Source: Candidatus Gastranaerophilus phascolarcticola (GTDB lineage Bacteria; Cyanobacteriota; Vampirovibrionia; Gastranaerophilales; Gastranaerophilaceae). Taken from it: a stretch of DNA of 64,000 nt. The notes under the pieces were generated by a model. The model ran no database searches, was not told the origin of the DNA, and was given only the letters and a program-made list of their open reading frames with translations. The position numbers and the translations under genes are program-made. Shown here piece by piece: positions 1 to 64,000 of this stretch (its first letter is position 1; each line of letters starts with the position of its first letter). Where the stretch lies: contig MOYE01000004.1 of the NCBI GenBank assembly GCA_001899335.1, positions 198,264-262,263 of the forward strand, given 5' to 3'.

Positions 1-447
1 ACCGTTGGTACCTGCGCGTTTTAACGAAATTTCTCCGTGGCATTCACCGCGTTCAACAGCCAAAATTTCGCCATTTTCGTCGAGTAGCGTCATTGCGCAG
101 ACAAATTTTGCGCGACGGTTGGTTTTGCCCTCCATTTCAGCGAGTAATTTTTCGATTTTTTCATCTTGAGTCGGCGCATAACGTGCAGAGTGCAAGCCCG
201 GGCGTCCGTCAAGTGCCTCAACGCAAAGTCCTGAATCGTCTGCAAGTGTCATCATGCCTGTAAGACGATTTGCCTCACGAGCCTTTATTAAAGAATTTGC
301 CTCAAAAGTTGTACCGTTTTCGTCAGGGTCGAACGGTTTTGGAGGTGTTGAAAAATCTATAAAGCCAGTATCGCCTGTGACGAGTTCTGTTATTTCTCTT
401 AATTCTTCTAATTTATGTGCATTTCCTGTTGCAAAAACTATTTTCAT
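1..447 (-). CDS. rdgB: dITP/XTP pyrophosphatase (Ham1/RdgB family), C-terminus beyond the window edge
   Basis: Runs off the left edge, so it is absent from the ORF track. My reverse-strand translation from ATG (447-445) reads MKIVFATGNAHKLEELREI...TLADDSGLCVEALDGRPGLHSARY...RRAKFVCAMTL, the Ham1/RdgB pattern. Its ATG overlaps the uppS stop (ATGA). Confidence 0.85.
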   Translation of the reverse strand, partial: MKIVFATGNAHKLEELREITELVTGDTGFIDFSTPPKPFDPDENGTTFEANSLIKAREANRLTGMMTLADDSGLCVEALDGRPGLHSARYAPTQDEKIEKLLAEMEGKTNRRAKFVCAMTLLDENGEILAVERGECHGEISLKRAGTNG

Positions 448-1163
448 TTTCCATATCTCCGTTGACGGTGTTGAAACTCTAAAATCGCCCCGGCAAGCTC
501 TTCTTTGCCGAAATCAGGCCAAAACTTTTGTAGGACAAGGATTTCTGAATAAGCTGCCTGCCACAAGAGGAAGTTTGAAATCCTTAGTTCCCCGCCTGTT
601 CTGATTAGAAGGTCAGGGTCCGGCATGCCGGCTGTGTAAAGGTTTTGGCTGATTAAATCCTCTGTAATTTCTTTTTCGCCACTGTCGATGATTTTTTGCA
701 ATGCGTGAGTTATTTCGGCGCGCGCACCGTAGTTGAACGCAATTTGAAGATTTACTCCGGTGTTGTTTTTAGTAACTTCAACAGCGTTTTTCAAAATCGC
801 CTGTAATTTTTCATTTAATTTAGTGGTGTCGCCGATAAAATTTATTACAACATTGTTGGCGTGCATTTCTGCAAGCTGATTTTTTAACGTTTCACCGAGC
901 AAATTCATTAAAAATTCAACTTCTTCAGGCTTACGGTTCCAGTTTTCGGTCGAAAACGCGTAAACCGTCAGGTATTTTACGCCGAAATCATCGCACGCAC
1001 GCATTGTTGCCTTGAGCGCGTCAACGCCCTTTTTGTGACCAACCATTGAGGGAAGATTTTTCTCTTTCGCCCAACGGCGGTTGCCGTCCATTATTATTGC
1101 TATATGTTTTAAACCGGTGGTTTCTACCACCTCTTTTATCTTTTCATCTTCCAGTGTCAGCAT
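444..1163 (-). CDS. uppS: undecaprenyl-diphosphate synthase (cis-prenyltransferase)
   Basis: 239 aa. Motifs HIAIIMDGNRRWA and RTGGELRISNFLLWQAAYSE are typical of UppS. Confidence 0.95.
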   Translation of the reverse strand: MLTLEDEKIKEVVETTGLKHIAIIMDGNRRWAKEKNLPSMVGHKKGVDALKATMRACDDFGVKYLTVYAFSTENWNRKPEEVEFLMNLLGETLKNQLAEMHANNVVINFIGDTTKLNEKLQAILKNAVEVTKNNTGVNLQIAFNYGARAEITHALQKIIDSGEKEITEDLISQNLYTAGMPDPDLLIRTGGELRISNFLLWQAAYSEILVLQKFWPDFGKEELAGAILEFQHRQRRYGK

Positions 1164-1164
1164 A

Positions 1165-1491
1165 TCACACCAAATGCTTTTCTATATTTCCGATAATAGT
1201 TGATTTTGGAACAAAGCCTACCATTCTTTCAAGCGCTTTTCCGTCTTTGAAAATTAAAACGCTCGGAAGCCCGCTGATAGAGTAATCTTTCGCAACTTTC
1301 ATATTTTCGTCTGTGTTGATTTTTACGAATTTAATTTTATCGCCGAATTCGTTTGCAACATCATCCAATAACGGTGAAAGTTTTCTGCAAGGCGCGCACC
1401 AGCTTGCCCAAAAATCTACCAGCACAGGAACATTTGAATTTAAAACTTCATCTTCAAATGTTAAGTCACTTATTTCAATAGCTTTAGCCAT
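1165..1491 (-). CDS. trxA: thioredoxin
   Basis: 108 aa with thioredoxin-fold pattern VLVDFWASWCAPCR. The active site is WCAPC, a variant of WCGPC. Directly upstream of uppS. Confidence 0.9.
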   Translation of the reverse strand: MAKAIEISDLTFEDEVLNSNVPVLVDFWASWCAPCRKLSPLLDDVANEFGDKIKFVKINTDENMKVAKDYSISGLPSVLIFKDGKALERMVGFVPKSTIIGNIEKHLV

Positions 1492-1573
1492 AATTGTCTC
1501 TCCTTTTGCAATAATTCTAACATAAATTTTGTTTTTGTGCTATGATTGGGTGGTAACCTAACAGGATATAAAA

Positions 1574-2500
1574 ATGGTGAGAAAAAAAGTAATCGAGATT
1601 GTTTTAGATACCGAAACTACGGGATTAGATTTTACAAGAGAGAGATTAGTAGAATTTGCGGCTGTAAGGCTTGAAAACGGAAAAATTAAAGATGAGTTTC
1701 AAACTCTGATTAACCCTGAACAGCATATAAGAAAATCAAGTATTGCAATACACGGTATTACGCAGGAAATGGTTGCGGACGCACCGACAGAAGCTGAAGC
1801 AATGCCTAAGATTATGGAATTTATCGGCGATTACCCGATAGTCGCTCATAACGCAATTTTCGACTATTCTTTTCTTAATGAGGCGTCTAAAAGAGTCTTT
1901 GGAAAAGAAATTGAAAATGCACGCATTGATTCACAACAAATGTTTAGGGAAGTATTTCCTGATTTGGAATCACACGGTCTTGATGCATTGAGCAAAAAGT
2001 TCTCTGTTGAACTTATTAACCACCACCGCGCAATGGCAGATACTATGGCGCTTGCGCTTTCTTACCCGAAACTTAAAAAACTTTTTAACCAAAAATTCGA
2101 TTGGGAAGTTAAACAGCTCGAAAATGTTGAGTATCTTTTTGAAAGATTTTTACGTATTCAAAATACAGTTACAACTTTGCAATCTGAATTGCAGGATTTG
2201 AAATCAGTTTTCAAAATCTACTTTGAACAAGGGGGAACCCCTATTGTTTCACAAACCGGTGAAACCTTGACCTACTCTTCAAAACAGTCATTCGGCTATG
2301 ATTTTGATAAGGTTAAGGACGTTCTTATTGAAGTGGGTGCGCTCTCAAAAGCAATCAAGCTTAACAACGGATTTTTAGACAGACTTGCAAACGGTCACGG
2401 ACTTACTGACGAACAGAAAGACATCCTTTGCAGTGCAAGATTTGAAGTATCAGAAAATAGAAACATACAAGTTATAAAGGCGAACAATTATGGCAAATAG
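1574..2500 (+). CDS. DnaQ-like DEDDh 3'-5' exonuclease (DNA pol III epsilon family) with an unassigned C-terminal region
   Basis: 308 aa. Exo motifs LDTETTGLD, AHNAIFDYSFL and HRAMADTMA lie in the first ~170 aa. The last ~130 aa have no motif I recognise. Confidence 0.8.
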   Translation: MVRKKVIEIVLDTETTGLDFTRERLVEFAAVRLENGKIKDEFQTLINPEQHIRKSSIAIHGITQEMVADAPTEAEAMPKIMEFIGDYPIVAHNAIFDYSFLNEASKRVFGKEIENARIDSQQMFREVFPDLESHGLDALSKKFSVELINHHRAMADTMALALSYPKLKKLFNQKFDWEVKQLENVEYLFERFLRIQNTVTTLQSELQDLKSVFKIYFEQGGTPIVSQTGETLTYSSKQSFGYDFDKVKDVLIEVGALSKAIKLNNGFLDRLANGHGLTDEQKDILCSARFEVSENRNIQVIKANNYGK

Positions 2501-3866
2501 ATTTTTTGAATTTTTTAAAGAACCACCGTCACAGCCTGTTATTGAAGACAGCGCAAAAGTTGACAAAATGTATGCGCATTGGCGTTTAAGAATTTTTTAC
2601 GCGTGCTTCATCGGCTACACAGTATTTTATCTTTGTAAGAAAAACATCGCTGTAGCACTTCCGGGCTTGAGTGAAGAATTTAACTTTACCAACACCGAAC
2701 TCGGTTTACTGGGCAGCTCGCTTTACTTAACTTACGGTATTGGTAAGTTTGTAAACGGCGTATTGGCAGACGGTTCTGACGTTAGAAAATTTCTCCCTAC
2801 AGCATTGATTATGACAGCGCTTGCAAACCTTTGCTTTGCGCTTTCAGCTGTTTTCATTACGCCGGGTGAATTTACATTCTTCGGACTTCCTACAAACACA
2901 ATTATCTTATGGCTGTTTGTATTCTTCTGGGGCGCAAGCGGATGGTTTCAATCAGCAGGGTTTCCGGCAGTAGCAAAAAGTTTGACCTACTGGTATTCAA
3001 ACTCTGAACGCGGTACAAAATGGTCGCTCTGGTCTTGCTCTCACCAAATGGGTACATTCTTGAGCGTAATCATTTGCGGCTATCTTGTTGCACACTTTGG
3101 CTGGAGAATGGCATTCTTCGTACCGGGCATTTTTGCAATCCTTGTTGCGGTATGGCTTTACAACAGATTAAGAGATAAACCGCAATCACTGGGACTTCCT
3201 GATATCGAATCTTACAGAGAAGAAAATGCTGTTAAAAAAGATGCCGGTTGTGAAGTTGATAACAGAACTTACTTAGAAGTTTTCAAAGAAAACATTTTAT
3301 TTAATAAAACAATTTGGCTCTTGGCAATTGCTTATGTATTCGTTTACGTAATCAGATTTGGCGCTGAAGACTGGATGATTAAATACTTGAGCGAAGCAAA
3401 AGCTAACAGTATTGAACTTGCAGCATCAAAATTGAGTGTTCTGCCGCTTGTAGGTATTGCGGGAACAATTTGTGCAGGCTTAATCTCCGACAAAGTTTTC
3501 AAAGGCAAACGTGCACCTGTTAACTTGATTTATCTTGTTGGTGTTGTAGTTTGTTTGGTATTGTTGAAATTCAACACAATCAGCGCGCTCGACTTTGTTC
3601 TGATTGGCTTGCTGGGTGCATTTACTTACGGTCCTCAAATGATGATTGGCGGACTTTGCGCAGTAGAAAGCAGCTCTAAAAAAGTTGCATCCGCTGCAAC
3701 AGGTTTCACCGGAACCTTTGGTTACGTAGGTGCAGTACTGTCAGCGACCGGAACGGGCTTTATGGTTGACCACTTCGGCTGGAACGGCGCACTGACATTC
3801 TGGATTGCATCTGCAGCAATATGTATTGTGATTTGCGCAATGCTTTGGCAGAATGAAAAGAAATAG
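2490..3866 (+). CDS. MFS transporter, organophosphate:phosphate antiporter family (GlpT/UhpC-like)
   Basis: 458 aa and polytopic. The N-terminal pattern WRLRIFYACFIGYTVFYLCKKN and overall layout resemble GlpT/UhpC/PgtP. Overlaps the previous gene by 11 nt. Confidence 0.75.
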   Translation: MANRFFEFFKEPPSQPVIEDSAKVDKMYAHWRLRIFYACFIGYTVFYLCKKNIAVALPGLSEEFNFTNTELGLLGSSLYLTYGIGKFVNGVLADGSDVRKFLPTALIMTALANLCFALSAVFITPGEFTFFGLPTNTIILWLFVFFWGASGWFQSAGFPAVAKSLTYWYSNSERGTKWSLWSCSHQMGTFLSVIICGYLVAHFGWRMAFFVPGIFAILVAVWLYNRLRDKPQSLGLPDIESYREENAVKKDAGCEVDNRTYLEVFKENILFNKTIWLLAIAYVFVYVIRFGAEDWMIKYLSEAKANSIELAASKLSVLPLVGIAGTICAGLISDKVFKGKRAPVNLIYLVGVVVCLVLLKFNTISALDFVLIGLLGAFTYGPQMMIGGLCAVESSSKKVASAATGFTGTFGYVGAVLSATGTGFMVDHFGWNGALTFWIASAAICIVICAMLWQNEKK

Positions 3867-3870
3867 TTTA

Positions 3871-3897
3871 AAAGGGCGGGTTTTAAACCCGCCCTTT
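3871..3897. terminator. bidirectional intrinsic terminator between convergent genes
   Basis: AAAGGGCGGGTTTTAAACCCGCCCTTT is a GC-rich perfect hairpin flanked by A/T runs. It sits between the MFS stop (3866) and the LysM gene stop (3898). Confidence 0.85.
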
Positions 3898-5250
3898 TTA
3901 TATCTTTTCACCTTTGTCATTGAAGTATAGAATTTTTCCATCGGATGAATGCAGAGTATAATATTTTGTTCCATTCTCATCTGCTTCAAGTGCAGGGAAT
4001 TGTACAATTCTGAACCCGTTTTCACTTTTTTCAATTTTATTATTCACAAAGTTATCTGCATTAACTTCTTCACTTACAAACGCTTTATAAAGATCTGTTT
4101 CTTGTAATGGCTTATTGACAGTTTTAAATTTACCGTCTTCGCCTTTGACAACAGTTGACGCTTTATCAAAATTGTTACCCAACATTTTCTTGAGTATATC
4201 TGCAGCTGATGTATCACGCGGACTGATGTTAGCTCCCATATTTAATTGAACATCTAAACGTGTCGCTTTTGTGTCATCATTTAAAGTTTCGCTCATAAAT
4301 GCATTGACATTATTCGCAAAGAAATTTGATTTTAGACCATCATTGGTTTCAACCGGTTTGCTATTTATATAAAACTTACCAGTATTTAAAACTTTGTCAT
4401 TATTATCTGTTCTGACAAGAAATTTTTCATTTTGCAAATCAGGAGCAGCAATTGCTGTCTGTTCGGGATTTATATCAGGGACAGCGGCGGGCTGTATCGG
4501 TGAACTACTTTTTATAACGCCATTTTCAAACTCAACCTGTTTTCCCTTAGCGTCAAAATACAGCGTATCTTTCTCACCTTGAAGTGTAAAATATCTTGTG
4601 CCTTTTGAATCAATTTCCACCGCCGGAAGTTGAACTTTGTTACCGCTTTCTCCGCGTGGAAGAAGGGTATTATTTTCACCGCTAAAATTGTCGCCGTTAA
4701 CATCTTCACTGATAAATGCTTTATATAAGTCAGTTTTTTCAAGCCATTCGTTTTTTGTCTTTAGTTTGCCGTCTTCATCCTGTATAACGGTAGTATTATT
4801 ATCTAAGTGATCGCCTAAAACTTTATTTAAAATGCTATATGGAGTATTGTTGTCTTTTCGGGTCATAGTTTTTCCGGCTTGCATTTCTACAACTATTTTA
4901 GTTGCCGGGTTTTCGTCATTAATGGTTACTTCACTTAATGCAGCCAGATTGTTTGCAAAGAAGTTTGATTTAATATCTTTACCGCCAGCTTGTGTGATTT
5001 CTTCGCCGCCAACAGTTACCTTACCAAGGTTCATATTGTTCGGACTGTAATCCTCCTTTTGTACAAAAGGTTTGTTATCCTCTAAAATAAGTTTGTGACC
5101 TGTGACGATTAAATTAGGATCTTTTATTTGAGGATTTAGTTTCAAAATTTCATTAATTGTCGTACTATTGTTTCGCGCAATTTTTGTAAGATTGTCACCA
5201 CGATTAATCTCATACACAACTTTGTTGCCATTCACACCATTTGTACCCAT
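3898..5250 (-). CDS. LysM domain protein with two copies of an uncharacterised ~165-aa module
   Basis: 450 aa. N-terminal LysM: YEINRGDNLTKIARNNSTTINEILKLNPQIKDPNLIVTGHKLIL. Two internal repeats follow, each starting KSNFFANN and containing TDLYKAF(I/V)SE(D/E)VN. I see no signal peptide. Confidence 0.8.
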   Translation of the reverse strand: MGTNGVNGNKVVYEINRGDNLTKIARNNSTTINEILKLNPQIKDPNLIVTGHKLILEDNKPFVQKEDYSPNNMNLGKVTVGGEEITQAGGKDIKSNFFANNLAALSEVTINDENPATKIVVEMQAGKTMTRKDNNTPYSILNKVLGDHLDNNTTVIQDEDGKLKTKNEWLEKTDLYKAFISEDVNGDNFSGENNTLLPRGESGNKVQLPAVEIDSKGTRYFTLQGEKDTLYFDAKGKQVEFENGVIKSSSPIQPAAVPDINPEQTAIAAPDLQNEKFLVRTDNNDKVLNTGKFYINSKPVETNDGLKSNFFANNVNAFMSETLNDDTKATRLDVQLNMGANISPRDTSAADILKKMLGNNFDKASTVVKGEDGKFKTVNKPLQETDLYKAFVSEEVNADNFVNNKIEKSENGFRIVQFPALEADENGTKYYTLHSSDGKILYFNDKGEKI

Positions 5251-5310
5251 TATAAACTCCTTTTACTTTTTGAATTATATTTTTTATCGGAATTTTTTGA
5301 AAAAACTTTA

Positions 5311-5340
5311 ATAAAAAAAAACTCTATCAGATGATAGAGC
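5311..5340 (-). terminator. intrinsic terminator (minus strand) after the comF operon
   Basis: On the minus strand, CTCTATCAtcTGATAGAG (perfect 8-bp stem) is followed by a run of 9 T. Confidence 0.8.
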
Positions 5341-5543
5341 TTTGGAATCTTGTTTAATTCCTCATGTGTGTGTAGAAGGTTAGTGTGTAGTAGGTAGTGT
5401 GTGTTAGTTTTATAATCTCGTGTTATTTAATGCTTTGTTGTTTTGTTTGACTTACGTCTTACATATTGATAAAGTATTTTTGTTGTATATAATTGCTATA
5501 TACCTTTTATTTCTTTACAATTTGTTACAAAACATCTGAGGAA

Positions 5544-5828
5544 TTATATTGTTTTTGCTAACACGTAATGTTCGTAGCTCAGTGCGTAATTATAAAGGGC
5601 GTTTATAAGCACCCTGCCGCTTTCTGATTTCCCGATTATTAAATATTCGTTGTATTTATTTTGCGCTAATGTTATTTCTGAATGGATAATCTTTTCTACA
5701 TTCGTTTTAGGGTTTTTCGACATAATAAATCTAATCCACTCCGCCAAAATGTTTACAGCAGTGGACTTGTTGCTGATTATTTCATCGTTTTTTGTCTGTA
5801 TATATTTTGAAAATTCTTGTAATATCAT
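5544..5828 (-). CDS. hypothetical protein (94 aa)
   Basis: The ORF start overlaps the comF stop (ATGA), suggesting translational coupling. No recognisable motif. Confidence 0.45.
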   Translation of the reverse strand: MILQEFSKYIQTKNDEIISNKSTAVNILAEWIRFIMSKNPKTNVEKIIHSEITLAQNKYNEYLIIGKSESGRVLINALYNYALSYEHYVLAKTI

Positions 5829-6469
5829 GGGTTTGGTGTCGTTGTTGCAAAACAGGTGATGTCATTGATTCCTGCATTTTTAAGTGTCCTAATCATCTCG
5901 GCAAAGGTTGAGCCTGTTGTGCAAATGTCGTCTATAATCAATATTCTACCACAGTTATATGCATTTTTATTCACTTTAAACGCGTTGTGTAAGTTTTCCG
6001 CGCGCTCTGCAGGTGATAATTTATATTGGGGTTTTGTGTTTTTCACGCGGGTGATAAGTTTTGTGTTAAGTGTATAACCCGAAAGTCTGCAAAATTCTTC
6101 GGCAACAAGTATCATATGATTGTAGCGGCGTTTGTATTCACGGTCTTTGTGAAGCGGAACCGGTACAACCTCAAAGCCACTTTCGTCAGTAATATTTTGC
6201 CAGTATTCCCACATAAATTTTGCCTGATAAAAAGCCAGGTCGCGTTGGTTGTGGTATTTAAGCCCGCGGATAAGTTTCTGCAAATTCTTGTCATAAACCC
6301 CTGCGACATAAACGCTTACGCCGTCCAGGGCAAGGCGTTTGCCGAAGTTCAGAAATTCAAGGCTGTCGTAGCATTTGGAACACATTTTGACGCTTTCGTC
6401 AGAACGGCGGCAAAAGTAGCATTTCTTTTTATAAATCCAATCAAGAAGTCCTATAAAAAATGTCTTCAT
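5825..6469 (-). CDS. comF: ComF-family phosphoribosyltransferase-domain protein
   Basis: 214 aa. N-terminal Cys4 pattern CYFCRR...CSKCYDSL and C-terminal PRTase motif ILIIDDICTTGSTF. Confidence 0.85.
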   Translation of the reverse strand: MKTFFIGLLDWIYKKKCYFCRRSDESVKMCSKCYDSLEFLNFGKRLALDGVSVYVAGVYDKNLQKLIRGLKYHNQRDLAFYQAKFMWEYWQNITDESGFEVVPVPLHKDREYKRRYNHMILVAEEFCRLSGYTLNTKLITRVKNTKPQYKLSPAERAENLHNAFKVNKNAYNCGRILIIDDICTTGSTFAEMIRTLKNAGINDITCFATTTPNP

Positions 6470-6475
6470 GGCAGC

Positions 6476-9400
6476 CTAGTCCATACTGAAGATTTCTTTA
6501 ATGTCGTCCATCGTAAGCGATTTGGTGATGTTTCTGTCTACCGAAATTACGCTGTCAACAAGGTTCCGTTTAAACATTTTGAGTTTTTGAATTTTTTCTT
6601 CAACCGTATTTTTCGTGATAAGACGGTAAACAAAAACTTTTTTCGTTTGTCCGATACGATAAGCACGGTCTGTTGCCTGGTCTTCAACGGCAGGGTTCCA
6701 CCAAGGGTCGTAGTGGATTACATAATCCGCGCCTGTGAGGTTCAAACCTGTACCGCCGGCTTTCAAGCTGACAAGGAATATCGGAATGTGCGGATTGTTG
6801 TTGAATTTCTCAACTGCGCCCTGACGGTCTTTTGTCTTACCGGTGAGGTATGAGTACGGGATTCCGGCACGGTCAAGCCAATCCTTAACAATATCAAGCA
6901 TTTCGACAAATTGGCTGAACAACAGTACGCGGTGTTTTTCAGAGATAATTTCTTCAAGCATAACTTTGAGTTTTTCAAATTTACCTGATGACATAATGTG
7001 TTTAACATTGTCTTTGTCGTAAAGTCTCGGGTGACAGCAGATTTGACGTAAACGAAGTAATGCAGAGAAGATTGAAAGTCTACTTTTTTCCAAACCGTTT
7101 TGTTCGATAGATTTGAAAAGTTCTTCTTTTGTGCTGTCGAGAACCTGTAAGTAAAAATCCCTTTGTTCGTCTGTAAGCTCGCAGTATGCAATGTTTTCGA
7201 CTTTATCCGGCAAGTCTTTCGCAACGTCGCGTTTCATACGGCGCAGGATGAACGGATAGATTTGAAGTTTAAGACGTTTTTCAACGATTTTGTCAGCGCG
7301 TTCCATAATAGGGTTGACATAACGATAGTTGAATTCGTGCATATCGAACAGAAAGCCCGGCATAAGAAAGTCAAATACAGACCAAAGTTCTTCAAGTTTG
7401 TTCTCGATAGGTGTACCTGAAAGCGCCAATTTGTGGGTTGATTGAAGTTTTTTGACCGCTTGCGCTGTTTGTGAACCCGCATTTTTGATGTTTTGGGATT
7501 CATCAAGGATTATGTAACGGAAGTTGTGTTCTTTAAGTTTTTCAATATCGCGGCGAACTAGTGCGTAACTTGTTATTACGATGTCGTATTCAGGAATTTT
7601 TTTGAATAAGGCTTTACGCTCGGTTCCGGAAATTTTCAGACAAGTCAGTTCCGGTGCGAATTTTTGAATTTCGGATTCCCAGTTGAAAACTACGGTTGTC
7701 GGGCAGATAACAAGTGTCGGCATAGGACCGTCAACGTCTTTTGCTTTTTGAATAACCGTGAGTGCTTGAAGTGTTTTACCAAGACCCATATCATCCGCGA
7801 GAATGCCGTTAAGTCCGTATTTGTACATAAACCACAGCCAGCCAAAACCTTTTTGTTGGTATTCACGAAATTCAGCATTAATTGCTTTTGGAAGTTCTGT
7901 TGAATCCGCGGTTGAGAAGCTGGACATTTGTGACCAAAATTCTTCAAATTCTTTACTTAAAATTGTTTCAACGTTTAGGTTTTTAAGTTCATTAATTAAA
8001 CCTGCGCGGTATGTTTTTACGATGAATTTGTTTTCATCGTTGCGGAAAACGTCAAACGAGTTGAATGCGCGCATAAGTCCGTAAATATCCTGTGCGGGAT
8101 ACTCGACAAACCCTAAACTTCTGATACGGCTGTATTTTTCACCGCCCTGAATTGTGTCGTACATTTCGTCAAAGTTAACGATTTCCTCGCCTGCGCGACC
8201 GTAAAGGTAGATTTCAAATGAGTCTTTTGTCTCTTTACTGAAATCAATGTCGGCGCAAAGTTTGAACGGATCGTCAAGGATTTTGAAGAAATTCATGTCA
8301 TCTTTTTCAATGAATTTCCAGCCTTCGCCTGCTTGTTTGATGTGATAGTTATAAAAATCAATTGCGTTTTCTTTTTCGAGTGCAAGGTTGTTTGTCTGCA
8401 TCGGAACAAAACGGCAGGCAAGTAGCATATTGTATGCCTCTTGTTCGTGTTTTATGTTACGTTTAATCCAGTAAACCAAATCTTCGTTAGGTTTTTTGAT
8501 TGTAATGTACGGAACCTTTTCGCCTGTAGTTTTTGAGTACGGAACACGAACACCATCGTATTCAAATTCCAGTGATGCTTTTAGAGATTGGTCGTAATCT
8601 ATACCAAGGGTTACAACATTGAGCGGCGGACGCTCTTCAAGCATTAATTTTGAAATATTTTCCGCGATATTAACTTTCATAATCTGCTGGATTTCAGGAA
8701 GATCTTCGTGGATAAATTTTCCGCCTTCAGCGTCTTTTAGTTCGGTGAAAGATGCTTTAATAATATTTGCCGGCAGCGCTTGCATTGCAATATTTGTCGG
8801 GAAAATAATGTTTTTATAACGACCCCATTTGAGGTGTTTTGAGAAATAACGGACTTCTTCAAACGGATAAATTTCATCTTTGCCCGGGCGTTCCCATTCA
8901 AGTGACAAAAGAAGTGTGCCGCTCTGACCGGTGTTGACGGTTAGCGAAAGTTCCCATTCTTCGTCTGTAAATTTGAGTCGTTCTTTGGTTTTTTCGTCCA
9001 AAACTTCATCCGCTTTTGCGAGAAGTGAGAACATAGGACCGAATTTTGTGATTGGAATATCATACCAGCCGGCTTTTTTATCCTGACGGGCGATAGTTAA
9101 AAGCTGTTGGAAAATTGCGACTTCAACTTTTTGTGCGTTATTCAGTTCAAAATCAGGATTTTGACGTTGGGTTTCAATAAGCGCACGTAAAATACTTTCG
9201 ATTTGGCGTACGATTTTGCCGGTTTCTCTTGAGCGGACAAGGATTGAAAAGAAGTTAACTTTTCTTTTTGAGTTGAAGTGGAAAATATAACTTCCGGTCG
9301 GCTCTTCTGTTAAAGCAGTGTTTTCATCAGGGTAATCAGTTTCAATACCGTATTTTGTCTCTAACCAGTCTTCATAGGCGTGTTCGTTAATAGCCTTGAG

Positions 9401-9748
9401 CGCAACGGCAACAGCGTGTTTACACCATTCATCTTTAAGAGGACAGTTGCAGCGTGCCTCTACTTTATTCTTTTTGAATATCAGGTCTGTATTATACGAT
9501 GCCTGGAAATTTCCTTTAACTTTACCCATATAAAAGTTTTTTTCGGGATATGATTCCATAACCATATCTTTAGTGTAAAGTTCATAACCTCTGCGCCAAG
9601 CGCCGGCACCAGCTTTTTCTTTTACAAATTTATAATTAAATTCTTCAGTCGCCATATCTTCCCTTGCCCCGGGGTAATCTGCTATATGAAAAATTTCCAT
9701 AATACTCGGGGTTACCCATATTATGCCATAACCGTGAAAAAAAAGCAA
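6476..9748 (-). CDS. SNF2-family helicase with N-terminal SWIM zinc finger
   Basis: 1090 aa. SWIM finger CNCPLKDEWCKHAVAV. SNF2 motifs DDMGLGKT, LDESQNIKN and QATDRAYRIGQ. The true start may be an internal Met (MEIFHIA or MATEEF). Confidence 0.9.
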   Translation of the reverse strand: MLFFHGYGIIWVTPSIMEIFHIADYPGAREDMATEEFNYKFVKEKAGAGAWRRGYELYTKDMVMESYPEKNFYMGKVKGNFQASYNTDLIFKKNKVEARCNCPLKDEWCKHAVAVALKAINEHAYEDWLETKYGIETDYPDENTALTEEPTGSYIFHFNSKRKVNFFSILVRSRETGKIVRQIESILRALIETQRQNPDFELNNAQKVEVAIFQQLLTIARQDKKAGWYDIPITKFGPMFSLLAKADEVLDEKTKERLKFTDEEWELSLTVNTGQSGTLLLSLEWERPGKDEIYPFEEVRYFSKHLKWGRYKNIIFPTNIAMQALPANIIKASFTELKDAEGGKFIHEDLPEIQQIMKVNIAENISKLMLEERPPLNVVTLGIDYDQSLKASLEFEYDGVRVPYSKTTGEKVPYITIKKPNEDLVYWIKRNIKHEQEAYNMLLACRFVPMQTNNLALEKENAIDFYNYHIKQAGEGWKFIEKDDMNFFKILDDPFKLCADIDFSKETKDSFEIYLYGRAGEEIVNFDEMYDTIQGGEKYSRIRSLGFVEYPAQDIYGLMRAFNSFDVFRNDENKFIVKTYRAGLINELKNLNVETILSKEFEEFWSQMSSFSTADSTELPKAINAEFREYQQKGFGWLWFMYKYGLNGILADDMGLGKTLQALTVIQKAKDVDGPMPTLVICPTTVVFNWESEIQKFAPELTCLKISGTERKALFKKIPEYDIVITSYALVRRDIEKLKEHNFRYIILDESQNIKNAGSQTAQAVKKLQSTHKLALSGTPIENKLEELWSVFDFLMPGFLFDMHEFNYRYVNPIMERADKIVEKRLKLQIYPFILRRMKRDVAKDLPDKVENIAYCELTDEQRDFYLQVLDSTKEELFKSIEQNGLEKSRLSIFSALLRLRQICCHPRLYDKDNVKHIMSSGKFEKLKVMLEEIISEKHRVLLFSQFVEMLDIVKDWLDRAGIPYSYLTGKTKDRQGAVEKFNNNPHIPIFLVSLKAGGTGLNLTGADYVIHYDPWWNPAVEDQATDRAYRIGQTKKVFVYRLITKNTVEEKIQKLKMFKRNLVDSVISVDRNITKSLTMDDIKEIFSMD

Positions 9749-9751
9749 GTG

Positions 9752-10861
9752 TTAAGATATCTGCCCTTGTTCTATATTGTAGATTTTTACATCGCGAAGG
9801 AATTCTTCCTCAAAATGGATTGTGTCAACGGACGTTATTATAGTTTGAACCCCGGGTTTTATTGATTTTAAAAGGAAGTTCTGCCGAATGTCGTCAAGTT
9901 CTGCTAGCACGTCATCTAAAAGTAATACGGGATTTTCGCCGGTTTTGTCAGTGATGATTTCAAGCTCTGAAAGTTTGAGCGCAAGTACTACTGTTCGCTG
10001 CTGACCCTGTGATGCAAATTTTGTTGCCTCACTGTCATTTATATAAAATAAAATATCGTCACGCTGCGGTCCAACGCACGACTGACCACGACGGATTTCT
10101 TCGTTCATACGCTCTTCAAGCGCAGCTGCAAAAAGACGCGAAATCGTTTCTACATCCTCCTCACCGTTCAAAAACGAGCAGTCATATTGGATTTTTAATT
10201 CTTCACTTTCGCTGATAATTTTATGTTTTTCGCGCGCGATACGCTCAATTTCTTTTAAAAATTTTAGGCGCAAGAAAATTATATTACTTCCGGCAATCGC
10301 CATTTGTTCGTTATAAACACGCAAAAGCGTTTCATCAATATAGTCGCTTTTTAACAAGTTATTTTTTTGGATGCGGATTTTATCGTATTTTGAAAGTCTT
10401 TCATCATAAGCCGGATAAACCTGTGAAATCGCACGGTCGAGCCATTCGCGTCTGTCAGACGGATTGCCGCGCAGCAAAAGCAAATCCGGTGTTGCAAAAA
10501 GAACTGTGCGCAAAACTGATTTGAAATTTTTAGGCGTGGTTTTGAGTGTGTTAACCCGAAGCTCACGTGTTTTTTCGCGGTTGTAAAAAAATGCAAGTTC
10601 TACATCTGCATCGGCTTTCACAACGTCAGAACGAACTTCCACACTTTGGGCATCAAAGTTGATAAGTTCCTGATTATTTGATGTACGCGGGCTTTTCAGG
10701 GTCGATAGAAAATAAACGCTTTCAAGAATATTTGTTTTGCCCTGTGCGTTTTTTCCGATAATCAAAATTTTATCAAACCCTAAATCCAGCGTGATTGATT
10801 TGCAATTTCTATAGTTTTTTAATGTTAAATTCTTTAATCTCACAAATATATAATACTTCAA
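9752..10861 (-). CDS. recF: DNA replication and repair protein RecF
   Basis: 369 aa. Walker A GKNAQGKTNILE, signature SQGQQRTVVLALKL and Walker B VLLLDDVLAELD. Confidence 0.9.
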   Translation of the reverse strand: MKYYIFVRLKNLTLKNYRNCKSITLDLGFDKILIIGKNAQGKTNILESVYFLSTLKSPRTSNNQELINFDAQSVEVRSDVVKADADVELAFFYNREKTRELRVNTLKTTPKNFKSVLRTVLFATPDLLLLRGNPSDRREWLDRAISQVYPAYDERLSKYDKIRIQKNNLLKSDYIDETLLRVYNEQMAIAGSNIIFLRLKFLKEIERIAREKHKIISESEELKIQYDCSFLNGEEDVETISRLFAAALEERMNEEIRRGQSCVGPQRDDILFYINDSEATKFASQGQQRTVVLALKLSELEIITDKTGENPVLLLDDVLAELDDIRQNFLLKSIKPGVQTIITSVDTIHFEEEFLRDVKIYNIEQGQIS

Positions 10862-10935
10862 ATATATGATTTATTGAATATTCCTTGTAGAAACCACAAT
10901 TTTTTTATATAATTAGCGTAAGAGAGGAAAAATAT

Positions 10936-11181
10936 ATGTTACCTGTTATTACGGAAGAGATATCAGCAGAAATTTTTACGGAAGTGTTTAAAGATGTGCC
11001 GGGTTGGCGCAAAAAGATGATTCACTATTTGAAAGAAGAAAATCCCGAAATTAATACTGCGATTATTGAGGCGGCGAATAAAACAGATTTAGACCCGAAA
11101 GCCGTTGCATTAGGTGCATATATGACGTACCTCCTTATCGAAAGAGCCACGCAGGATCAGGAAATATTTTCAGAGGATTAG
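10936..11181 (+). CDS. hypothetical protein (81 aa)
   Basis: ORF with an upstream GAGAGGAAA Shine-Dalgarno-like sequence, directly upstream of pilT. No motif recognised. Confidence 0.5.
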   Translation: MLPVITEEISAEIFTEVFKDVPGWRKKMIHYLKEENPEINTAIIEAANKTDLDPKAVALGAYMTYLLIERATQDQEIFSED

Positions 11182-11193
11182 AGGAAACGAACG

Positions 11194-12273
11194 ATGATTA
11201 TAGAAGATTTATTAGAGCAGTTAGTTAAAGAGGGCGGAAGTGACTTGCACATTTCGAGTAACCTTGCGCCTGTAATCCGTGTAGACGGAAAATTAAAAAG
11301 AGTTGACGTTCCGCCACTTTCACCGCAGGATGTTGAAAACCTTTTATTCCCTATGCTTTCTAACGAACAACGCCGTAAACTTGAACAGGATTGGGAACTG
11401 GACTTTTCTTACGGTATTGAGGGTTTGAGCCGTTTCCGGGTTAACTTCTATAAAGATAAAGGCAACTACGCAGCTGCTTTCCGTACAATTACGGCAACTG
11501 TTCCTAACTTTGAACAATTAGGACTTCCGGATGTTGTAAAAAGAATTGCTAATTCACCAAGAGGTTTGGTTTTGGTTACAGGTCCTACCGGTTCCGGTAA
11601 ATCTACAACGCTTGCGGCGATGATTGACCACATTAACCAAACAAAAGCTGAACACATTTTGACAATTGAAGACCCTATCGAGTTCGTGCATACCTCTAAG
11701 AAAAGTGTTGTTCACCAGCGTGAATTAGGTATGGATACCCGTTCATTTGCAAACGCTCTTAAATCCGCTCTCCGTGAAGACCCTGATATTATTCTGGTAG
11801 GTGAGATGCGTGACTTTGAAACTATTTCGTTAGCGCTGACCGCAGCCGAAACAGGTCACTTGGTGTTCGGAACCCTGCACACGTCTTCAGCTTCTCAAAC
11901 TGTTGACCGTATTATCGACGTATTCCCTGAAGGACAACAGCAACAAATCCGTGTTCAAATCGCAAACTCTCTTGTTGCAATTTTCTCACAAACATTGTTG
12001 CCAAAAACTTTACCGGACGGAACTAAAAAAGGTCGTGTAATGGCACAGGAAATCCTTGTTTCTAACGGCGCTATTGCAAACCTTATCCGTGAAGGTAAAT
12101 CCGCACAGATTTATTCTTCAATCCAAATGGGTCAAGGTCAGGGTATGCAAACTCTCGAAGCTGCACTCGCTGAACTTTGCAACAAGGGTATTGTTACAAT
12201 GGAAGATGCTCTTGCTAAAACTTCAAGACAGGAAGAGTTTAAACGACTTTTGAAAGAAGCTAGAGAAAGATAA
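11194..12273 (+). CDS. pilT: type IV pilus retraction ATPase PilT
   Basis: 359 aa. Walker A GPTGSGKSTT, the PilT-type AIANLIREGK motif and the His box TLHTSSA. Confidence 0.92.
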   Translation: MIIEDLLEQLVKEGGSDLHISSNLAPVIRVDGKLKRVDVPPLSPQDVENLLFPMLSNEQRRKLEQDWELDFSYGIEGLSRFRVNFYKDKGNYAAAFRTITATVPNFEQLGLPDVVKRIANSPRGLVLVTGPTGSGKSTTLAAMIDHINQTKAEHILTIEDPIEFVHTSKKSVVHQRELGMDTRSFANALKSALREDPDIILVGEMRDFETISLALTAAETGHLVFGTLHTSSASQTVDRIIDVFPEGQQQQIRVQIANSLVAIFSQTLLPKTLPDGTKKGRVMAQEILVSNGAIANLIREGKSAQIYSSIQMGQGQGMQTLEAALAELCNKGIVTMEDALAKTSRQEEFKRLLKEARER

Positions 12274-12275
12274 TA

Positions 12276-13247
12276 ATGAAAGTTGCACAAGTTTCCAACG
12301 ACACAATTAAGATAAATAACGTTCCTGATGAGGAGCTTAACGGTCGGAAAGGTGCAGTAGTCAAAGTTTTAGGCTGCGGCTTGTGTGGTTCAGATATAAT
12401 AAAATTCGAGCACAAAACAGTTCCTGCGGGGACTGTTTTGGGGCATGAAATAGTGGCACGCGTGCTTGAAATTAATTCTGATACAGATTTTAAACCCGGC
12501 GATGTAATAGTTACAACGCATCATATCCCTTGTGGAACGTGTGTTTACTGTAAAAACGGAAATGTTTCTATGTGCCGGCATTTTAAGGAAACAAATATTT
12601 TTCCGGGCGGGTTCAGTGAAAAAGTTTTCCTTTCAGAAGAGCATCTTCAAAATGTTGCTTACCTGAAACCTGAAAATCTGACAGAAATGGAGGCATCCTT
12701 TTATGAGCCGCTTTCTTGCTGCGTTAGGGCTGTAAGACGCGCGAAGTTGAGGGCTGGAAGTGACGTTTTGGTTTTAGGTTTGGGCTCAATCGGAATTTTA
12801 ATGTCACAGGCACTAAAAGCGTCCGGCATGAAGGTTTTGGGTTGCGATATTTTGGCGGAGCGCGTTGAAGTTTTAAAAGGTTTCGGTGTCGACGCGGTGA
12901 CGAATTTGCCTCCTGATTACCGCCCGGATGCTGTATTTTTAACGGCTGGTGCGGATAAAACAGTAGAAATTGCTATAAAAACAGTCCGTGACGGTGGTAA
13001 AATCGTTGTTTTTGCGAGTACGCCGGATAGTTTTCCGTTTCCGAATAATGAGATTTATTATCGTGAATTGACTGTTATGGGGAGTTATTCGCCTGACTTG
13101 TGCGATATGCGCGAATCCTTGGAACTTTTACGTTCAGGCAGAGTGAAAGTTGACGGCTTGTCAACGGTTTATCCGCTTGAGGAATTAGAACAGGCAATCC
13201 GTGACACCAAAAACGCTAAGATTATGAAAGCGTATATAAAAATCTAG
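12276..13247 (+). CDS. zinc-dependent medium-chain dehydrogenase/reductase (alcohol/threonine dehydrogenase-like)
   Basis: 323 aa. Catalytic Zn ligand pattern GCGLCGSD...GHE, structural Zn cluster CGTCVYCKNGNVSMC and a Rossmann motif GLGSIG. Confidence 0.8.
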   Translation: MKVAQVSNDTIKINNVPDEELNGRKGAVVKVLGCGLCGSDIIKFEHKTVPAGTVLGHEIVARVLEINSDTDFKPGDVIVTTHHIPCGTCVYCKNGNVSMCRHFKETNIFPGGFSEKVFLSEEHLQNVAYLKPENLTEMEASFYEPLSCCVRAVRRAKLRAGSDVLVLGLGSIGILMSQALKASGMKVLGCDILAERVEVLKGFGVDAVTNLPPDYRPDAVFLTAGADKTVEIAIKTVRDGGKIVVFASTPDSFPFPNNEIYYRELTVMGSYSPDLCDMRESLELLRSGRVKVDGLSTVYPLEELEQAIRDTKNAKIMKAYIKI

Positions 13248-13480
13248 TGCAATAAATCATCGACCGTGGTGCCGAAAACCTCGGCAAGTTTCATAAGGGT
13301 TGTTATTTTAGGTAACGCTTCTGCTTTTTCTATAAGACTAATGTGTTGTTGGGACATGTCAATCAGTTCAGCCAATTGTTCTTGCTTTAGACCTTTTCTA
13401 ATGCGGTAAAGTCTGATGTTGAGCGCTATTTTTTCTTGTACTGTTTTCTCTTCCATTTTGCTATTATATAACACTTGCAA
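13244..13480 (-). CDS. XRE-family helix-turn-helix transcriptional regulator
   Basis: 78 aa. The pattern IRLYRIRKGLKQEQLAELIDMSQQHISLIEK is typical of Cro/CI-type HTH. Confidence 0.8.
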   Translation of the reverse strand: MQVLYNSKMEEKTVQEKIALNIRLYRIRKGLKQEQLAELIDMSQQHISLIEKAEALPKITTLMKLAEVFGTTVDDLLH

Positions 13481-13541
13481 ATATTTTATTACTATATTAT
13501 CATTGTATATACATAGAATAGATTGTATAGGAGATAAAATT

Positions 13542-13775
13542 ATGCAAAATCAAAAACTGGAATTTTTAGAAGTCTGGAGTAATACGAAGGAAAATTGTGT
13601 GCAAATAGAGGCTTTACTTAATATCCTTAAAAACTATTGCGAAGTGAATGACGACTTGGACCCAAAATTTTTCTATATAGAGGTTCTTCTTGAGATTATT
13701 TTGCACAAAAATCTTGGGTTGAGAGAGCAGATTAATCAAATTGAAGATTGTTCGCGATATTTTATTTTTGATTAA
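13542..13775 (+). CDS. hypothetical protein (77 aa), divergent from the XRE gene
   Basis: I prefer the internal ATG at 13542, preceded by TAGGAGATAAAATT, over the track start at 13416, which overlaps the XRE gene. No motif recognised. Confidence 0.45.
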   Translation: MQNQKLEFLEVWSNTKENCVQIEALLNILKNYCEVNDDLDPKFFYIEVLLEIILHKNLGLREQINQIEDCSRYFIFD

Positions 13776-14558
13776 CTATAACTTTACCAGTTCCGGTAGT
13801 TCGGTGAGTTCGCAGAAAAGTTTTGACGATGCCATAAAGTTTTCAGGGTTTGAGGAAACATAAAAATGTTCGCTGCCGCTGCCGTTTGGATTTGCTGCCA
13901 AATCCTCTTTAATAAATTCTGCAAAATATTTTGACGGGTCTATTAAATTTTCTTCCGGATAAAATTGTTTGATAATGCCTTTTAAATAAGGGTAATGTGT
14001 ACAGCCCAGCACTATTTTTTGCGGGTCGTGAGTAAGCATTTCTTCAACCCTTTCCTTTATTTGTATAAGGCTTTGGGGTTGATTAAGTCTGTTTTCTTCT
14101 ACAATCCTAACCCACGCAGGGCAAGAAATTTCTGTAACTTTCAACGACGGGTTAAGTTTGTTGATTTCACGCGCGTAGGCGTGTGAGTTTATTGTCGCAG
14201 GCGTTGCAAAAACACCCAAATGTTCAATCGGAAGTTTTGAGATAACTTTTGCAACTGATTGGATTATCGGATAAATTTTGAAGTCATAATCGTTTTTCAA
14301 AACATCATAAGTCATAGCAGAAGTTGTATTGCAAGCCATGACAACGGCTTTTACTTTCCGCTGGGCGAAAAAATCGAAAATTTTACGTGCGATTTCGATT
14401 AACTCTTCTTGAGTTTTTTCACCGTAAGGCATATTTACCGTGTCGCCAAAATAGAGATAATCTTCATTTGGCAGAAGTTTTTTTACTTCTTTATAAACGG
14501 TCAGCCCGCCGACGCCCGAATCAAAGAATGCAATTTTTGCTGTACTATTCTTGTCCAA
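13776..14558 (-). CDS. murI: glutamate racemase
   Basis: 260 aa. FDSGVGGLTV, the first catalytic Cys motif MACNTTSA and the second LGCTHYP. Confidence 0.92.
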   Translation of the reverse strand: MDKNSTAKIAFFDSGVGGLTVYKEVKKLLPNEDYLYFGDTVNMPYGEKTQEELIEIARKIFDFFAQRKVKAVVMACNTTSAMTYDVLKNDYDFKIYPIIQSVAKVISKLPIEHLGVFATPATINSHAYAREINKLNPSLKVTEISCPAWVRIVEENRLNQPQSLIQIKERVEEMLTHDPQKIVLGCTHYPYLKGIIKQFYPEENLIDPSKYFAEFIKEDLAANPNGSGSEHFYVSSNPENFMASSKLFCELTELPELVKL

Positions 14559-16392
14559 AATAATTCAATACTCCCTCAACAATAGCTTTTGCTGTTTCCT
14601 GCTTTCTTTTTTCCGTCACGAGAAGTTTTTGTTCCGCCTCGTTTGAGATAAATCCGATTTCGCAAAGTATCGCAGGAATTTCTGTATGATTTATAACATA
14701 AAACTTAGACTTAAACAAGCCTCGATCAAAAGGTTTTAAATTACTAATCAATGCCTCGTGAACAGCTTGTGCAAGCCCCATGCTTTCCTGGTGATAGTAA
14801 TGGGTTTCGACACCTTCGATTTCAGGTTTGACACTGGAGTTTACGTGAATACTTACGAAAATTTCGCCTTTTTCTTTTGCGCTTATTTCTACACGGTCTT
14901 GAAGAGAAATATATTCATCAATGCTGCGTGTCATAATAACTTTGTGACCAAGTTTTGTTAATTCTTTTTGAACTTTTTTCGCAACATCAAGAGTGATGTC
15001 TTTTTCGTTGACTTCGCCCCGGATTGCGCCATAGTCGGTTCCGCCGTGACCTGCGTCAATGACAATGCGTTTGGACGGAATTTTGCTGGACGGAATATTA
15101 AAGAGTTGTTTTTTACTTCTTGCGGTCTCTTTGAGTACAACTTTAATAGATTTTCCGTCTGCGCCAAGGTAGGTGTTAACCTGTGAATCCTGTCTTAGCG
15201 GAATATAAATTCTTACGCCTACACCTTTTTCTGCGCAAATTATCTTTGCGTTCCAGAAGAACGAACCGGCAAAATTTGATTTGAACTGTTCTTCATTGAA
15301 TTTTCCGGCATTATAAAGCGTTAAAATTAGCGCATTGTTTTTCCTGTCTACACTGTGAACGACCGGATAATCAAAGTTCAGAGTCATTGATTGGGTGAGG
15401 TCATTGATTTCGGTCGGAATATATTGTGTCGCTTGAGCGCAGCCTTGTATTAGCTGTGAGGTATCGTAAGTTTTTTGGTTAATAAACAACACGGATTGGT
15501 TGTCTGCTGCGATTACCGGAACGTAATCATCAACATTGTTCGTATAAATAACCGCACGAATTTTGTTTATTGAAAACTGTCCGATTGCGATTTTGTCAGT
15601 TGCGTTGATTTGATACTCTTTATTACGGACTTCGCCGGCGGACAGTGCATTCGGGAAATCATAGATAAGCCTTGTAGGATTTTGTAAAACCATCGGTTTT
15701 TCAAATGTCATTTCACCGAAACCACTCAAAAGTACGGAGTTTGGTTTTGTTGTAACATTGTTTAAATAGTATTTTGTGTTCAGTTTGAACTTTTTGAAAT
15801 CCGGTTCATCCTTTTGTACCGCAGGAGTTTCAGCGGGTTGGACGTTAAATGCATTTTGAATTTCGTTTGCCATATTTACGGCAGGAGGTTCCGGATATAC
15901 TACTTTTAGGTTTTCATAAAAATCGCTTGATGAGGCATGTTCATCACGATAAATATGTTGATAATAATCATTTTGAATATCGTTACCGTTTAGGCGCATT
16001 ATGATATTATTTTTTATACGATAAAATTTAATGTCCTTAAAAACTTTGTCGGTTTTTGGATAGAAAACAACACGGACAATGTTTGGATTATTTTGAAACT
16101 GGCTGATTATAACCCTGTCAAAATTTCCGTTTTGGAAAATCCAGTCTTGTTTTGGAATAGTAAGTACAGTTGACTCTAAATCAAAATAGTATCTGGTCGG
16201 GTTTTCGAGTTTTTTGAGGGTTATGTTTTCTGCGATGTTGCCTTCAAATGTGTCTTTCGCGCTCAACGTAATTATGGCGTTAGAAAGGTCGTAATTTGCC
16301 GACATTACCCTGAAATCTGCGCCAAAAGCTGATCCGGCAAATACAAATATCATTATTAAAAAGATTTTAAGAATATGAAAAAATTTTCCCAT
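14545..16392 (-). CDS. N-acetylmuramoyl-L-alanine amidase (Amidase_3) with long N-terminal AMIN-like region
   Basis: 615 aa. Signal-like N-terminus. C-terminal IVIDAGHGGTDYGA...SIHVNS...LCEIGFISN, typical of AmiA/B/C-type amidases. Confidence 0.85.
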   Translation of the reverse strand: MGKFFHILKIFLIMIFVFAGSAFGADFRVMSANYDLSNAIITLSAKDTFEGNIAENITLKKLENPTRYYFDLESTVLTIPKQDWIFQNGNFDRVIISQFQNNPNIVRVVFYPKTDKVFKDIKFYRIKNNIIMRLNGNDIQNDYYQHIYRDEHASSSDFYENLKVVYPEPPAVNMANEIQNAFNVQPAETPAVQKDEPDFKKFKLNTKYYLNNVTTKPNSVLLSGFGEMTFEKPMVLQNPTRLIYDFPNALSAGEVRNKEYQINATDKIAIGQFSINKIRAVIYTNNVDDYVPVIAADNQSVLFINQKTYDTSQLIQGCAQATQYIPTEINDLTQSMTLNFDYPVVHSVDRKNNALILTLYNAGKFNEEQFKSNFAGSFFWNAKIICAEKGVGVRIYIPLRQDSQVNTYLGADGKSIKVVLKETARSKKQLFNIPSSKIPSKRIVIDAGHGGTDYGAIRGEVNEKDITLDVAKKVQKELTKLGHKVIMTRSIDEYISLQDRVEISAKEKGEIFVSIHVNSSVKPEIEGVETHYYHQESMGLAQAVHEALISNLKPFDRGLFKSKFYVINHTEIPAILCEIGFISNEAEQKLLVTEKRKQETAKAIVEGVLNYFGQE

Positions 16393-16639
16393 AATAAAAA
16401 TTATAATCCCGCGAAATCAAGTGCGCAAAAATGTAAAGTTATATCAAAAATTTACCCCTATACAAAATCCCTATTATATGATACTATATTCTTAGATGTA
16501 GTAGATAATTATTTTTTATAATATATGCAATGACAAATAAAACATAATTTTAAATAATAAATTTTATGAGATACCTGATAGGTTATATGTATCAGGCATT
16601 GTATATCTTATCAAAAAATAGAAAAGGATAAGAGCATTT

Positions 16640-18163
16640 ATGACTAACATTTTATTAGTTATTGCTGTCATAGCGGTAATTGGCTTGACAGTCGTGCTGT
16701 TTTCGCAGCAATCCAAGGTCAAAAAGGCTTTAGCTGAAGTTGAATTTCAGAAAAAAACAATTTCGGAGAAAGAAAACCTTTTGTTAAAAGAAGCTAGAAT
16801 TAAAGCAAAAGAGGAGTTACAATCCGACAGGGAAAAACTTAACGAAGAAGAAAGAGAAAGACGTCAAGAGTTCGCAAGATTAGAACAAAAACTTACTAAA
16901 AAAGAGGATATGCTTGAAGATAAAATTCAGGAATACACCGAAAAAGATTTAAGTGTTCAAAGAAAACTTGATGAATTATTAGAAAAAGAAGATTATCTTG
17001 CAGATATTGTTCAAAAACAAACAGAAGAACTTGAAAAAATATCAGGGCTTTCTGCTGAAGACGCTAAAAAAATGCTTTTAGAGCAAATTAAAAACGATTT
17101 AGCGCAAGAACAAATGCAATTAATAAGAGAAAATGAAGCAAAAATAAAAGAGATTTCGCAAGAAAAAGCAAAAGAAATTCTCTCAACGACAATGCAAAGA
17201 TGTATGATTGAACAGGTTGTTGAAACAACGGTTTCAGTTGTTGCATTGCCAAACGATGAGATGAAAGGTCGTATTATCGGACGTGAAGGTCGTAACATCA
17301 GAACGCTGGAAACTTTGACCGGTGTTGACTTAATCATTGACGACACGCCGGAGGCTGTTGTTCTTTCCGGTTTCGACCCAATCCGCCGCGAAATCGCGAA
17401 ATTAACGCTTGAAAAATTAATCGTTGACGGACGTATTCACCCGGTTAGAATTGAAGAAACCGTTGAAAAAGCCAGAGAAGAAATCGACAAGAAAATTTGG
17501 CACGAGGGTGAAAACGCAGTTCTCGAAATGGGCGTTATGGGCTTAAATAAAGAGTTAATCAAAACTTTGGGACGCCTCTATTACAGAACAAGTTACGGTC
17601 AAAATGTTTTGAAACACTCAATAGAAGTCGGTGCTATTGCCGGCATGCTTGCTGCTGAAATCGGTGCAAACGTAGCAGTTGCAAAACGTGCAGGACTTTT
17701 GCACGATATCGGTAAGGCTGTAGACCAAACTCAAGAGGGTACGCATATTCAGCTCGGTGTTGAGCTTGCAACCCGCTACGGCGAAAAACCTGAAATTGTT
17801 CACGCAATTGAGGCGCACCACGATGATGTCGTTGCAAACACAATCGAAGCGGTTTTGGTAAAAATTGCCGATGCTATTTCAGCAGGCAGACCAGGCGCAA
17901 GACGTGATACTTTAGAAATTTATATTAAACGTCTTCAAAAAATTGAAGAAATCGTTAACAGCTACGATGGTATTAAACAATCATTTGCTGTTCAAGCAGG
18001 ACGTGAGGTTAGAATTATTGTTCAGGCAGAAATGTTTGACGATTTAGCCTCTCAAAAACTTGCCCGTGACGTTGCAAAACGTATCGAGGATGAACTCGAT
18101 TATCCGGGTCAAATAAGAGTTACGGTTGTCCGTGAGTTTAGAACGACAGAAATAGCTAAGTAG
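16640..18163 (+). CDS. rny: ribonuclease Y
   Basis: 507 aa. N-terminal TM helix, long coiled-coil region, KH motif [12 protein letters not shown] and HD motif LLHDIGK...EAHH. Confidence 0.95.
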
Positions 18164-18165
18164 TT

Positions 18166-18993
18166 ATGACAGATAATAAATCAACAATAAAAATATTGTT
18201 TTTTGGTGATATGGTAGGCAAGCCGGGTAGGCTTGCCGTCCGTGATTTCCTTGCACAAAACGGTCATAATTACGACTTTGTAATCGCAAACGGCGAAAAC
18301 GCTTCACACGGGTTCGGACTTACTTTAAAAAATTATAACAATTTATTAGAATTTGGTATCAATTGTGTTACTTCCGGCAACCATATTTGGGATAAAAAAG
18401 ATGTTTGGGAATACATTGATACGGCTGAAAATTTAGTCCGTCCGCTTAATTATCCGAAAGGTACAAAAGGGCGCGGCTGGCGGATTTTAGAAACTCAAAA
18501 CGGCGTGAAAGTCGGTGTTATTAACTTTCTCGGGCGTGTATTTATGAGCCCGATTGATTCGCAGTGGGAACTTGCTAAAGAGGCAATTGAAGAAATTAAA
18601 AAAGTTACGCCGATAATTATTATTGATTTTCACGCGGAAGCAACGGCAGAGAAAATCTGCTTTGGAAAATACTGTTGTGAACTGGGAGCCAGTGCGTTTT
18701 TTGGAACCCATACCCACGTTCAGACAGCTGATGAAAAGATTTTAAACAACATGGCATACATTACAGACGCAGGTTTTTGCGGAAGCGTCGACAGCGTTAT
18801 AGGTATGGAATACCAAACCTCGCTGAACAGATTTTTAACCTGTATGCCTGAACGTTATGATGTGGCAGACAGCAAAGATGTGCAAATTAATGCGGTTGAA
18901 GTTGAAATTGATATCAACACAGGCTATGCTGTTGCTATAAAAAGGATTTCTTGTAATAGTAAACTAGAGGAAAATAAGGAAAATGAAAATTGA
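18166..18993 (+). CDS. ymdB: YmdB-like metallophosphoesterase (2',3'-cyclic-nucleotide phosphodiesterase family)
   Basis: 275 aa. ILFFGDMVGKPGR, NGENASHGFG and GTHTHVQTAD. Conserved position right after rny, as in Bacillus. Confidence 0.88.
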   Translation: MTDNKSTIKILFFGDMVGKPGRLAVRDFLAQNGHNYDFVIANGENASHGFGLTLKNYNNLLEFGINCVTSGNHIWDKKDVWEYIDTAENLVRPLNYPKGTKGRGWRILETQNGVKVGVINFLGRVFMSPIDSQWELAKEAIEEIKKVTPIIIIDFHAEATAEKICFGKYCCELGASAFFGTHTHVQTADEKILNNMAYITDAGFCGSVDSVIGMEYQTSLNRFLTCMPERYDVADSKDVQINAVEVEIDINTGYAVAIKRISCNSKLEENKENEN

Positions 18994-19837
18994 CTTACAC
19001 GTGCATACCCTATACTCGGACGGTGTGTACTCACCTGAAAAAATAGTCGATACCGCACTGGATGTCGGGTTACAGGCAATCTCTTTGACTGATCACGATA
19101 ATATTTTATCGTATCAGGTTGCACAGGATTATATCAAAGAAAAAAATTTGGCAGATAAAATTGAAATAATCCGCGGTGTTGAAATTAATACCCTTTATAA
19201 AAATTATGAAGTCCATATTTTAGGCTATTTTATGGACAGCGATAACAGTGATTTCAAAAATCTTTTGAAAACCCAGCAGCAGGCGCGTATTGTTCAGACA
19301 AAAGAAATTATTGCGCTCCTTGCCAAAAAAGAGGGTATAAAAATTAAATACGATGACATTCAGAAACAAGTTGCGTCGGGCGGAAGTATTGGACGTCCGC
19401 ATATTGCAAAGGCTATTGCTAATGTCGGTGGTACAAGCAATGTTATCGAAGCATATTCAAAATTTATCAATGATTCTTCACCTGTTTACGTACCGAGAAA
19501 AACAGTTTCTCCGTATGATGCAGTTGAAGTAATATACGGTGCGGGTGGGGTTCCTGTTATCGCGCACCCTTATGATATTGATATTGCCGAAAAACTTATC
19601 AAAAACCTCATGTCTTGCGGTTTAAGAGGGATTGAGGCGTATCATAGAAAGCATTCTCCTGCTTGCGTTGAATATTTCTCATCAATGGCAGAAGAACTTG
19701 GATTGATTGTTACAGGCGGTTCGGACTTCCACGCTCCAAACTCTCTGAACGGTCAAATTGTGTTAGGAAAAAACTTTGTTCCTGAATGGATTTATGACAA
19801 ACTGGTTCAGGAAAAAAGGATGATGGATTTAGCCTAA
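18983..19837 (+). CDS. PHP-domain phosphoesterase (TrpH/YciV-like)
   Basis: 284 aa. IDLHVHTLYSDG, ISLTDHD, IAHP and GGSDFH motifs of the PHP fold. Confidence 0.85.
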   Translation: MKIDLHVHTLYSDGVYSPEKIVDTALDVGLQAISLTDHDNILSYQVAQDYIKEKNLADKIEIIRGVEINTLYKNYEVHILGYFMDSDNSDFKNLLKTQQQARIVQTKEIIALLAKKEGIKIKYDDIQKQVASGGSIGRPHIAKAIANVGGTSNVIEAYSKFINDSSPVYVPRKTVSPYDAVEVIYGAGGVPVIAHPYDIDIAEKLIKNLMSCGLRGIEAYHRKHSPACVEYFSSMAEELGLIVTGGSDFHAPNSLNGQIVLGKNFVPEWIYDKLVQEKRMMDLA

Positions 19838-19893
19838 AGTGCCTGAGGCACATCCATATTTGAACCCGTGCTAACGGTCAACGGAGAAATTTT

Positions 19894-20535
19894 ATGAGTT
19901 TCAGAAAATTCTGGAAAATTGAATATACGCTCACTCTTTTTGCGATATTTGCAATATTTGTGCTGCTTTTGCCTACAACTATTCAAAACGCAAGACAAGC
20001 AAGTTTGATTTCCCGCTGGAACGAAAAATATAATCGTGTAAATTATATGTTTTCGGTTCTAAATACTCATGCAAACGAAGAAATTATCAAGAGCTTGAAA
20101 AAAGCGCAAACCAACGAAGAGCGCAGCAAACTTCTAATATTATTGATGCAGCCGTATTTGAGGATTTCGTCAAATAATGTTCCAAGCAGACATTATCACC
20201 CTAAATTTATGAACAATTCGCGGATTGGCAAAAATCAATACTATTATTTTGATGATTTCTATTATGCTGAAAACAATACGATTATCGGTATTAAAGACCT
20301 GGAACAGCAAAATGCCGATGATCCAATGTTTATGCTAATGTTCGATTTGAACGGATTATTGCCTCCTAACCGTTGGGGCAAAGATATTTTTGGCATAAAC
20401 ATATACGGTGAAGGTCATATCGAACCTTTTGGCAAGCAGTTTGATATGGCAGATTTGAAGTTGGATTGTTCCGAGAAGGGGCTCGGAATAAACTGTTCCT
20501 ATTATTATATAATTGGTGGTGGTTTCGATGAGTAA
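19894..20535 (+). CDS. membrane-anchored hypothetical protein
   Basis: 213 aa with a single N-terminal hydrophobic helix (LTLFAIFAIFVLLLP). No canonical prepilin G/FTLIE site, so I do not call it a pilin. Confidence 0.5.
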   Translation: MSFRKFWKIEYTLTLFAIFAIFVLLLPTTIQNARQASLISRWNEKYNRVNYMFSVLNTHANEEIIKSLKKAQTNEERSKLLILLMQPYLRISSNNVPSRHYHPKFMNNSRIGKNQYYYFDDFYYAENNTIIGIKDLEQQNADDPMFMLMFDLNGLLPPNRWGKDIFGINIYGEGHIEPFGKQFDMADLKLDCSEKGLGINCSYYYIIGGGFDE

Positions 20536-21124
20536 AAAAAATGTATGTGTGTTTGCATCGTCAAGCAATTTTTTAGAAGAAATTTATTATGAAGAAGTTT
20601 CAGAACTTGGCTGTTTACTGGGTAAATCAAATTTTGACCTTGTATACGGCGGCAGTAATTTAGGTTTGATGTGGGCGTGCGTTTCGGCGGCGAAACACGA
20701 GGGCGCAAAGGTTTATGGTGTTATGCCGGAAAAACTTTTTAATATCCTTGGTGCCGGCGCAAGTGAAATTTGTGATGAACTTCACGTTAGCGAAAATATG
20801 CGTACCAGAAAAGCTAAACTTGATGAAATTTCCGATGCTGTTGTGGCTGTGCCGGGCGGGTTCGGAACTCTAGAGGAACTTTCAGAAATGATTGTTCAAA
20901 AACAACTTGGTTATAACTCAAAACCGATTGTAATTTTTAACGTTAATAATTTCTACGACAAGTTACTTGAATTTTTCGAGCAAATGATGAAAGAAGATTT
21001 TGCCAATGATAATTGTCGTGAATTATATTACGTTGCAACAACACCGCAGGAAGTTGTAGACTATCTCAATTCTTATAAAGCGGTTGAAAGAATTATAGAT
21101 AAGAATTCGATTTATAACAGGTAA
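20528..21124 (+). CDS. LOG-family (TIGR00730) nucleotide phosphoribohydrolase
   Basis: Motifs [10 protein letters not shown] and [11 protein letters not shown] prefer the ATG at 20528 ([13 protein letters not shown]); the track ORF begins at 20513. Confidence 0.85.
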
Positions 21125-21158
21125 TTTTCGTGTTATAATTTACGCAAAAGGAGACATT

Positions 21159-22604
21159 ATGGAGACATTAAGAGATAAGTATGAAGTAGTAATCGGGCTG
21201 GAAGTTCACGCCCAATTAAAAACAAAGTCAAAGATTTTTGCGCCTGACGGCACAGAGTTCGGACAGGAACCTAATACCCAAACTTCACCTATTACGTTAG
21301 GAATGCCGGGTGTTTTACCGGTTCTTAACAAGGAAGTTGTTAATATGGGTATCCTCACAGGTCTTGCGCTTAATTGTGAAATCCCTGAACGATGCAAATT
21401 TGACAGAAAACAATACTTCTACCCTGACCTGCCGAAAGGTTATCAAATTTCTCAATACGATGAACCTATTTGCGTAAACGGTCATTTGGATATTGGCGGA
21501 AAAAGAATTGGTATTACAAGAGCGCATCTTGAAGAAGATGCCGGAAAACTTGTTCACGCAGGCGCTGACGGGCTTGCAGGCTCAAGCTACTCACTTGTTG
21601 ACCTGAACAGAGCCGGAACTCCGCTTTTGGAAATCGTTTCCGAACCGGATATGCGTTCATCTGCTGAAGCGCGTGCTTATATGGAAGAACTTAGAAGCAT
21701 CGTTCGCTACATAGGTGTTTGCGACGGCAACCTTGAAGAAGGTTCAATGAGATGTGATGCTAACATTTCTATTATGCCAAAAGGTTCTAAAACTTTCGGA
21801 ACCCGTGCGGAAATCAAAAACGTTAACAGTTTCTCTGCACTTCAGAGAGCAATCGAATACGAAATCGACCGTCAAATCGAAATCGTTGAAGAGGGTGGCG
21901 AAGTCGTTCAGGAAACACGTCTTTGGGATGACAATTCAAAAGAAACACGTTCAATGAGAGGCAAAGAAGACGCACACGATTACAGATACTTCCCGGAACC
22001 TGACTTGAAACCGCTTGTTATTTCTCGTGAATGGGTCAAAGAAATTCAAGACAAAATGCCTGAACTTCCTGCTCAAAAACGTGCAAGATATCAAAGTCTT
22101 GGTTTGAGCGAATACGATGCAAATGTTGTTGTTGAACAAATGGAACTTGCATTATTCTTTGATAAAGTTCTTGAACTGGGTGCTAACGCAAAAACAGCCG
22201 TAAACTTTATTATGGGCGAAATCGCGGCTTATCTTAAAGAAGAAAAACTTGAATTGCGTGAAACTAAATTGACACCTGAAAACCTTGCTGAATTGATTTC
22301 ATTAATTGAAAAAGGTACAATTTCTAACAACATCGGTAAACAAATTATCATAGAAATGATGCAAACCGGTAAAGCAGCCTCTAAAATTGTTGAAGAAAAA
22401 GGTTTGAGCCAAATCAGCGATGAGGGTGCTATTAAGGAAATTGTTCAAAAGGTTGTAGACGCTAACCCTGCGCAGGTTGAGGCTTACAGAAACGGTAAAA
22501 CTAACTTGCTTGGATTCTTTGTCGGACAAATTATGAAAGAAACCAAAGGACGCGCTAACCCTAAAACAGTTAACGAATTGCTTAGGGGAATTTTAGACAA
22601 ATAA
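21159..22604 (+). CDS. gatB: Asp/Glu-tRNA amidotransferase subunit B
   Basis: 481 aa. The start [13 protein letters not shown], then [10 protein letters not shown] and a C-terminal YqeY-like tail, are typical of GatB. Confidence 0.95.
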
Positions 22605-22614
22605 AAGGAAAAAT

Positions 22615-23673
22615 ATGTTTCTCAGAAGAAAAAAAGATAAAACTTTTATGGAGCGTGAAATTTACGCTCAACCAAAAATTTTAAGTGATATTCTTGACTG
22701 TTACGTAAACGGTGATGAAATTAGATTTGATGTTCCGGATGGAATAGAAAAAGTCGTATTAGTTGCAAGCGGGTCGTCCTATAATTGCGCCCGCTTTAGC
22801 GCTGATCTTTTTGATAAAATCGCAAACATTGAAGCAACCGCTGTTTATTCCAGTGAATTTCTTCTGAAATCCATTATTCCGCATAGCGAAAATTTGTTAT
22901 ACATTTTCATTACGCAATCCGGCGAAACCTCTGATACCAACAAAGCGTTGATGAAAGCCAAGGAAGATAATTTAAAAACTCTTTGTATCACAAATTCCGA
23001 AAATTCTTCAATTTGGAAACTTGCGGATTATCAGATTAATTGTCACGCCGGCGAAGAAAAAAGCATTGCGGCAACAAAATCCTTAACAGCTCAAATGCTT
23101 TGTACAACTTTACTGGTTCTGAAATACGCTCAAATGAAAAATCTTGACGTTTCTTTCTACCTTAAAGACCTTAAAACTTTGCCGTACGCGCTTGAAAATA
23201 CTTTAGCTTTGCGTCACAACATAAAAAAATATGCAAAATTATTGCTTTCATACCACAATATCGTAATCACAGCGGATGGAATTGCATACGCACTTGCCCG
23301 CGAAACCGCTTTAAAAATGAAAGAAACGACTTATTTGAACATAACTTCTTATATTTTGGGCGAGTTTATGCACGGTCACGTCGCAGTTTTGAACACTAAA
23401 TCCGCGCTTATATATATCGCAACAAGTGATTTGAACTACACTTCAACAAAAAATTTGAACAAAATTAAAAAGGATTACAAACCGTTTGTCTTTTTGATTG
23501 GTAACGCGAACGATAAAATTAACGCAAACGTAAACATTAACGTAAGTATCGAAAGCCCGCTTGTTAAATCTTTTGCTGCAGTTGCAATTTCGCAAATGTT
23601 TGCACTTGAAATGGCAGGTCGGCTGAAACATAATGTTGACAAACCGCACGGGTTGGAAAAAGTCGTTCAATAA
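22615..23673 (+). CDS. SIS-domain sugar-phosphate isomerase/aminotransferase-like protein (GlmS isomerase half only)
   Basis: 352 aa. ASGSSYN, TQSGETSDT, EKSIAATKSLTAQ and GEFMHGHVAV mirror the two SIS domains of GlmS. There is no glutaminase domain. Confidence 0.8.
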   Translation: MFLRRKKDKTFMEREIYAQPKILSDILDCYVNGDEIRFDVPDGIEKVVLVASGSSYNCARFSADLFDKIANIEATAVYSSEFLLKSIIPHSENLLYIFITQSGETSDTNKALMKAKEDNLKTLCITNSENSSIWKLADYQINCHAGEEKSIAATKSLTAQMLCTTLLVLKYAQMKNLDVSFYLKDLKTLPYALENTLALRHNIKKYAKLLLSYHNIVITADGIAYALARETALKMKETTYLNITSYILGEFMHGHVAVLNTKSALIYIATSDLNYTSTKNLNKIKKDYKPFVFLIGNANDKINANVNINVSIESPLVKSFAAVAISQMFALEMAGRLKHNVDKPHGLEKVVQ

Positions 23674-23713
23674 ACTTAATATTTAGGCAAATTTTTCTAT
23701 TTAGCGTAATTAT

Positions 23714-24103
23714 ATGAGAAGTAACTACTTAATAGGAAAAATTTCTATGAATATACAAATGACCTCGTTGAATTTTGGCAACTCAAACACTTTTAAATAC
23801 TGGACCCCTCTTCAAGACGAAGAAGGTTATAAAGTTATGCGAAATGGAGACAACAAAGTCTACAGAATTGAACATAACCCAAAACGACACGCGCCAAATA
23901 CATTGTTAATAAGAACGATTGACAAAGATCACAAAGTTAAAGGTAAAATAACCAGTTTTCGCGTCGAATTTAATGATATGAGAGAAGTTGGTGAAGCATA
24001 TAAGAAAATTGTTCGTTTGTCAGGGTTCGAAAAATTACTTGAAATTACCAAATTACTAGATTTGCAAACCTGGAAAAATCAGCATAAATATAGAATTAAA
24101 TAA
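23714..24103 (+). CDS. hypothetical protein (up to 129 aa)
   Basis: ORF only. The start may be an internal Met (MNIQMTS). Convergent with a small XRE gene. Confidence 0.45.
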   Translation: MRSNYLIGKISMNIQMTSLNFGNSNTFKYWTPLQDEEGYKVMRNGDNKVYRIEHNPKRHAPNTLLIRTIDKDHKVKGKITSFRVEFNDMREVGEAYKKIVRLSGFEKLLEITKLLDLQTWKNQHKYRIK

Positions 24104-24107
24104 AAAG

Positions 24108-24335
24108 TTAATCTTCAATATCTGCAATCAGTTTTTCTATAGTTATATTTAATGCATTCGCAAGTTTGTAGACAATATAAATACTTGGCGTTACTCTGCA
24201 ATGTTCAATTTTAACAATATGTTTATCTGAAATGTCCGCAAGTTCGGCAATTTTTTCCTGGGTTAACGATTTTTTCGCCCGCTCAATCCGTAGATTGTAA
24301 GCAAGATTTTTCCTGAGAGTTTCTTCTGTTTTCAT
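24108..24335 (-). CDS. XRE-family helix-turn-helix transcriptional regulator
   Basis: 75 aa. NLRIERAKKSLTQEKIAELADISDKHIVKIE is a Cro/CI-type HTH. Confidence 0.8.
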   Translation of the reverse strand: MKTEETLRKNLAYNLRIERAKKSLTQEKIAELADISDKHIVKIEHCRVTPSIYIVYKLANALNITIEKLIADIED

Positions 24336-24390
24336 TCAATTATTATAACCTTGCAATATTCCAATACCAGCTCCGATTGTTTAAAAATAG

Positions 24391-24419
24391 TTGCTTTTTG
24401 TAGTGGAATAGTATATAAT
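24391..24419 (+). promoter_or_regulatory. putative sigma-70-type promoter (TTGCTT, 17 nt spacer, TATAAT)
   Basis: -35 TTGCTT at 24391-24396 and -10 TATAAT at 24414-24419, facing away from the XRE gene. Confidence 0.45.
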
Positions 24420-24425
24420 AATTAA

Positions 24426-24540
24426 GAAAATCTTAATAACTAGGTATATCTTTTTTAACTTAACCTGACTATGTTAATCATAGTGTTTCACACCACATGG
24501 ACATGTGCCGCCGTCAAAACTCAGACGGCGTTTATTTTTT
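24426..24540 (+). ncRNA. candidate orphan small RNA (promoter-to-terminator unit)
   Basis: About 115 nt between the promoter above and an intrinsic terminator (stem CGCCGTC/GACGGCG at 24509-24530, then TTTATTTTTT). It contains only a 28-codon ORF with no Shine-Dalgarno sequence. Confidence 0.3.
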
Positions 24541-24553
24541 ATACGCAGGACGG

Positions 24554-25945
24554 CTAAAAAATTGAGGTGCTGAACTTTATCGCGTCCATAAGTTTTTTTA
24601 CACGGACAATTTCGATTTTGTTATTTTTAACATTATTGGCAAAAGGTATGATAGCTTTTTTAAATCCTGACGCAACGGCTTCGTTCAAACGTTTCTCAAT
24701 ATTATCAACAGGGTGGATTTCACCTGATAAACCGATTTCGCCGATTATTACAGTCTGGCTGTCAACAACAATGTCGTTTGCGCAGGTCGCAATCGCAAGC
24801 GCTATCCCTAAATCCGCACTCGGTTCGTCAACTTCAATTCCGCCCATTACGTTTACATAAACATCTTGTTTCGACAAGTTTAAACCCACACGTTTTTCCA
24901 AAACCGCAAGGATTTGATGTAAACGGCTTAAATCGACTCCGTTTGTAACCCTGCGCGGGCTAGGATATGAAGTGGTTCCGACAAGCGCCTGAATTTCTAC
25001 CAGCAAAGGACGGGTTCCTTCGTTGGTTACAATAATCGCGCTGCCAGGCGTTGAAATCTGTGAACGCTCATTTAAGAAAAGTTCGTTAGGATTTTTGACT
25101 TCTTTTAAACCCAGTGAGTGCATCTCAAAAATACCGACTTCAGATGTGTTGCCAAAACGGTTTTTGATAGAACGCAAAATTCGGTATGACTTATACCTGT
25201 CACCTTCAAAATAAATCACAGTGTCGACCATGTGCTCTAAAACCTTCGGTCCTGCAATGTTTCCGTCCTTTGTAACGTGACCGACGATTACAACCGTAAT
25301 CCCTTTGGTTTTTGCAATATACATTAATAAATTACAGCATTCCCGGATTTGCGAAACGCTCCCGATTGAGCCGGAAATGTTTTGTGAGTAAATCGCCTGA
25401 ATACTATCCACCATAATAAAATCAGGTTTAACCTCATCAATTTCCGCCTTAATTTTTTCCATTAAGGTTTGAGGGTAAATAAACAGATTTTCGTTGTTGA
25501 TTTCCAGCCTTTGGGCACGAAGTTTTAATTGCGATGCGCTTTCTTCAGCAGAAACATACAAAATCTTTTTGCCGGACTTGCAAAGTTCTCCGCTAGTTTG
25601 CAGAAGAATTGTAGATTTGCCAATCCCCGGATCGCCAGCCAGCAGTACAAGCGAACCTTTTACAAATCCGCCGCCCAAAATCCGGTCAAATTCCGAAATA
25701 TTAGTACTTATTCTGACTTCCTGCCCGAGTTCAATATCATTAAGCGGAATGGATTTTTCTTTGTTGATAAATTCATCCGCAATACAATTATTCATTTCTT
25801 TCAACGGTGCGGAAACTTCTTCCTGAAAAGTTCCCCATTGCAAACACTCCGGACACTTTCCAAGGTATCCGGCTGTTTCGTATCCGCAATTTTGACAAAC
25901 CCATTTTGACTTAACCTTTACCATTGATTTTATCCCTAAAACCAC
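24554..25945 (-). CDS. radA: DNA repair protein RadA/Sms
   Basis: 463 aa. Zinc finger CQNCGYE...CPEC, Walker A GDPGIGKST, the KNRFG motif and a Lon-like C-terminal domain. Confidence 0.95.
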   Translation of the reverse strand: MVLGIKSMVKVKSKWVCQNCGYETAGYLGKCPECLQWGTFQEEVSAPLKEMNNCIADEFINKEKSIPLNDIELGQEVRISTNISEFDRILGGGFVKGSLVLLAGDPGIGKSTILLQTSGELCKSGKKILYVSAEESASQLKLRAQRLEINNENLFIYPQTLMEKIKAEIDEVKPDFIMVDSIQAIYSQNISGSIGSVSQIRECCNLLMYIAKTKGITVVIVGHVTKDGNIAGPKVLEHMVDTVIYFEGDRYKSYRILRSIKNRFGNTSEVGIFEMHSLGLKEVKNPNELFLNERSQISTPGSAIIVTNEGTRPLLVEIQALVGTTSYPSPRRVTNGVDLSRLHQILAVLEKRVGLNLSKQDVYVNVMGGIEVDEPSADLGIALAIATCANDIVVDSQTVIIGEIGLSGEIHPVDNIEKRLNEAVASGFKKAIIPFANNVKNNKIEIVRVKKLMDAIKFSTSIF

Positions 25946-26733
25946 TTACAAGAGTTGTCTTTGCATAAAATATCTTCAAGGTCGGTCATCAATGCGTAGT
26001 TTGTCATTTCGTAGGTCACAGGCGTAATCGAAATTTTATTATCCCGAACCGCGGCAATATCTGTATTTGAATTTGTCGGCTCGCTGATTAATTCACCTGC
26101 CATCCAGTAATAAACTTTGCCTCTTGGGTCAACGCGTTTTTCATAGTTGTCGGTAAACATTTTCTTACCGAGTTTTGTAATCGCGATTCCGCCAATATCG
26201 TCTTCGTCAACAGACGGAACGTTAATATTCAAAATACTTTTGTGCGGAAACTCAAACTCTTTCAACTTTTTATCAACAAAAGCTGCAATAAATTTTGCCG
26301 CATATTTGAAATCTTCATATTCACAGTGCATGCTTGCAAGTGACATTGCAATACTTGGAACCCCAAGCATTGCGCCCTCCATAGCGCAACTTACTGTTCC
26401 GGAATAGAGAATATCAGAACCCAAATTTGGACCGTGGTTTATACCGGAGATTACCAAATCCGGCTGCTCATCAGGACCAAGAACAGCGTTAATCGCGATT
26501 TTTACGCAATCACCAGGGGTCCCTGTAGTAACCCAAGTCGCAGTTGATTTATATGCAGGTTCGTCCAGCTTTTCTACCCTTAAAGGTGTGTGCAGCGTAA
26601 GTGAATGACCCGCTGCGCTTCGTTCTCTGTCAGGGGCAACAATGTATACTTCGTGGTTCTCTGATAATGCCTCGGATAACGCTCGAATACCATTAGATGC
26701 AATACCGTCGTCATTGGAAAGTAATATTCTCAT
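25936..26733 (-). CDS. surE: 5'/3'-nucleotidase SurE
   Basis: 265 aa. MRILLSNDDGI and SGINHGPNLG motifs. Confidence 0.92.
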   Translation of the reverse strand: MRILLSNDDGIASNGIRALSEALSENHEVYIVAPDRERSAAGHSLTLHTPLRVEKLDEPAYKSTATWVTTGTPGDCVKIAINAVLGPDEQPDLVISGINHGPNLGSDILYSGTVSCAMEGAMLGVPSIAMSLASMHCEYEDFKYAAKFIAAFVDKKLKEFEFPHKSILNINVPSVDEDDIGGIAITKLGKKMFTDNYEKRVDPRGKVYYWMAGELISEPTNSNTDIAAVRDNKISITPVTYEMTNYALMTDLEDILCKDNSCKWF

Positions 26734-26988
26734 AATTCTCCTTTAAATAAACTGTCTATTACCATTTTAACTCTTTTTTGAACGTTTGAAAAGGGCGCGA
26801 AAAACATTATTAACTTTTGTAACATTTTATAAGATTTATTGCTTGAATATATCAATTTTATATAAAAGAAATACTTTATATAAGTAACACGAGGAAAACG
26901 CTTAAAACGAGGATACAAAGCGATTTTAAGCAAACTACACACTTCACACTATTGTTCGGAATGAAAAAATTTTAAACAAACATTCCAG

Positions 26989-27018
26989 GCGCTTCGGAAA
27001 CGGGGCGCTTTATTTTTT
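26989..27018. terminator. hairpin terminator abutting the LuxR-type gene stop (possibly bidirectional)
   Basis: GCGCTTCG-GAAA-CGGGGCGC (GNRA loop) followed by TTTATTTTTT on the plus strand. The LuxR-type gene stop codon is at 27010-27012. Confidence 0.6.
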
Positions 27019-27288
27019 GTATAGAATGAGTGAGTTTATAGCTGTGTTTAATTGTGAGTCAGAGATATTATTTTCCAGGATAATAGCGAAGAGCTTGGAT
27101 ATGAGTTCAATTCTGCGTTTGGTACCGGTTTTAGTAAAAATATTTTTGAGATGAGCTTTGACAGTGTGTTCGGTGATGAAAAGTGAATCAGCGATTTGTT
27201 TTGTGGATTTTCCTTTAAGCGTTTCGCGTGTAACGTTCAGTTCCCGTGGTGTGAGTTCAAAGTTTTGTTTATTCATAAATGCCTCCAA
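27010..27288 (-). CDS. LuxR/GerE-family helix-turn-helix protein (stand-alone DNA-binding domain)
   Basis: 92 aa. LTPRELNVTRETLKGKSTKQIADSLFITEHTVKAHLKNIFTKTG. Confidence 0.8.
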   Translation of the reverse strand: MEAFMNKQNFELTPRELNVTRETLKGKSTKQIADSLFITEHTVKAHLKNIFTKTGTKRRIELISKLFAIILENNISDSQLNTAINSLILYKK

Positions 27289-27405
27289 CTATCTTATATA
27301 TTATAAGAATAACATAGATTTTGTGAAAAACATTAATAATATTTCCGAAGTTTGCGAAAGTAAAAATTTTTACAAAAAGTAATAAAAGAAAAATAGAAAA
27401 AGGGG

Positions 27406-27433
27406 TTTACAAAAAAAAATCAGCATGTAGAAT
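27406..27433 (+). promoter_or_regulatory. putative promoter of tRNA-Ala (TTTACA, 16 nt spacer, TAGAAT)
   Basis: -35 at 27406-27411 and -10 at 27428-27433, about 40 nt upstream of the tRNA. Confidence 0.5.
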
Positions 27434-27473
27434 ATTGAATGTAGCCGAGATTGATTGGTTGCGACCCAAAGGT

Positions 27474-27546
27474 GGGGGATTAGCTCAATTGGTAGAGCAC
27501 CTGCTTTGCACGCAGGGGGTTAGGAGTTCGAGTCTCCTATTCTCCA
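27474..27546 (+). tRNA. tRNA-Ala (anticodon TGC)
   Basis: 73 nt, hand-folded. Acceptor GGGGGAT/ATTCTCC includes the G3:U70 alanine identity pair. D-loop AGCTCAATTGGTAGAGC, anticodon loop CTTTGCAC and T-arm AGGAGTTCGAGTCTCCT. CCA is not encoded. Confidence 0.9.
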
Positions 27547-27552
27547 AAAAAG

Positions 27553-27579
27553 AGGATGGTAGTAATACCATCCTTTTTT
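27553..27579 (+). terminator. intrinsic terminator after tRNA-Ala
   Basis: AGGATGGTA-GTAA-TACCATCCT is a perfect 9-bp stem followed by TTTTT. Confidence 0.85.
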
Positions 27580-27645
27580 ATATATCAGGATGTTTTTAGC
27601 ATAACTTTTTACATAAAATATCGAAATTTGGCATTCAAGTTGGAA

Positions 27646-28398
27646 TTAGTATGGTAAAACTCTTACTACTTTATACGGAATTTTATTTTTTATCAAAAAT
27701 TCGCCCCATTCAATTTGCTCGGGTTTTATGATTTCATTCTTTCGTTTGACTTCAACAAAAATCATTTCCTTATTATTCCACACGATATAATCTGGTGTTC
27801 CGACGGGATTCAGATTATAATCATCTAGCGTATGTTTTAGAATTTTACAAAAAGTTTTATTATTGACTTTTGCTAAAAATTCTTGCACAATGGGCGATTT
27901 AAAATATTTTGTTGGATTTTTATAGCCTTCTATTTCCCACTCATCAAGCCAGCGAATATATGAACCATGCTCGTGCTTTGTAAGTTGGGTGTTGATAAAT
28001 TCTTGAATATTAGATTTCTTAATTAAATTTAATTTTTGATTTAATTCTTCTGAAGTAACATTTTTGTTTTCAATATCAAAAAATTTGATTTCTGATTTGT
28101 GATTCAATGTTTGAGGATATAATTCATCAAGAAAGCTAAGAGCAAAGACCCCTTTCCAGAAAGAATATTCCGTACGCATTACTTGATAACCTTCATTTTT
28201 ATAATGCTCTCTAACAACCTGTTCAGTTGAACATTTTTCTCCATTTGAACAATAAAAATAATTTTTACCAAGTTCTCCTGTTTTCGGTGCAGGAATTGTG
28301 ATTGTATTTTTAGTAATTTTTTTGGACAAAACTTGTTTTGCTAATACGTATTGAGCAAAACATATTAAGATTAAAATTGTTACTAAAAACTTTTTCAT
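27646..28398 (-). CDS. VRR-NUC (PD-(D/E)XK) nuclease-domain protein with N-terminal signal-like peptide, FAN1-like
   Basis: 250 aa. C-terminal GTPDYIVW...IFVEVKRKNE...QIEW matches the VRR-NUC D..ExK..Q pattern. N-terminal MKKFLVTILILICFAQYVLA looks like a signal peptide. Confidence 0.6.
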   Translation of the reverse strand: MKKFLVTILILICFAQYVLAKQVLSKKITKNTITIPAPKTGELGKNYFYCSNGEKCSTEQVVREHYKNEGYQVMRTEYSFWKGVFALSFLDELYPQTLNHKSEIKFFDIENKNVTSEELNQKLNLIKKSNIQEFINTQLTKHEHGSYIRWLDEWEIEGYKNPTKYFKSPIVQEFLAKVNNKTFCKILKHTLDDYNLNPVGTPDYIVWNNKEMIFVEVKRKNEIIKPEQIEWGEFLIKNKIPYKVVRVLPY

Positions 28399-28414
28399 AA
28401 ATTTATTATATCAG

Positions 28415-28642
28415 CTAAGCTACATTTAAATCAATTTCTTCAACATAACATCTGCAGTTGGGGTGAAGGTCATCCGGAATTTCTTCCATATGTTCAAAAA
28501 TTTTTCCTTCCATAGCATCACATTCTCTACAGACTTTACCATCATCCATTGTGTGCCAAACAAAAATTTGACCTTGATTTTCGTAAGCAAGTTCACCATT
28601 TGTTGGTATGCCAATTTTATTTAGTTGTTCGTGAATACGTTT
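28415..28642 (-). pseudogene. fragment of a phage head-morphogenesis protein (Mu gpF / SPP1 gp7 family C-terminus)
   Basis: An open frame without a start, missed by the track frame. It reads ...GIPTNGELAYENQGQIFVWHTMDDGKVCRECDAMEGKIFEHMEEIPDDLHPNCRCYVEEIDLNVA*. The W..DD.VC..C...G......P.HPNCRC pattern is the Mu-F signature. An upstream in-frame TAA lies at 28643-28645. Confidence 0.55.
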
Positions 28643-28732
28643 TTATATATTGTGTTGAAATGAGACGCAACATGGCTAAAGCATTGATTTTACTTTGATA
28701 CAGAGTTAAATTATAAATGACAATTTAATATT

Positions 28733-28762
28733 AGGTCAGGAGTTCGAATCTCCTAACCTATA
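28733..28762 (+). other. orphan tRNA 3' fragment (T-arm plus acceptor strand), possible att-site remnant
   Basis: AGGTCAGGAGTTCGAATCTCCTAACCTATA contains the T-stem/loop AGGAG-TTCGAAT-CTCCT. No matching 5' acceptor strand lies upstream, and the acceptor differs from the nearby tRNA-Ala. Confidence 0.55.
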
Positions 28763-28864
28763 GTATAAAATACTTGTCCATATAGTTTTTCGCGTAGTTT
28801 GAAATTATTTTGTATCAGGGATTTTGACGTATTAGTCGGAAGTTTTTGGAAAATTTAGCAAAAA

Positions 28865-28892
28865 TTTAAACGGCATTTAAATGCCGTTTAAA
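28865..28892 (-). terminator. perfect 28-nt palindrome, likely terminator of a decayed minus-strand gene
   Basis: TTTAAACGGCATTTAAATGCCGTTTAAA, followed by a T-rich stretch on the minus strand. It lies 25 nt past the stop of the fragment at 28917-29105. Confidence 0.5.
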
Positions 28893-28916
28893 AGGTGTTT
28901 TATCAGTGTTCAAAAA

Positions 28917-29105
28917 TTACATTCTTTTAATAAACGAATTTGATATTCCAAAATGATTAAAATTCAATTGCAATTCAAAATAAAAATTGAATTCCAAAAA
29001 AATGTCATCTTTGAAGTTCCATGAATATTTATTTAGCTGAGTTTGGCGATAAATTTCAAATGCCTCTTTAATCTCTTTTGCAAACTTTTTCCTAAATATT
29101 AAATA
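28917..29105 (-). pseudogene. headless C-terminal gene fragment of unknown family
   Basis: 62 codons, open between TAA stops and with no start codon: YLIFRKKFAKEIKEAFEIYRQTQLNKYSWNFKDDIFLEFNFYFELQLNFNHFGISNSFIKRM*. Confidence 0.3.
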
Positions 29106-29205
29106 TTATAGAAATTACAGAATAATACCATTTTTGAAATACTGTTGTGACAAAATAATAGATATAATAATTTTGTAATATAATAGAAAACAAGGGTAAG
29201 TAGTA

Positions 29206-30567
29206 ATGAACAAAGATTTTATATTAAAATTAGTTAGACCGCATTTAAACTCAAAAAACGAATTAACTTATTTTGAATTTGAGAATATATTTGGCTCTTG
29301 GAAACGACAAGAACAGTATGAAATATGTGAAATTTTAGAAGATCTGGGAATTATTCTTGTTGATCAAAAAACTGCAGAAGCAAATGACGATAACAATGTT
29401 ACTGAAATTAATAAAAAAAATAAAAAAGAAATTATTATAACAAAAGCTGATATAGAAAATACTACAAGCCATACCAAAGATGGATTTACGGATATTAAAT
29501 TAGATATACACGAAAATTGTGATGAAAGACTTGCTATATTATATCAAAAAACAGATTATAGTTATTATATCGACAAATTAATACAAAAACATGTTGGTTT
29601 TATACGGAAAAGGGTTAATATAATAGGGAGATATTATAATCATAATTTTGAAGAGGAAGAACTTTTACAAATCGCAAAAATAGGATTTATGAAAGGGTGC
29701 AAACGTTTTGATATAAATAAAGGCAAAAATTTATTAACATATGTTGGTTGGTGGATTGATCAAGCTTTATATAGAGAAATTATAAATAATGGTTTTTTAG
29801 TACGATTACCTGTTCATATATGGGATAAAATAAAAAAAGTGACAAAATTTTTATCTTCAAATGATGAAACTGATATAGAGTATTTTTTAGAAAAGGAAAA
29901 CATATCAGAAGCAGAGTATGATGCAATTATTCAGTATCAGCAAAAATATTTAAATCCTGCATCGTTAGATGCTCAAATTGGTAATTGTGAAAATGTAGAG
30001 TTAATTGATGCAATATCTCAAGATGTACACTGTTTTTTAAGTAGATTTGCGGAAGCAGATGAAATATTGGAGGAAAAAGATTTGACAGATCTAATTCGCT
30101 ATATTTTAAATCAGTTATCTGCAAAAGAAAGAAATGTGATGATTTTGCGCTGCGGACTTGATAATAATGGAAGAGAAAAAACATTAGAAGAGATCGGGCA
30201 GCAGTATGGTGTATCAAGAGAAAGAATTCGTCAAATTGAACATAGAGCAAAAGCTAAAATATCAAAAATATTGAGAACAAATATTAATCCGGATGACGAA
30301 ATTATACAAGAGATGAAATCTAATACTCCAATGGAATTTGATAAAAATTATTTCTTTAAAAAGAATAATGTTTCCTATGTTCCGGAATTATCAGAAATGA
30401 TTGATCGTATTATAGATCTTAATAGTCAAGAAGACAATAATGAGAATTTATATGAAAAATTTAAAATTTGTGCCAGTCAAAATGGATATAATATTAAAAA
30501 TCTTAACAAGAAAGATATCTTAAATAAATTTAATCAACGAAAGGATTGTTATGTACGAAATAATTAA
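29206..30567 (+). CDS. sigma-70-family protein (RpoD-like regions 2, 3 and 4) with extra N- and C-terminal regions
   Basis: 453 aa. Region 2: LLQIAKIGFMKGCKRFDINKGKNLLTYVGWWIDQALYREIINNGFLVRLPVHIWDKIKKV. Region 4: LSAKERNVMILRCGLDNNGREKTLEEIGQQYGVSRERIRQIEHRAKAKI. Very AT-rich. Confidence 0.85.
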   Translation: MNKDFILKLVRPHLNSKNELTYFEFENIFGSWKRQEQYEICEILEDLGIILVDQKTAEANDDNNVTEINKKNKKEIIITKADIENTTSHTKDGFTDIKLDIHENCDERLAILYQKTDYSYYIDKLIQKHVGFIRKRVNIIGRYYNHNFEEEELLQIAKIGFMKGCKRFDINKGKNLLTYVGWWIDQALYREIINNGFLVRLPVHIWDKIKKVTKFLSSNDETDIEYFLEKENISEAEYDAIIQYQQKYLNPASLDAQIGNCENVELIDAISQDVHCFLSRFAEADEILEEKDLTDLIRYILNQLSAKERNVMILRCGLDNNGREKTLEEIGQQYGVSRERIRQIEHRAKAKISKILRTNINPDDEIIQEMKSNTPMEFDKNYFFKKNNVSYVPELSEMIDRIIDLNSQEDNNENLYEKFKICASQNGYNIKNLNKKDILNKFNQRKDCYVRNN

Positions 30568-33500
30568 AAAAAATTATACTGACATCAAGTCTGAATTAGA
30601 TTTAGCAAAAGGCATTATTGTACAAAAAGGATTCTCTATCGATATAGAAGATAAAATAGATATACAAAATTTATTCAATAAAGGACTTACTGCAAGTTGG
30701 GTAGAATTATATTCATCAAAGAGAAATATAATAACTTACGAAGAATTTTTATATTTTTACAACTTTATTATTAATGAATATGAAAACATTTATGTAGTTA
30801 ATAATAATATTTATAATAATTTTTATCCATTAAGTGTTGAAATTCCATTGGAAACAAAATTATTATTAAAAGATTTTTTTAGTGAAGATGTTGACGATAA
30901 TATATCTAATGTTCAAATTCTTGATGGCGAAAAATATACAAAAATTTTTTCTAACATAAAAAAAATAAATGAGAATTATTTTGTTAGATATAATGATATT
31001 TTTGAAATTGAAAATATTAAAATTAAAAATATAAATTTGTTCGACGCTGATAATATACAACCTCTGATTACTAAATATAAAGATGAATTATCTTCAGATA
31101 ATGTGTTATTTATACAAGAAACAGAGGATTACCTCTTTGTTTTAGAAAAATTATTGAATAATCAAGAAATATGCGTAAATCTTGATTCATATATCGGAGA
31201 AGATTCGATTAATAATAAACTTCAAATGATATCAACATACATAACTCCAATAACTATAATTAAATTAGAAGATAAAAATGAAGCACTGCAAACTGATCCA
31301 AAATTTAAAGAAATCTTAAAAAAATATTGGAAGCATGATTCTTTTAGAGATTTAAAAGTCTACAACTTTGAAAAAATAAAACATGGCATTAAAGAAATAG
31401 AAAAAATTTCGCAGGAAGACATTATCAGTGATATAGTTAATCAAGTTGAAATATTCAAAAATAATCCACAAGCCGATTATAGAGATATTTTTGTAACCGC
31501 ACCTACTGGAGCTGGCAAATCTGCAATGTTTTATATTCCAGCAATGTATTTAGCAGAGAAATATAATCTTGTAACTCTTGTAATACAACCCTTAATAGGC
31601 CTAATGAACGACCAAGTATCTAATATAGAAAAATTGGGCTATAAATATGCTAAAACAATAAATTCTGATATTTCTCAAATTGAAAAAGAAGAAATTATGG
31701 AAAAAATAAAAGAAGGTAAATGCCACATATTGCATTTATCTCCAGAATCACTACTAGCAAGAAATGATATCTCACAAATAATTGGAAATAGAAAAATAGG
31801 GATGATTGTTATAGATGAGGCTCATATCGTTACAACTTGGGGTAAACAATTTAGACCGGATTATTGGTATTTGGGTGATTACATAAAAAAATTAAGAAAA
31901 AAACAAACAATTGAACTCCATCCTTTTTTAATTACTACTTTTACAGCAACTGCTATTTATGGTGGTGAAGAAGACATGTATAAAGAAACTCTAAATAGTC
32001 TAAATATGCGTTTCCCAATAACCTACTTAGGATATGTAAAACGTGATGATATTGAAATAGAGATATCTGAATTAAAAAAGGAAACAAATAAAGAACAGTA
32101 TCAGCGAGACAAATTTGATTCATTAATTCAGGTAATTAACAGAGCTATTGGAACAAATAAGAAATTATTAATATATTTTCCTACAGTAAAATTAATAGAT
32201 TCTTTTTACACGTACTGTACCTCGAAGGACTTAAATAAATATATTGCACGATATCATGGACAAATGCAGGGCGACGATAAAAAAGAAAATGCAGAATTAT
32301 ATAAAAATAAAGAAAAACTTGTGATGCTGGCAACAAAAGCATTTGGTATGGGGATTGATATTAGTGACATTGAAATAGTTTGCCATTTTGCTCCAACTGG
32401 TAATGTTTGCGACTACGTACAAGAGATAGGAAGAGTCGCAAGAGATCCAAATTTAAAAGGTGAAGCAATATATTCTCATATGTCGAATGATTTTCAGCAT
32501 ATAAATAGGCTTCATGGTCTTTCTGCAGTAAAGAAATATCAATTGATTAAAGTTATACAAAAGGTGTATGAATTATATGAAATAAAATTAAAATCAGAGA
32601 ATTTAGATAATGTTCGTTTATCTAAAAAACGTAATGAAATGCTTGTAGATGCAGAAAACTTTACATATATTTTTGAAGGACCTTTGGAATCTTCTGAAGA
32701 TGAGCTTATCGCAAAAGTTAAAACTGCATTATTATTAATTCAAAAGGATTACACCTCAAAAATGGGCTTTTCACCTTTTGCAATGCGACCTTCAACATTA
32801 TATGCTCAAGGATTTTTCCAAATATCAGATGAGATTGTAGATAATTTAATTAAAAGATATGGTACTTCAACTTTTAAAGTATGTTCTTCAAAACATAAAG
32901 TATATTTAGTTAATTTGCAAAGAATATGGGAAAAAGATTATGGTAAAAATTATTCATTCCCTAATTTTAAGCGTTTATTATATACTTCAGATAAAGAATT
33001 AGAGAGTTACAATTTAAATAAATTAATACCTGCAACTCGCATAAGTTTTGAGTACATTGCAAATGAAACTAGTAGAAGAATTCATAATGCAATTATTAAT
33101 ATTTTGAGAAAATCTGCCTATGAAGATATATTTTTACAAGTCGAATCGAATGGCAAAAAAGATGCAACAAAAAATATTTCTGATTGTATAAGTGTAAGAT
33201 CAGGAATATCAACATTTAAAGCAAACGGAATTGCAAATATTTTAATTTCAACCATAAAAAATTATGCAAGAAATTATAGCAAGTCTATGAACGCTAAGAT
33301 CTTGGATTCACGACCAATAAAAACAGGAACTGATATATATAGATTTAATCGTCCAATAGAAGATTTTATTGAATGGTTAATTGAAATTAAAAGTTTTATA
33401 AGTAACAATGTCGCAGAAGATGGAAAAATTTATATTGTGAGAAATCAATCACAAAAAACAGAAAAAGAAATTATTACAGCATTAGGATTACTTGAAGCAA

Positions 33501-33781
33501 TAAATTATCTTACTTTTGAGGCAAGTGGTGGATTAAATAGCCAAATATATATCTATGTCAACCAAACAAAAACGATGGAAGAAGTTATACGCAAACCAAA
33601 CTTTTATAATAACAGATTGCTTGAAAAAGTTGCCGACAGGCATAAAATATCTGTTGCTATGTTATCCTATTTATATCAAAATGAATTTACAAGTAATGAA
33701 ATTTGGGACTATATTGAAAATTACTTTTTAGGTATTGTACCAGAAGAAGTAATTTCTTTAAGAGATCAGCTAAGGAAGTAA
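30551..33781 (+). CDS. RecQ-like superfamily-2 DNA helicase with large unassigned N- and C-terminal domains
   Basis: 1076 aa. The ATG lies 17 nt inside the sigma ORF, after AAGGA. Motifs TAPTGAGKSAMFYIPAM, VIQPLIGLMNDQV, VIDEAHIVTTWGKQFRPDY, LATKAFGMGIDISD and QEIGRVARD parallel RecQ. I could not recognise RQC or HRDC domains. Confidence 0.85.
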   Translation: MYEIIKKNYTDIKSELDLAKGIIVQKGFSIDIEDKIDIQNLFNKGLTASWVELYSSKRNIITYEEFLYFYNFIINEYENIYVVNNNIYNNFYPLSVEIPLETKLLLKDFFSEDVDDNISNVQILDGEKYTKIFSNIKKINENYFVRYNDIFEIENIKIKNINLFDADNIQPLITKYKDELSSDNVLFIQETEDYLFVLEKLLNNQEICVNLDSYIGEDSINNKLQMISTYITPITIIKLEDKNEALQTDPKFKEILKKYWKHDSFRDLKVYNFEKIKHGIKEIEKISQEDIISDIVNQVEIFKNNPQADYRDIFVTAPTGAGKSAMFYIPAMYLAEKYNLVTLVIQPLIGLMNDQVSNIEKLGYKYAKTINSDISQIEKEEIMEKIKEGKCHILHLSPESLLARNDISQIIGNRKIGMIVIDEAHIVTTWGKQFRPDYWYLGDYIKKLRKKQTIELHPFLITTFTATAIYGGEEDMYKETLNSLNMRFPITYLGYVKRDDIEIEISELKKETNKEQYQRDKFDSLIQVINRAIGTNKKLLIYFPTVKLIDSFYTYCTSKDLNKYIARYHGQMQGDDKKENAELYKNKEKLVMLATKAFGMGIDISDIEIVCHFAPTGNVCDYVQEIGRVARDPNLKGEAIYSHMSNDFQHINRLHGLSAVKKYQLIKVIQKVYELYEIKLKSENLDNVRLSKKRNEMLVDAENFTYIFEGPLESSEDELIAKVKTALLLIQKDYTSKMGFSPFAMRPSTLYAQGFFQISDEIVDNLIKRYGTSTFKVCSSKHKVYLVNLQRIWEKDYGKNYSFPNFKRLLYTSDKELESYNLNKLIPATRISFEYIANETSRRIHNAIINILRKSAYEDIFLQVESNGKKDATKNISDCISVRSGISTFKANGIANILISTIKNYARNYSKSMNAKILDSRPIKTGTDIYRFNRPIEDFIEWLIEIKSFISNNVAEDGKIYIVRNQSQKTEKEIITALGLLEAINYLTFEASGGLNSQIYIYVNQTKTMEEVIRKPNFYNNRLLEKVADRHKISVAMLSYLYQNEFTSNEIWDYIENYFLGIVPEEVISLRDQLRK

Positions 33782-33813
33782 ATTGTATTAATATTAATCC
33801 TCTGCATATTGCA

Positions 33814-33823
33814 GGGGGGGGGG
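33814..33823. repeat. homopolymeric G10 tract
   Basis: Ten consecutive G in a region otherwise about 20-25% G+C. It is continuous with the 3' arm (TGCAGGGG) of hairpin CCTCTGCA-TAT-TGCAGGGG, just after the helicase stop. Confidence 0.9.
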
Positions 33824-33934
33824 TAATATTAAAAAGTTATGAGGTAAAACATTTATTTTAATTATCATATCCTGATGATATTTTGTTCGGGTATGATGTA
33901 AGTTGATAAAAGTTTGGCATTTGTTCTGCATATC

Positions 33935-34024
33935 TTAAAGCATACTGTGAACAGTATGCTGATACCTGCTTCCTACTCTTGTACCGTCTTTTGTCCAGTA
34001 CTCAACATGATATGTGTCCATCAT
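33935..34024 (-). CDS. possible 29-codon small ORF with a strong Shine-Dalgarno sequence
   Basis: AAGGAGGTATAAAGCT precedes ATG ATG GAC..., giving MMDTYHVEYWTKDGTRVGSRYQHTVHSML*. Its 3' end contains the perfect inverted repeat GCATACTGT-GA-ACAGTATGC. Confidence 0.25.
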   Translation of the reverse strand: MMDTYHVEYWTKDGTRVGSRYQHTVHSML

Positions 34025-34553
34025 AGCTTTATACCTCCTTTATGTTAATTTGACACAACCCTATTGGAATGTCGTTATTTTTCTTTTTTGTTTAAAAATA
34101 TTTTTATGATCATTGGAATTTTTTCATCATATTTTGACCCAATATTAGGGTTTAAATCTGTTGCTGACACGAAATCCTCATATGCGCAGATATAATTCTT
34201 TAATCTATGATTGGCTAAACCTCTGTAATAATAGGCTTAATATCGTCTTCAAGTTCCAAAGTTTGATTAAAATCTTTGGTTGGAATACAACTTACAAACA
34301 CAAACTCAAAAAGCACAATCACCTATCTGACAGAATTTCAGAGATTTATAATTTTACAGAGTTTGAGTATTCAGACATTAACAGATTGCAGAGGCAATTT
34401 CAGAGGTTGATATTACAAAAGAAGCCGCTTGCATTGTCCATAATAAGGCAAAAAGTTTTAGAAAGATTGTAGAAATGATTGATATGTTTGAAAAAGTCGG
34501 ACAAGCAAATGGGCTAATCAAAATTGATGAAAATATATCTAAGGAGGTGCTTG

Positions 34554-34973
34554 GTGGATAGGATTCTAAAAGTTGCTAAAAGATTGAAAACCTTTACCCT
34601 CGAAGATATTGTTATGTATACCGGTCTTGATATGGAAATTGTTAAAGAGTTTCTTGAAAGCTCAGAAAATATAAAGGCTTTGGATGACAAATTTGAATAT
34701 ATTGAAACTATGCAATTCGAGGATAAATTTAAGATGATTGATAAGAATATACCTTCAAAAAATTCAGAGATTACTTTAATTGATGTTTGTGAGGAGTTTT
34801 TAAAAATTAAATATCAAACACTTTAACCAATGTCATATCAAACTTACAAGACTCTTATTTATGCCCAAATTATTCCGTATTTTAAGACATTTCATCTGAA
34901 AGATTTAAGGATTCAAGATATCCAAGATTTCAAAAATATATGCAAGAAAATAGAATTTTTGAACGTAGAATGA
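34554..34973 (+). pseudogene. tyrosine recombinase/integrase pseudogene (N-terminal part only, in-frame stop)
   Basis: AAGGAGG then GTG at 34554. The reading ...ITLIDVCEEFLKIKYQTL*PMSYQTYKTLIYAQIIPYFKTFHLKDLRIQDIQDF matches the integrase SAM-like N-domain. An in-frame TAA sits at 34824-34826 and the frame ends at 34971-34973. No catalytic domain follows. Confidence 0.6.
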
Positions 34974-35092
34974 AGGATATTCTATGTCGGAGTATGTCAT
35001 TGCCTGATATTGATAGACAATTATATAGAAAATATAATTTAACAGATGAGGAAATATCATATATTGAATCAACAATTAAACCAATGGAGTAA
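34970..35092 (+). pseudogene. C-terminal remnant resembling the tail of restriction/modification-associated enzymes
   Basis: The 40 aa MKDILCRSMSLPDIDRQLYRKYNLTDEEISYIESTIKPME* include an LY.KY.LTDEEI..IE tail. From memory this is common at the C-termini of R-M-type proteins, so the assignment is weak. Confidence 0.3.
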
Positions 35093-35109
35093 ATTTTTCA
35101 AAATACTTT

Positions 35110-36309
35110 TTAACGCACTTTTCGTATTTGTCTATTTAATCCCCAACAAGCGATGCTGTAATACAGCAAACATTGCAAAATCAATATCCAAAAATCATTG
35201 TGAACTTGAAAAAAATCTGCTCCCATTTGATTGATTTTTACCAATGCGTCTGCACCGGGTACTGCGGGAATGCAGGTCGCAAACAGGCGCAAAATTGGAT
35301 TAATTGCTTCGTTTGGCCATATAAAACCAAGTAAAAATACAATCGGAACAGAGCTTGGAATATATATAAAAAGAGCACTTTCTCGCGTTTTATAAAAATA
35401 TATAAGTGCTTGTGCTAAAAAGGAAACTGAAAACAAAAACGGAATTAAAATCAGTAATAACGATATTATTTTATATGTCATTTGATATGTTACCAATGGT
35501 GGATAAATAAGAAAATACAAGAATGAATAAACTAAATATAGTGCTACATGTGCCAAACTTTTTCCTAAAACAATTTCTGCGGAATTGTCGCTGAATTTAC
35601 AAAATTTTTCAATTTTTATATATTCAGCCTTGCCCTTGTGGGTTCTGATTGTTGTGCCACGCATTTTTTCTCTTAGCATTCCGCATATCATTCCAATTCC
35701 GATAAGCATTGTTTGGTGTAATATCATTATAAGAACGAGTGGATAAATGTAGTTTTGATAGCTTCCGACAGGATTATAGAGCGGTATATTTATAAATTCA
35801 AAAGGTATTTTAGTATTTTTAGCCTGAATTTTACTCATTCCCTGTTTCATATATGAACCGATTATTAAAGTATTATTTTTTGTATTTATTACCTCATTAA
35901 TTCCTGTCGCAATTTGTTTATAAACGGTCAAAAAAGCACTATCTGTGTAGGCAGTTATGAATGAGCCTTTGTTTCGTTTAATGTCACGTTCAAAATCTTT
36001 ACTAATTACAATAAATGCTTTTATTTCATCTTTATAATACTGTTTTTTTGCGGTTTCCAAATCAACGGGCTGTGTTTTAATTTTTATATATTCACTCGTA
36101 TCCAGTTCACGCACAATTTCGCGTGATAAAGCACTATTGTCGTTATTTATTATTCCGACAGGAACCTCTCTTACAATATGATTATGATAAGGGATTGTAT
36201 ACAAAATGGAATAAAGGAATATTCCGGCAACCATAATTGTAGCAACACCTTTATCCAAAATCATATTTTTAAATTCATCTTTAATTATTTTAACTAAATT
36301 TGATACCAT
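35110..36309 (-). CDS. ABC-2-type transporter permease
   Basis: 399 aa. N-terminal TM helix, a large periplasmic-type loop and a C-terminal cluster of TM helices, the YhhJ/YbhS-like layout. Confidence 0.75.
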   Translation of the reverse strand: MVSNLVKIIKDEFKNMILDKGVATIMVAGIFLYSILYTIPYHNHIVREVPVGIINNDNSALSREIVRELDTSEYIKIKTQPVDLETAKKQYYKDEIKAFIVISKDFERDIKRNKGSFITAYTDSAFLTVYKQIATGINEVINTKNNTLIIGSYMKQGMSKIQAKNTKIPFEFINIPLYNPVGSYQNYIYPLVLIMILHQTMLIGIGMICGMLREKMRGTTIRTHKGKAEYIKIEKFCKFSDNSAEIVLGKSLAHVALYLVYSFLYFLIYPPLVTYQMTYKIISLLLILIPFLFSVSFLAQALIYFYKTRESALFIYIPSSVPIVFLLGFIWPNEAINPILRLFATCIPAVPGADALVKINQMGADFFQVHNDFWILILQCLLYYSIACWGLNRQIRKVR

Positions 36310-37406
36310 AATTCTTCATTTAAAACTTTCTTTTTTAATAATGGCAGGCTTGAGACGCCCAAGAGGGAGATTGTCAAAATCCATACCAGGTATTTTATGT
36401 CATAAATCACGGGAATATCTCTTAATGCCTGATTAACTATCAAGTTAACAAAGGGTCTTACGGGCAGAAAAGAACTGTAAATTCTTGCAGCTAATGGCAT
36501 AGCGAATGCGGGGTATGTCATACCTGCAAAAGTAAATCCCAGTGAAACATAAACAGAACCCAAGCTAAATGCAAATCTTAAATTTGCCAGCAGGGCGATA
36601 AACAGAAGTCCCATCATTTGATAAGCAAAGATAAAAGCGCAGGCACCTATGAAAGTATAAAAAATACTACCTTCAAAAGGCGCAGTGCAAAATACGACAT
36701 AGAATATATAGCTGCAAGTAATTAAGATTGTAAGAATTAAAAAATATAAACTTAGTTTCCCGAAAACCGCGCTAACGATAGAATTATCTGCTGTGTGCAG
36801 CCATTCTTTTGTACTTCCTTGTCTAAATTCAATTCCTATTGACCAAACGGATAACAATACGGCAAAAACCTGAAAAACATGAGCAATTCCTGCATAAGTT
36901 AAAAAATAAGAATAGTTTAAATACGGGTTGGATTTTACCCTTTCATCAATAGAAATAAGATTTATGTTTGATTTTGTGAGACCCGATATAGCCGCTTGAA
37001 TATCTTTTGAAATCAGACCTCCTGTTAAAATCATCTGGTTATTATAGTAACAGACTATTTTAGGCTGTTTAGACATGTTTAAGTCGCTTTTAAAATCCCG
37101 CGGTATAACAAGCAGAGCATAAATTTTACCGTTTCTGATAAGATCGTAGCCTTCTTTTATGTTTGAAAGTTTGTATTTTATATTAACAGTTCTTGTTGAA
37201 TTAACGGTTCTGATAAGCGCCCTTGAGACATCACTGTTGTTTTCGTCCAAAACGGCGGTAGGTAAATTTATCGCGGTTCCGGAAATAAATGTCCAAATTA
37301 TTATCAGGGTAAAAAATAAGGGATAAACCAAAGTTATGAATAGAATAAAAGGTTTATGCCTTATTATGTTAAATTCCCTTTTAAAAACATTTATAAATCC
37401 CTTCAT
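36294..37406 (-). CDS. ABC-2-type transporter permease (paralogue)
   Basis: 370 aa with the same layout as its neighbour. Overlaps it by 16 nt. Confidence 0.75.
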   Translation of the reverse strand: MKGFINVFKREFNIIRHKPFILFITLVYPLFFTLIIIWTFISGTAINLPTAVLDENNSDVSRALIRTVNSTRTVNIKYKLSNIKEGYDLIRNGKIYALLVIPRDFKSDLNMSKQPKIVCYYNNQMILTGGLISKDIQAAISGLTKSNINLISIDERVKSNPYLNYSYFLTYAGIAHVFQVFAVLLSVWSIGIEFRQGSTKEWLHTADNSIVSAVFGKLSLYFLILTILITCSYIFYVVFCTAPFEGSIFYTFIGACAFIFAYQMMGLLFIALLANLRFAFSLGSVYVSLGFTFAGMTYPAFAMPLAARIYSSFLPVRPFVNLIVNQALRDIPVIYDIKYLVWILTISLLGVSSLPLLKKKVLNEELWYQI

Positions 37407-38389
37407 TACTTTTTACCAACTTTGTTCCAATCAACAATGACACTCATTCCGGCAATCATTCCCTCTACAGGTTCAATTGGTTTTGCATGGATTTCAAATG
37501 TTTTTAAGTCAAAATCTCCTCTAATTTTTGTTGCACGCCAAGTTGAATAATTGCCCATTGCGCTGATATAGTTTACCTTAACTCTTATATTTTCTTTACC
37601 GATAGCGGGAATTTTAACGTTAAATTCGCTTCCGATTTTAATTTTGGAAACTAAATCCTCTCTTAAATTTAGTACAATCCAGTTATCTGTTACATCTACA
37701 ATAGAAATAATCGTATACCCTGCACCAGCTAGTTCACCTTTTTCGATGGCAATTTCCTTAACCTGTCCGGAAATCGGTGACTTTATTTCGTTTTCGTCAA
37801 TATAAGATTTTATTTCCTGCTGATTACTTTGCGCCTGTTTAACGTTTGCTGCAGCAAACAGTTTTTCTTCATATCTGGAACCGTTTATATCCATTCTTAC
37901 ACTTTCAAGTGCCATATCTCTTGCCTTTAAAGCATTTTTATAATTTGTTTTTGCTTCATCAAACTTCTGAACGGGAACAGCACCGGCATCACTTAGATTT
38001 TTCATCCTGTTATAATCTTTTTCCGCAAGCCGTAATTTATTTTCTGCCTGATGTAAGGCATCAAGATTTATTTTCTTTTGTTCTTCTCTGATACCGTTAT
38101 TTATTTCAAGCTGTTTTGCTTTTGCAATATCAACGGCAGCCTTTGCCTGCTCATGTTTTGCCGTAATATCGGGAATATCAAGCGTAATCAAAGTCTGTCC
38201 CGCCTGAACCATATCGCCTTCTTCAATATGTATTGTTTTAACTCTACCGGTTATTTTTGATGACAAATCATATGTTCTGGTATCAACTTCTCCCTGCAGG
38301 ATAAGTTCGTTGTTTTTAACAACAGCCAGGAATACTAAAGTCAATAATGTTAAAGCAGTTAAAATCGCAGCTATGTAAATTCTTTTCAT
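37406..38389 (-). CDS. HlyD-family membrane-fusion (periplasmic adaptor) protein
   Basis: Start chosen at ATG 38389 (MKRIYIAAILTAL..., preceded by GGAG). TM anchor, biotinyl/lipoyl-like motif GDMVQAGQTLITLD, a coiled-coil and a beta-barrel tail. Confidence 0.8.
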   Translation of the reverse strand: MKRIYIAAILTALTLLTLVFLAVVKNNELILQGEVDTRTYDLSSKITGRVKTIHIEEGDMVQAGQTLITLDIPDITAKHEQAKAAVDIAKAKQLEINNGIREEQKKINLDALHQAENKLRLAEKDYNRMKNLSDAGAVPVQKFDEAKTNYKNALKARDMALESVRMDINGSRYEEKLFAAANVKQAQSNQQEIKSYIDENEIKSPISGQVKEIAIEKGELAGAGYTIISIVDVTDNWIVLNLREDLVSKIKIGSEFNVKIPAIGKENIRVKVNYISAMGNYSTWRATKIRGDFDLKTFEIHAKPIEPVEGMIAGMSVIVDWNKVGKK

Positions 38390-38502
38390 ATAACACTCCG
38401 TGTCATAAATATCATTAATCATATTGGTTGACATATCAACCAATTGACATAATAACACAAGTTGTTTATCATGGCAAGATAGGTAGAATACGGAAATAAT
38501 TT

Positions 38503-38952
38503 ATGAAAGAAATGCATTACACGGATACTCTTATGTATTCAATAGATAAGACTTTAAAGAACATAAAATTTAATTTAAACCAGTATATATTGGAGGCTGC
38601 CAAAATAACAGCGGAACAATTTGCGGTATTGGATACAATATATGTAAATGAAAATATATGCCAGCAGGATGTAGCGGTTATTCTTTCAAAGGATAAATCA
38701 AATATTAAAAGAATTGTTGAAATATTAGAAAAGTCTGGTTATATAACAAGGCAGACAGGACGAAAAAATAACAGACTGGTTAATTATTTGAATATAACTA
38801 AATCCGGAGAAGAATTAATTGAAAATAACATAAATGATATTAGAAATTATATGAAGAATTTCCTTGGAAATATTACAGATGAAGAAGTTTGTTGTTTGGA
38901 GAAGATTGTTTTAAAGTTGCAAAACGTTAATCAAAATTCAAGTTTGCAATAG
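38503..38952 (+). CDS. MarR-family transcriptional regulator
   Basis: 149 aa. Winged-helix pattern ITAEQFAVLDTIYVNENICQQDVAVILSKDKSNIKRIVEILEKSGYITR. Divergent from the efflux operon. Confidence 0.85.
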   Translation: MKEMHYTDTLMYSIDKTLKNIKFNLNQYILEAAKITAEQFAVLDTIYVNENICQQDVAVILSKDKSNIKRIVEILEKSGYITRQTGRKNNRLVNYLNITKSGEELIENNINDIRNYMKNFLGNITDEEVCCLEKIVLKLQNVNQNSSLQ

Positions 38953-39002
38953 ATATTTATCTTAATTTTATTGTAAAATATTCCTAAAAAGGAGATTAAC
39001 GT

Positions 39003-39455
39003 ATGCTGAACTTGAAACTTAACGGACTTGATATTAATGGTGAAGAAAAAGAATTTAGTTTAAGAGATTTTAGCGGACAGAGAGTTATTTTGTATTTTTA
39101 TCCTAAAGATAATACTTCAGGCTGTACTCAGGAAGCATGTGATTTTCGCGACAATATTAATCGTTTAACAGGCATTGCTCCGGTAATTGGTGTAAGTCCT
39201 GACAGTATTAAAAGCCATAAATCATTCAAAGAAAAGCAGGGATTAAATTTTATACTTTTGTCTGATCCAGAGCATAAACTTGCGGAAAGTTTTGATGTTT
39301 GGAAAGAGAAATCAATGTACGGCAGAAAGTATATGGGTATTGAGCGTTCAACTTTTATTATTAACGCAGAAGGTAAGATAGAAAAAGAGTGGCGAAAAGT
39401 TAAGGTTAAGGGGCATGTTGACGAGGTTTTATGGTATTTAAAAGAGATAAAATAA
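39003..39455 (+). CDS. bcp: thiol peroxidase Bcp (peroxiredoxin)
   Basis: 150 aa. YFYPKDNTSGCTQEAC (CxxxxC active site) and an AhpC/TSA fold pattern. Confidence 0.9.
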   Translation: MLNLKLNGLDINGEEKEFSLRDFSGQRVILYFYPKDNTSGCTQEACDFRDNINRLTGIAPVIGVSPDSIKSHKSFKEKQGLNFILLSDPEHKLAESFDVWKEKSMYGRKYMGIERSTFIINAEGKIEKEWRKVKVKGHVDEVLWYLKEIK

Positions 39456-40106
39456 ATGACGTTTAATGTTAGAGGTTGGTTAGCTGAAATGACAGCTAAA
39501 ATCAGTGAGTGTTTTGGTGAACGCCTTATTTTCATTGGATTTCAGGGAAGTTTCAAACGCGGGGAGGCAACATCCGCAAGCGATATCGATTTAGTCGTTA
39601 TTCTTGATGAGTTGAATATTGATGATTTAGTACACTACAGAGAAATCGTCCGTTCGATGCCGTATTCCGAGAAAGCCTGTGGGTTTATTTCTGGGAAAAA
39701 AGAAATTCAGAACTGGTCTAAGTCAGATTTATTTCAATTTTATTATGAGACGGAGGCATTGTATGGAGATATTAATGACCTAATCACTCCGCCGGAGAAA
39801 GAGGATATTAAGCGTGCGGTTAAAGCAAGTTCAGAAACTTTATTTCACGCAGCTTGTCATAGTTTTGTGTTTGATGAAAACCAGCGTGAAAGTCTTACAG
39901 CTCTTTATAAAATGACTTTCTTTATATTGCAGGCTGAATTTTATCTTAAAAATGAACATTATGTGCCTTCTAAAAGAGAACTTTTGACTTTTTTATCAGG
40001 TCTTGATGCAGAAATATTACAAACTTGTATAAATAATGATTTTGTGAAAGAAAATATTTTAGTATTATATGACAAGTTAATAAGCTGGTGCAGTGTGCGG
40101 ATTTAG
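39456..40106 (+). CDS. nucleotidyltransferase-domain protein (KNTase/ANT-like)
   Basis: 216 aa. GFQGSFKRGEATSASDIDLVVIL carries the GS...DxD motif of the pol-beta NTase fold, with a helical C-terminal half. The ATG immediately follows the bcp stop. Confidence 0.65.
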   Translation: MTFNVRGWLAEMTAKISECFGERLIFIGFQGSFKRGEATSASDIDLVVILDELNIDDLVHYREIVRSMPYSEKACGFISGKKEIQNWSKSDLFQFYYETEALYGDINDLITPPEKEDIKRAVKASSETLFHAACHSFVFDENQRESLTALYKMTFFILQAEFYLKNEHYVPSKRELLTFLSGLDAEILQTCINNDFVKENILVLYDKLISWCSVRI

Positions 40107-40164
40107 TGAGGGTTCTTGCTAATTTTGTCTGAATAATCTATAATACCCGTAAAGGAGCAAAAGA

Positions 40165-41517
40165 ATGAGTGAATATATTTTAAATGTCATTAATCAAGTG
40201 AAAGAGAAAAATGCGGGTGAAGCACAATTTATTCAGGCGGTTGATGAGGTTTTAGGTTCTATTGCTCCGGTTGTGCTTAAGCACGAGGAGGAATACAAAC
40301 GTCTTGGGCTTTTGGAAAGAATTGTTGAACCGGAAAGAGTTATAAGTTTCAGGGTTCCGTGGGTGGACGATAACGGTCAGACAAGAGTAAACCGTGGTTT
40401 TAGAGTGCAGTTTAACGGCTCAATCGGTCCGTATAAAGGCGGGTTGAGATTTCATCCGACCGTAAACCAAAGTATTATGAAATTCCTTGCGTTTGAACAG
40501 ATTTTTAAGAATGCACTTACCGGATTTCCTATTGGCGGCGGTAAAGGCGGTTCGGATTTTGACCCGAAAGGAAAATCTGATAACGAGATTATGCGTTTTT
40601 GTCAAAGTTTTATGACCGAACTTCAAAAACATATTGGTCAGGATGTTGACGTTCCGGCTGGTGATATCGGTGTTGGGGCTCGTGAGATTGGTTATCTTTT
40701 CGGGCAATACAGACGTATAAAAAATGATTTTGAGGCTGGGGTTTTGACCGGTAAAGGGCTTGTATACGGCGGTTCTTTGGCAAGAAAAGAGGCGACCGGA
40801 TACGGGTTGGTTTACTTTATGCAGGAAATGCTTTGTGCAAACGGTTTGAGTATGCAGAATAAAACTGTGACGATTTCGGGTTCCGGAAACGTTGCGATTT
40901 ATGCGTGTGAAAAGGCGCAGGCTTGCGGCGCAAAAGTTGTAGCGATGAGTGATTCAAATGGCTGCGTTTACGATTTGAACGGAATAAATTTGGATATTGT
41001 TAAAGAGATTAAAGAGGTTAAACGCGGAAGAATCAGGGAATATGTGAACTATGTTCCGGAAGCGGTTTATATGGAAAATAACGCTCCGACACCTGCGGTT
41101 TATACTATTAAGGCTGACGTTGTGCTTCCTTGTGCAACTGAAAATGATATTAACCTTGAGACCGCGAAAATTCTTGTGGCAAACGGACTTATTGCGCTGG
41201 GTGAGGGAGCCAATATGCCGACTAACAAAGAGGCTATAGAATACTTTTTGGAACACGGTGTATTGTTTGCGCCAGCAAAGGCTGCTAATGCCGGCGGCGT
41301 TGCTGTTTCCGCGCTTGAAATGTCACAAAACAGTATGCGTTACTCTTGGACTTTTGAAGAAGTTGATAAAAAACTTGAAAGAATAATGGCAAACATTTTT
41401 GCGGCTGCGAAAAATGCTGCAGAGGAATACGGTTTAGGTACTAATTATCTGGCAGGAGCGAATATTGCGGCGTTTAGAAAAATCGCTGATGCTATGATTG
41501 CACAAGGTGTTATCTAA
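40165..41517 (+). CDS. gdhA: glutamate dehydrogenase
   Basis: 450 aa. Catalytic-lysine region PIGGGKGGSDFDPKGKS and dinucleotide fold GSGNVA. Confidence 0.95.
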   Translation: MSEYILNVINQVKEKNAGEAQFIQAVDEVLGSIAPVVLKHEEEYKRLGLLERIVEPERVISFRVPWVDDNGQTRVNRGFRVQFNGSIGPYKGGLRFHPTVNQSIMKFLAFEQIFKNALTGFPIGGGKGGSDFDPKGKSDNEIMRFCQSFMTELQKHIGQDVDVPAGDIGVGAREIGYLFGQYRRIKNDFEAGVLTGKGLVYGGSLARKEATGYGLVYFMQEMLCANGLSMQNKTVTISGSGNVAIYACEKAQACGAKVVAMSDSNGCVYDLNGINLDIVKEIKEVKRGRIREYVNYVPEAVYMENNAPTPAVYTIKADVVLPCATENDINLETAKILVANGLIALGEGANMPTNKEAIEYFLEHGVLFAPAKAANAGGVAVSALEMSQNSMRYSWTFEEVDKKLERIMANIFAAAKNAAEEYGLGTNYLAGANIAAFRKIADAMIAQGVI

Positions 41518-42371
41518 AGAATTATAATCAATGTGATTAAATAAATGGCAATGAACGATTGGATAACTTTGTCTCTGTAGATGAAATGTACAGGGTCATC
41601 TATTTCTTTTGAGTTGAAAATAAGATAAATAAGGCGGAACATCAGAATTGTGAACGGAATTGTTGTTACATATAGGAACTGGCTGCCTGTTTTTTCGATT
41701 GTTATCGGGTCAAGCATATAGTTGAAGTAAAAAGTAATCGTAAGGATTGCGTTTATTATCACGAAATGTTTTAACAAGCCATTGTCAAACCCTTTTATAG
41801 ATTGACGACAGGTATTATCGGTAAGCATAGCAGATTCTAGGGTTCTTTTAGAGAATGTGAAAAACATTGACAGGAAAAAAGTCAAAAGGATTACGAGCGG
41901 TGACGGTATGACGTTAATAGCCGCGCAGCCGGAAAGTATTCTTAAAATAAACCCGAGAGCTATACATAAAACGTCAACCAGCGCAAGGGTTTTGAGTTTT
42001 AGGGTGTATAAAATGTTCAGTAAAATGTAACTTATTATAATTAACAGGCATAATTTATTTAAACTTCCTGCTAAAATTAATCCGCTGCAAAGCATTATAA
42101 CTAATAAGGAGATTGCAAGTGCGGGTGTAACTTTGCCGCTTGCAATCGGTCGGTTGCATTTTATCGGGTGCAGACGGTCTTTTCGGATATCAATCAGGTC
42201 GTTAAAAATATAGACGACAGAAGAAATAAGGCAGAACGCTGCAAACATAATCGCTGCACGGACGCAGGAGTCGGGCTCTTTAACGAGCATTGAGAAGACC
42301 AGCGGTACAAAGATTATCAAATTTTTTATATAATGGTTTATTCTTATTGTTTTGAGAATTTCTTTGAACAT
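41514..42371 (-). CDS. UbiA-family prenyltransferase (decaprenyl-phosphate phosphoribosyltransferase-like)
   Basis: 285 aa and polytopic. First Asp-rich motif NDLIDIRKDRLHP. Confidence 0.8.
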   Translation of the reverse strand: MFKEILKTIRINHYIKNLIIFVPLVFSMLVKEPDSCVRAAIMFAAFCLISSVVYIFNDLIDIRKDRLHPIKCNRPIASGKVTPALAISLLVIMLCSGLILAGSLNKLCLLIIISYILLNILYTLKLKTLALVDVLCIALGFILRILSGCAAINVIPSPLVILLTFFLSMFFTFSKRTLESAMLTDNTCRQSIKGFDNGLLKHFVIINAILTITFYFNYMLDPITIEKTGSQFLYVTTIPFTILMFRLIYLIFNSKEIDDPVHFIYRDKVIQSFIAIYLITLIIIL

Positions 42372-42373
42372 AT

Positions 42374-43903
42374 TTACCCTCTGATTTTTGAAATGTTACT
42401 TAGTACGGCTGACAACAAAATAAAAATAAAGTAGAAGTTTACCCAATAGAAATATCTGTCCGAGAAAGTTTCGCTAGCGAGACTTTTGAGTGGCGTATTA
42501 GACAGCGCAGCCACGGGTTGACCTGCGTGAGCGGGGCAAGCAGGTGGCGGAGAACTGCTTTTTCTGTTTTTGAAGAATTTTTTCAAGCCAATAGCACTAA
42601 TGCCAATTGCAGTGGTGATTACCAGTGATTGAAAAATCCATTTTGGGCAGAAATTATTTACCAAAGTGAAATTGAATATTGTAATATCAATTTCTCTTAG
42701 GGTAAGAATGTTGAAAATGAGTACAAGTTGGAAAAACAGCCTGTAAAAAATTTCTGTTCCGTGATTATTGGTTACTATTCCGGCAAAAATAAATATGAGA
42801 TACAGATAGTTTTGCGAATAGATGAAACACTCTTTGCTGCCGTAAACGAACAGCAGTATGCTGTTAATAAGAATTATTATGGCTATTGTTGCAAGGAGGT
42901 CGATATTTTTGGTGGATTTAAAGTTTTTGAAAAATATTACCAACGGTAAAATATATAAACTTATACCGACAACCAGATTTTTCCACGAGAAACCGCTGTT
43001 TATTTGAAAATCAGGTATGGTTTCACTATCCCCTGGGATGAGGAATAAATTCGGTGCTAAAATCGGAGCCGAAAACATTTGTACAAAAGTTTCGTTAATC
43101 TTTTCGAAACTGAAGTTGAAATCTAGATATTTAAAGTCTTCAAAGTTGCGTGGTTCACTAAAGGCGTTTCCCAGTTTTTCTAAAAAGAAAGGCGTGTGTA
43201 TGAAACAATATTTTTGCAGCCACGCAAAAAAGACTAATAGCGCGCAAGAAGTGAGAATTATTTTGGCAAAATTTATAAGCCCTTGCTGAATATTTTGCGC
43301 ATAAATCCTCCATAACAGCCAAATAACGGTTATGATAAATGTAATTGCGTTTGATAAGATTATTCCTGTACTAAGTATGCCTAGAAACGAAATGACAAGA
43401 ATATTTTTCCACGACAAGCCGTCGGATTTTTGTGTAAGCCTTATTGCGTAATGCCACAAAAGCAATTGAGAAAATGCTGAAAAAATATAAGTTTCCGGCA
43501 GCGCTGTGAATATCAGCGTTGAAAAACTTATTCCGTATAGTGAGGCAAAAATCAATGATGTGCTTTTATTTTTGGTAAGAGATTTCAAGATTGAAAAAAC
43601 TAAACATACATTTGCACTTGCAATTATTGATTGAAAAACTATGACTGTTCTATGCGGGTCTTTAAAAAAGCTGTCAATTAAAGAAACGACAGGTTGAAGC
43701 AGTATCAGCATTAACGGATGAACCGCGATGCGGTAATGGTTTGCCACACGCTCCGTCAAATCCTTAAAAACACGCGCACAGTCACTTCCAAAGAAAATGT
43801 TATTATCATCAAGAATAAAGGTATTGTTATAACATAGCCAAAACCCTACTGTTATGTATAAAAACAAAAATGCTAGGAATATATTTAGTGTTTTATTATT
43901 CAT
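42374..43903 (-). CDS. polytopic membrane protein (GT-C-like glycosyltransferase candidate) carrying an in-frame repeat-element insertion near the C-terminus
   Basis: 509 aa with many TM helices. The SSSPPPACPAHAGQPVAALSNTPLKSLASETFSD segment is encoded by repeat copy A and is followed by one more TM helix. Confidence 0.55.
   Translation of the reverse strand: MNNKTLNIFLAFLFLYITVGFWLCYNNTFILDDNNIFFGSDCARVFKDLTERVANHYRIAVHPLMLILLQPVVSLIDSFFKDPHRTVIVFQSIIASANVCLVFSILKSLTKNKSTSLIFASLYGISFSTLIFTALPETYIFSAFSQLLLWHYAIRLTQKSDGLSWKNILVISFLGILSTGIILSNAITFIITVIWLLWRIYAQNIQQGLINFAKIILTSCALLVFFAWLQKYCFIHTPFFLEKLGNAFSEPRNFEDFKYLDFNFSFEKINETFVQMFSAPILAPNLFLIPGDSETIPDFQINSGFSWKNLVVGISLYILPLVIFFKNFKSTKNIDLLATIAIIILINSILLFVYGSKECFIYSQNYLYLIFIFAGIVTNNHGTEIFYRLFFQLVLIFNILTLREIDITIFNFTLVNNFCPKWIFQSLVITTAIGISAIGLKKFFKNRKSSSPPPACPAHAGQPVAALSNTPLKSLASETFSDRYFYWVNFYFIFILLSAVLSNISKIRG
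42458..42566 (+). repeat. GC-rich structured repeat element, copy A
   Basis: Aligns with 63336-63455. The core GAGTGGCGTAT.AGACAGCGCAGCCACGGGTTG...GCAAGCAGGTGGCGGAGAACTGCTTT is shared, and the two stems covary. Confidence 0.8.
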
Positions 43904-43916
43904 AAAATTCCCTTTA

Positions 43917-46805
43917 TTAGAAGAGGCTTAACTGTTGTGAATTATCTTTTTCTTTGAAAACTTTTTCAAATTTGCTTAAGTTTAAAAGGTCGTTTTCTAT
44001 TTTTTCCAAAAACGGCGAAATCGGTAATTCGCGCATTAATCCCTGCCACTTGCGCTTTTGCGCGCGTGAAAGGAACAAACGTTCTTCCGCACGTGTCATA
44101 CCAACGTAAAGCAATCGGCGTTCTTCCTCAATTTCGGAAGGCTCTTTTGCGCGGTATAGAGGCAAAATTCCGTCCTCAAGCCCTGTGATAAACACGCATT
44201 TGAATTCCAAACCCTTTGAGGAATGCAGGGTCATAAGCGTGATTCTGTCAGCACGTTTGTCGAGGGTGTCAGCTTCAGTTGACATTGAAACCTCGTGGAT
44301 AAAGTCGTCCTTTGCTCTGTGAGTTTTCGCAAGGACAACGAGGAAATTCCAAATGTTATCCTCGATTTTATCGGCAAATTCTTCTTTCAGTGCTGAAAGC
44401 TGTATATCTACATCCTCATCGTTCAGGCATGAAAGCAGCTTATGAACGGCTTTTTTCTCGCAAAGCGGTTCGTTTGAAAGCGCAACGAACGGCATACCTG
44501 TACGCTGCAATGCCTCAATAAGCGGTGGGAGCTGGGAGGAGGTGCGGTAAAGAATAGCAAAATCTGAGAATGAATAATCGCATTCCTGCCCTGTTGAACG
44601 CTCGGAATCTATTGAAAACAGGCTATGTCCGCCGATAAGATTTTCTATCGTACTTGCGACAAATTCCGCCTCTGCCTTGTCCGTCGGTGCCGTGTGAATT
44701 GTAATTTTATCATGCGGCTTTTCATACATCGAAACAATGTTGAACTCCTGAATCATTTGGTTTGACGCATTAACAATGTTTCCTGTTGAACGGTAATTAT
44801 TTTTAAGGTTTATGACTTTCGTCTGCGGATAATCCTGTGTGAAATTCTTGAAAAATTTGGAATCCCCGCCGCGGAACCCGTAAATTGCCTGATTAGGGTC
44901 GCCGATTGCACAAATTTTGCCATCCTCCGGCACCAGCAGGCGGATTAATTTATATTGATTTTCGTCAATATCTTGATACTCGTCCACTGAAACATATTGA
45001 AAACGCTCTCTGTACATTGCCATAATGTCCGGGTTTTCTTCTAAAAGTTTTACAGTTAGAGTGATAAGTTCATCAAACCCAAGAGCGTTTTCATCCGCAC
45101 AAAGTTCTTTTTCCTGTTCGCTCATAACCCTGAAATCCGGGTGCAAGCCAGCTGTTTCATGATTTTCTTTCAGGATTTCAAAGCATAACGAGTGGAAAGT
45201 ATGTATGTTTAAATCCTTTGCGGTTTCGCCCAAAAGTTTTGTTAAACGTTCGCGCATCTCCTGTGCTGCACGGCGCGTAAAAGTTATTGCAAGACAGTTT
45301 GCTGTTTTAAGCCCTGTATCTGAAATCAGGTGTGCAATTCTGCGGGTTAAAACCGTTGTCTTACCTGAACCGGGACCCGCTACGATTAAAAGTTGTCCGT
45401 GCGTTTCGTTCACGGCAGCCTGCTGTTGTTCGTCAAGCCCTGATTTTTTCGGTTTCTCCGGCGTAATAATCTGTGGCTCCACAACAACTTTTGGTACAAA
45501 TTTTTCAACTGTTTGCATTGGGGCTGCCGGCATGTCAATAAGTTTTAAGTTGACGTACTTTTTGTTTACAAGTTCGTCTTCCTCAAACAATTTTATCACA
45601 CCGTATTCGCCGTCATAACCCGCGTGTTTGATAACTTTTCCCTGGCGGAGGCGCGAAATTCCTTCACCCAATAGCGGCGAAATTTTTGTGATATCGTCAA
45701 CAGGAATTTCGCGCAGTATTGAAAGTTCAGAACCCAGTTTTTGCGTAATCCTTTCGTATTCTGTAACCACGGATTTGCTGCCCACGCCAACGCCTAAAAT
45801 TTCGGAGATAATTTCAGGGAGCGGGACGAGGCTGAACACTTGTCCTGCTGTCGCTGGCGGTGTAAAATCGCCTTTGCGGTCAGAAAGTTCATTGACACGG
45901 TATGAAACCCCGATTGTTAAAGGCTTCCCGCACACCGGACAAATTCCGTTGAGAGCCTTTGTCTCTTCAGGTGTCAGGCAAACATTGCATTTTCTGTGCC
46001 CGTCTTCGTGGTATTTGCCTTCTTCCGGGAAGAATTCAACAGTGCCGACGTAGCCGCTGCCGGTTTTCAAGGCGTTCATAATGCTAAAATAATCAGGATT
46101 AGTGTCAAAAACTGTTGCTTCACGTGCAAGTTTTGCAGGCGAATGCGCGTCAGAATTTGACACAAGGCGGAAACGGTCAAGGCGTGATACGTGCCAATTC
46201 ATTTCAGGATCAGAGGACAGCCCGGTTTCTACGGCAAAAATATGGTCTGATAAATCTTCATAGCATTCTTCAATTGAGTCAAAACCTGATTTTGACCCCA
46301 AAACAGAAAACCACGGGGTCCAAATATGCGCAGGGATTATATAAGCGCCATCACCGGATTCAAGTGTCGTTTCAAGCAAACTTCTTGAATCCAACCCTAA
46401 AATAGGTCTGCCATCAGAAGTTATATTACCGATTGCACCGAGTTTTTGTCGGAAATTTTCTGCGCTTTCCAAATTCGGCATAAAACAAACATGGTGAACT
46501 TTACGTGTTTTATCCCATTTTTTGTAAATAGTTGAAATCTCGACTGATAAAATAAATCTTACCGGTTCTTCGTCGGGGTTAAAAATTGTTTTTTCAATAT
46601 CAGGACGAAGTCTGTACGTGCCCTCATCTGCAGGAACAAGTTTTTCTTTTATTTCGTTAAACCATGCAGGATGCGTGAAGTCACCTGTTGAGATGACGCT
46701 TAATCCCTTTTTCTTTGCCCAAAAAGCGAGGTGTTCAAGGTCGCAGTCACGACTGGTTGCACGCGAATATTTTGAATGAATATGTAAATCTGAATAGAAA
46801 AACAT
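43917..46805 (-). CDS. fusion protein: N-terminal PHP-domain/zinc-finger module (endonuclease Q-like) plus C-terminal UvrD/PcrA-type helicase
   Basis: 962 aa. N-terminal part: SDLHIHSKYSRATS, IPAHIWTPWFS, NSDAHSP, CNVC...CPVCG and GYDGEYG. C-terminal part: AGPGSGKTT, TFTRRAAQEM, VDEYQDID, GDPNQAIYGFRGG, NYRS, HSSKGLEF and VGMTRAEERL. Confidence 0.8.
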   Translation of the reverse strand: MFFYSDLHIHSKYSRATSRDCDLEHLAFWAKKKGLSVISTGDFTHPAWFNEIKEKLVPADEGTYRLRPDIEKTIFNPDEEPVRFILSVEISTIYKKWDKTRKVHHVCFMPNLESAENFRQKLGAIGNITSDGRPILGLDSRSLLETTLESGDGAYIIPAHIWTPWFSVLGSKSGFDSIEECYEDLSDHIFAVETGLSSDPEMNWHVSRLDRFRLVSNSDAHSPAKLAREATVFDTNPDYFSIMNALKTGSGYVGTVEFFPEEGKYHEDGHRKCNVCLTPEETKALNGICPVCGKPLTIGVSYRVNELSDRKGDFTPPATAGQVFSLVPLPEIISEILGVGVGSKSVVTEYERITQKLGSELSILREIPVDDITKISPLLGEGISRLRQGKVIKHAGYDGEYGVIKLFEEDELVNKKYVNLKLIDMPAAPMQTVEKFVPKVVVEPQIITPEKPKKSGLDEQQQAAVNETHGQLLIVAGPGSGKTTVLTRRIAHLISDTGLKTANCLAITFTRRAAQEMRERLTKLLGETAKDLNIHTFHSLCFEILKENHETAGLHPDFRVMSEQEKELCADENALGFDELITLTVKLLEENPDIMAMYRERFQYVSVDEYQDIDENQYKLIRLLVPEDGKICAIGDPNQAIYGFRGGDSKFFKNFTQDYPQTKVINLKNNYRSTGNIVNASNQMIQEFNIVSMYEKPHDKITIHTAPTDKAEAEFVASTIENLIGGHSLFSIDSERSTGQECDYSFSDFAILYRTSSQLPPLIEALQRTGMPFVALSNEPLCEKKAVHKLLSCLNDEDVDIQLSALKEEFADKIEDNIWNFLVVLAKTHRAKDDFIHEVSMSTEADTLDKRADRITLMTLHSSKGLEFKCVFITGLEDGILPLYRAKEPSEIEEERRLLYVGMTRAEERLFLSRAQKRKWQGLMRELPISPFLEKIENDLLNLSKFEKVFKEKDNSQQLSLF

Positions 46806-46816
46806 TTTGCTCCCCT

Positions 46817-47296
46817 TTATACTATATATTTTTGTAAAATAAGTTTTTTTAATGCACGAGCATTCACCGCATCAGGCTCAAGTTGAAGAAGTTTTTCAAG
46901 ATATTCTAGCGCAGCGTGGTAGTTTTCAAGTTTTTTCTGAAGAGCCGCCATTGCATAAAGTGCATCAATGAATTTCGGGTCAAGTTCGAGCGCTTTTTCC
47001 AAATCTTCTGCGGTTTTTTGCAAATCAGGATTAATATCTTTTCTTGTGAGGTTTATATAAGCGCGGTTGTAATATGCATCGGTCATACGGGGGTTGAGTT
47101 GAATTGCCTTTGTATAATCAAGCATGGCATCGTCAAATTTTTCGAGAGCCTGCGAAGCAACGGCACGATAAAAATAAGGAATTTCCCAGTCGCGTTTGAG
47201 CTCAATGGATTGATTAATTTTATTAATAGCGTCATTAAACCTTCCGTTTCGTATATCAAATATTCCGTCGTCTAAAAGTGTTTTGTAGTCTGTCAT
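46817..47296 (-). CDS. tetratricopeptide-repeat protein
   Basis: 159 aa with three or four TPR units (e.g. YFYRAVASQALEKFDDAMLDYTKAIQLNP and AYYNRAYINL). Confidence 0.8.
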   Translation of the reverse strand: MTDYKTLLDDGIFDIRNGRFNDAINKINQSIELKRDWEIPYFYRAVASQALEKFDDAMLDYTKAIQLNPRMTDAYYNRAYINLTRKDINPDLQKTAEDLEKALELDPKFIDALYAMAALQKKLENYHAALEYLEKLLQLEPDAVNARALKKLILQKYIV

Positions 47297-47305
47297 AAAT
47301 TTTCC

Positions 47306-48355
47306 TTATTGGTTAATTATTTCATCTATATATTCTTGCCATTTTTTTGTTCTGTAGAAAAGTGCGCGTCTACTCATTCGTTTATAATAAGGGCGTATGT
47401 TTTCATCCGTAATTATTACTTCTTCATATTTGCTCTTAATCTTTTCTGCAAACCTGTTGACAAGTGCATATTCTTTAAATGCTACACCAAGCATTTGAAA
47501 ATCAAAAACCGGTTTTGAAAGTGATTTATACATAATATTCGTAGTGGTTTTTGTTGTCTTGTATATTAAACAGTTTTTGAAAGCATCGTTACCAAAAATA
47601 GTTTTACACAAGTCTATGGAATCCTTAAATTTTTTTCTTAATTCTGCAATATTTTCCTCAATGTATTTTTTATTTGTTATTTCATTTTTTTTTGTCAAAT
47701 AATTATCTAAAAATTCTGCCATATTTCCGTTATAATGGGCAAAATCTTCATAAAGCGCAAGAAAACGCAAAACGTATTCTTCTTTTTCCATTCTGTCTAT
47801 CTTGGAATTATTGAAAAAAGTAGAAAAATTATTATAATTCGCAAGTTCCCGTATTAATTCCGTGTACGGACCATTGTGTATACAGTTCCGTATTTCCTGT
47901 GCATTAAGATGTACGCCCCCGGTATTAAATCGTTCAAATATGTCAAAAATTATTTTTTCATCCTCTACATTTTCTATTATTACAAGGTTTAATATATAGT
48001 TTAGGACTGTATTTTGAATACTTTGCGGCAATTCTTTATAATACAAACCGTTGAACTGTTCATAATGTGACAAACCTTTTAAAGGAAACAGGTTATTCAA
48101 AAAGTTTTTGATAGAAGTTAAGCGTTGCTGTCCGTCAATAACAACGTAGTTTCCCTCTTTTTCAAATAAATATATTGACGGTATCGGGAAAGAAAGCAAA
48201 ATAGTTTCAATTAATTTGCTTGCTTTTTCATTATCCCAAACATAGTTACGTTGAAAAATAGGCTGAATAACAATATTTTTGTTAGATATATATAAATCCT
48301 CGACTGTAGCATTTCTTGTATGCGCATATATTCGATTATAATATTCGACTGTCAT
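47306..48355 (-). CDS. DUF262 (ParB/Srx-like) domain protein without DUF1524/HNH domain
   Basis: 349 aa. QPIFQRNYVWDNEKASKLIETILLSFPIP and the VVIDGQQRLTSI motif. Confidence 0.8.
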   Translation of the reverse strand: MTVEYYNRIYAHTRNATVEDLYISNKNIVIQPIFQRNYVWDNEKASKLIETILLSFPIPSIYLFEKEGNYVVIDGQQRLTSIKNFLNNLFPLKGLSHYEQFNGLYYKELPQSIQNTVLNYILNLVIIENVEDEKIIFDIFERFNTGGVHLNAQEIRNCIHNGPYTELIRELANYNNFSTFFNNSKIDRMEKEEYVLRFLALYEDFAHYNGNMAEFLDNYLTKKNEITNKKYIEENIAELRKKFKDSIDLCKTIFGNDAFKNCLIYKTTKTTTNIMYKSLSKPVFDFQMLGVAFKEYALVNRFAEKIKSKYEEVIITDENIRPYYKRMSRRALFYRTKKWQEYIDEIINQ

Positions 48356-48396
48356 AGGTTTATTATATGTTATCTGATGATTATAGTAAAGGTGTA

Positions 48397-49461
48397 TTAA
48401 GAAATATAATTATCATAAATAATTTTGCCTACTTTATCCTGTAATTTTCGCAGAGCGGTTTTTAAATCCTGTTTACCTGATAATTCAGGGTTCAAAAACG
48501 GGCTCTTCTTAACAAAATTTATGTATTCCAAATAGATTTTGTCTGCGTTACGGCTTACTTCTGCCAAATCTAATTCTGCAAAGCATAACATTTGAATGTC
48601 AAAAACTTTTGATGAAAACGAACTGAAACCATACTTGTCACCCTTTTTCTCCCTTTTATAATTCTTGTAAGCATTGTTTTTAAATACAATTTTACAAGCA
48701 TCTACAGCTTTTTTAAAAGTTTTTTCCAATTCACGGGTTTGTTTCCTAAATTCTTCTGCGGTTAATGAATCTAAATGCTGCTTACTATCATAATACGCAG
48801 TAATGTAATTATTGATGTCGTTTAATGAATATCGGTTATTTTCAAACATTGCTAAAAAGCGTGCTGCAAATTCTTCTTTTGCCATACGTAAACTCTTGTT
48901 TTTGGGAATTAATTCATCGTATGGTGCGTATTTTGCTAAATTATTTTTGATTAAATCGTTAAATTTTCCCTCGAATACACAGTTACGTATTTCTTGCGGT
49001 TTTAAAGTCATAATACCGGTATTATATCTTTCAAAGATTTTGTAAATAATTTTCTTGTCAATAACATTTTTAATACATTTAGAATCTAATGTATAATCTA
49101 AAATTCTGTTTTGAAGTTGTTCATTAAGTTGGTTAAAATAAAAGCCGTTTAGACTTGGAATATCTTTGAGCCCGCTAAGTTTATAACTATTTTTTAAGAA
49201 TTTTCTGATTGCTGTTAACCGTTGCTGTCCGTCTATTACGTAAAATTTGCCGTCAACATGGTGATGATATAAAGAAATTGGCGGTATCGGCAAACCTAAT
49301 ATTATACTTTCAATCAAGCAGCTTGCTTTGTTTACATCCCAAACATATTGTCTTTGAAATGAGGGCTGAAGGACATATTTGTGTTCTTTTTTCTCATCTA
49401 AAAAGTCACAAACTGAAAAGTTTTTATTTTCAACTAATACATTATATTTTTCAAAATCCAT
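48397..49461 (-). CDS. DUF262 (ParB/Srx-like) domain protein, paralogue of its neighbour
   Basis: 354 aa. QPSFQRQYVWDVNKASCLIESIILGLPIP and YVIDGQQRLTAI. Colinear similarity to the neighbour along the whole length. Confidence 0.8.
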   Translation of the reverse strand: MDFEKYNVLVENKNFSVCDFLDEKKEHKYVLQPSFQRQYVWDVNKASCLIESIILGLPIPPISLYHHHVDGKFYVIDGQQRLTAIRKFLKNSYKLSGLKDIPSLNGFYFNQLNEQLQNRILDYTLDSKCIKNVIDKKIIYKIFERYNTGIMTLKPQEIRNCVFEGKFNDLIKNNLAKYAPYDELIPKNKSLRMAKEEFAARFLAMFENNRYSLNDINNYITAYYDSKQHLDSLTAEEFRKQTRELEKTFKKAVDACKIVFKNNAYKNYKREKKGDKYGFSSFSSKVFDIQMLCFAELDLAEVSRNADKIYLEYINFVKKSPFLNPELSGKQDLKTALRKLQDKVGKIIYDNYIS

Positions 49462-49540
49462 TTTATCTCCTTTCCAATGTCTAATTCTTTATATCATAGA
49501 ATGGCGCCTAACTTCAACAATGTATTGTTGGGTAAATATC

Positions 49541-49578
49541 AAAAAAAGACCTTTTTTATATCTAAAAAGGTCTTTTTA
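49541..49578. terminator. bidirectional intrinsic terminator
   Basis: AAAAAGACC...GGTCTTTTT is a stem flanked by A and T runs, 23 nt past the stop of CoA-transferase subunit B. Confidence 0.75.
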
Positions 49579-49600
49579 ATAATTTTAAAATAAATTAGGA

Positions 49601-50332
49601 TTATATTTCCATTAACTTGACATTTTCGCTGACTTTGAAGTCTGCGGTTACACTTGCTTTGATATCGTCAATCGTAAAGTGCGGATTAACTTCGGTCAGA
49701 ATAAGTCCGTCAGGAGTTACTTCAAATACACAGCGCTCGGTGATGATTAAATCAACTTCACGATATGCTGTTAATGGTAATGTGCATTTTTTCAGAATTT
49801 TCTTTTCGCCCTTTGAAGTGTGTTCCATCGCAACTATTACTCGTTTTGCGCCAACAACCAAATCCATTGAGCCGCCCATTCCGGGGATTAACTTTCCTGG
49901 AATCATCCAGCTTGCAATACTTCCCTCTTCGTCAACCTGCAATGCGCCCAAAACTGTTGCGTCGATATGACCGCCGCGCATCATTGTCAGTGCAGTTGCG
50001 GAATCAAAGAAACAAGCACCCTCTTGCACCTCAACCAGCCCGCCGCCTGCGTTGATAATATGCGGGTCGGGGTTAGCCCCGCTTTGGCTTTTTCCAATTC
50101 CTAAAAGCCCGTTTTCGGATTGGAAAATTACGTGTTTTTCTTCTGGAACATAATCCGCTGCAGCTGTTGGAAGCCCAATACCAAGTGTGACTACATCGCC
50201 GTCTTTAAATTCTTTTGCAACACGTCTTGCAATAATTTCTCTTATTTGCTCTTTGGTTAGAGCAAAATCGCTTGAACGCTGGTATTGTTGTTCAATTTTG
50301 TCTTGTAGCGCTTGATTGATTGTTAAATTCAT
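49601..50332 (-). CDS. CoA-transferase subunit B (3-oxoacid/acetate CoA-transferase family)
   Basis: 243 aa. VTLGIGLPT and the catalytic-Glu SENG motif (FQSENGLLG). ATGA overlap with subunit A. Confidence 0.88.
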   Translation of the reverse strand: MNLTINQALQDKIEQQYQRSSDFALTKEQIREIIARRVAKEFKDGDVVTLGIGLPTAAADYVPEEKHVIFQSENGLLGIGKSQSGANPDPHIINAGGGLVEVQEGACFFDSATALTMMRGGHIDATVLGALQVDEEGSIASWMIPGKLIPGMGGSMDLVVGAKRVIVAMEHTSKGEKKILKKCTLPLTAYREVDLIITERCVFEVTPDGLILTEVNPHFTIDDIKASVTADFKVSENVKLMEI

Positions 50333-50985
50333 TCGTTTTCTCCGCTATTTATAACAATGTAATCAATAAATAATCCCGGAATTACAACATCATCAGGGTT
50401 TATGCTGTCAACGAGCTCATCTGCCTGAATAATAACCGTATCTGCCGCTGTTGCCATAATAGTGTTCATATTTCTGGTTGTTCCGTGGAAAGTTACGTTG
50501 CCGTATTTGTCAACTTTCGAACCGTAAATAAGTGCGAAGTCAGCGCCAATCGGACGTTCAAAAATAAATTTTTTACCGTCAACATTTATTGTTTCTTTGT
50601 GTTCTTCTAAAATTGTACCAACGCCGGTTGGGGTTAAAATTCCGCCCATTCCCGTACCTTTTGCGCGGATACGTTCCACAAGAGTGCCCATTGGAACAAG
50701 TTCAACATCAAGTTCGCCGGCAGTCATTTGGCGACCGGTTTCAGGGTTTGTGCCTATGTGTGTTGTGATAACTTTTTTTACTTGTTTATTTACAATAAGT
50801 TTTCCTTTATCCGCAGTTGGGATTGAGGTGTCGTTTGAAATCATTGTTAATTTTTGGACATTCTGTGCTACTAATTCGTCAATTAGTTTGTCCGGTGTGC
50901 CACAGCTTAAAAACCCGCCGACCATTATGGTTGCGCCGTCTTTGATTTGGCTTATTGCTTCTTTTGCGGAAACTATCTTTTTCAT
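50329..50985 (-). CDS. CoA-transferase subunit A
   Basis: 218 aa. IKDGATIMVGGF and the overall AtoD/ScoA pattern. Confidence 0.88.
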   Translation of the reverse strand: MKKIVSAKEAISQIKDGATIMVGGFLSCGTPDKLIDELVAQNVQKLTMISNDTSIPTADKGKLIVNKQVKKVITTHIGTNPETGRQMTAGELDVELVPMGTLVERIRAKGTGMGGILTPTGVGTILEEHKETINVDGKKFIFERPIGADFALIYGSKVDKYGNVTFHGTTRNMNTIMATAADTVIIQADELVDSINPDDVVIPGLFIDYIVINSGENE

Positions 50986-51094
50986 ATACCCCTAATATTT
51001 ACTGATGTTACTATTCTAGTATAAAAAATAAAATTTGTAAAATATTAAACGTTCGGGCAATAAAAAATTTGCGCATTTGTGCAAAGAATATTTT

Positions 51095-51352
51095 ATGAAA
51101 AAAAGAGATGATGTTTATAAAAATCGCGGACTTCATAAATATGGTGATGTAGAGTTCGCAGACAGTGTTAATGATAAATACCCGATAGACACGCCGGAAC
51201 ATATTCGTGCGGCGTGGTCATATTTTCATATGCCGCGGGATTTTGAAAAATATTCCGAGAAAGACAGGCAGGAAATAAAGAATAAAATTATCAAGGCGTG
51301 GAAAGAGAAAATTTCTCCCGACGGTCCGCCGGCTAGAGATAAATCTATTTAA
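51095..51352 (+). CDS. small conserved hypothetical protein (DUF6582-like pattern)
   Basis: Start chosen at MKKRDD. KYGDVEFADSVNDKYPIDTPEHIRAAWSYFHMP resembles a small family I recall as often phage-associated. Confidence 0.5.
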   Translation: MKKRDDVYKNRGLHKYGDVEFADSVNDKYPIDTPEHIRAAWSYFHMPRDFEKYSEKDRQEIKNKIIKAWKEKISPDGPPARDKSI

Positions 51353-53948
51353 TCTTTTTCAGGCTTGATAAAAAGTTGTTGTGTTCAACGTCACCTTCAA
51401 CTTGGGTAAGGAACACTTGGGTATCTTCGTCCTTTGCGTCAATCGGCGGAAGGTCGGCAAGTTCTGATGCGTAATAATTTGCATCGTTTCTGCCGCTTAA
51501 TTTAACCTTGTTGGCGAGCGCATTCAGTGAGAAATTTCTCAAGAAACCCGCAAAACCTTTGTGATTGCTTGAAAATCTTGTATAAATTCTCAGTGACGCG
51601 TCTGCTTTTTCAAGATCGTAACGTCCGCGGATTAGAGCACTCAATGTTGGTGACGATGATTCAATGTTCATACGTTGAACAACATTGTCTTTTATTGTCA
51701 ACTCGCCATAAATTTTGTCAAATTTTCCTTCCGGAATATTAACAATATCCATAATTGTTGTTGGCGAAATCATTACGACAGGGTTTCTGAAAATTGAGGC
51801 TACTTTCATAAGGTATTCAACAAGCCCGATTTTGCCTATTGTTCCGTCATTGATGAGGAATTTTATAGAGCCGTTCATTTTCATTGAAGCATCGGAGGTT
51901 AACTCAATCAAACCGCTTGCCTTACCGGAAATTTCTTTGCTAAGGTTCAATAATGCCGTTGAGAACATATCGGAATTAACTTCTTTTACACCTAAGCGGA
52001 GGTAATATTTCAGGGTTTTAAGGTCGCAGTTTACTTTCAGCGTTGAAATTCCCTCTGCGATATCAAATTTATTTGATTGAAGATTGAATATTCCGTCCTT
52101 GTCGAGTGTCATTTTCGCTTCAATGTTGCCAAATGTCAGACCGTTATAAATACCCTCTTTAAGTCTGAAAACGCAATCTTCAATTACGATGAGATTGGTG
52201 TCAAACATAAAGTTATCATCTTTTTCCATATCTGCGTTGTCATCGGTGTTACTGTCACATTGTATGTTCGAGCCTCTGTCGTCATCTTCAGTGTAAGCAA
52301 CCGGAACCTCTTCTGTTTGCGGTTGTTGGTTATTCAGCGATTTTAAAAGTCTGTCAACATCAACTTTATCAAGGTTCATATCCAAATCCCTGATAACGAT
52401 AGGCATTATCATTTCATTTTTTATGACGCCTGAAACGTCATATTTTATACGTTTAAACCCGCCTTTTGCAGCGATTTTGATATCATCTTTGTTTGTTGTA
52501 AGAGTTGCATCTTTGATAAACAGGCGTTGTGACGGGATACGGGTTTTGGCAATTTGCATATTTGCTTTGACTTTTGGAATATTATTTCTGAACAAAACGT
52601 GCATATCGCCCTTGATTGTTCCGCCTTTGAACATTTTTTGACCGGCAAAGATATTTAAAAATTCACTTGGCATTTCTCTGCCAAAGCTAAATCCTGCCTC
52701 GTGAAGTTCGCCGGTTGCAATATCCATTTTGCCGTCAAATACAAGTATTGGGTCGATTTTACCCATACCTTTGTGGATATCCTGTGATATATAGTAGTTA
52801 ATATTTTTGATGTCGAGTTTATTGCCTTCAAGGGAGAATTCTCCTTTGACAGCTCTATCGTAGTCGTTCAGCGGTGACGGCGTGTCGTCAATACCAAAAC
52901 TTACACCTTTTGAAATTTTTGTAAGCCAGGTTATATTCATTTTGTTGTTGATTGCTTTATAAATCACGCGGGTCGGAATGTTTTGGGAAATTTTTATTGC
53001 GGTTCCGCCCATTAGGCTTGCGAGGTAGTCTGAAAGAAACTCGTTTGTTGCCACTGTGTCAATCGTGATATCTGAATCAAAGGTTTTGTAGTAATCCTTA
53101 ATCGTGCCGTCAATTTTGATTTTATTGGATTTATTTTTGCCGTAGTAGCCCTCAAAATTTGAGAAGACCATTTTGTCCGGCAGGATAGAGATTGTACCCT
53201 TTGGCATTACAAGCGGAAGTTTTGATAAGTCTTTGACGCAGGCTTTTGCATTTTTCATATTTACTTTACCGCTTATGCCTTTGTTGTTAAGGTGTATATC
53301 CATAGAAACCGCACCGGCAGGGTTTACAAGCGGAGCAAGCATTTCGCTGCCGTTAGGGATGAAAAGGTTTGAATTTACAAGTTCAAAAATATCCGCAACA
53401 AGTACGTTGTCAGATTTTGCGTTAATTTCCACATTCTGACCGTCAACCAGCGTTGTAAGAAGAACTTTGGACTTGTTATATTTAATAAGTCCGTCGTCAA
53501 TGCCGAGTTTTGCTTTTGAAATATCAAATTTCCAATCCGTTTCCGGCGCCGGCTGTGTTGTGTCAAACGCAGGAATCAGCTCAAGGGTATTGTTACCGTC
53601 TACGAAAAGTCTTTTGATTGTAAATGTATCAAGAGTAATTTCGCGTGCTAAAATTTTGCCAAAGTCAATTTGCGTGTCCAAACCTTTGACATTAATTAGG
53701 GCTTTATCATCCTTTTTTAATTCCAAATTATCAAGTGTAAACCCGATTTTTGGTGAAAAGTGTGTTTTTAAAACGGGTTTTTCGAGCGTCAGGCTCAAAC
53801 CTGTCTGTTTATTAACAATATTTTTCACCGCATTTATTGTAAAATCAGACGCGATAAATTTCGGGAGCAGGAGCAAATAGAATAAAAACCACGCTCCAAG
53901 CAGGCTTCCGGCTATAACTAAAATTAATTTTAACTTCTCTATATTCAT
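51345..53948 (-). CDS. AsmA-family / TamB-like large envelope-biogenesis protein
   Basis: 867 aa. N-terminal TM anchor followed by a long beta-rich region. The start of the soluble part resembles AsmA N-terminal regions. Confidence 0.65.
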   Translation of the reverse strand: MNIEKLKLILVIAGSLLGAWFLFYLLLLPKFIASDFTINAVKNIVNKQTGLSLTLEKPVLKTHFSPKIGFTLDNLELKKDDKALINVKGLDTQIDFGKILAREITLDTFTIKRLFVDGNNTLELIPAFDTTQPAPETDWKFDISKAKLGIDDGLIKYNKSKVLLTTLVDGQNVEINAKSDNVLVADIFELVNSNLFIPNGSEMLAPLVNPAGAVSMDIHLNNKGISGKVNMKNAKACVKDLSKLPLVMPKGTISILPDKMVFSNFEGYYGKNKSNKIKIDGTIKDYYKTFDSDITIDTVATNEFLSDYLASLMGGTAIKISQNIPTRVIYKAINNKMNITWLTKISKGVSFGIDDTPSPLNDYDRAVKGEFSLEGNKLDIKNINYYISQDIHKGMGKIDPILVFDGKMDIATGELHEAGFSFGREMPSEFLNIFAGQKMFKGGTIKGDMHVLFRNNIPKVKANMQIAKTRIPSQRLFIKDATLTTNKDDIKIAAKGGFKRIKYDVSGVIKNEMIMPIVIRDLDMNLDKVDVDRLLKSLNNQQPQTEEVPVAYTEDDDRGSNIQCDSNTDDNADMEKDDNFMFDTNLIVIEDCVFRLKEGIYNGLTFGNIEAKMTLDKDGIFNLQSNKFDIAEGISTLKVNCDLKTLKYYLRLGVKEVNSDMFSTALLNLSKEISGKASGLIELTSDASMKMNGSIKFLINDGTIGKIGLVEYLMKVASIFRNPVVMISPTTIMDIVNIPEGKFDKIYGELTIKDNVVQRMNIESSSPTLSALIRGRYDLEKADASLRIYTRFSSNHKGFAGFLRNFSLNALANKVKLSGRNDANYYASELADLPPIDAKDEDTQVFLTQVEGDVEHNNFLSSLKKIK

Positions 53949-53990
53949 AACAAAATTATACCATAAATTTTTTTATGCTATGATTTTATT

Positions 53991-54869
53991 ATGAAAAAGG
54001 TATTTTTAACATTATTATTTTTGGTTTTGTTGAACAACGCTGTGTTCGCGGCGGAAAACAGTGTTACGACTTACAGCGAGCGTGGAAAATTTGGTTTGAA
54101 AACGCTTGAGGGTACGGTTGTGACTGACGCGGATTATAAAAAATTAATTCGTGTTGGCGAGGGTGCCTGGATTATTCAAAAGGGTTCAAATTTCGGGTTA
54201 ATGGATAATAACGGGGAATACCTTATTAAACCTAAATATAAGACAGCCGAAAGAATTATCGGCAGGTTTGTGAAATTTGGCAGCGGCGGTGTTTACGGGC
54301 TTTATGACGATAAGGGGAATGCTGTTGTTGAGCATAAATATTCTTCTATAGATTTACTGTACGGAAGAATGTTTTTGGTCGGAAAGAATTACAAATACGG
54401 GTTAATCGGCTTTGACGGCAGAGTAATTTTGGAACCTGTTGTTGATGATATTTATATGCCGAAACCTAATATTATGAAAATTCAATATGACGGAAAGTGG
54501 TACGAAATCGAACAGATTGCGGGCGGCGAATTTGAGTTGCCGTCAGATATTCGTACAATCAGAGAAAATGAAAACTTTAAAGTTACCGAATTAATTTCAA
54601 ACCCGGTTCCGTCTGCGGGTTATGGTGTAGTAAGTGCGGGCGATTATTTTATAAAAGTTTTTTCATCAATTTCTCCTGCTTACGAACAGACTATTGATGA
54701 ACTTGTACTTAACCACGGTGCGGATGTAGCCGGAATTTTAATGAAATCAACCTGGCTTGCTAAGTTTCCGTTTGTTTATGCAAAAAACTATTTTCACACT
54801 GTAAAATCGCCTAATAACGGACCTCTTGCGGATGTTAAGGCTAATTTAAAAAGCAAAATTAAAGAATAA
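53991..54869 (+). CDS. WG-repeat (KWG) protein with signal peptide
   Basis: 292 aa. Repeated G(K/N)(F/Y)GL...G..(V/I)..P.Y units: GKFGLKTLEG, SNFGLMDNNG, GVYGLYDDKG and YKYGLIGFDG. Confidence 0.8.
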   Translation: MKKVFLTLLFLVLLNNAVFAAENSVTTYSERGKFGLKTLEGTVVTDADYKKLIRVGEGAWIIQKGSNFGLMDNNGEYLIKPKYKTAERIIGRFVKFGSGGVYGLYDDKGNAVVEHKYSSIDLLYGRMFLVGKNYKYGLIGFDGRVILEPVVDDIYMPKPNIMKIQYDGKWYEIEQIAGGEFELPSDIRTIRENENFKVTELISNPVPSAGYGVVSAGDYFIKVFSSISPAYEQTIDELVLNHGADVAGILMKSTWLAKFPFVYAKNYFHTVKSPNNGPLADVKANLKSKIKE

Positions 54870-55437
54870 GGTCGTACTGGCGCTTAATTTCCTGAATATC
54901 CTGCCACATAAGCCATTTAGGGCTGCCTTTTTCGCGTGAATCGTTGCGCAGAAGATAGGAGGGGTGAAAAATTGGCATCATTTTTGACCCGTAAGGACCG
55001 TCAAACCATTTGCCGCGAACTTTTGTTATTCCGCTTTGCAGCGGAAGCATTGAACTAAGTGCAACGCCTCCGCAGAGCAGAATAATTTTTGGCTGAAGAA
55101 TTTCAAGCTGTGCGTCTAAATACTCACGGCACGCCTCTTTTTCTTCGGGAAGAGGGTTTCTGTTATCAGGCGGACGGCATTTAATCGTGTTGCAGATATA
55201 AACATCGCGTTCGCGCGACAAACCCACAGATGCAAAAATTTTATCCAAAAGCTGACCCGCTTTGCCAACAAAAGGTTTTCCTTTCTGATCTTCCCAATAC
55301 CCCGGCGCCTCGCCGATTAGGACGAGTTTGTGGTTGGGTATTCCGTCTGCAAAAACAACGTTGGTACGCGTTGCGCAAAGGTTGCACTTCTCGCAGGTCA
55401 GACATTTTTCTTTGATTTTTGCTAACTTTTTTTCCAT
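54859..55437 (-). CDS. uracil-DNA glycosylase, family 4
   Basis: 192 aa. N-terminal Cys cluster CLTCEKCNLC, GEAPGYWEDQKGKPFVGKAGQLL and HPSYLLR. Confidence 0.9.
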   Translation of the reverse strand: MEKKLAKIKEKCLTCEKCNLCATRTNVVFADGIPNHKLVLIGEAPGYWEDQKGKPFVGKAGQLLDKIFASVGLSRERDVYICNTIKCRPPDNRNPLPEEKEACREYLDAQLEILQPKIILLCGGVALSSMLPLQSGITKVRGKWFDGPYGSKMMPIFHPSYLLRNDSREKGSPKWLMWQDIQEIKRQYDLIL

Positions 55438-55438
55438 A

Positions 55439-56173
55439 TTATTTTACATTGAATGTTACGTTTACAGTTGAGATAACTTTTTTCTCAATTGAAGATGTAT
55501 CATTGATTCCGTAATCGGAAACATCAGTTGAATTTACCGGAACGATTTGGAAAACGCCCATTCTTGCGCTATTCATTGTTCCGATTTTGCCATCTGTGCC
55601 GGCAACCATACTTTCTGCACGCGCTTTTGCGTTTTTGGTTGCTTCGCCGACCATCTTAACTTTGATATCATCAAGGTTTGAAACAAAATATTCAACATTG
55701 TTTGAGGTTACATTGATGTTTTTGTTGATAAGCACATCGGTTTTGGTTGAAACCTCTTTAATTTTTTGAATGTCTTTTGAAGAAACTTTTACGAATTGAG
55801 AAAGATTGTAGCCCTCAATTTCGTTTGAAGAATACGCGCCGTTTCTGCGGTAGTATTCGTAACTGTCGATTGTGCCGACTTCAATGTCTTTTTCATCCAT
55901 TCCGTTTTCTGTGAGGAATGATTTTATAGCTTTTACGTCGTTGTCAAGTTTTGCGTAACCGCTTTTCATATCAGGGGTTCTGGTTGCGATACGCAGTGAA
56001 AGCGTTGCAAAATCTGATGTAACGTTTTGGCTCGCAGAACCTGTTACACGAATTGTCTGGTTTTGAAGTTTTTGAAACTCAACAACAGATTTTGCGAGGA
56101 TTGTTGTTGAAAGCACAGCACCTGCTGCGATTAGTAAACCTACTATAATTACTTGATAATCTTTGAAATTCAT
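55439..56173 (-). CDS. SIMPL-domain (DUF541) protein
   Basis: 244 aa. N-terminal TM/signal helix. The size and the IRVTGSAS...Y pattern fit the SIMPL/DUF541 family. Confidence 0.7.
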   Translation of the reverse strand: MNFKDYQVIIVGLLIAAGAVLSTTILAKSVVEFQKLQNQTIRVTGSASQNVTSDFATLSLRIATRTPDMKSGYAKLDNDVKAIKSFLTENGMDEKDIEVGTIDSYEYYRRNGAYSSNEIEGYNLSQFVKVSSKDIQKIKEVSTKTDVLINKNINVTSNNVEYFVSNLDDIKVKMVGEATKNAKARAESMVAGTDGKIGTMNSARMGVFQIVPVNSTDVSDYGINDTSSIEKKVISTVNVTFNVK

Positions 56174-56176
56174 AGC

Positions 56177-57214
56177 TTACTCCTTAACTAAAAATTCTGT
56201 ATTTTCTACACGTGCCGCAAAATACGGTTTGTCTTTGCTTTTTTCCTTGAGGAACATTACAAACGGCTGGTCGAAGTCAAAATGACGGCTCATATCAGGC
56301 GCTAGGGACATTCTCATTATGCCGATTACGGCTTCGCTTTTGAGGGTTCCGCCCTTGTTGTCCATTTTGAACTTGATTGTTTGAAGCGCTTTTGTAATTT
56401 TGTATTCTGTTCCAATAATTCTTTTTTCGCAAAGTTCATCATAAGAAATTGTTTTGTCAATATCAATATTCGGAACTTTCAATGTGTCCGCGTGAGCAAG
56501 TTTTTCAGGCTTGGAAATTTTTGTTACATAGTCATAAAGCTCTGTAAAATCGCCCTCTTTGTCAGATTTTAAAAGAATTACTTCTTCATTTTCGTTTGTC
56601 AGAAGTTTTACCGCGTATTCGTCACCGTTGTAGTAAAGGACTTCGACGTTATCTCTGATTTTTTTGTCTGTGTCTTTATTGATACCGAAGTATTTAACGT
56701 TTTCGGCAGAACCCGCAAACGGCGCAGCCGCAAGAACGTTAAACGGGTTTAGGAACGTGAAATCTTTTTTCAGCATTGCGTAGAAAAGATATCCGTCTTT
56801 AACGTTCCAGTCAATCATATCAAGGACGTCGCTGGTTTCTTTGAATTTTTTATAGATTGCTTTTTCAATTTCTTTTTTAAGTTTCGGGCTGATTTCACCT
56901 TGTTTTTTGTAATAAGACTCTGGAGAAAGTACGTCAGCAGTGTAGAGTTTTTTGTTTAATTCATCGGCAATCGGAGGGTTTCCGCCTGCTAGTTGAACAG
57001 GTTTGCCGTGTGTGAATTTATCCATTAAATCGTTCCAAACAAGCTGGAATGTTACACACCACACTGAATCTTTGACGCTTTCGTAACCTTGCGTTACAGT
57101 AACGGCTGGTTTTTCAGCCTTTTGAAAGAACGGGAAACGAAATCCGCTGCATAATAAACTTGCGCCAATAAGTGCGCTGACGCCTAGTGTTGTCAAACTT
57201 TTGTCTAGTTTCAT
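56177..57214 (-). CDS. serpin-family protein with signal peptide
   Basis: 345 aa. The C-terminal FDFDQPFVMFL fits the PROSITE serpin signature. The hinge-like NKGGTLKSEAVIG is not Ala-rich. Confidence 0.65.
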   Translation of the reverse strand: MKLDKSLTTLGVSALIGASLLCSGFRFPFFQKAEKPAVTVTQGYESVKDSVWCVTFQLVWNDLMDKFTHGKPVQLAGGNPPIADELNKKLYTADVLSPESYYKKQGEISPKLKKEIEKAIYKKFKETSDVLDMIDWNVKDGYLFYAMLKKDFTFLNPFNVLAAAPFAGSAENVKYFGINKDTDKKIRDNVEVLYYNGDEYAVKLLTNENEEVILLKSDKEGDFTELYDYVTKISKPEKLAHADTLKVPNIDIDKTISYDELCEKRIIGTEYKITKALQTIKFKMDNKGGTLKSEAVIGIMRMSLAPDMSRHFDFDQPFVMFLKEKSKDKPYFAARVENTEFLVKE

Positions 57215-57307
57215 TTAATTAACTCCTTATCAACATAGCAATATTACCACAAATCCTATTGCGCTGCAATGTTCTTATGATAATATTGGGAAAAAGAGGG
57301 AAAAACA

Positions 57308-58732
57308 ATGTTAAAATCCAGCGGAATAAAAATAGTAGCAACGTTAGGGCCTGCGGTCAATAACGAACAAAAAATAGAAGAATTAATAAATGCGGGCGTG
57401 AGTATGTTTCGTGTAAATTCATCTCACTCAACGCCGGACGCGCACAAGGAAACCATTGATATGGTTAGAAAAGTTGCGGGAAAACTTGGTACAAACACAG
57501 CCATTCTGCTTGACTTGCAGGGACCGAAAATCAGGGTTGCAAAACTTGAGGAGCCAATAGAGCTTGTCGAGGGCAAACTTGTTCAACTTCGTCACGCGGC
57601 TGAATATAAAGATAATATTATTCCTGTTGATTATGAGGGTATTGCGCGTGATGTTAAGTCCGGCGACACGATTTATCTTGACGACGGAAAACTCGAGTTG
57701 CGCGTTAATAATACTGACGGTAACGTAATTACAGCGTCTGTAGTACGCGGTGGTTTGCTTAAGGCTAACAAAGGTTTAAACCTTCCCGGACGTACGGCGA
57801 GCTTGTCTGCGATTACCAAAAAAGATATTTCATATATTAAACTTGCTCTAGAATGGGGCGTTGATTATTTGGCGCTTTCTTTTGTGAGAACAGGGGAAGA
57901 CGTGTTGAAAGCAAAACACTGTATGGAAATGTACGGCGGATATATTCCGTTGATTTCAAAGATTGAAAAGCCGGAGGCGCTTGATAACATTGACGAAATT
58001 ATCAAAAATTCAGACGGAATAATGGTAGCGCGCGGCGATTTGGGTATTGAGATTTCAGCGGAAAAAGTTCCGGCAGTACAAAAAAGGTTAATCAAAGAGT
58101 GCAACGCGAAAAATAAGGTTGTAATCGTTGCGACTCAAATGCTTGAAACTATGATAGAACAGCCTATTCCGACGCGTGCAGAAACTTCTGACGTTGCAAA
58201 TGCAATTCTTGACGGTGCGGATGCGATAATGCTTTCGGGCGAAACCGCAGTGGGTAAATACCCTGTTGAGGCTGTTAAGATGATGTCAAAAATTTCTAAA
58301 AATCTTGAAGAAAACAATGTTATCCGCCACAATTATTTCTCAAGAAAAATGGAAGAATTTGACAATCAAGAGGCGTTTGCGATGTGCCACGCAATGGTTA
58401 CAATGCTTGAAACTTTGCCGATAAAAGCGATTGTTGCGTTTACGACAAACGGCTATACGCCTGCGCTTTTGAGTAAATCAAAACCAAGCGTTCCGATATA
58501 TGCTCTTGCGAAGAGTGAAACGGTATGCCGTCAAATGAACCTTTGCCGTGACGTAGTTCCGTATAGATATGATTGGCAGCAGGAAATCAGTATGACGACA
58601 TTGAAAGCCCTGAACGAGCTTTTGGTTGAGAAATTTGATATGAAGAAAGGCGACCAGGTAATCCTGACGGGCGTGGTTCCATACGTACCGGGTCAGACCA
58701 CAAACTTTATAAAACTGAAAACTATAGAATAA
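57308..58732 (+). CDS. pyk: pyruvate kinase
   Basis: 474 aa. IVATLGPA, MVARGDLGIEI, TQMLESM-like TQMLETM and MLSGETA. Confidence 0.95.
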   Translation: MLKSSGIKIVATLGPAVNNEQKIEELINAGVSMFRVNSSHSTPDAHKETIDMVRKVAGKLGTNTAILLDLQGPKIRVAKLEEPIELVEGKLVQLRHAAEYKDNIIPVDYEGIARDVKSGDTIYLDDGKLELRVNNTDGNVITASVVRGGLLKANKGLNLPGRTASLSAITKKDISYIKLALEWGVDYLALSFVRTGEDVLKAKHCMEMYGGYIPLISKIEKPEALDNIDEIIKNSDGIMVARGDLGIEISAEKVPAVQKRLIKECNAKNKVVIVATQMLETMIEQPIPTRAETSDVANAILDGADAIMLSGETAVGKYPVEAVKMMSKISKNLEENNVIRHNYFSRKMEEFDNQEAFAMCHAMVTMLETLPIKAIVAFTTNGYTPALLSKSKPSVPIYALAKSETVCRQMNLCRDVVPYRYDWQQEISMTTLKALNELLVEKFDMKKGDQVILTGVVPYVPGQTTNFIKLKTIE

Positions 58733-58733
58733 A

Positions 58734-59150
58734 TTAATACATCATGCACCCGCCGTGCAGTTTCAAGTTTTCGTTGACGTTTAGTTTGTCAAAATAAAGA
58801 ACTCCTAAAACTCTGTTATAGATATCAAGTCCTTTGAATTCTATTGAGGTTTTGGAGTTTTTATTTTGCGCGTACAATTCTTCGAGGTAGCGTTTTGAAT
58901 TTAAGCCCTTGTCAACGACTTCGTCGATTGATAAATTGTTTTGGTAAGCCTGCTTGTAGGCTCTGTTAATTTTGGCGGTTTCGTAGCAGTCGATGCCGAT
59001 AAGTCTAATTTTGAACTCATTTTTGTCAATCCGTGCGACGACGGTGTCGCCGTCGGAAATCCTTACCAGCTCGACCGGTGTGCGAACATCTGCGAACGTC
59101 GCCTGCGAAAATACTAATAAAAATAAAGAAATTTTCAAGAAATTTTTCAT
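58734..59150 (-). CDS. thermonuclease (staphylococcal nuclease-like), secreted
   Basis: 138 aa. Signal peptide, then VRISDGDTVVARI...IRLIGIDCYE. Confidence 0.85.
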   Translation of the reverse strand: MKNFLKISLFLLVFSQATFADVRTPVELVRISDGDTVVARIDKNEFKIRLIGIDCYETAKINRAYKQAYQNNLSIDEVVDKGLNSKRYLEELYAQNKNSKTSIEFKGLDIYNRVLGVLYFDKLNVNENLKLHGGCMMY

Positions 59151-59255
59151 ACTTTAACCTCGCCAAAATTAATCTATTAAGAATTTATCCATAATCCATT
59201 ATGAGATATTTATTACTATACGCTTATTCTAGTATGTACACAATAGTTCTTTTAA

Positions 59256-59594
59256 ATGAGATTGGAGATAATTTTGAGAAAGAAATTGTGTGCACAGGGC
59301 AATACTTGGCAACTTTATATCAATAAGACTTTTGTAAAAATGTTGGGAATTACAAAAGAAGAATATACAGTTCACATTGAGGCAGACGAAGAGGGCTTGA
59401 CAGTGAAGAAAGTCCCGAACGCTGAACTTGATAAGTACAAAGATTTGTTATGCAAAAAGTTAATCAAAAGAGGTTCTGCATACGGTTTGAACTTTGACGT
59501 TTCGTTACTTGAGTTGTTAGAAGTCAATCCTGAAACCGATGAAATTGATTTCAAAGTCATAGGTCAAACTATGTATATTAAAAAGGCGAAGTAG
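59256..59594 (+). CDS. hypothetical protein (112 aa), possibly two AbrB/SpoVT-like half-domains
   Basis: The segments YINKTFVKMLGITKEEYTVHIEADEEGLTVKKV and LNFDVSLLELLEVNPETDEIDFKVIGQTMYIKKA resemble swapped-hairpin units. The assignment is weak. Confidence 0.4.
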   Translation: MRLEIILRKKLCAQGNTWQLYINKTFVKMLGITKEEYTVHIEADEEGLTVKKVPNAELDKYKDLLCKKLIKRGSAYGLNFDVSLLELLEVNPETDEIDFKVIGQTMYIKKAK

Positions 59595-59600
59595 TAATTT

Positions 59601-59804
59601 ATGATTAAAAATAATGTTTCATCATTAATCGGTACGAGAAAAATGACAGTTGCAGAAACCGCCAAATTAGCGGGTGTCGCTTACAATACAATTTATAAAC
59701 TTTATCACGATGAAACGAAAGGCATTGATTTTAAGACTTTAAATCAATTATGTTATGTACTGGATTGCACGCCTAACGATTTGTTTAAGTATGTTCCGGA
59801 TTAA
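59601..59804 (+). CDS. XRE-family HTH regulator (YozG-like, 67 aa)
   Basis: RKMTVAETAKLAGVAYNTIYKLYHDETKGIDFKTLNQLCYVLDCTPNDLF. Confidence 0.8.
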   Translation: MIKNNVSSLIGTRKMTVAETAKLAGVAYNTIYKLYHDETKGIDFKTLNQLCYVLDCTPNDLFKYVPD

Positions 59805-59879
59805 TCCATTGAAATTCAGTGCCCTTGAAAATTTTTTATAATATATTATAATTTGATAAGTAAAAAACATAGGTAACTT

Positions 59880-62015
59880 ATGGATATTAAATTATATTTA
59901 GAAAAATTTACGGGCTTTATACACTCGCAATCCTTTGTTAAAGCCTTTTCATTCTTCGTTTTCACTATTATCTTAACAGCGCTTATTTCGTCTCAAAATT
60001 TCTTTTTTCAAAATACCGTCAAAAACGGTATCAGCCAAAAAGATATTTATGCACAAAAAACTCTTACCGTTATTGATACGCGCAGAACTGAACTTTTGAA
60101 AAAAGAAGCTGCAGGCAAAGTTGAACCGATTTTAACTCCAACAGAAGATAACTTCGTCAGAATTAATTTCAGCACGTTGCAAAATTCTATTGAAAATATC
60201 AGGCTTGAAGACATTCCTGACAGCCAAAAACGTGAAAAATTGGAAGTCTTTTTTGACCTGCCGAACTCAAGAAAAGATTTTGTACTTGATTTCCTCTTGA
60301 AGTCCGATAGTGAAAGTTTGAGTGAGGCTTTCGCTAAAGCTAACCAAACTTTGGAAAAGGTTTTGGAAGTCGGTATCACCGAAAACGATTTCGCTGAAAA
60401 TGATGTTGCAAAAATTATTAAGAAAAATTTGGTAAAAGACATTTCTAAACGCCAAATTTCAATAATTACGGCACTTTTGGAGCAGGTAATCGTTCCGAAC
60501 CTCGTTGTTGATGAGTTTGCGACAAATATTGCACGCCAGAACGCGCAAAGTACTGTTAAACCTTATGAAATGAAGTTCCAAAAGGGCGATTTAATCGTTT
60601 ATAAAGGCGAACCCGTTACCAAACTTAAACGCGACGCTCTGCGTCAGGCGGGCTACAACGTTTATGAACTCAATTTCCCGGGGCTTGTTGCAATGTTTAT
60701 TATCGTTGCGCTGGGTACAATGATTTACCTAGCTTATATGAAGTTCTTTGAAAAAGAATTTCTTGAACCTAGATATCTTTCGGTTTCCGCGTCGCTCTCA
60801 ACTCTCGTCGTTGTTATCGCAATGCTCTTGCCGTCAGGCGCTTCACCTTACATTTTGCCTATTCCGGCGTATGTATTTATTCTCGCAATCTTTACTACCC
60901 CGAGAATTGCTTTCGTTGCAGGCACTGTACTTTTAACAATACTAACTATCGGTTTTCAATATAATTCACCGTTCTTGTGTACATTCATTTTATTAACAAT
61001 GATTTCCACAATCGCGATTTCTAAAATTCGTTACTCAAAACGTATGGATCTTTTGAAAGTCGGATTTTTCGTATCCGTTGCCGGCGTTTTGATTGCTGTT
61101 AGTATTTTCTTACTCGAAAAATGTCTGATTGATGTAAGCAGCTATCTAATCTTAAAAAATATAGTTTGCCTGATGATTAACGGCGTTTTAAGCTCTATCA
61201 TTGTTCTTGGAACTCTGCCGTTATTTGAAAGCACTTTCAAAATTATTACGCCGTACGGGCTTTCAGAATTGGGCGATGCGAACCAGCCGCTTTTAAGACG
61301 TCTTCAATTTGACGCTCCGGGAACATATCACCACAGCTTAATGGTAGCAAATCTTTGTGAAGCCGCAGCAGAGGCAATCGGCGCTAACCCGGTTCTTGCA
61401 CGTGTAGGCTCACTTTATCACGATATCGGTAAGTTGAAACGTCCGCTGTTTTTCGTTGAAAACCAATCTTATTTCAAAATCGAAAACCCGCATAATAATT
61501 TCACGCCGCGTATCAGTAAAATGATTATTACGGCGCACCCGAAAGACGGTATTGAACTTGCAAAAGAATATTCTCTTCCACAGGCAATTCAAAACTTTAT
61601 TACACAGCACCACGGTCAGGGTTTGGCAAGCTACTTCTATAATCAGGCGATAAAAGAAGAGGGCGCGGAAAACGTTAAGGAAGAACAATTCCGCTACACA
61701 GGTCCGAAACCAAACACGAAAGAAACCGCAATCCTTATGCTTGCAGACGCTGTGGAATCTGCTGTGCGTTCGCTTGATAATCCGACGCAAGAGGAAATGG
61801 AAGCTGTTATCGACAAAATTATCATGGATAGAATTACCGATGGTCAGCTTTCAGACAGTCCGCTTACTCTTCTTGATATCAAAACAATTGCGGCAACGTT
61901 CACAAGAATTTTGCGCGGTATGAAACACAACAGGATTAAATACCAGGACGACGAACTCGAAAAGAAAATTAAACAACTGGAAGAAAAAGAAAATAATAAT
62001 GATAAACAAAATTGA
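59880..62015 (+). CDS. pgpH: 7TM-HD (HDIG) membrane phosphohydrolase, PgpH/YqfF family
   Basis: 711 aa. Extracellular N-domain, seven TM helices and a C-terminal HD domain (HHSLMVANL and LYHDIGK). Confidence 0.9.
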   Translation: MDIKLYLEKFTGFIHSQSFVKAFSFFVFTIILTALISSQNFFFQNTVKNGISQKDIYAQKTLTVIDTRRTELLKKEAAGKVEPILTPTEDNFVRINFSTLQNSIENIRLEDIPDSQKREKLEVFFDLPNSRKDFVLDFLLKSDSESLSEAFAKANQTLEKVLEVGITENDFAENDVAKIIKKNLVKDISKRQISIITALLEQVIVPNLVVDEFATNIARQNAQSTVKPYEMKFQKGDLIVYKGEPVTKLKRDALRQAGYNVYELNFPGLVAMFIIVALGTMIYLAYMKFFEKEFLEPRYLSVSASLSTLVVVIAMLLPSGASPYILPIPAYVFILAIFTTPRIAFVAGTVLLTILTIGFQYNSPFLCTFILLTMISTIAISKIRYSKRMDLLKVGFFVSVAGVLIAVSIFLLEKCLIDVSSYLILKNIVCLMINGVLSSIIVLGTLPLFESTFKIITPYGLSELGDANQPLLRRLQFDAPGTYHHSLMVANLCEAAAEAIGANPVLARVGSLYHDIGKLKRPLFFVENQSYFKIENPHNNFTPRISKMIITAHPKDGIELAKEYSLPQAIQNFITQHHGQGLASYFYNQAIKEEGAENVKEEQFRYTGPKPNTKETAILMLADAVESAVRSLDNPTQEEMEAVIDKIIMDRITDGQLSDSPLTLLDIKTIAATFTRILRGMKHNRIKYQDDELEKKIKQLEEKENNNDKQN

Positions 62016-62490
62016 TTGCTTAATCGAAAACGCCAACGAAAATTATGAAATAGATGTTCAGACGTGGACTGAAACCGCGAAAAAACTTTTTCAAAACCTC
62101 ATGAGTCACGAGGAAGTCGCTGCGGGCTGCGCTCTTGTCGGCAAGGATTTCGATGATGTCTATTTTGACATAACGTTTACGGACAGCACTGAAACACACG
62201 AACTTAATAAAACCTATCGTGGAAAAGATTATCCGGCGGATATCATAACTTTTGCGATTTTTGCGGATGACGAAGACAGTATGATAATTGAGCGCCGGGT
62301 TGTTTTGGGTGACATAATTATCGCGCTTGACAAAGTGGAAGAAATGGCAAAAGAAGAGGGTAAAACCTTTGAATGGGAGTTGAAGTTCCTCATCGCACAT
62401 GGAATTTTGCACCTTTTGGGTTTTGACCACCAAACGGAAGACGAATATAATTTTGTCGTGAGACATCAAATAGAGGCTATAGAAGGGTAA
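61999..62490 (+). CDS. ybeY: rRNA maturation endoribonuclease YbeY
   Basis: 163 aa with the HGILHLLGFDH zinc motif. Confidence 0.92.
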   Translation: MINKIDCLIENANENYEIDVQTWTETAKKLFQNLMSHEEVAAGCALVGKDFDDVYFDITFTDSTETHELNKTYRGKDYPADIITFAIFADDEDSMIIERRVVLGDIIIALDKVEEMAKEEGKTFEWELKFLIAHGILHLLGFDHQTEDEYNFVVRHQIEAIEG

Positions 62491-62534
62491 ATGAAAAAGA
62501 TAATGGCTACCGGTAAGGGGGAAACGTTACAGGC

Positions 62535-62915
62535 ATGACAAAATTTAAGGCACAAAGTTTCAAACAAAAAATCGAAAATGCTCGCCACGGGATTAATCTT
62601 GCGCTACGCGCCGAGAAAAATCTACGGGTTCATAGCGGGGTCGCCGGACTTGTTGTCATTGCGGGTTTAATTCTGCACGTCGGAAGTGTGAAACTTTGCA
62701 TTTTACTGTTGACAATAGCACTTGTCGTGCTTGCTGAAATGCTTAATTCTGCCCTGGAGTTTTCAATCGACGCTTTATATAAAAATAAGTATTCCCGACT
62801 TGTGAAATTTGCAAAAGACATTTCAGCAGGAGCTGTTTTATTTGTGTCTTTCATATCCGTTGTCATAGGAATACTTATCTTCGTACCTGAATTATTGAAA
62901 TTATTAGCCAACTAA
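62535..62915 (+). CDS. dgkA: diacylglycerol/undecaprenol kinase (DgkA family)
   Basis: 126 aa with three TM helices and EMLNSALEFSID. Conserved order pgpH-ybeY-dgkA. Confidence 0.85.
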   Translation: MTKFKAQSFKQKIENARHGINLALRAEKNLRVHSGVAGLVVIAGLILHVGSVKLCILLLTIALVVLAEMLNSALEFSIDALYKNKYSRLVKFAKDISAGAVLFVSFISVVIGILIFVPELLKLLAN

Positions 62916-63101
62916 AGCGTTAATTTCATCAACCATAGCGTCAGCGTCAAAACCGTGAACTTTTGCGCCTGCTTCAAGGTTTTCAAAATGTGCTGCTGCA
63001 CAACCAATACAACCTAAACCGTATTTTCTGAATACTTCTACACTTTGAGGACATTGGTTTACGATGTCCATTATGTTCATATCTTTTGAAATTTTACCCA
63101 T
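62904..63101 (-). CDS. DUF1858 / hybrid-cluster-protein-associated redox disulfide domain protein
   Basis: 65 aa. MNIMDIVNQCPQSVEVFRKYGLGCIGCAAAHFENLEAGAKVHG. Confidence 0.75.
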   Translation of the reverse strand: MGKISKDMNIMDIVNQCPQSVEVFRKYGLGCIGCAAAHFENLEAGAKVHGFDADAMVDEINALVG

Positions 63102-63171
63102 TTTTCGTACCTCCGTTCTTTGACTTTTAAGTCGTTTTCATTAAATATTATACACTAAACTTGGAGGTAGT

Positions 63172-63357
63172 ATGGAATTTTTCAAAAATCTGTTTACAAA
63201 TGATAACAGTATTATAGGTCTGTGCGGGTTTGAAGAAGATGACGATTTGAATATAATTTTTCCTGATTGTAATTACAAACCGCCCGTAAATTTGATGTAC
63301 AAAAACCACGAACATTTGAAAAATATTTTTTGTATGTCCGAGGAAATCTCGCGATAA
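63172..63357 (+). CDS. doubtful small ORF (61 aa)
   Basis: ORF only. Its last 7 codons and stop lie inside repeat copy B, so the reading frame may be fortuitous. Confidence 0.25.
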   Translation: MEFFKNLFTNDNSIIGLCGFEEDDDLNIIFPDCNYKPPVNLMYKNHEHLKNIFCMSEEISR

Positions 63358-63455
63358 GGAACGTGAGCGAGATTTCGGAGTGGCGTATGAGACAGCGCAG
63401 CCACGGGTTGGCACACGTGAGTGTGGCAAGCAGGTGGCGGAGAACTGCTTTACTG
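63336..63455 (+). repeat. GC-rich structured repeat element, copy B (candidate structured RNA or MITE/REP-like element)
   Basis: Stem 1 is GAAATCTCGC/GCGAGATTTC with a 14-nt loop. Stem 2 is CACAC-GTGA-GTGTG. The core is identical to copy A except for one base. Confidence 0.8.
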
Positions 63456-63552
63456 TAGTTAATAAAACTTAAAATTTGCACATTAAAAAGGCAATTTCTC
63501 GAAAGAAAAATTCTTTATTATAATATAGGGAATTATTTTGGGATAAGTTACT

Positions 63553-63843
63553 ATGGTCGAAAAAGCACAATTCAATCCATTTGCATATCAGACAGCGCCG
63601 TTGAATCAGGTGCAATATACTGGAACACCTCAGCCGGTTGCAGAACCTCAACCACAGGTTAAGAACTTTGGGTTTGCTGCCCGTCCGCAAAAACAAACTT
63701 ATGCTCCTCAAAGTTCTGGTGATGTTGACCATAACTTTGTGAAAAATACATTTGCTTATGTGCCGTTTACAAATTCACCTGTAAGCAATACAGATTATGA
63801 CGATAGCGATTATCGCGGACGCGGCGTTTATTGTTGTGCATAA
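63553..63843 (+). CDS. hypothetical Pro/Gln-rich small protein (96 aa)
   Basis: ORF with a low-complexity PQ-rich centre and a C-terminal ...RGRGVYCCA. No family recognised. Confidence 0.4.
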   Translation: MVEKAQFNPFAYQTAPLNQVQYTGTPQPVAEPQPQVKNFGFAARPQKQTYAPQSSGDVDHNFVKNTFAYVPFTNSPVSNTDYDDSDYRGRGVYCCA

Positions 63844-64000
63844 TCAGGCTATAAAGTCGAATTTTTGCGCGGTGTTTTCGTCTTTCACGTTCGGATGTGA
63901 AAGGTTAAACTCTTTGCCGTCAGCCGGTGCAAACGGATTGGCGGATTTTGTGCTGCTGCGTCCGTAAGTCAAAAGGCTGCCAAAAGTCTTGTCAACACGC
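63844..64000 (-). CDS. 3' end of an unidentified gene (N-terminus beyond the window)
   Basis: The reverse frame is open to the right edge: ...VDKTFGSLLTYGRSSTKSANPFAPADGKEFNLSHPNVKDENTAQKFDFIA*. The stop is at 63844-63846. Confidence 0.45.
   Translation of the reverse strand, partial: RVDKTFGSLLTYGRSSTKSANPFAPADGKEFNLSHPNVKDENTAQKFDFIA

Follow-up and report, generated by a model that had tools for sequence, protein, structure and literature searches.

Background

Classical MITEs are defined by terminal inverted repeats together with fixed target-site duplications and are usually AT rich. In REP systems the genome encodes a cognate tnpA-REP (RAYT), in most cases with REPs flanking the gene, and the insertion of repeats into genes without loss of the gene has until now been best known from Rickettsia. 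Rickettsia palindromic elements (RPEs) are inserted in frame in genes (PMC10969869). REPs are defined by a GT[AG]G tetranucleotide located 0-2 nt 5' of the foot of a hairpin, and in-frame REP insertions have been described in cyanobacterial genes (PMC6006769). Pairing between a guide and a cleavage site is known in both IS608 and REP systems (PMC3201880, PMC8266576), and BOX elements are modular, with ORFs on both strands (PMC3049150).

Here, we report two sequences that, with a probability we put at roughly 70%, are copies of a non-autonomous, hairpin-structured mobile repeat and are therefore selfish mobile DNA and not a dedicated RNA gene. The family to which they belong is probably an undescribed small hairpin-forming mobile repeat that is non-autonomous and specific to the Gastranaerophilales, non-photosynthetic relatives of cyanobacteria. 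Copy expansion, presence and absence at orthologous sites, in-frame residence in both orientations and unrelated neighbors together indicate a dispersed insertional repeat. On the best reading, by analogy, the element behaves like the RPEs and is built like REP or BOX elements.

Two copies of the element in the window

The window, meaning the whole 64,000-nt stretch of DNA that was analyzed, contains two copies of the element. Both are on the plus strand, in agreement with the earlier note, which had placed two copies here in the same orientation, and their limits are refined as follows.

42457-42562, plus strand: copy A, full-length element, TGTCCGAG ... CTGCTTTT
42465-42486, plus strand: 5' hairpin of copy A, AAAGTTTCGC / GCGAGACTTT, with a short loop
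42510-42548, plus strand: 3' hairpin of copy A, GCCAC ... CCTGC-GTGA-GCGGG ... GTGGC
42549-42562, plus strand: 3' tail of copy A, GGAGAA-CTGC-TTTT, directly after the 3' hairpin
63335-63452, plus strand: copy B, full-length element with a type-1 3' unit, TGTCCGAG ... CTGCTTTA
63343-63376, plus strand: 5' hairpin of copy B, arms at 63343-63352 and 63367-63376
63400-63438, plus strand: 3' hairpin of copy B, GCCAC / GGG / TTG / G / CACAC-GTGA-GTGTG / G / CAA / GCAG / GTGGC
63439-63452, plus strand: 3' tail of copy B, GGAGAA-CTGC-TTTA, directly after the 3' hairpin

Exactly two occurrences of a 33-nt core are present in the window, where 100 shuffles gave an expectation of 0, and a profile search of the whole window detected no third copy. 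Copies A and B have a G+C content of 57%, compared with 36.7% for the window. Copy B is intergenic, with a DUF1858 gene (62904-63101, minus strand) on one side and a 96-aa ORF (63553-63843, plus strand) on the other. Its 5' hairpin is bordered by CCGAG on the 5' side and GGAGTGG on the 3' side, and the 14-nt loop of this hairpin, GATAAGGAACGTGA, is found again in many copies of the family. A GCAG-type tetranucleotide context (AGACAGCGCA) lies 5' of the 3' hairpin of copy B, and the GCAG tetranucleotide is present in both window copies. The 5' hairpin of copy A includes one T.G wobble, which is paired on the plus strand only. The base-pair swaps previously read between the two copies are correct for both stems. 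In stem 1 these are A-T to G-C, G-C to A-T and T.G to C-G, with loops of 4 nt and 14 nt; in stem 2 they are C-G to A-T, G-C to A-T and T.G to C-G, with the same GTGA loop in both copies.

A modular family in Gastranaerophilales genomes

The earlier description of a two-copy element holds for the window only and not for the family, which has at least 13-20 copies per assembly. The copy-number expansion that had been proposed as a check was looked for and found, with ~55 further copies, all of which are in Gastranaerophilales/Melainabacteria genomes (MAGs) and gut metagenomes. At least 13 copies are present in one MAG and ~20 in one gut assembly, which also contains contigs with 98.9-99.7% identity to the window. 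Structurally, one to three hairpin units follow one another in a direct array. The 5' hairpin unit (TGTCCGAG-hairpin-YGAGTGGCGTAT) is optional, the 3' unit (TTAGACAGCG(C/T)AG-long irregular hairpin-CGGAGAACTGCTTT(T/A)) is obligatory and has a central hairpin that exists in at least three exchangeable versions, and some copies carry an extra unit. A short form of 62 nt consists of the 3' unit only, and all short forms begin at the same nucleotide. The same core hairpin is also found in other repeat contexts, namely a tandem 129-nt array after the SRP RNA gene (L008), after rpsU (L013) and in a 23S-5S spacer (L026).

An Rfam 15 search of the window gave a tRNA as the sole match at gathering score and, at E<=10, nothing relevant on copy B, on the type-2 and short copies of L012 or on the variant array of L008. 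No Rfam family matched either window copy or the variants, at gathering score or at permissive E-values; the earlier note had likewise seen no match to a riboswitch, tmRNA, SRP, RNase P, 6S or group II domain V consensus. Pattern scans of viral contigs returned no matches to the element. Word-index searches for proteins carrying an element-encoded peptide gave no candidates, and an exhaustive search gave only spurious tandem-repeat translations.

Fold and covariation across the family

Selection for structure in the family is real. Across the family, 98.4% of cells in the 5' hairpin are paired and both sides have changed in 9 of the 10 pairs, a level reached in 0 of 500 shuffles, while 99.8% of cells in the 3' hairpin are paired with both sides changed in five pairs; many of these compensatory cells are inherited within subfamilies, so that the independent events are fewer than the counts suggest. 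The 3' hairpin is built from a 5-bp basal stem (GCCAC/GTGGC), a 3/4-nt internal loop, 3 bp, a purine mismatch and a further 5-6 bp. Pairing of the basal stem is complete in 24 of 25 full-length copies, with the covariants GCCGC/GCGGC, GCCAT/ATGGC, GCCGT/ACGGC and GTCGC/GCGAC. An unpaired core had been proposed for the element. The two window copies do share invariant segments, but part of the proposed core is not unpaired, as GCCAC/GTGGC and TTG/CAA are paired parts of the 3' hairpin. A mutually exclusive helix between GCCAC and the upstream GTGGC had also been suggested. However, where GCCAC has changed, the upstream segment is usually still GTGGC, and one compensatory case stands against six uncompensated disruptions, so this helix finds no support.

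Each hairpin is bracketed by NNAG on the 5' side and NGAG on the 3' side. The tetranucleotide 5' of the foot of the 3' hairpin is GCAG in 30 of 49 cases, GTAG in 14 and ATAG in 2, with only the terminal AG constant. The sense strand folds more stably than the antisense strand in all 22 of 22 full copies and in 45 of 49 3' units, an asymmetry that is the same with RNA or DNA folding parameters, and G.T wobbles outnumber A.C mismatches by 8 to 2.

Other pairings were tried and rejected. An H-type pseudoknot between AAGCAG and CTGCTT is invariant, its sole change breaks the pairing, and type-2 copies do not have the 5' partner. A closing helix (TGTC/GACA) and a pairing of TCCG with CGGA showed, on inspection, no covariation among the 5' end variants. 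Finally, GTGGCGAAGAAC has what we take to be a resemblance to the bulged strand of the Kt-7 K-turn; the K-turn was dropped, as the partner strand is without the G.A pairs and other variants lose the motif.

Filled and empty sites

In comparison with the orthologous gene in L060, the window contains 108 additional nucleotides at copy A (42457-42564, plus strand) that are missing from L060. Because both junctions carry a repeated TCTGT (or TC), the limits of this insert can slide by up to 5 nt; the empty site in L060 reads AATAGAAATATC followed directly by TGTTTTTGAAG. At the same junction the window and L050 differ by 9 nt. A second case is the pair L061 and L062, in which a 120-nt insertion is polymorphic between genes that are 98.8% identical, and the TGT at the 5' end of the L061 copy is within the inserted DNA. 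A duplication of 45 nt lies next to the L061 insertion. The window itself is the empty partner at two further sites.

1496-1510, no strand assigned: empty intergenic site; the orthologous spot in L024 has a 62-65-nt short copy (L024 5995-6059)
44705-44716, minus strand: empty site, between CAT and GAT, in a PHP-UvrD helicase gene (43917-46805)

At the second of these, the position is occupied in the helicase ortholog of L023 by a full-length type-2 copy of 117 nt, in frame, and the site is empty in five orthologs, including that of the window. The same L023 helicase has a second, short copy in a linker region that corresponds to approximately 45452-45529 of the window. L056 and L024 provide a further filled and empty pair. 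Since orthologous sites are found both filled and empty, insertion is proven, and new copies insert at many unrelated sites. In three clean filled and empty pairs, the junction repeats are 2-5 nt, 2 nt and 1 nt, and the pairs gave no fixed target-site duplication or conserved target. The left flanks of 25 full and 20 short copies have nothing in common beyond T-richness. No terminal inverted repeats were found: only the internal hairpin arms are inverted, and the ends TGTCCGAG and CTGCTTTT are not complementary.

Copies inside genes

Copy A lies antisense within a gene on the opposite strand.

42374-43903, minus strand: host gene of copy A, encoding a 509-aa multi-pass membrane protein with no Pfam match

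The host gene is read through copy A in frame as KSSSPPPACPAHAGQPVAALSNTPLKSLASETFSD, and the insert is a clean, 36-codon in-frame insertion of 108 nt that is absent from homologues of the gene. The gene is translationally coupled to a UbiA-family gene (41514-42371), and downstream of the insert it encodes a conserved C-terminal helix, RYFYW...SKIRG; therefore, the insert must be translated. Further in-frame copies are found in the L023 helicase (twice) and in L035, L051, L009, L034, L038 and L061. Overall, 11 of 48 copies are within ORFs, in both orientations and in different frames. The element is GC rich and is without stop codons in several frames on both strands, so that insertions with a length that is a multiple of three survive in genes and are translated as 21-40 extra residues. 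Copy A is one such surviving insertion, and copy B is an ordinary intergenic copy.

The family shows ongoing remodeling of Melainabacteria genes by a small repeat, in which helicases, membrane proteins and others gain 21-40 residues without being destroyed. The Melainabacteria are uncultured gut relatives of cyanobacteria, and to our knowledge their genome dynamics are almost unstudied. Copies of the element will mislead gene callers and noncoding RNA searches in these genomes, and they are strain-level markers for gut metagenomes.

Comparison with described repeats

Similar to the RPEs, the element is a hairpin-forming repeat of ~100-150 nt with dozens of copies, is often located in frame in unrelated protein-coding genes, where it is translated as extra peptide segments, and has no classical transposon signature (PMC10969869). 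However, the hosts differ, being Alphaproteobacteria (Rickettsia) for the RPEs and Melainabacteria for the element, and unlike an RPE the element consists of hairpin units that are separable and directly arrayed, has central modules that can be interchanged and exists in a 62-nt short form. It also occurs in ORFs in both orientations and several frames and, unlike the RPEs, gives no single conserved peptide. We therefore treat the relation as one of analogy in behavior and not of membership.

With REPs the element shares short, high-copy, GC-rich imperfect hairpins with conserved bulges and a conserved 5' tetranucleotide ending in AG, a CT-containing site nearby that is complementary to the tetranucleotide, and a strand-specific structure (PMC6006769, PMC8266576). 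The tetranucleotide is mostly GCAG, however, and not GT[AG]G in all copies; a REP has a basal stem of 7-20 fully paired nucleotides with an optional bulge and second stem, whereas that of the element has 5 bp; the units form direct arrays and not inverted doublets (BIME/REPIN); and REPs are extragenic, in contrast to the in-ORF copies described above. The element is not a canonical REP. Nor is it a classical MITE. Like the Correia, Nezha and ERIC-like MITEs it is small, non-autonomous, structured and multi-copy, with insertion polymorphism and effects on neighboring ORFs, but it is GC rich and lacks terminal inverted repeats and a fixed target duplication. The earlier label of a REP/MITE-like element was thus right in kind, as this is a dispersed repeat, and wrong if either class is meant in its strict sense, given the lack of terminal inverted repeats and the GCAG tetranucleotide.

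The BOX elements of Streptococcus pneumoniae, and likewise RUP and SPRITE, have in common with the element separable sub-sequences, extensive predicted secondary structure, occasional fusion with host ORFs, ORFs on both strands and an uncertain mechanism of mobilization (PMC3049150). BOX elements, however, are AT rich, belong to a Firmicute and have terminal inverted repeats resembling an IS element, which the element lacks; the tandem amplification of their repeated module boxB is another difference. The ends of IS200/IS605 elements resemble the element in having subterminal hairpins on one active strand without terminal inverted repeats or target duplication. In IS608, a 4-nt guide 5' of the hairpin foot has its complement 10 nt beyond the foot on the 3' side at the right end (PMC3201880). 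In the element, GCAG lies 5' of the foot and CTGC ends 11 nt 3' of it, but the pair never covaries. Unlike IS200/IS605, the element has no conserved target tetranucleotide 5' of its left end, its left and right hairpins are unlike each other, the IS608 pairing rule does not fit, and no parent carrying tnpA/tnpB was seen. Given its clean recent filled and empty pairs and the NNAG/NGAG grammar of its hairpins, the family is a tractable case for how REP- and RPE-type repeats move without inverted repeats or target duplications.

Several more distant classes were set aside. HDV-like, twister, hammerhead, pistol and hatchet ribozymes do not fit in helix order or core motifs, and none gave an Rfam match; group II intron domain V, integron attC sites, template and variable repeats of DGRs and prophage att sites do not fit in anatomy and copy number; and a riboswitch or cis-regulatory leader does not fit copies that have no constant position or orientation, lie inside ORFs and precede unrelated genes.

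Alternative explanations

A functional structured RNA was one of the two readings offered by the earlier note. In that case, the window would contain two gene copies of a dedicated noncoding or cis-regulatory RNA, such as a small RNA, a riboswitch-like leader or a ribozyme, a reading to which we attach only a very faint chance. It would account for helices that covary around invariant junction nucleotides and for a GC-rich sequence in an AT-rich genome, and copy B both folds far better than shuffled sequence (z = -4.7) and has a promoter-like site ~80 nt upstream on the same strand. However, copy A is a recent insertion antisense in conserved coding sequence and folds no better than shuffled sequence (z = -0.7), the Rfam searches gave no match even at E<=10, and the proposed switch helix and pseudoknot are without covariation support. 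Dozens of copies lie in random orientation to genes, and the ten downstream genes, which include glutamine synthetase, histidine kinase, RsgA, exonuclease, LpxI and a nucleoside transporter, have no common function. The structure is selected, yet copy expansion, empty sites, copies in ORFs and unrelated neighbors point to an insertional repeat. Unlikely as well is a repeat that serves its host, the hairpins being either sites of binding or processing, with a nucleoid protein, gyrase, an RNase or a ribosomal protein as possible partners, or terminator, attenuator or RBS-donating cassettes that are selected at each locus, as has been proposed for some REP/BIME, ERIC and SPRITE elements. The recurrence of the core hairpin after the SRP RNA gene, after rpsU and in the 23S-5S spacer is consistent with such a role, as are a weak terminator-like match at the end of copy A, the enrichment of copies in divergent, promoter-side spacers (13 copies, with convergent spacers nearly devoid of them at 1) and the position of the GGAG of the element 9 nt before a start codon at some loci (L054, L034). 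Against this, copies occur in either orientation (14 sense and 12 antisense to local transcription, no bias) and also inside ORFs, no promoter-like site was found inside the element, neighboring genes are unrelated, and most copies are not where a terminator is needed, with a co-oriented gene upstream of only 12 of 35. In addition, near-identical genomes differ in the presence of copies, which are therefore dispensable. On the reading that we favor, any effects on neighboring genes are secondary, as where the GGAG of the element is the RBS of an abutting start codon.

Mobility through RNA is also improbable. Here the transcribed element would fold as RNA and be reverse-transcribed into T-rich sites, as a bacterial SINE-like retro-element, with the short form arising as a separate, shorter transcript or through processing. 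Several features are of the kind expected: GNRA loops (GTGA, GGGA, GAGA, GCGA), G.U wobbles and a conserved 14-nt loop closed by tandem G.A are all confined to the sense strand, a T-run whose length varies forms the 3' end, in some copies with extra A/T (CTGCTTTT, CTGCTTTA, CTGCTTTATT), junction microhomology varies from 1 to 5 nt at T-rich targets, and a 3'-only short form exists. However, the hairpins fit single-stranded DNA equally well, and DNA parameters give the same strand asymmetry. Moreover, the short forms share a start nucleotide and are not randomly 5'-truncated, a poly-A-type tail is lacking, a reverse transcriptase was not seen close to any copy, and we know of no such bacterial element. 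Very unlikely, too, is a reading in which the conserved fold is itself active as RNA, whether as a new RNA that processes itself or as a small, SINE-like RNA that is retro-mobile. Such an RNA would travel as RNA or would let the host tolerate insertions, and it would explain the ragged U-rich 3' end as well as the GNRA loops, the sense-only wobbles and the invariant junction nucleotides. If this reading were true, the element would be the first of its kind in bacteria.

Candidate mobilizing machinery

If the element is mobile DNA, as we favor, the machinery would be supplied in trans, would recognize the folded sense strand and would probably mobilize the element as a folded single strand. All copies observed have kept their hairpins, which explains why the stems of subfamilies differ by compensatory changes and the flanking recognition segments are invariant. 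The leading candidate, which we put forward tentatively and with considerable doubt, is a HUH/Y1 nuclease of the RAYT/IS200 type that acts on single-strand DNA. For this enzyme, the GCAG/GTAG 5' of the hairpin foot would act as a guide to the complementary CTGC, which lies 7 nt beyond the foot on its 3' side. This GCAG/CTGC pairing shows no informative variation, and CTGC is kept in GTAG and ATAG copies. A phmmer search of ORFs of at least 50 aa in the window and ~55 loci (~0.5 Mb, a small genome sample) gave no match to E. coli RayT, and a crude regular expression for an HUH...Y motif gave none in the window and flanking loci (again ~0.5 Mb, which covers little of each genome). The copies adjoin no recurrent transposase, and all-against-all clustering of ORFs near copies revealed no autonomous partner, returning only a large pilin-like paralog family and syntenic orthologs; ORFs between paired copies are ordinary genes.

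Two further observations count against the explanation that we favor. The absence of an orientation bias relative to genes is unlike the prediction of a strictly lagging-strand-targeted, IS608-like process. In addition, three features are more typical of RNA than of DNA, namely GNRA tetraloops, ragged T-rich 3' ends and what may be a U.U to C.C change within the 14-nt loop.

The element in the window and the size of its family

Two copies of a GC-rich hairpin repeat were located in the window sequence:

~42457-42562, + strand, copy A
63335-63452, + strand, copy B

A 33-nt central segment occurs exactly twice in the window, as compared to no occurrences in 100 shuffles, and a profile search of the entire window found no third copy. 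The copies are 57% G+C versus 36.7% for the window. The stems proposed in the earlier note, with their four double compensatory changes and two wobble-to-Watson-Crick changes, are as described there, as are the GTGA loop that is invariant between copies A and B and the loop that measures 4 nt in one copy and 14 nt in the other. A search of the window against Rfam 15 at gathering scores returned only a tRNA (27474-27546), and nothing matched the element locus at E<=10.

The count of two copies holds for the window alone: the element is a large family, with dozens of loci in genomes and metagenomes. A degenerate pattern built on the 3' half recovered 24 true loci from a species-representative genome collection, all of them in Melainabacteria/Gastranaerophilales MAGs, one of which carries the label Fusobacterium; six GC-rich matches in other phyla were chance matches within coding sequence. 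A second pattern recovered 26 true loci from metagenomes, the majority from one human-gut assembly that also holds contigs 98.9-99.7% identical to the window. Strict patterns gave at least 13 copies in one MAG and approximately 20 in the gut assembly, and pattern scans of viral contigs gave none.

The full form spans ~104-120 nt and consists of TGTCCGAG, hairpin 1, YGAGTGGCGTATTAGACAGCG(C/T)A, a long irregular hairpin and GGAGAACTGCTTT(T/A). A short form of ~62 nt, at least as common, is the 3' unit alone and always starts (T)TAGACAGCG. From its foot of 5 bp (GCCAC/GTGGC), the long hairpin continues through an internal loop, 3 bp, a purine-purine mismatch and 5-6 bp to a loop, and its interior exists in three versions between identical invariant flanks:

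Type 1: ACGGGTTG, stem, GNRA or triloop, stem, CAAGCAGGT (copies A and B)
Type 2: stem with cap GGTTCA or GAGTCA
Type 3: GGTGCGG, stem, GTGA, stem, ACGGCAG

Some copies (loci L005, L006 and L055) contain a further nested unit, CTCTGCCGAG-hairpin-TGAGAGG. Every unit shares a bracket of 5' NNAG (CGAG, CGAG, G[C/T]AG) and 3' NGAG (YGAGTGG, TGAGAGG, CGGAGAA). The 3' end of the element is ragged (TTTT, TTTA or TTTATT), and terminal inverted repeats are absent.

Filled and empty sites

Comparison with related loci shows that the element is inserted DNA. Copy A lies antisense within ORF 42374-43903 (minus strand), whose membrane protein product contains exactly 36 residues (RKSSSPPPACPAHAGQPVAALSNTPLKSLASETFSD) that its homologues P0002 and P0003 lack, while all three share the C-terminal helix that follows the insert (RYFYW...SKIRG) and an overlap with the start of the next gene. 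In the DNA, the empty site of the orthologous gene in L060 is AATAGAAATATC|TGTTTTTGAAG, to which the window adds 108 nt. A 9-nt difference at the 3' junction of copy A separates the window from the near-identical strain L050 (P0001): relative to window 42559-42567, L050 8740-8750 lacks TTTTTCTGT, or three codons. Slippage between T-runs may have deleted these codons, or the difference is a vestige of the insertion itself.

Elsewhere in the same gene family, P0008 (L061) carries an independent copy at a different site and in a different frame. The L062 gene is 98.8% identical to that of L061 and has none of the 120 nt, so that the copy was either gained very recently or precisely lost. The L061 gene (6001-7572) also contains, 32 nt downstream of the insertion, a tandem duplication of 45 nt (15 residues, LLLFTFIQEAAFFHA); it is found only in the genome that also bears the element insertion, and its presence there could be coincidental or a side effect of insertion.

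The L023 ortholog of the window PHP-UvrD helicase is an intact 1034-aa ORF with two copies, a short one in the linker between the domains and a full type-2 copy of 117 nt exactly between two codons, the latter site being empty in five orthologs, including the window. The window gene (43917-46805, minus strand) encodes a 962-aa protein in which an N-terminal PHP-like region is fused to a UvrD-type helicase, and its relatives tolerate repeat insertions in the inter-domain linker and in a helicase surface segment. The site of a short copy in locus L024 is empty in the window (~1500) and in L048, and L056 has a copy where L024 is empty. Copies within ORFs add 63, 108, 117 or 120 nt, in each case a multiple of three, as expected under selection. 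At the junctions compared, 2-5, 2 and 1 nt are shared, with no fixed target duplication and no conserved target besides T-richness.

Structure and strand

The claim that structure is under selection is borne out by covariation across the family, bearing in mind for all of these counts that many copies belong to shared subfamilies, so that independent compensatory events are fewer than the cells imply: in the 5' hairpin (25 copies) 98.4% of cells are paired and nine of ten pairs have changes on both sides, and in type-1 3' units (n=28) 99.8% of cells are paired, with double changes at five pairs. For the 5' hairpin, no shuffles reach these values and slid controls collapse. The foot helix covaries across types (GCCAC/GTGGC, GCCGC/GCGGC, GCCAT/ATGGC, GCCGT/ACGGC and GTCGC/GCGAC), with every pair formed in 24 of 25 full copies. 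The alternative helix with upstream GTGGC, also proposed earlier, fares poorly, with one compensatory case against six uncompensated disruptions and only wobbles maintaining pairing elsewhere. A putative GCAG/CTGC pseudoknot is invariant, leaving no variation to support pairing.

The sense strand is the more stable in all 22 full copies (-44.0 versus -35.4 kcal/mol with RNA parameters; -25.9 versus -20.2 with DNA parameters) and in 45 of 49 3' units. It is G-rich (841 G versus 528 C), and G.T wobbles outnumber A.C mismatches eight to two. Selection on structure is real, and acts on one strand.

Genomic context

Among 48 non-redundant copies, 37 were scored intergenic, six antisense and five sense within ORFs; copy B, scored in an ORF solely through a spurious 93-aa frame, is treated here as intergenic. 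In-ORF copies occupy differing reading frames. Thirteen intergenic copies lie between divergent genes versus one between convergent genes, and co-directional spacers hold nine sense and six antisense copies, indicating that orientation is unbiased with respect to transcription but that placement favours 5' regions. The genes downstream are unrelated in function, which rules out a riboswitch-type role. Where a start codon directly adjoins the element, as at a few loci, the element's GGAG falls at Shine-Dalgarno distance. There is no promoter-like site within the element, and the end of copy A gives a weak terminator-like match.

Around copy B, a putative 61-aa ORF (63172-63357, plus strand) extends into its 5' end, and a putative 96-aa ORF without a Pfam match lies downstream (63553-63843, plus strand), proline/glutamine-rich in its N-terminal half and ending ...RGRGVYCCA. 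In L045, two sense-oriented full copies (239-357 and 1276-1391) flank an EamA-type transporter gene, and the 3' copy supplies that ORF's last seven codons and stop (LSEDFSR*).

Mobilization and relation to known repeats

The earlier note had allowed for either a functional RNA or a REP/MITE-like repeat, and it is the latter kind that stands: the element is a mobile repeat family, not a novel RNA gene. It behaves like the Rickettsia palindromic elements, hairpin repeats that are translated in frame within unrelated genes (PMC10969869), and its construction recalls REP/BIME (PMC6006769) and modular BOX elements (PMC3049150). By their defining tests it is neither a MITE nor a canonical REP, and full-text searches turned up no account of repeats like these in Melainabacteria.

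No recurrent transposase-like gene lies near the copies; the sole gene family that recurs there consists of pilin-like paralogs, and the ORFs that lie between paired copies are ordinary genes. Neither a search with E. coli RayT nor a scan for HUH/Y motifs gave a match in the window and all loci, ~0.5 Mb of partial genomes. The anatomy resembles that of single-strand systems: the hairpins would be recognised on one strand, the tetranucleotide 5' of the foot ends in AG, and its complement CTGC ends 11 nt from the foot on the 3' side. The corresponding distance to the right cleavage site of IS608 is 10 nt, and that site base-pairs with the 4 nt on the 5' side of the foot (PMC3201880); REP systems pair the AG of GTAG with a CT at the cleavage site (PMC8266576); and REP insertions that keep the reading frame are reported in cyanobacteria (PMC6006769). 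Against membership stand a tetranucleotide that is mostly GCAG, a short basal stem, the direct arrays of units, the lack of a conserved left-flank target and a guide pair that does not covary. On balance, mobilization by a HUH/RAYT-type route is possible, though less likely than not. An RNA-mediated route appears improbable, and the remaining, larger share of probability falls to another mechanism. The chief value of the family is as a clean, currently active example from which to learn how such repeats move.

Related hairpins and further repeats

The core hairpin also occurs with different flanks at an SRP RNA gene (L008), rpsU (L013) and a 23S-5S spacer (L026). In L008 (4045-4340), a 129-nt unit that joins it to a second, AT-rich hairpin is repeated 2.3 times in tandem; this array, which has no Rfam match, directly follows the SRP RNA gene and precedes ispF. 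Similar units are present in L027, L013 (4715-4830, with single units after rpsU) and L018 (100-200). In L026 (93-150) the hairpin (GCGTAGCCACGGGTTG...CAAGCAGGTGGCGGAG) lies ~15 nt past the 23S 3' end.

The paralogous pilin-like genes (L017 ~5985, L019 ~1030, and also L007, L020, L029 and L056) encode a prepilin-type N-terminus (FTMAEILLSLTIIGVVAAITLP) and a DUF1566-like C-terminus. Homopolymeric tracts of 10-14 G at their 5' ends make them candidates for slipped-strand phase variation. In L006/L007/L056 and L020/L022/L029, other GC-rich hairpin-forming repeats (e.g., GTCATCCCGAATTTATTTCGGGATCTGTC and CAGATGCTGAAACAAGTTCAGCATGACA) lie in frame, after the poly-G tract and ahead of the mature pilin N-terminus, and these genomes probably contain further in-frame repeat families.
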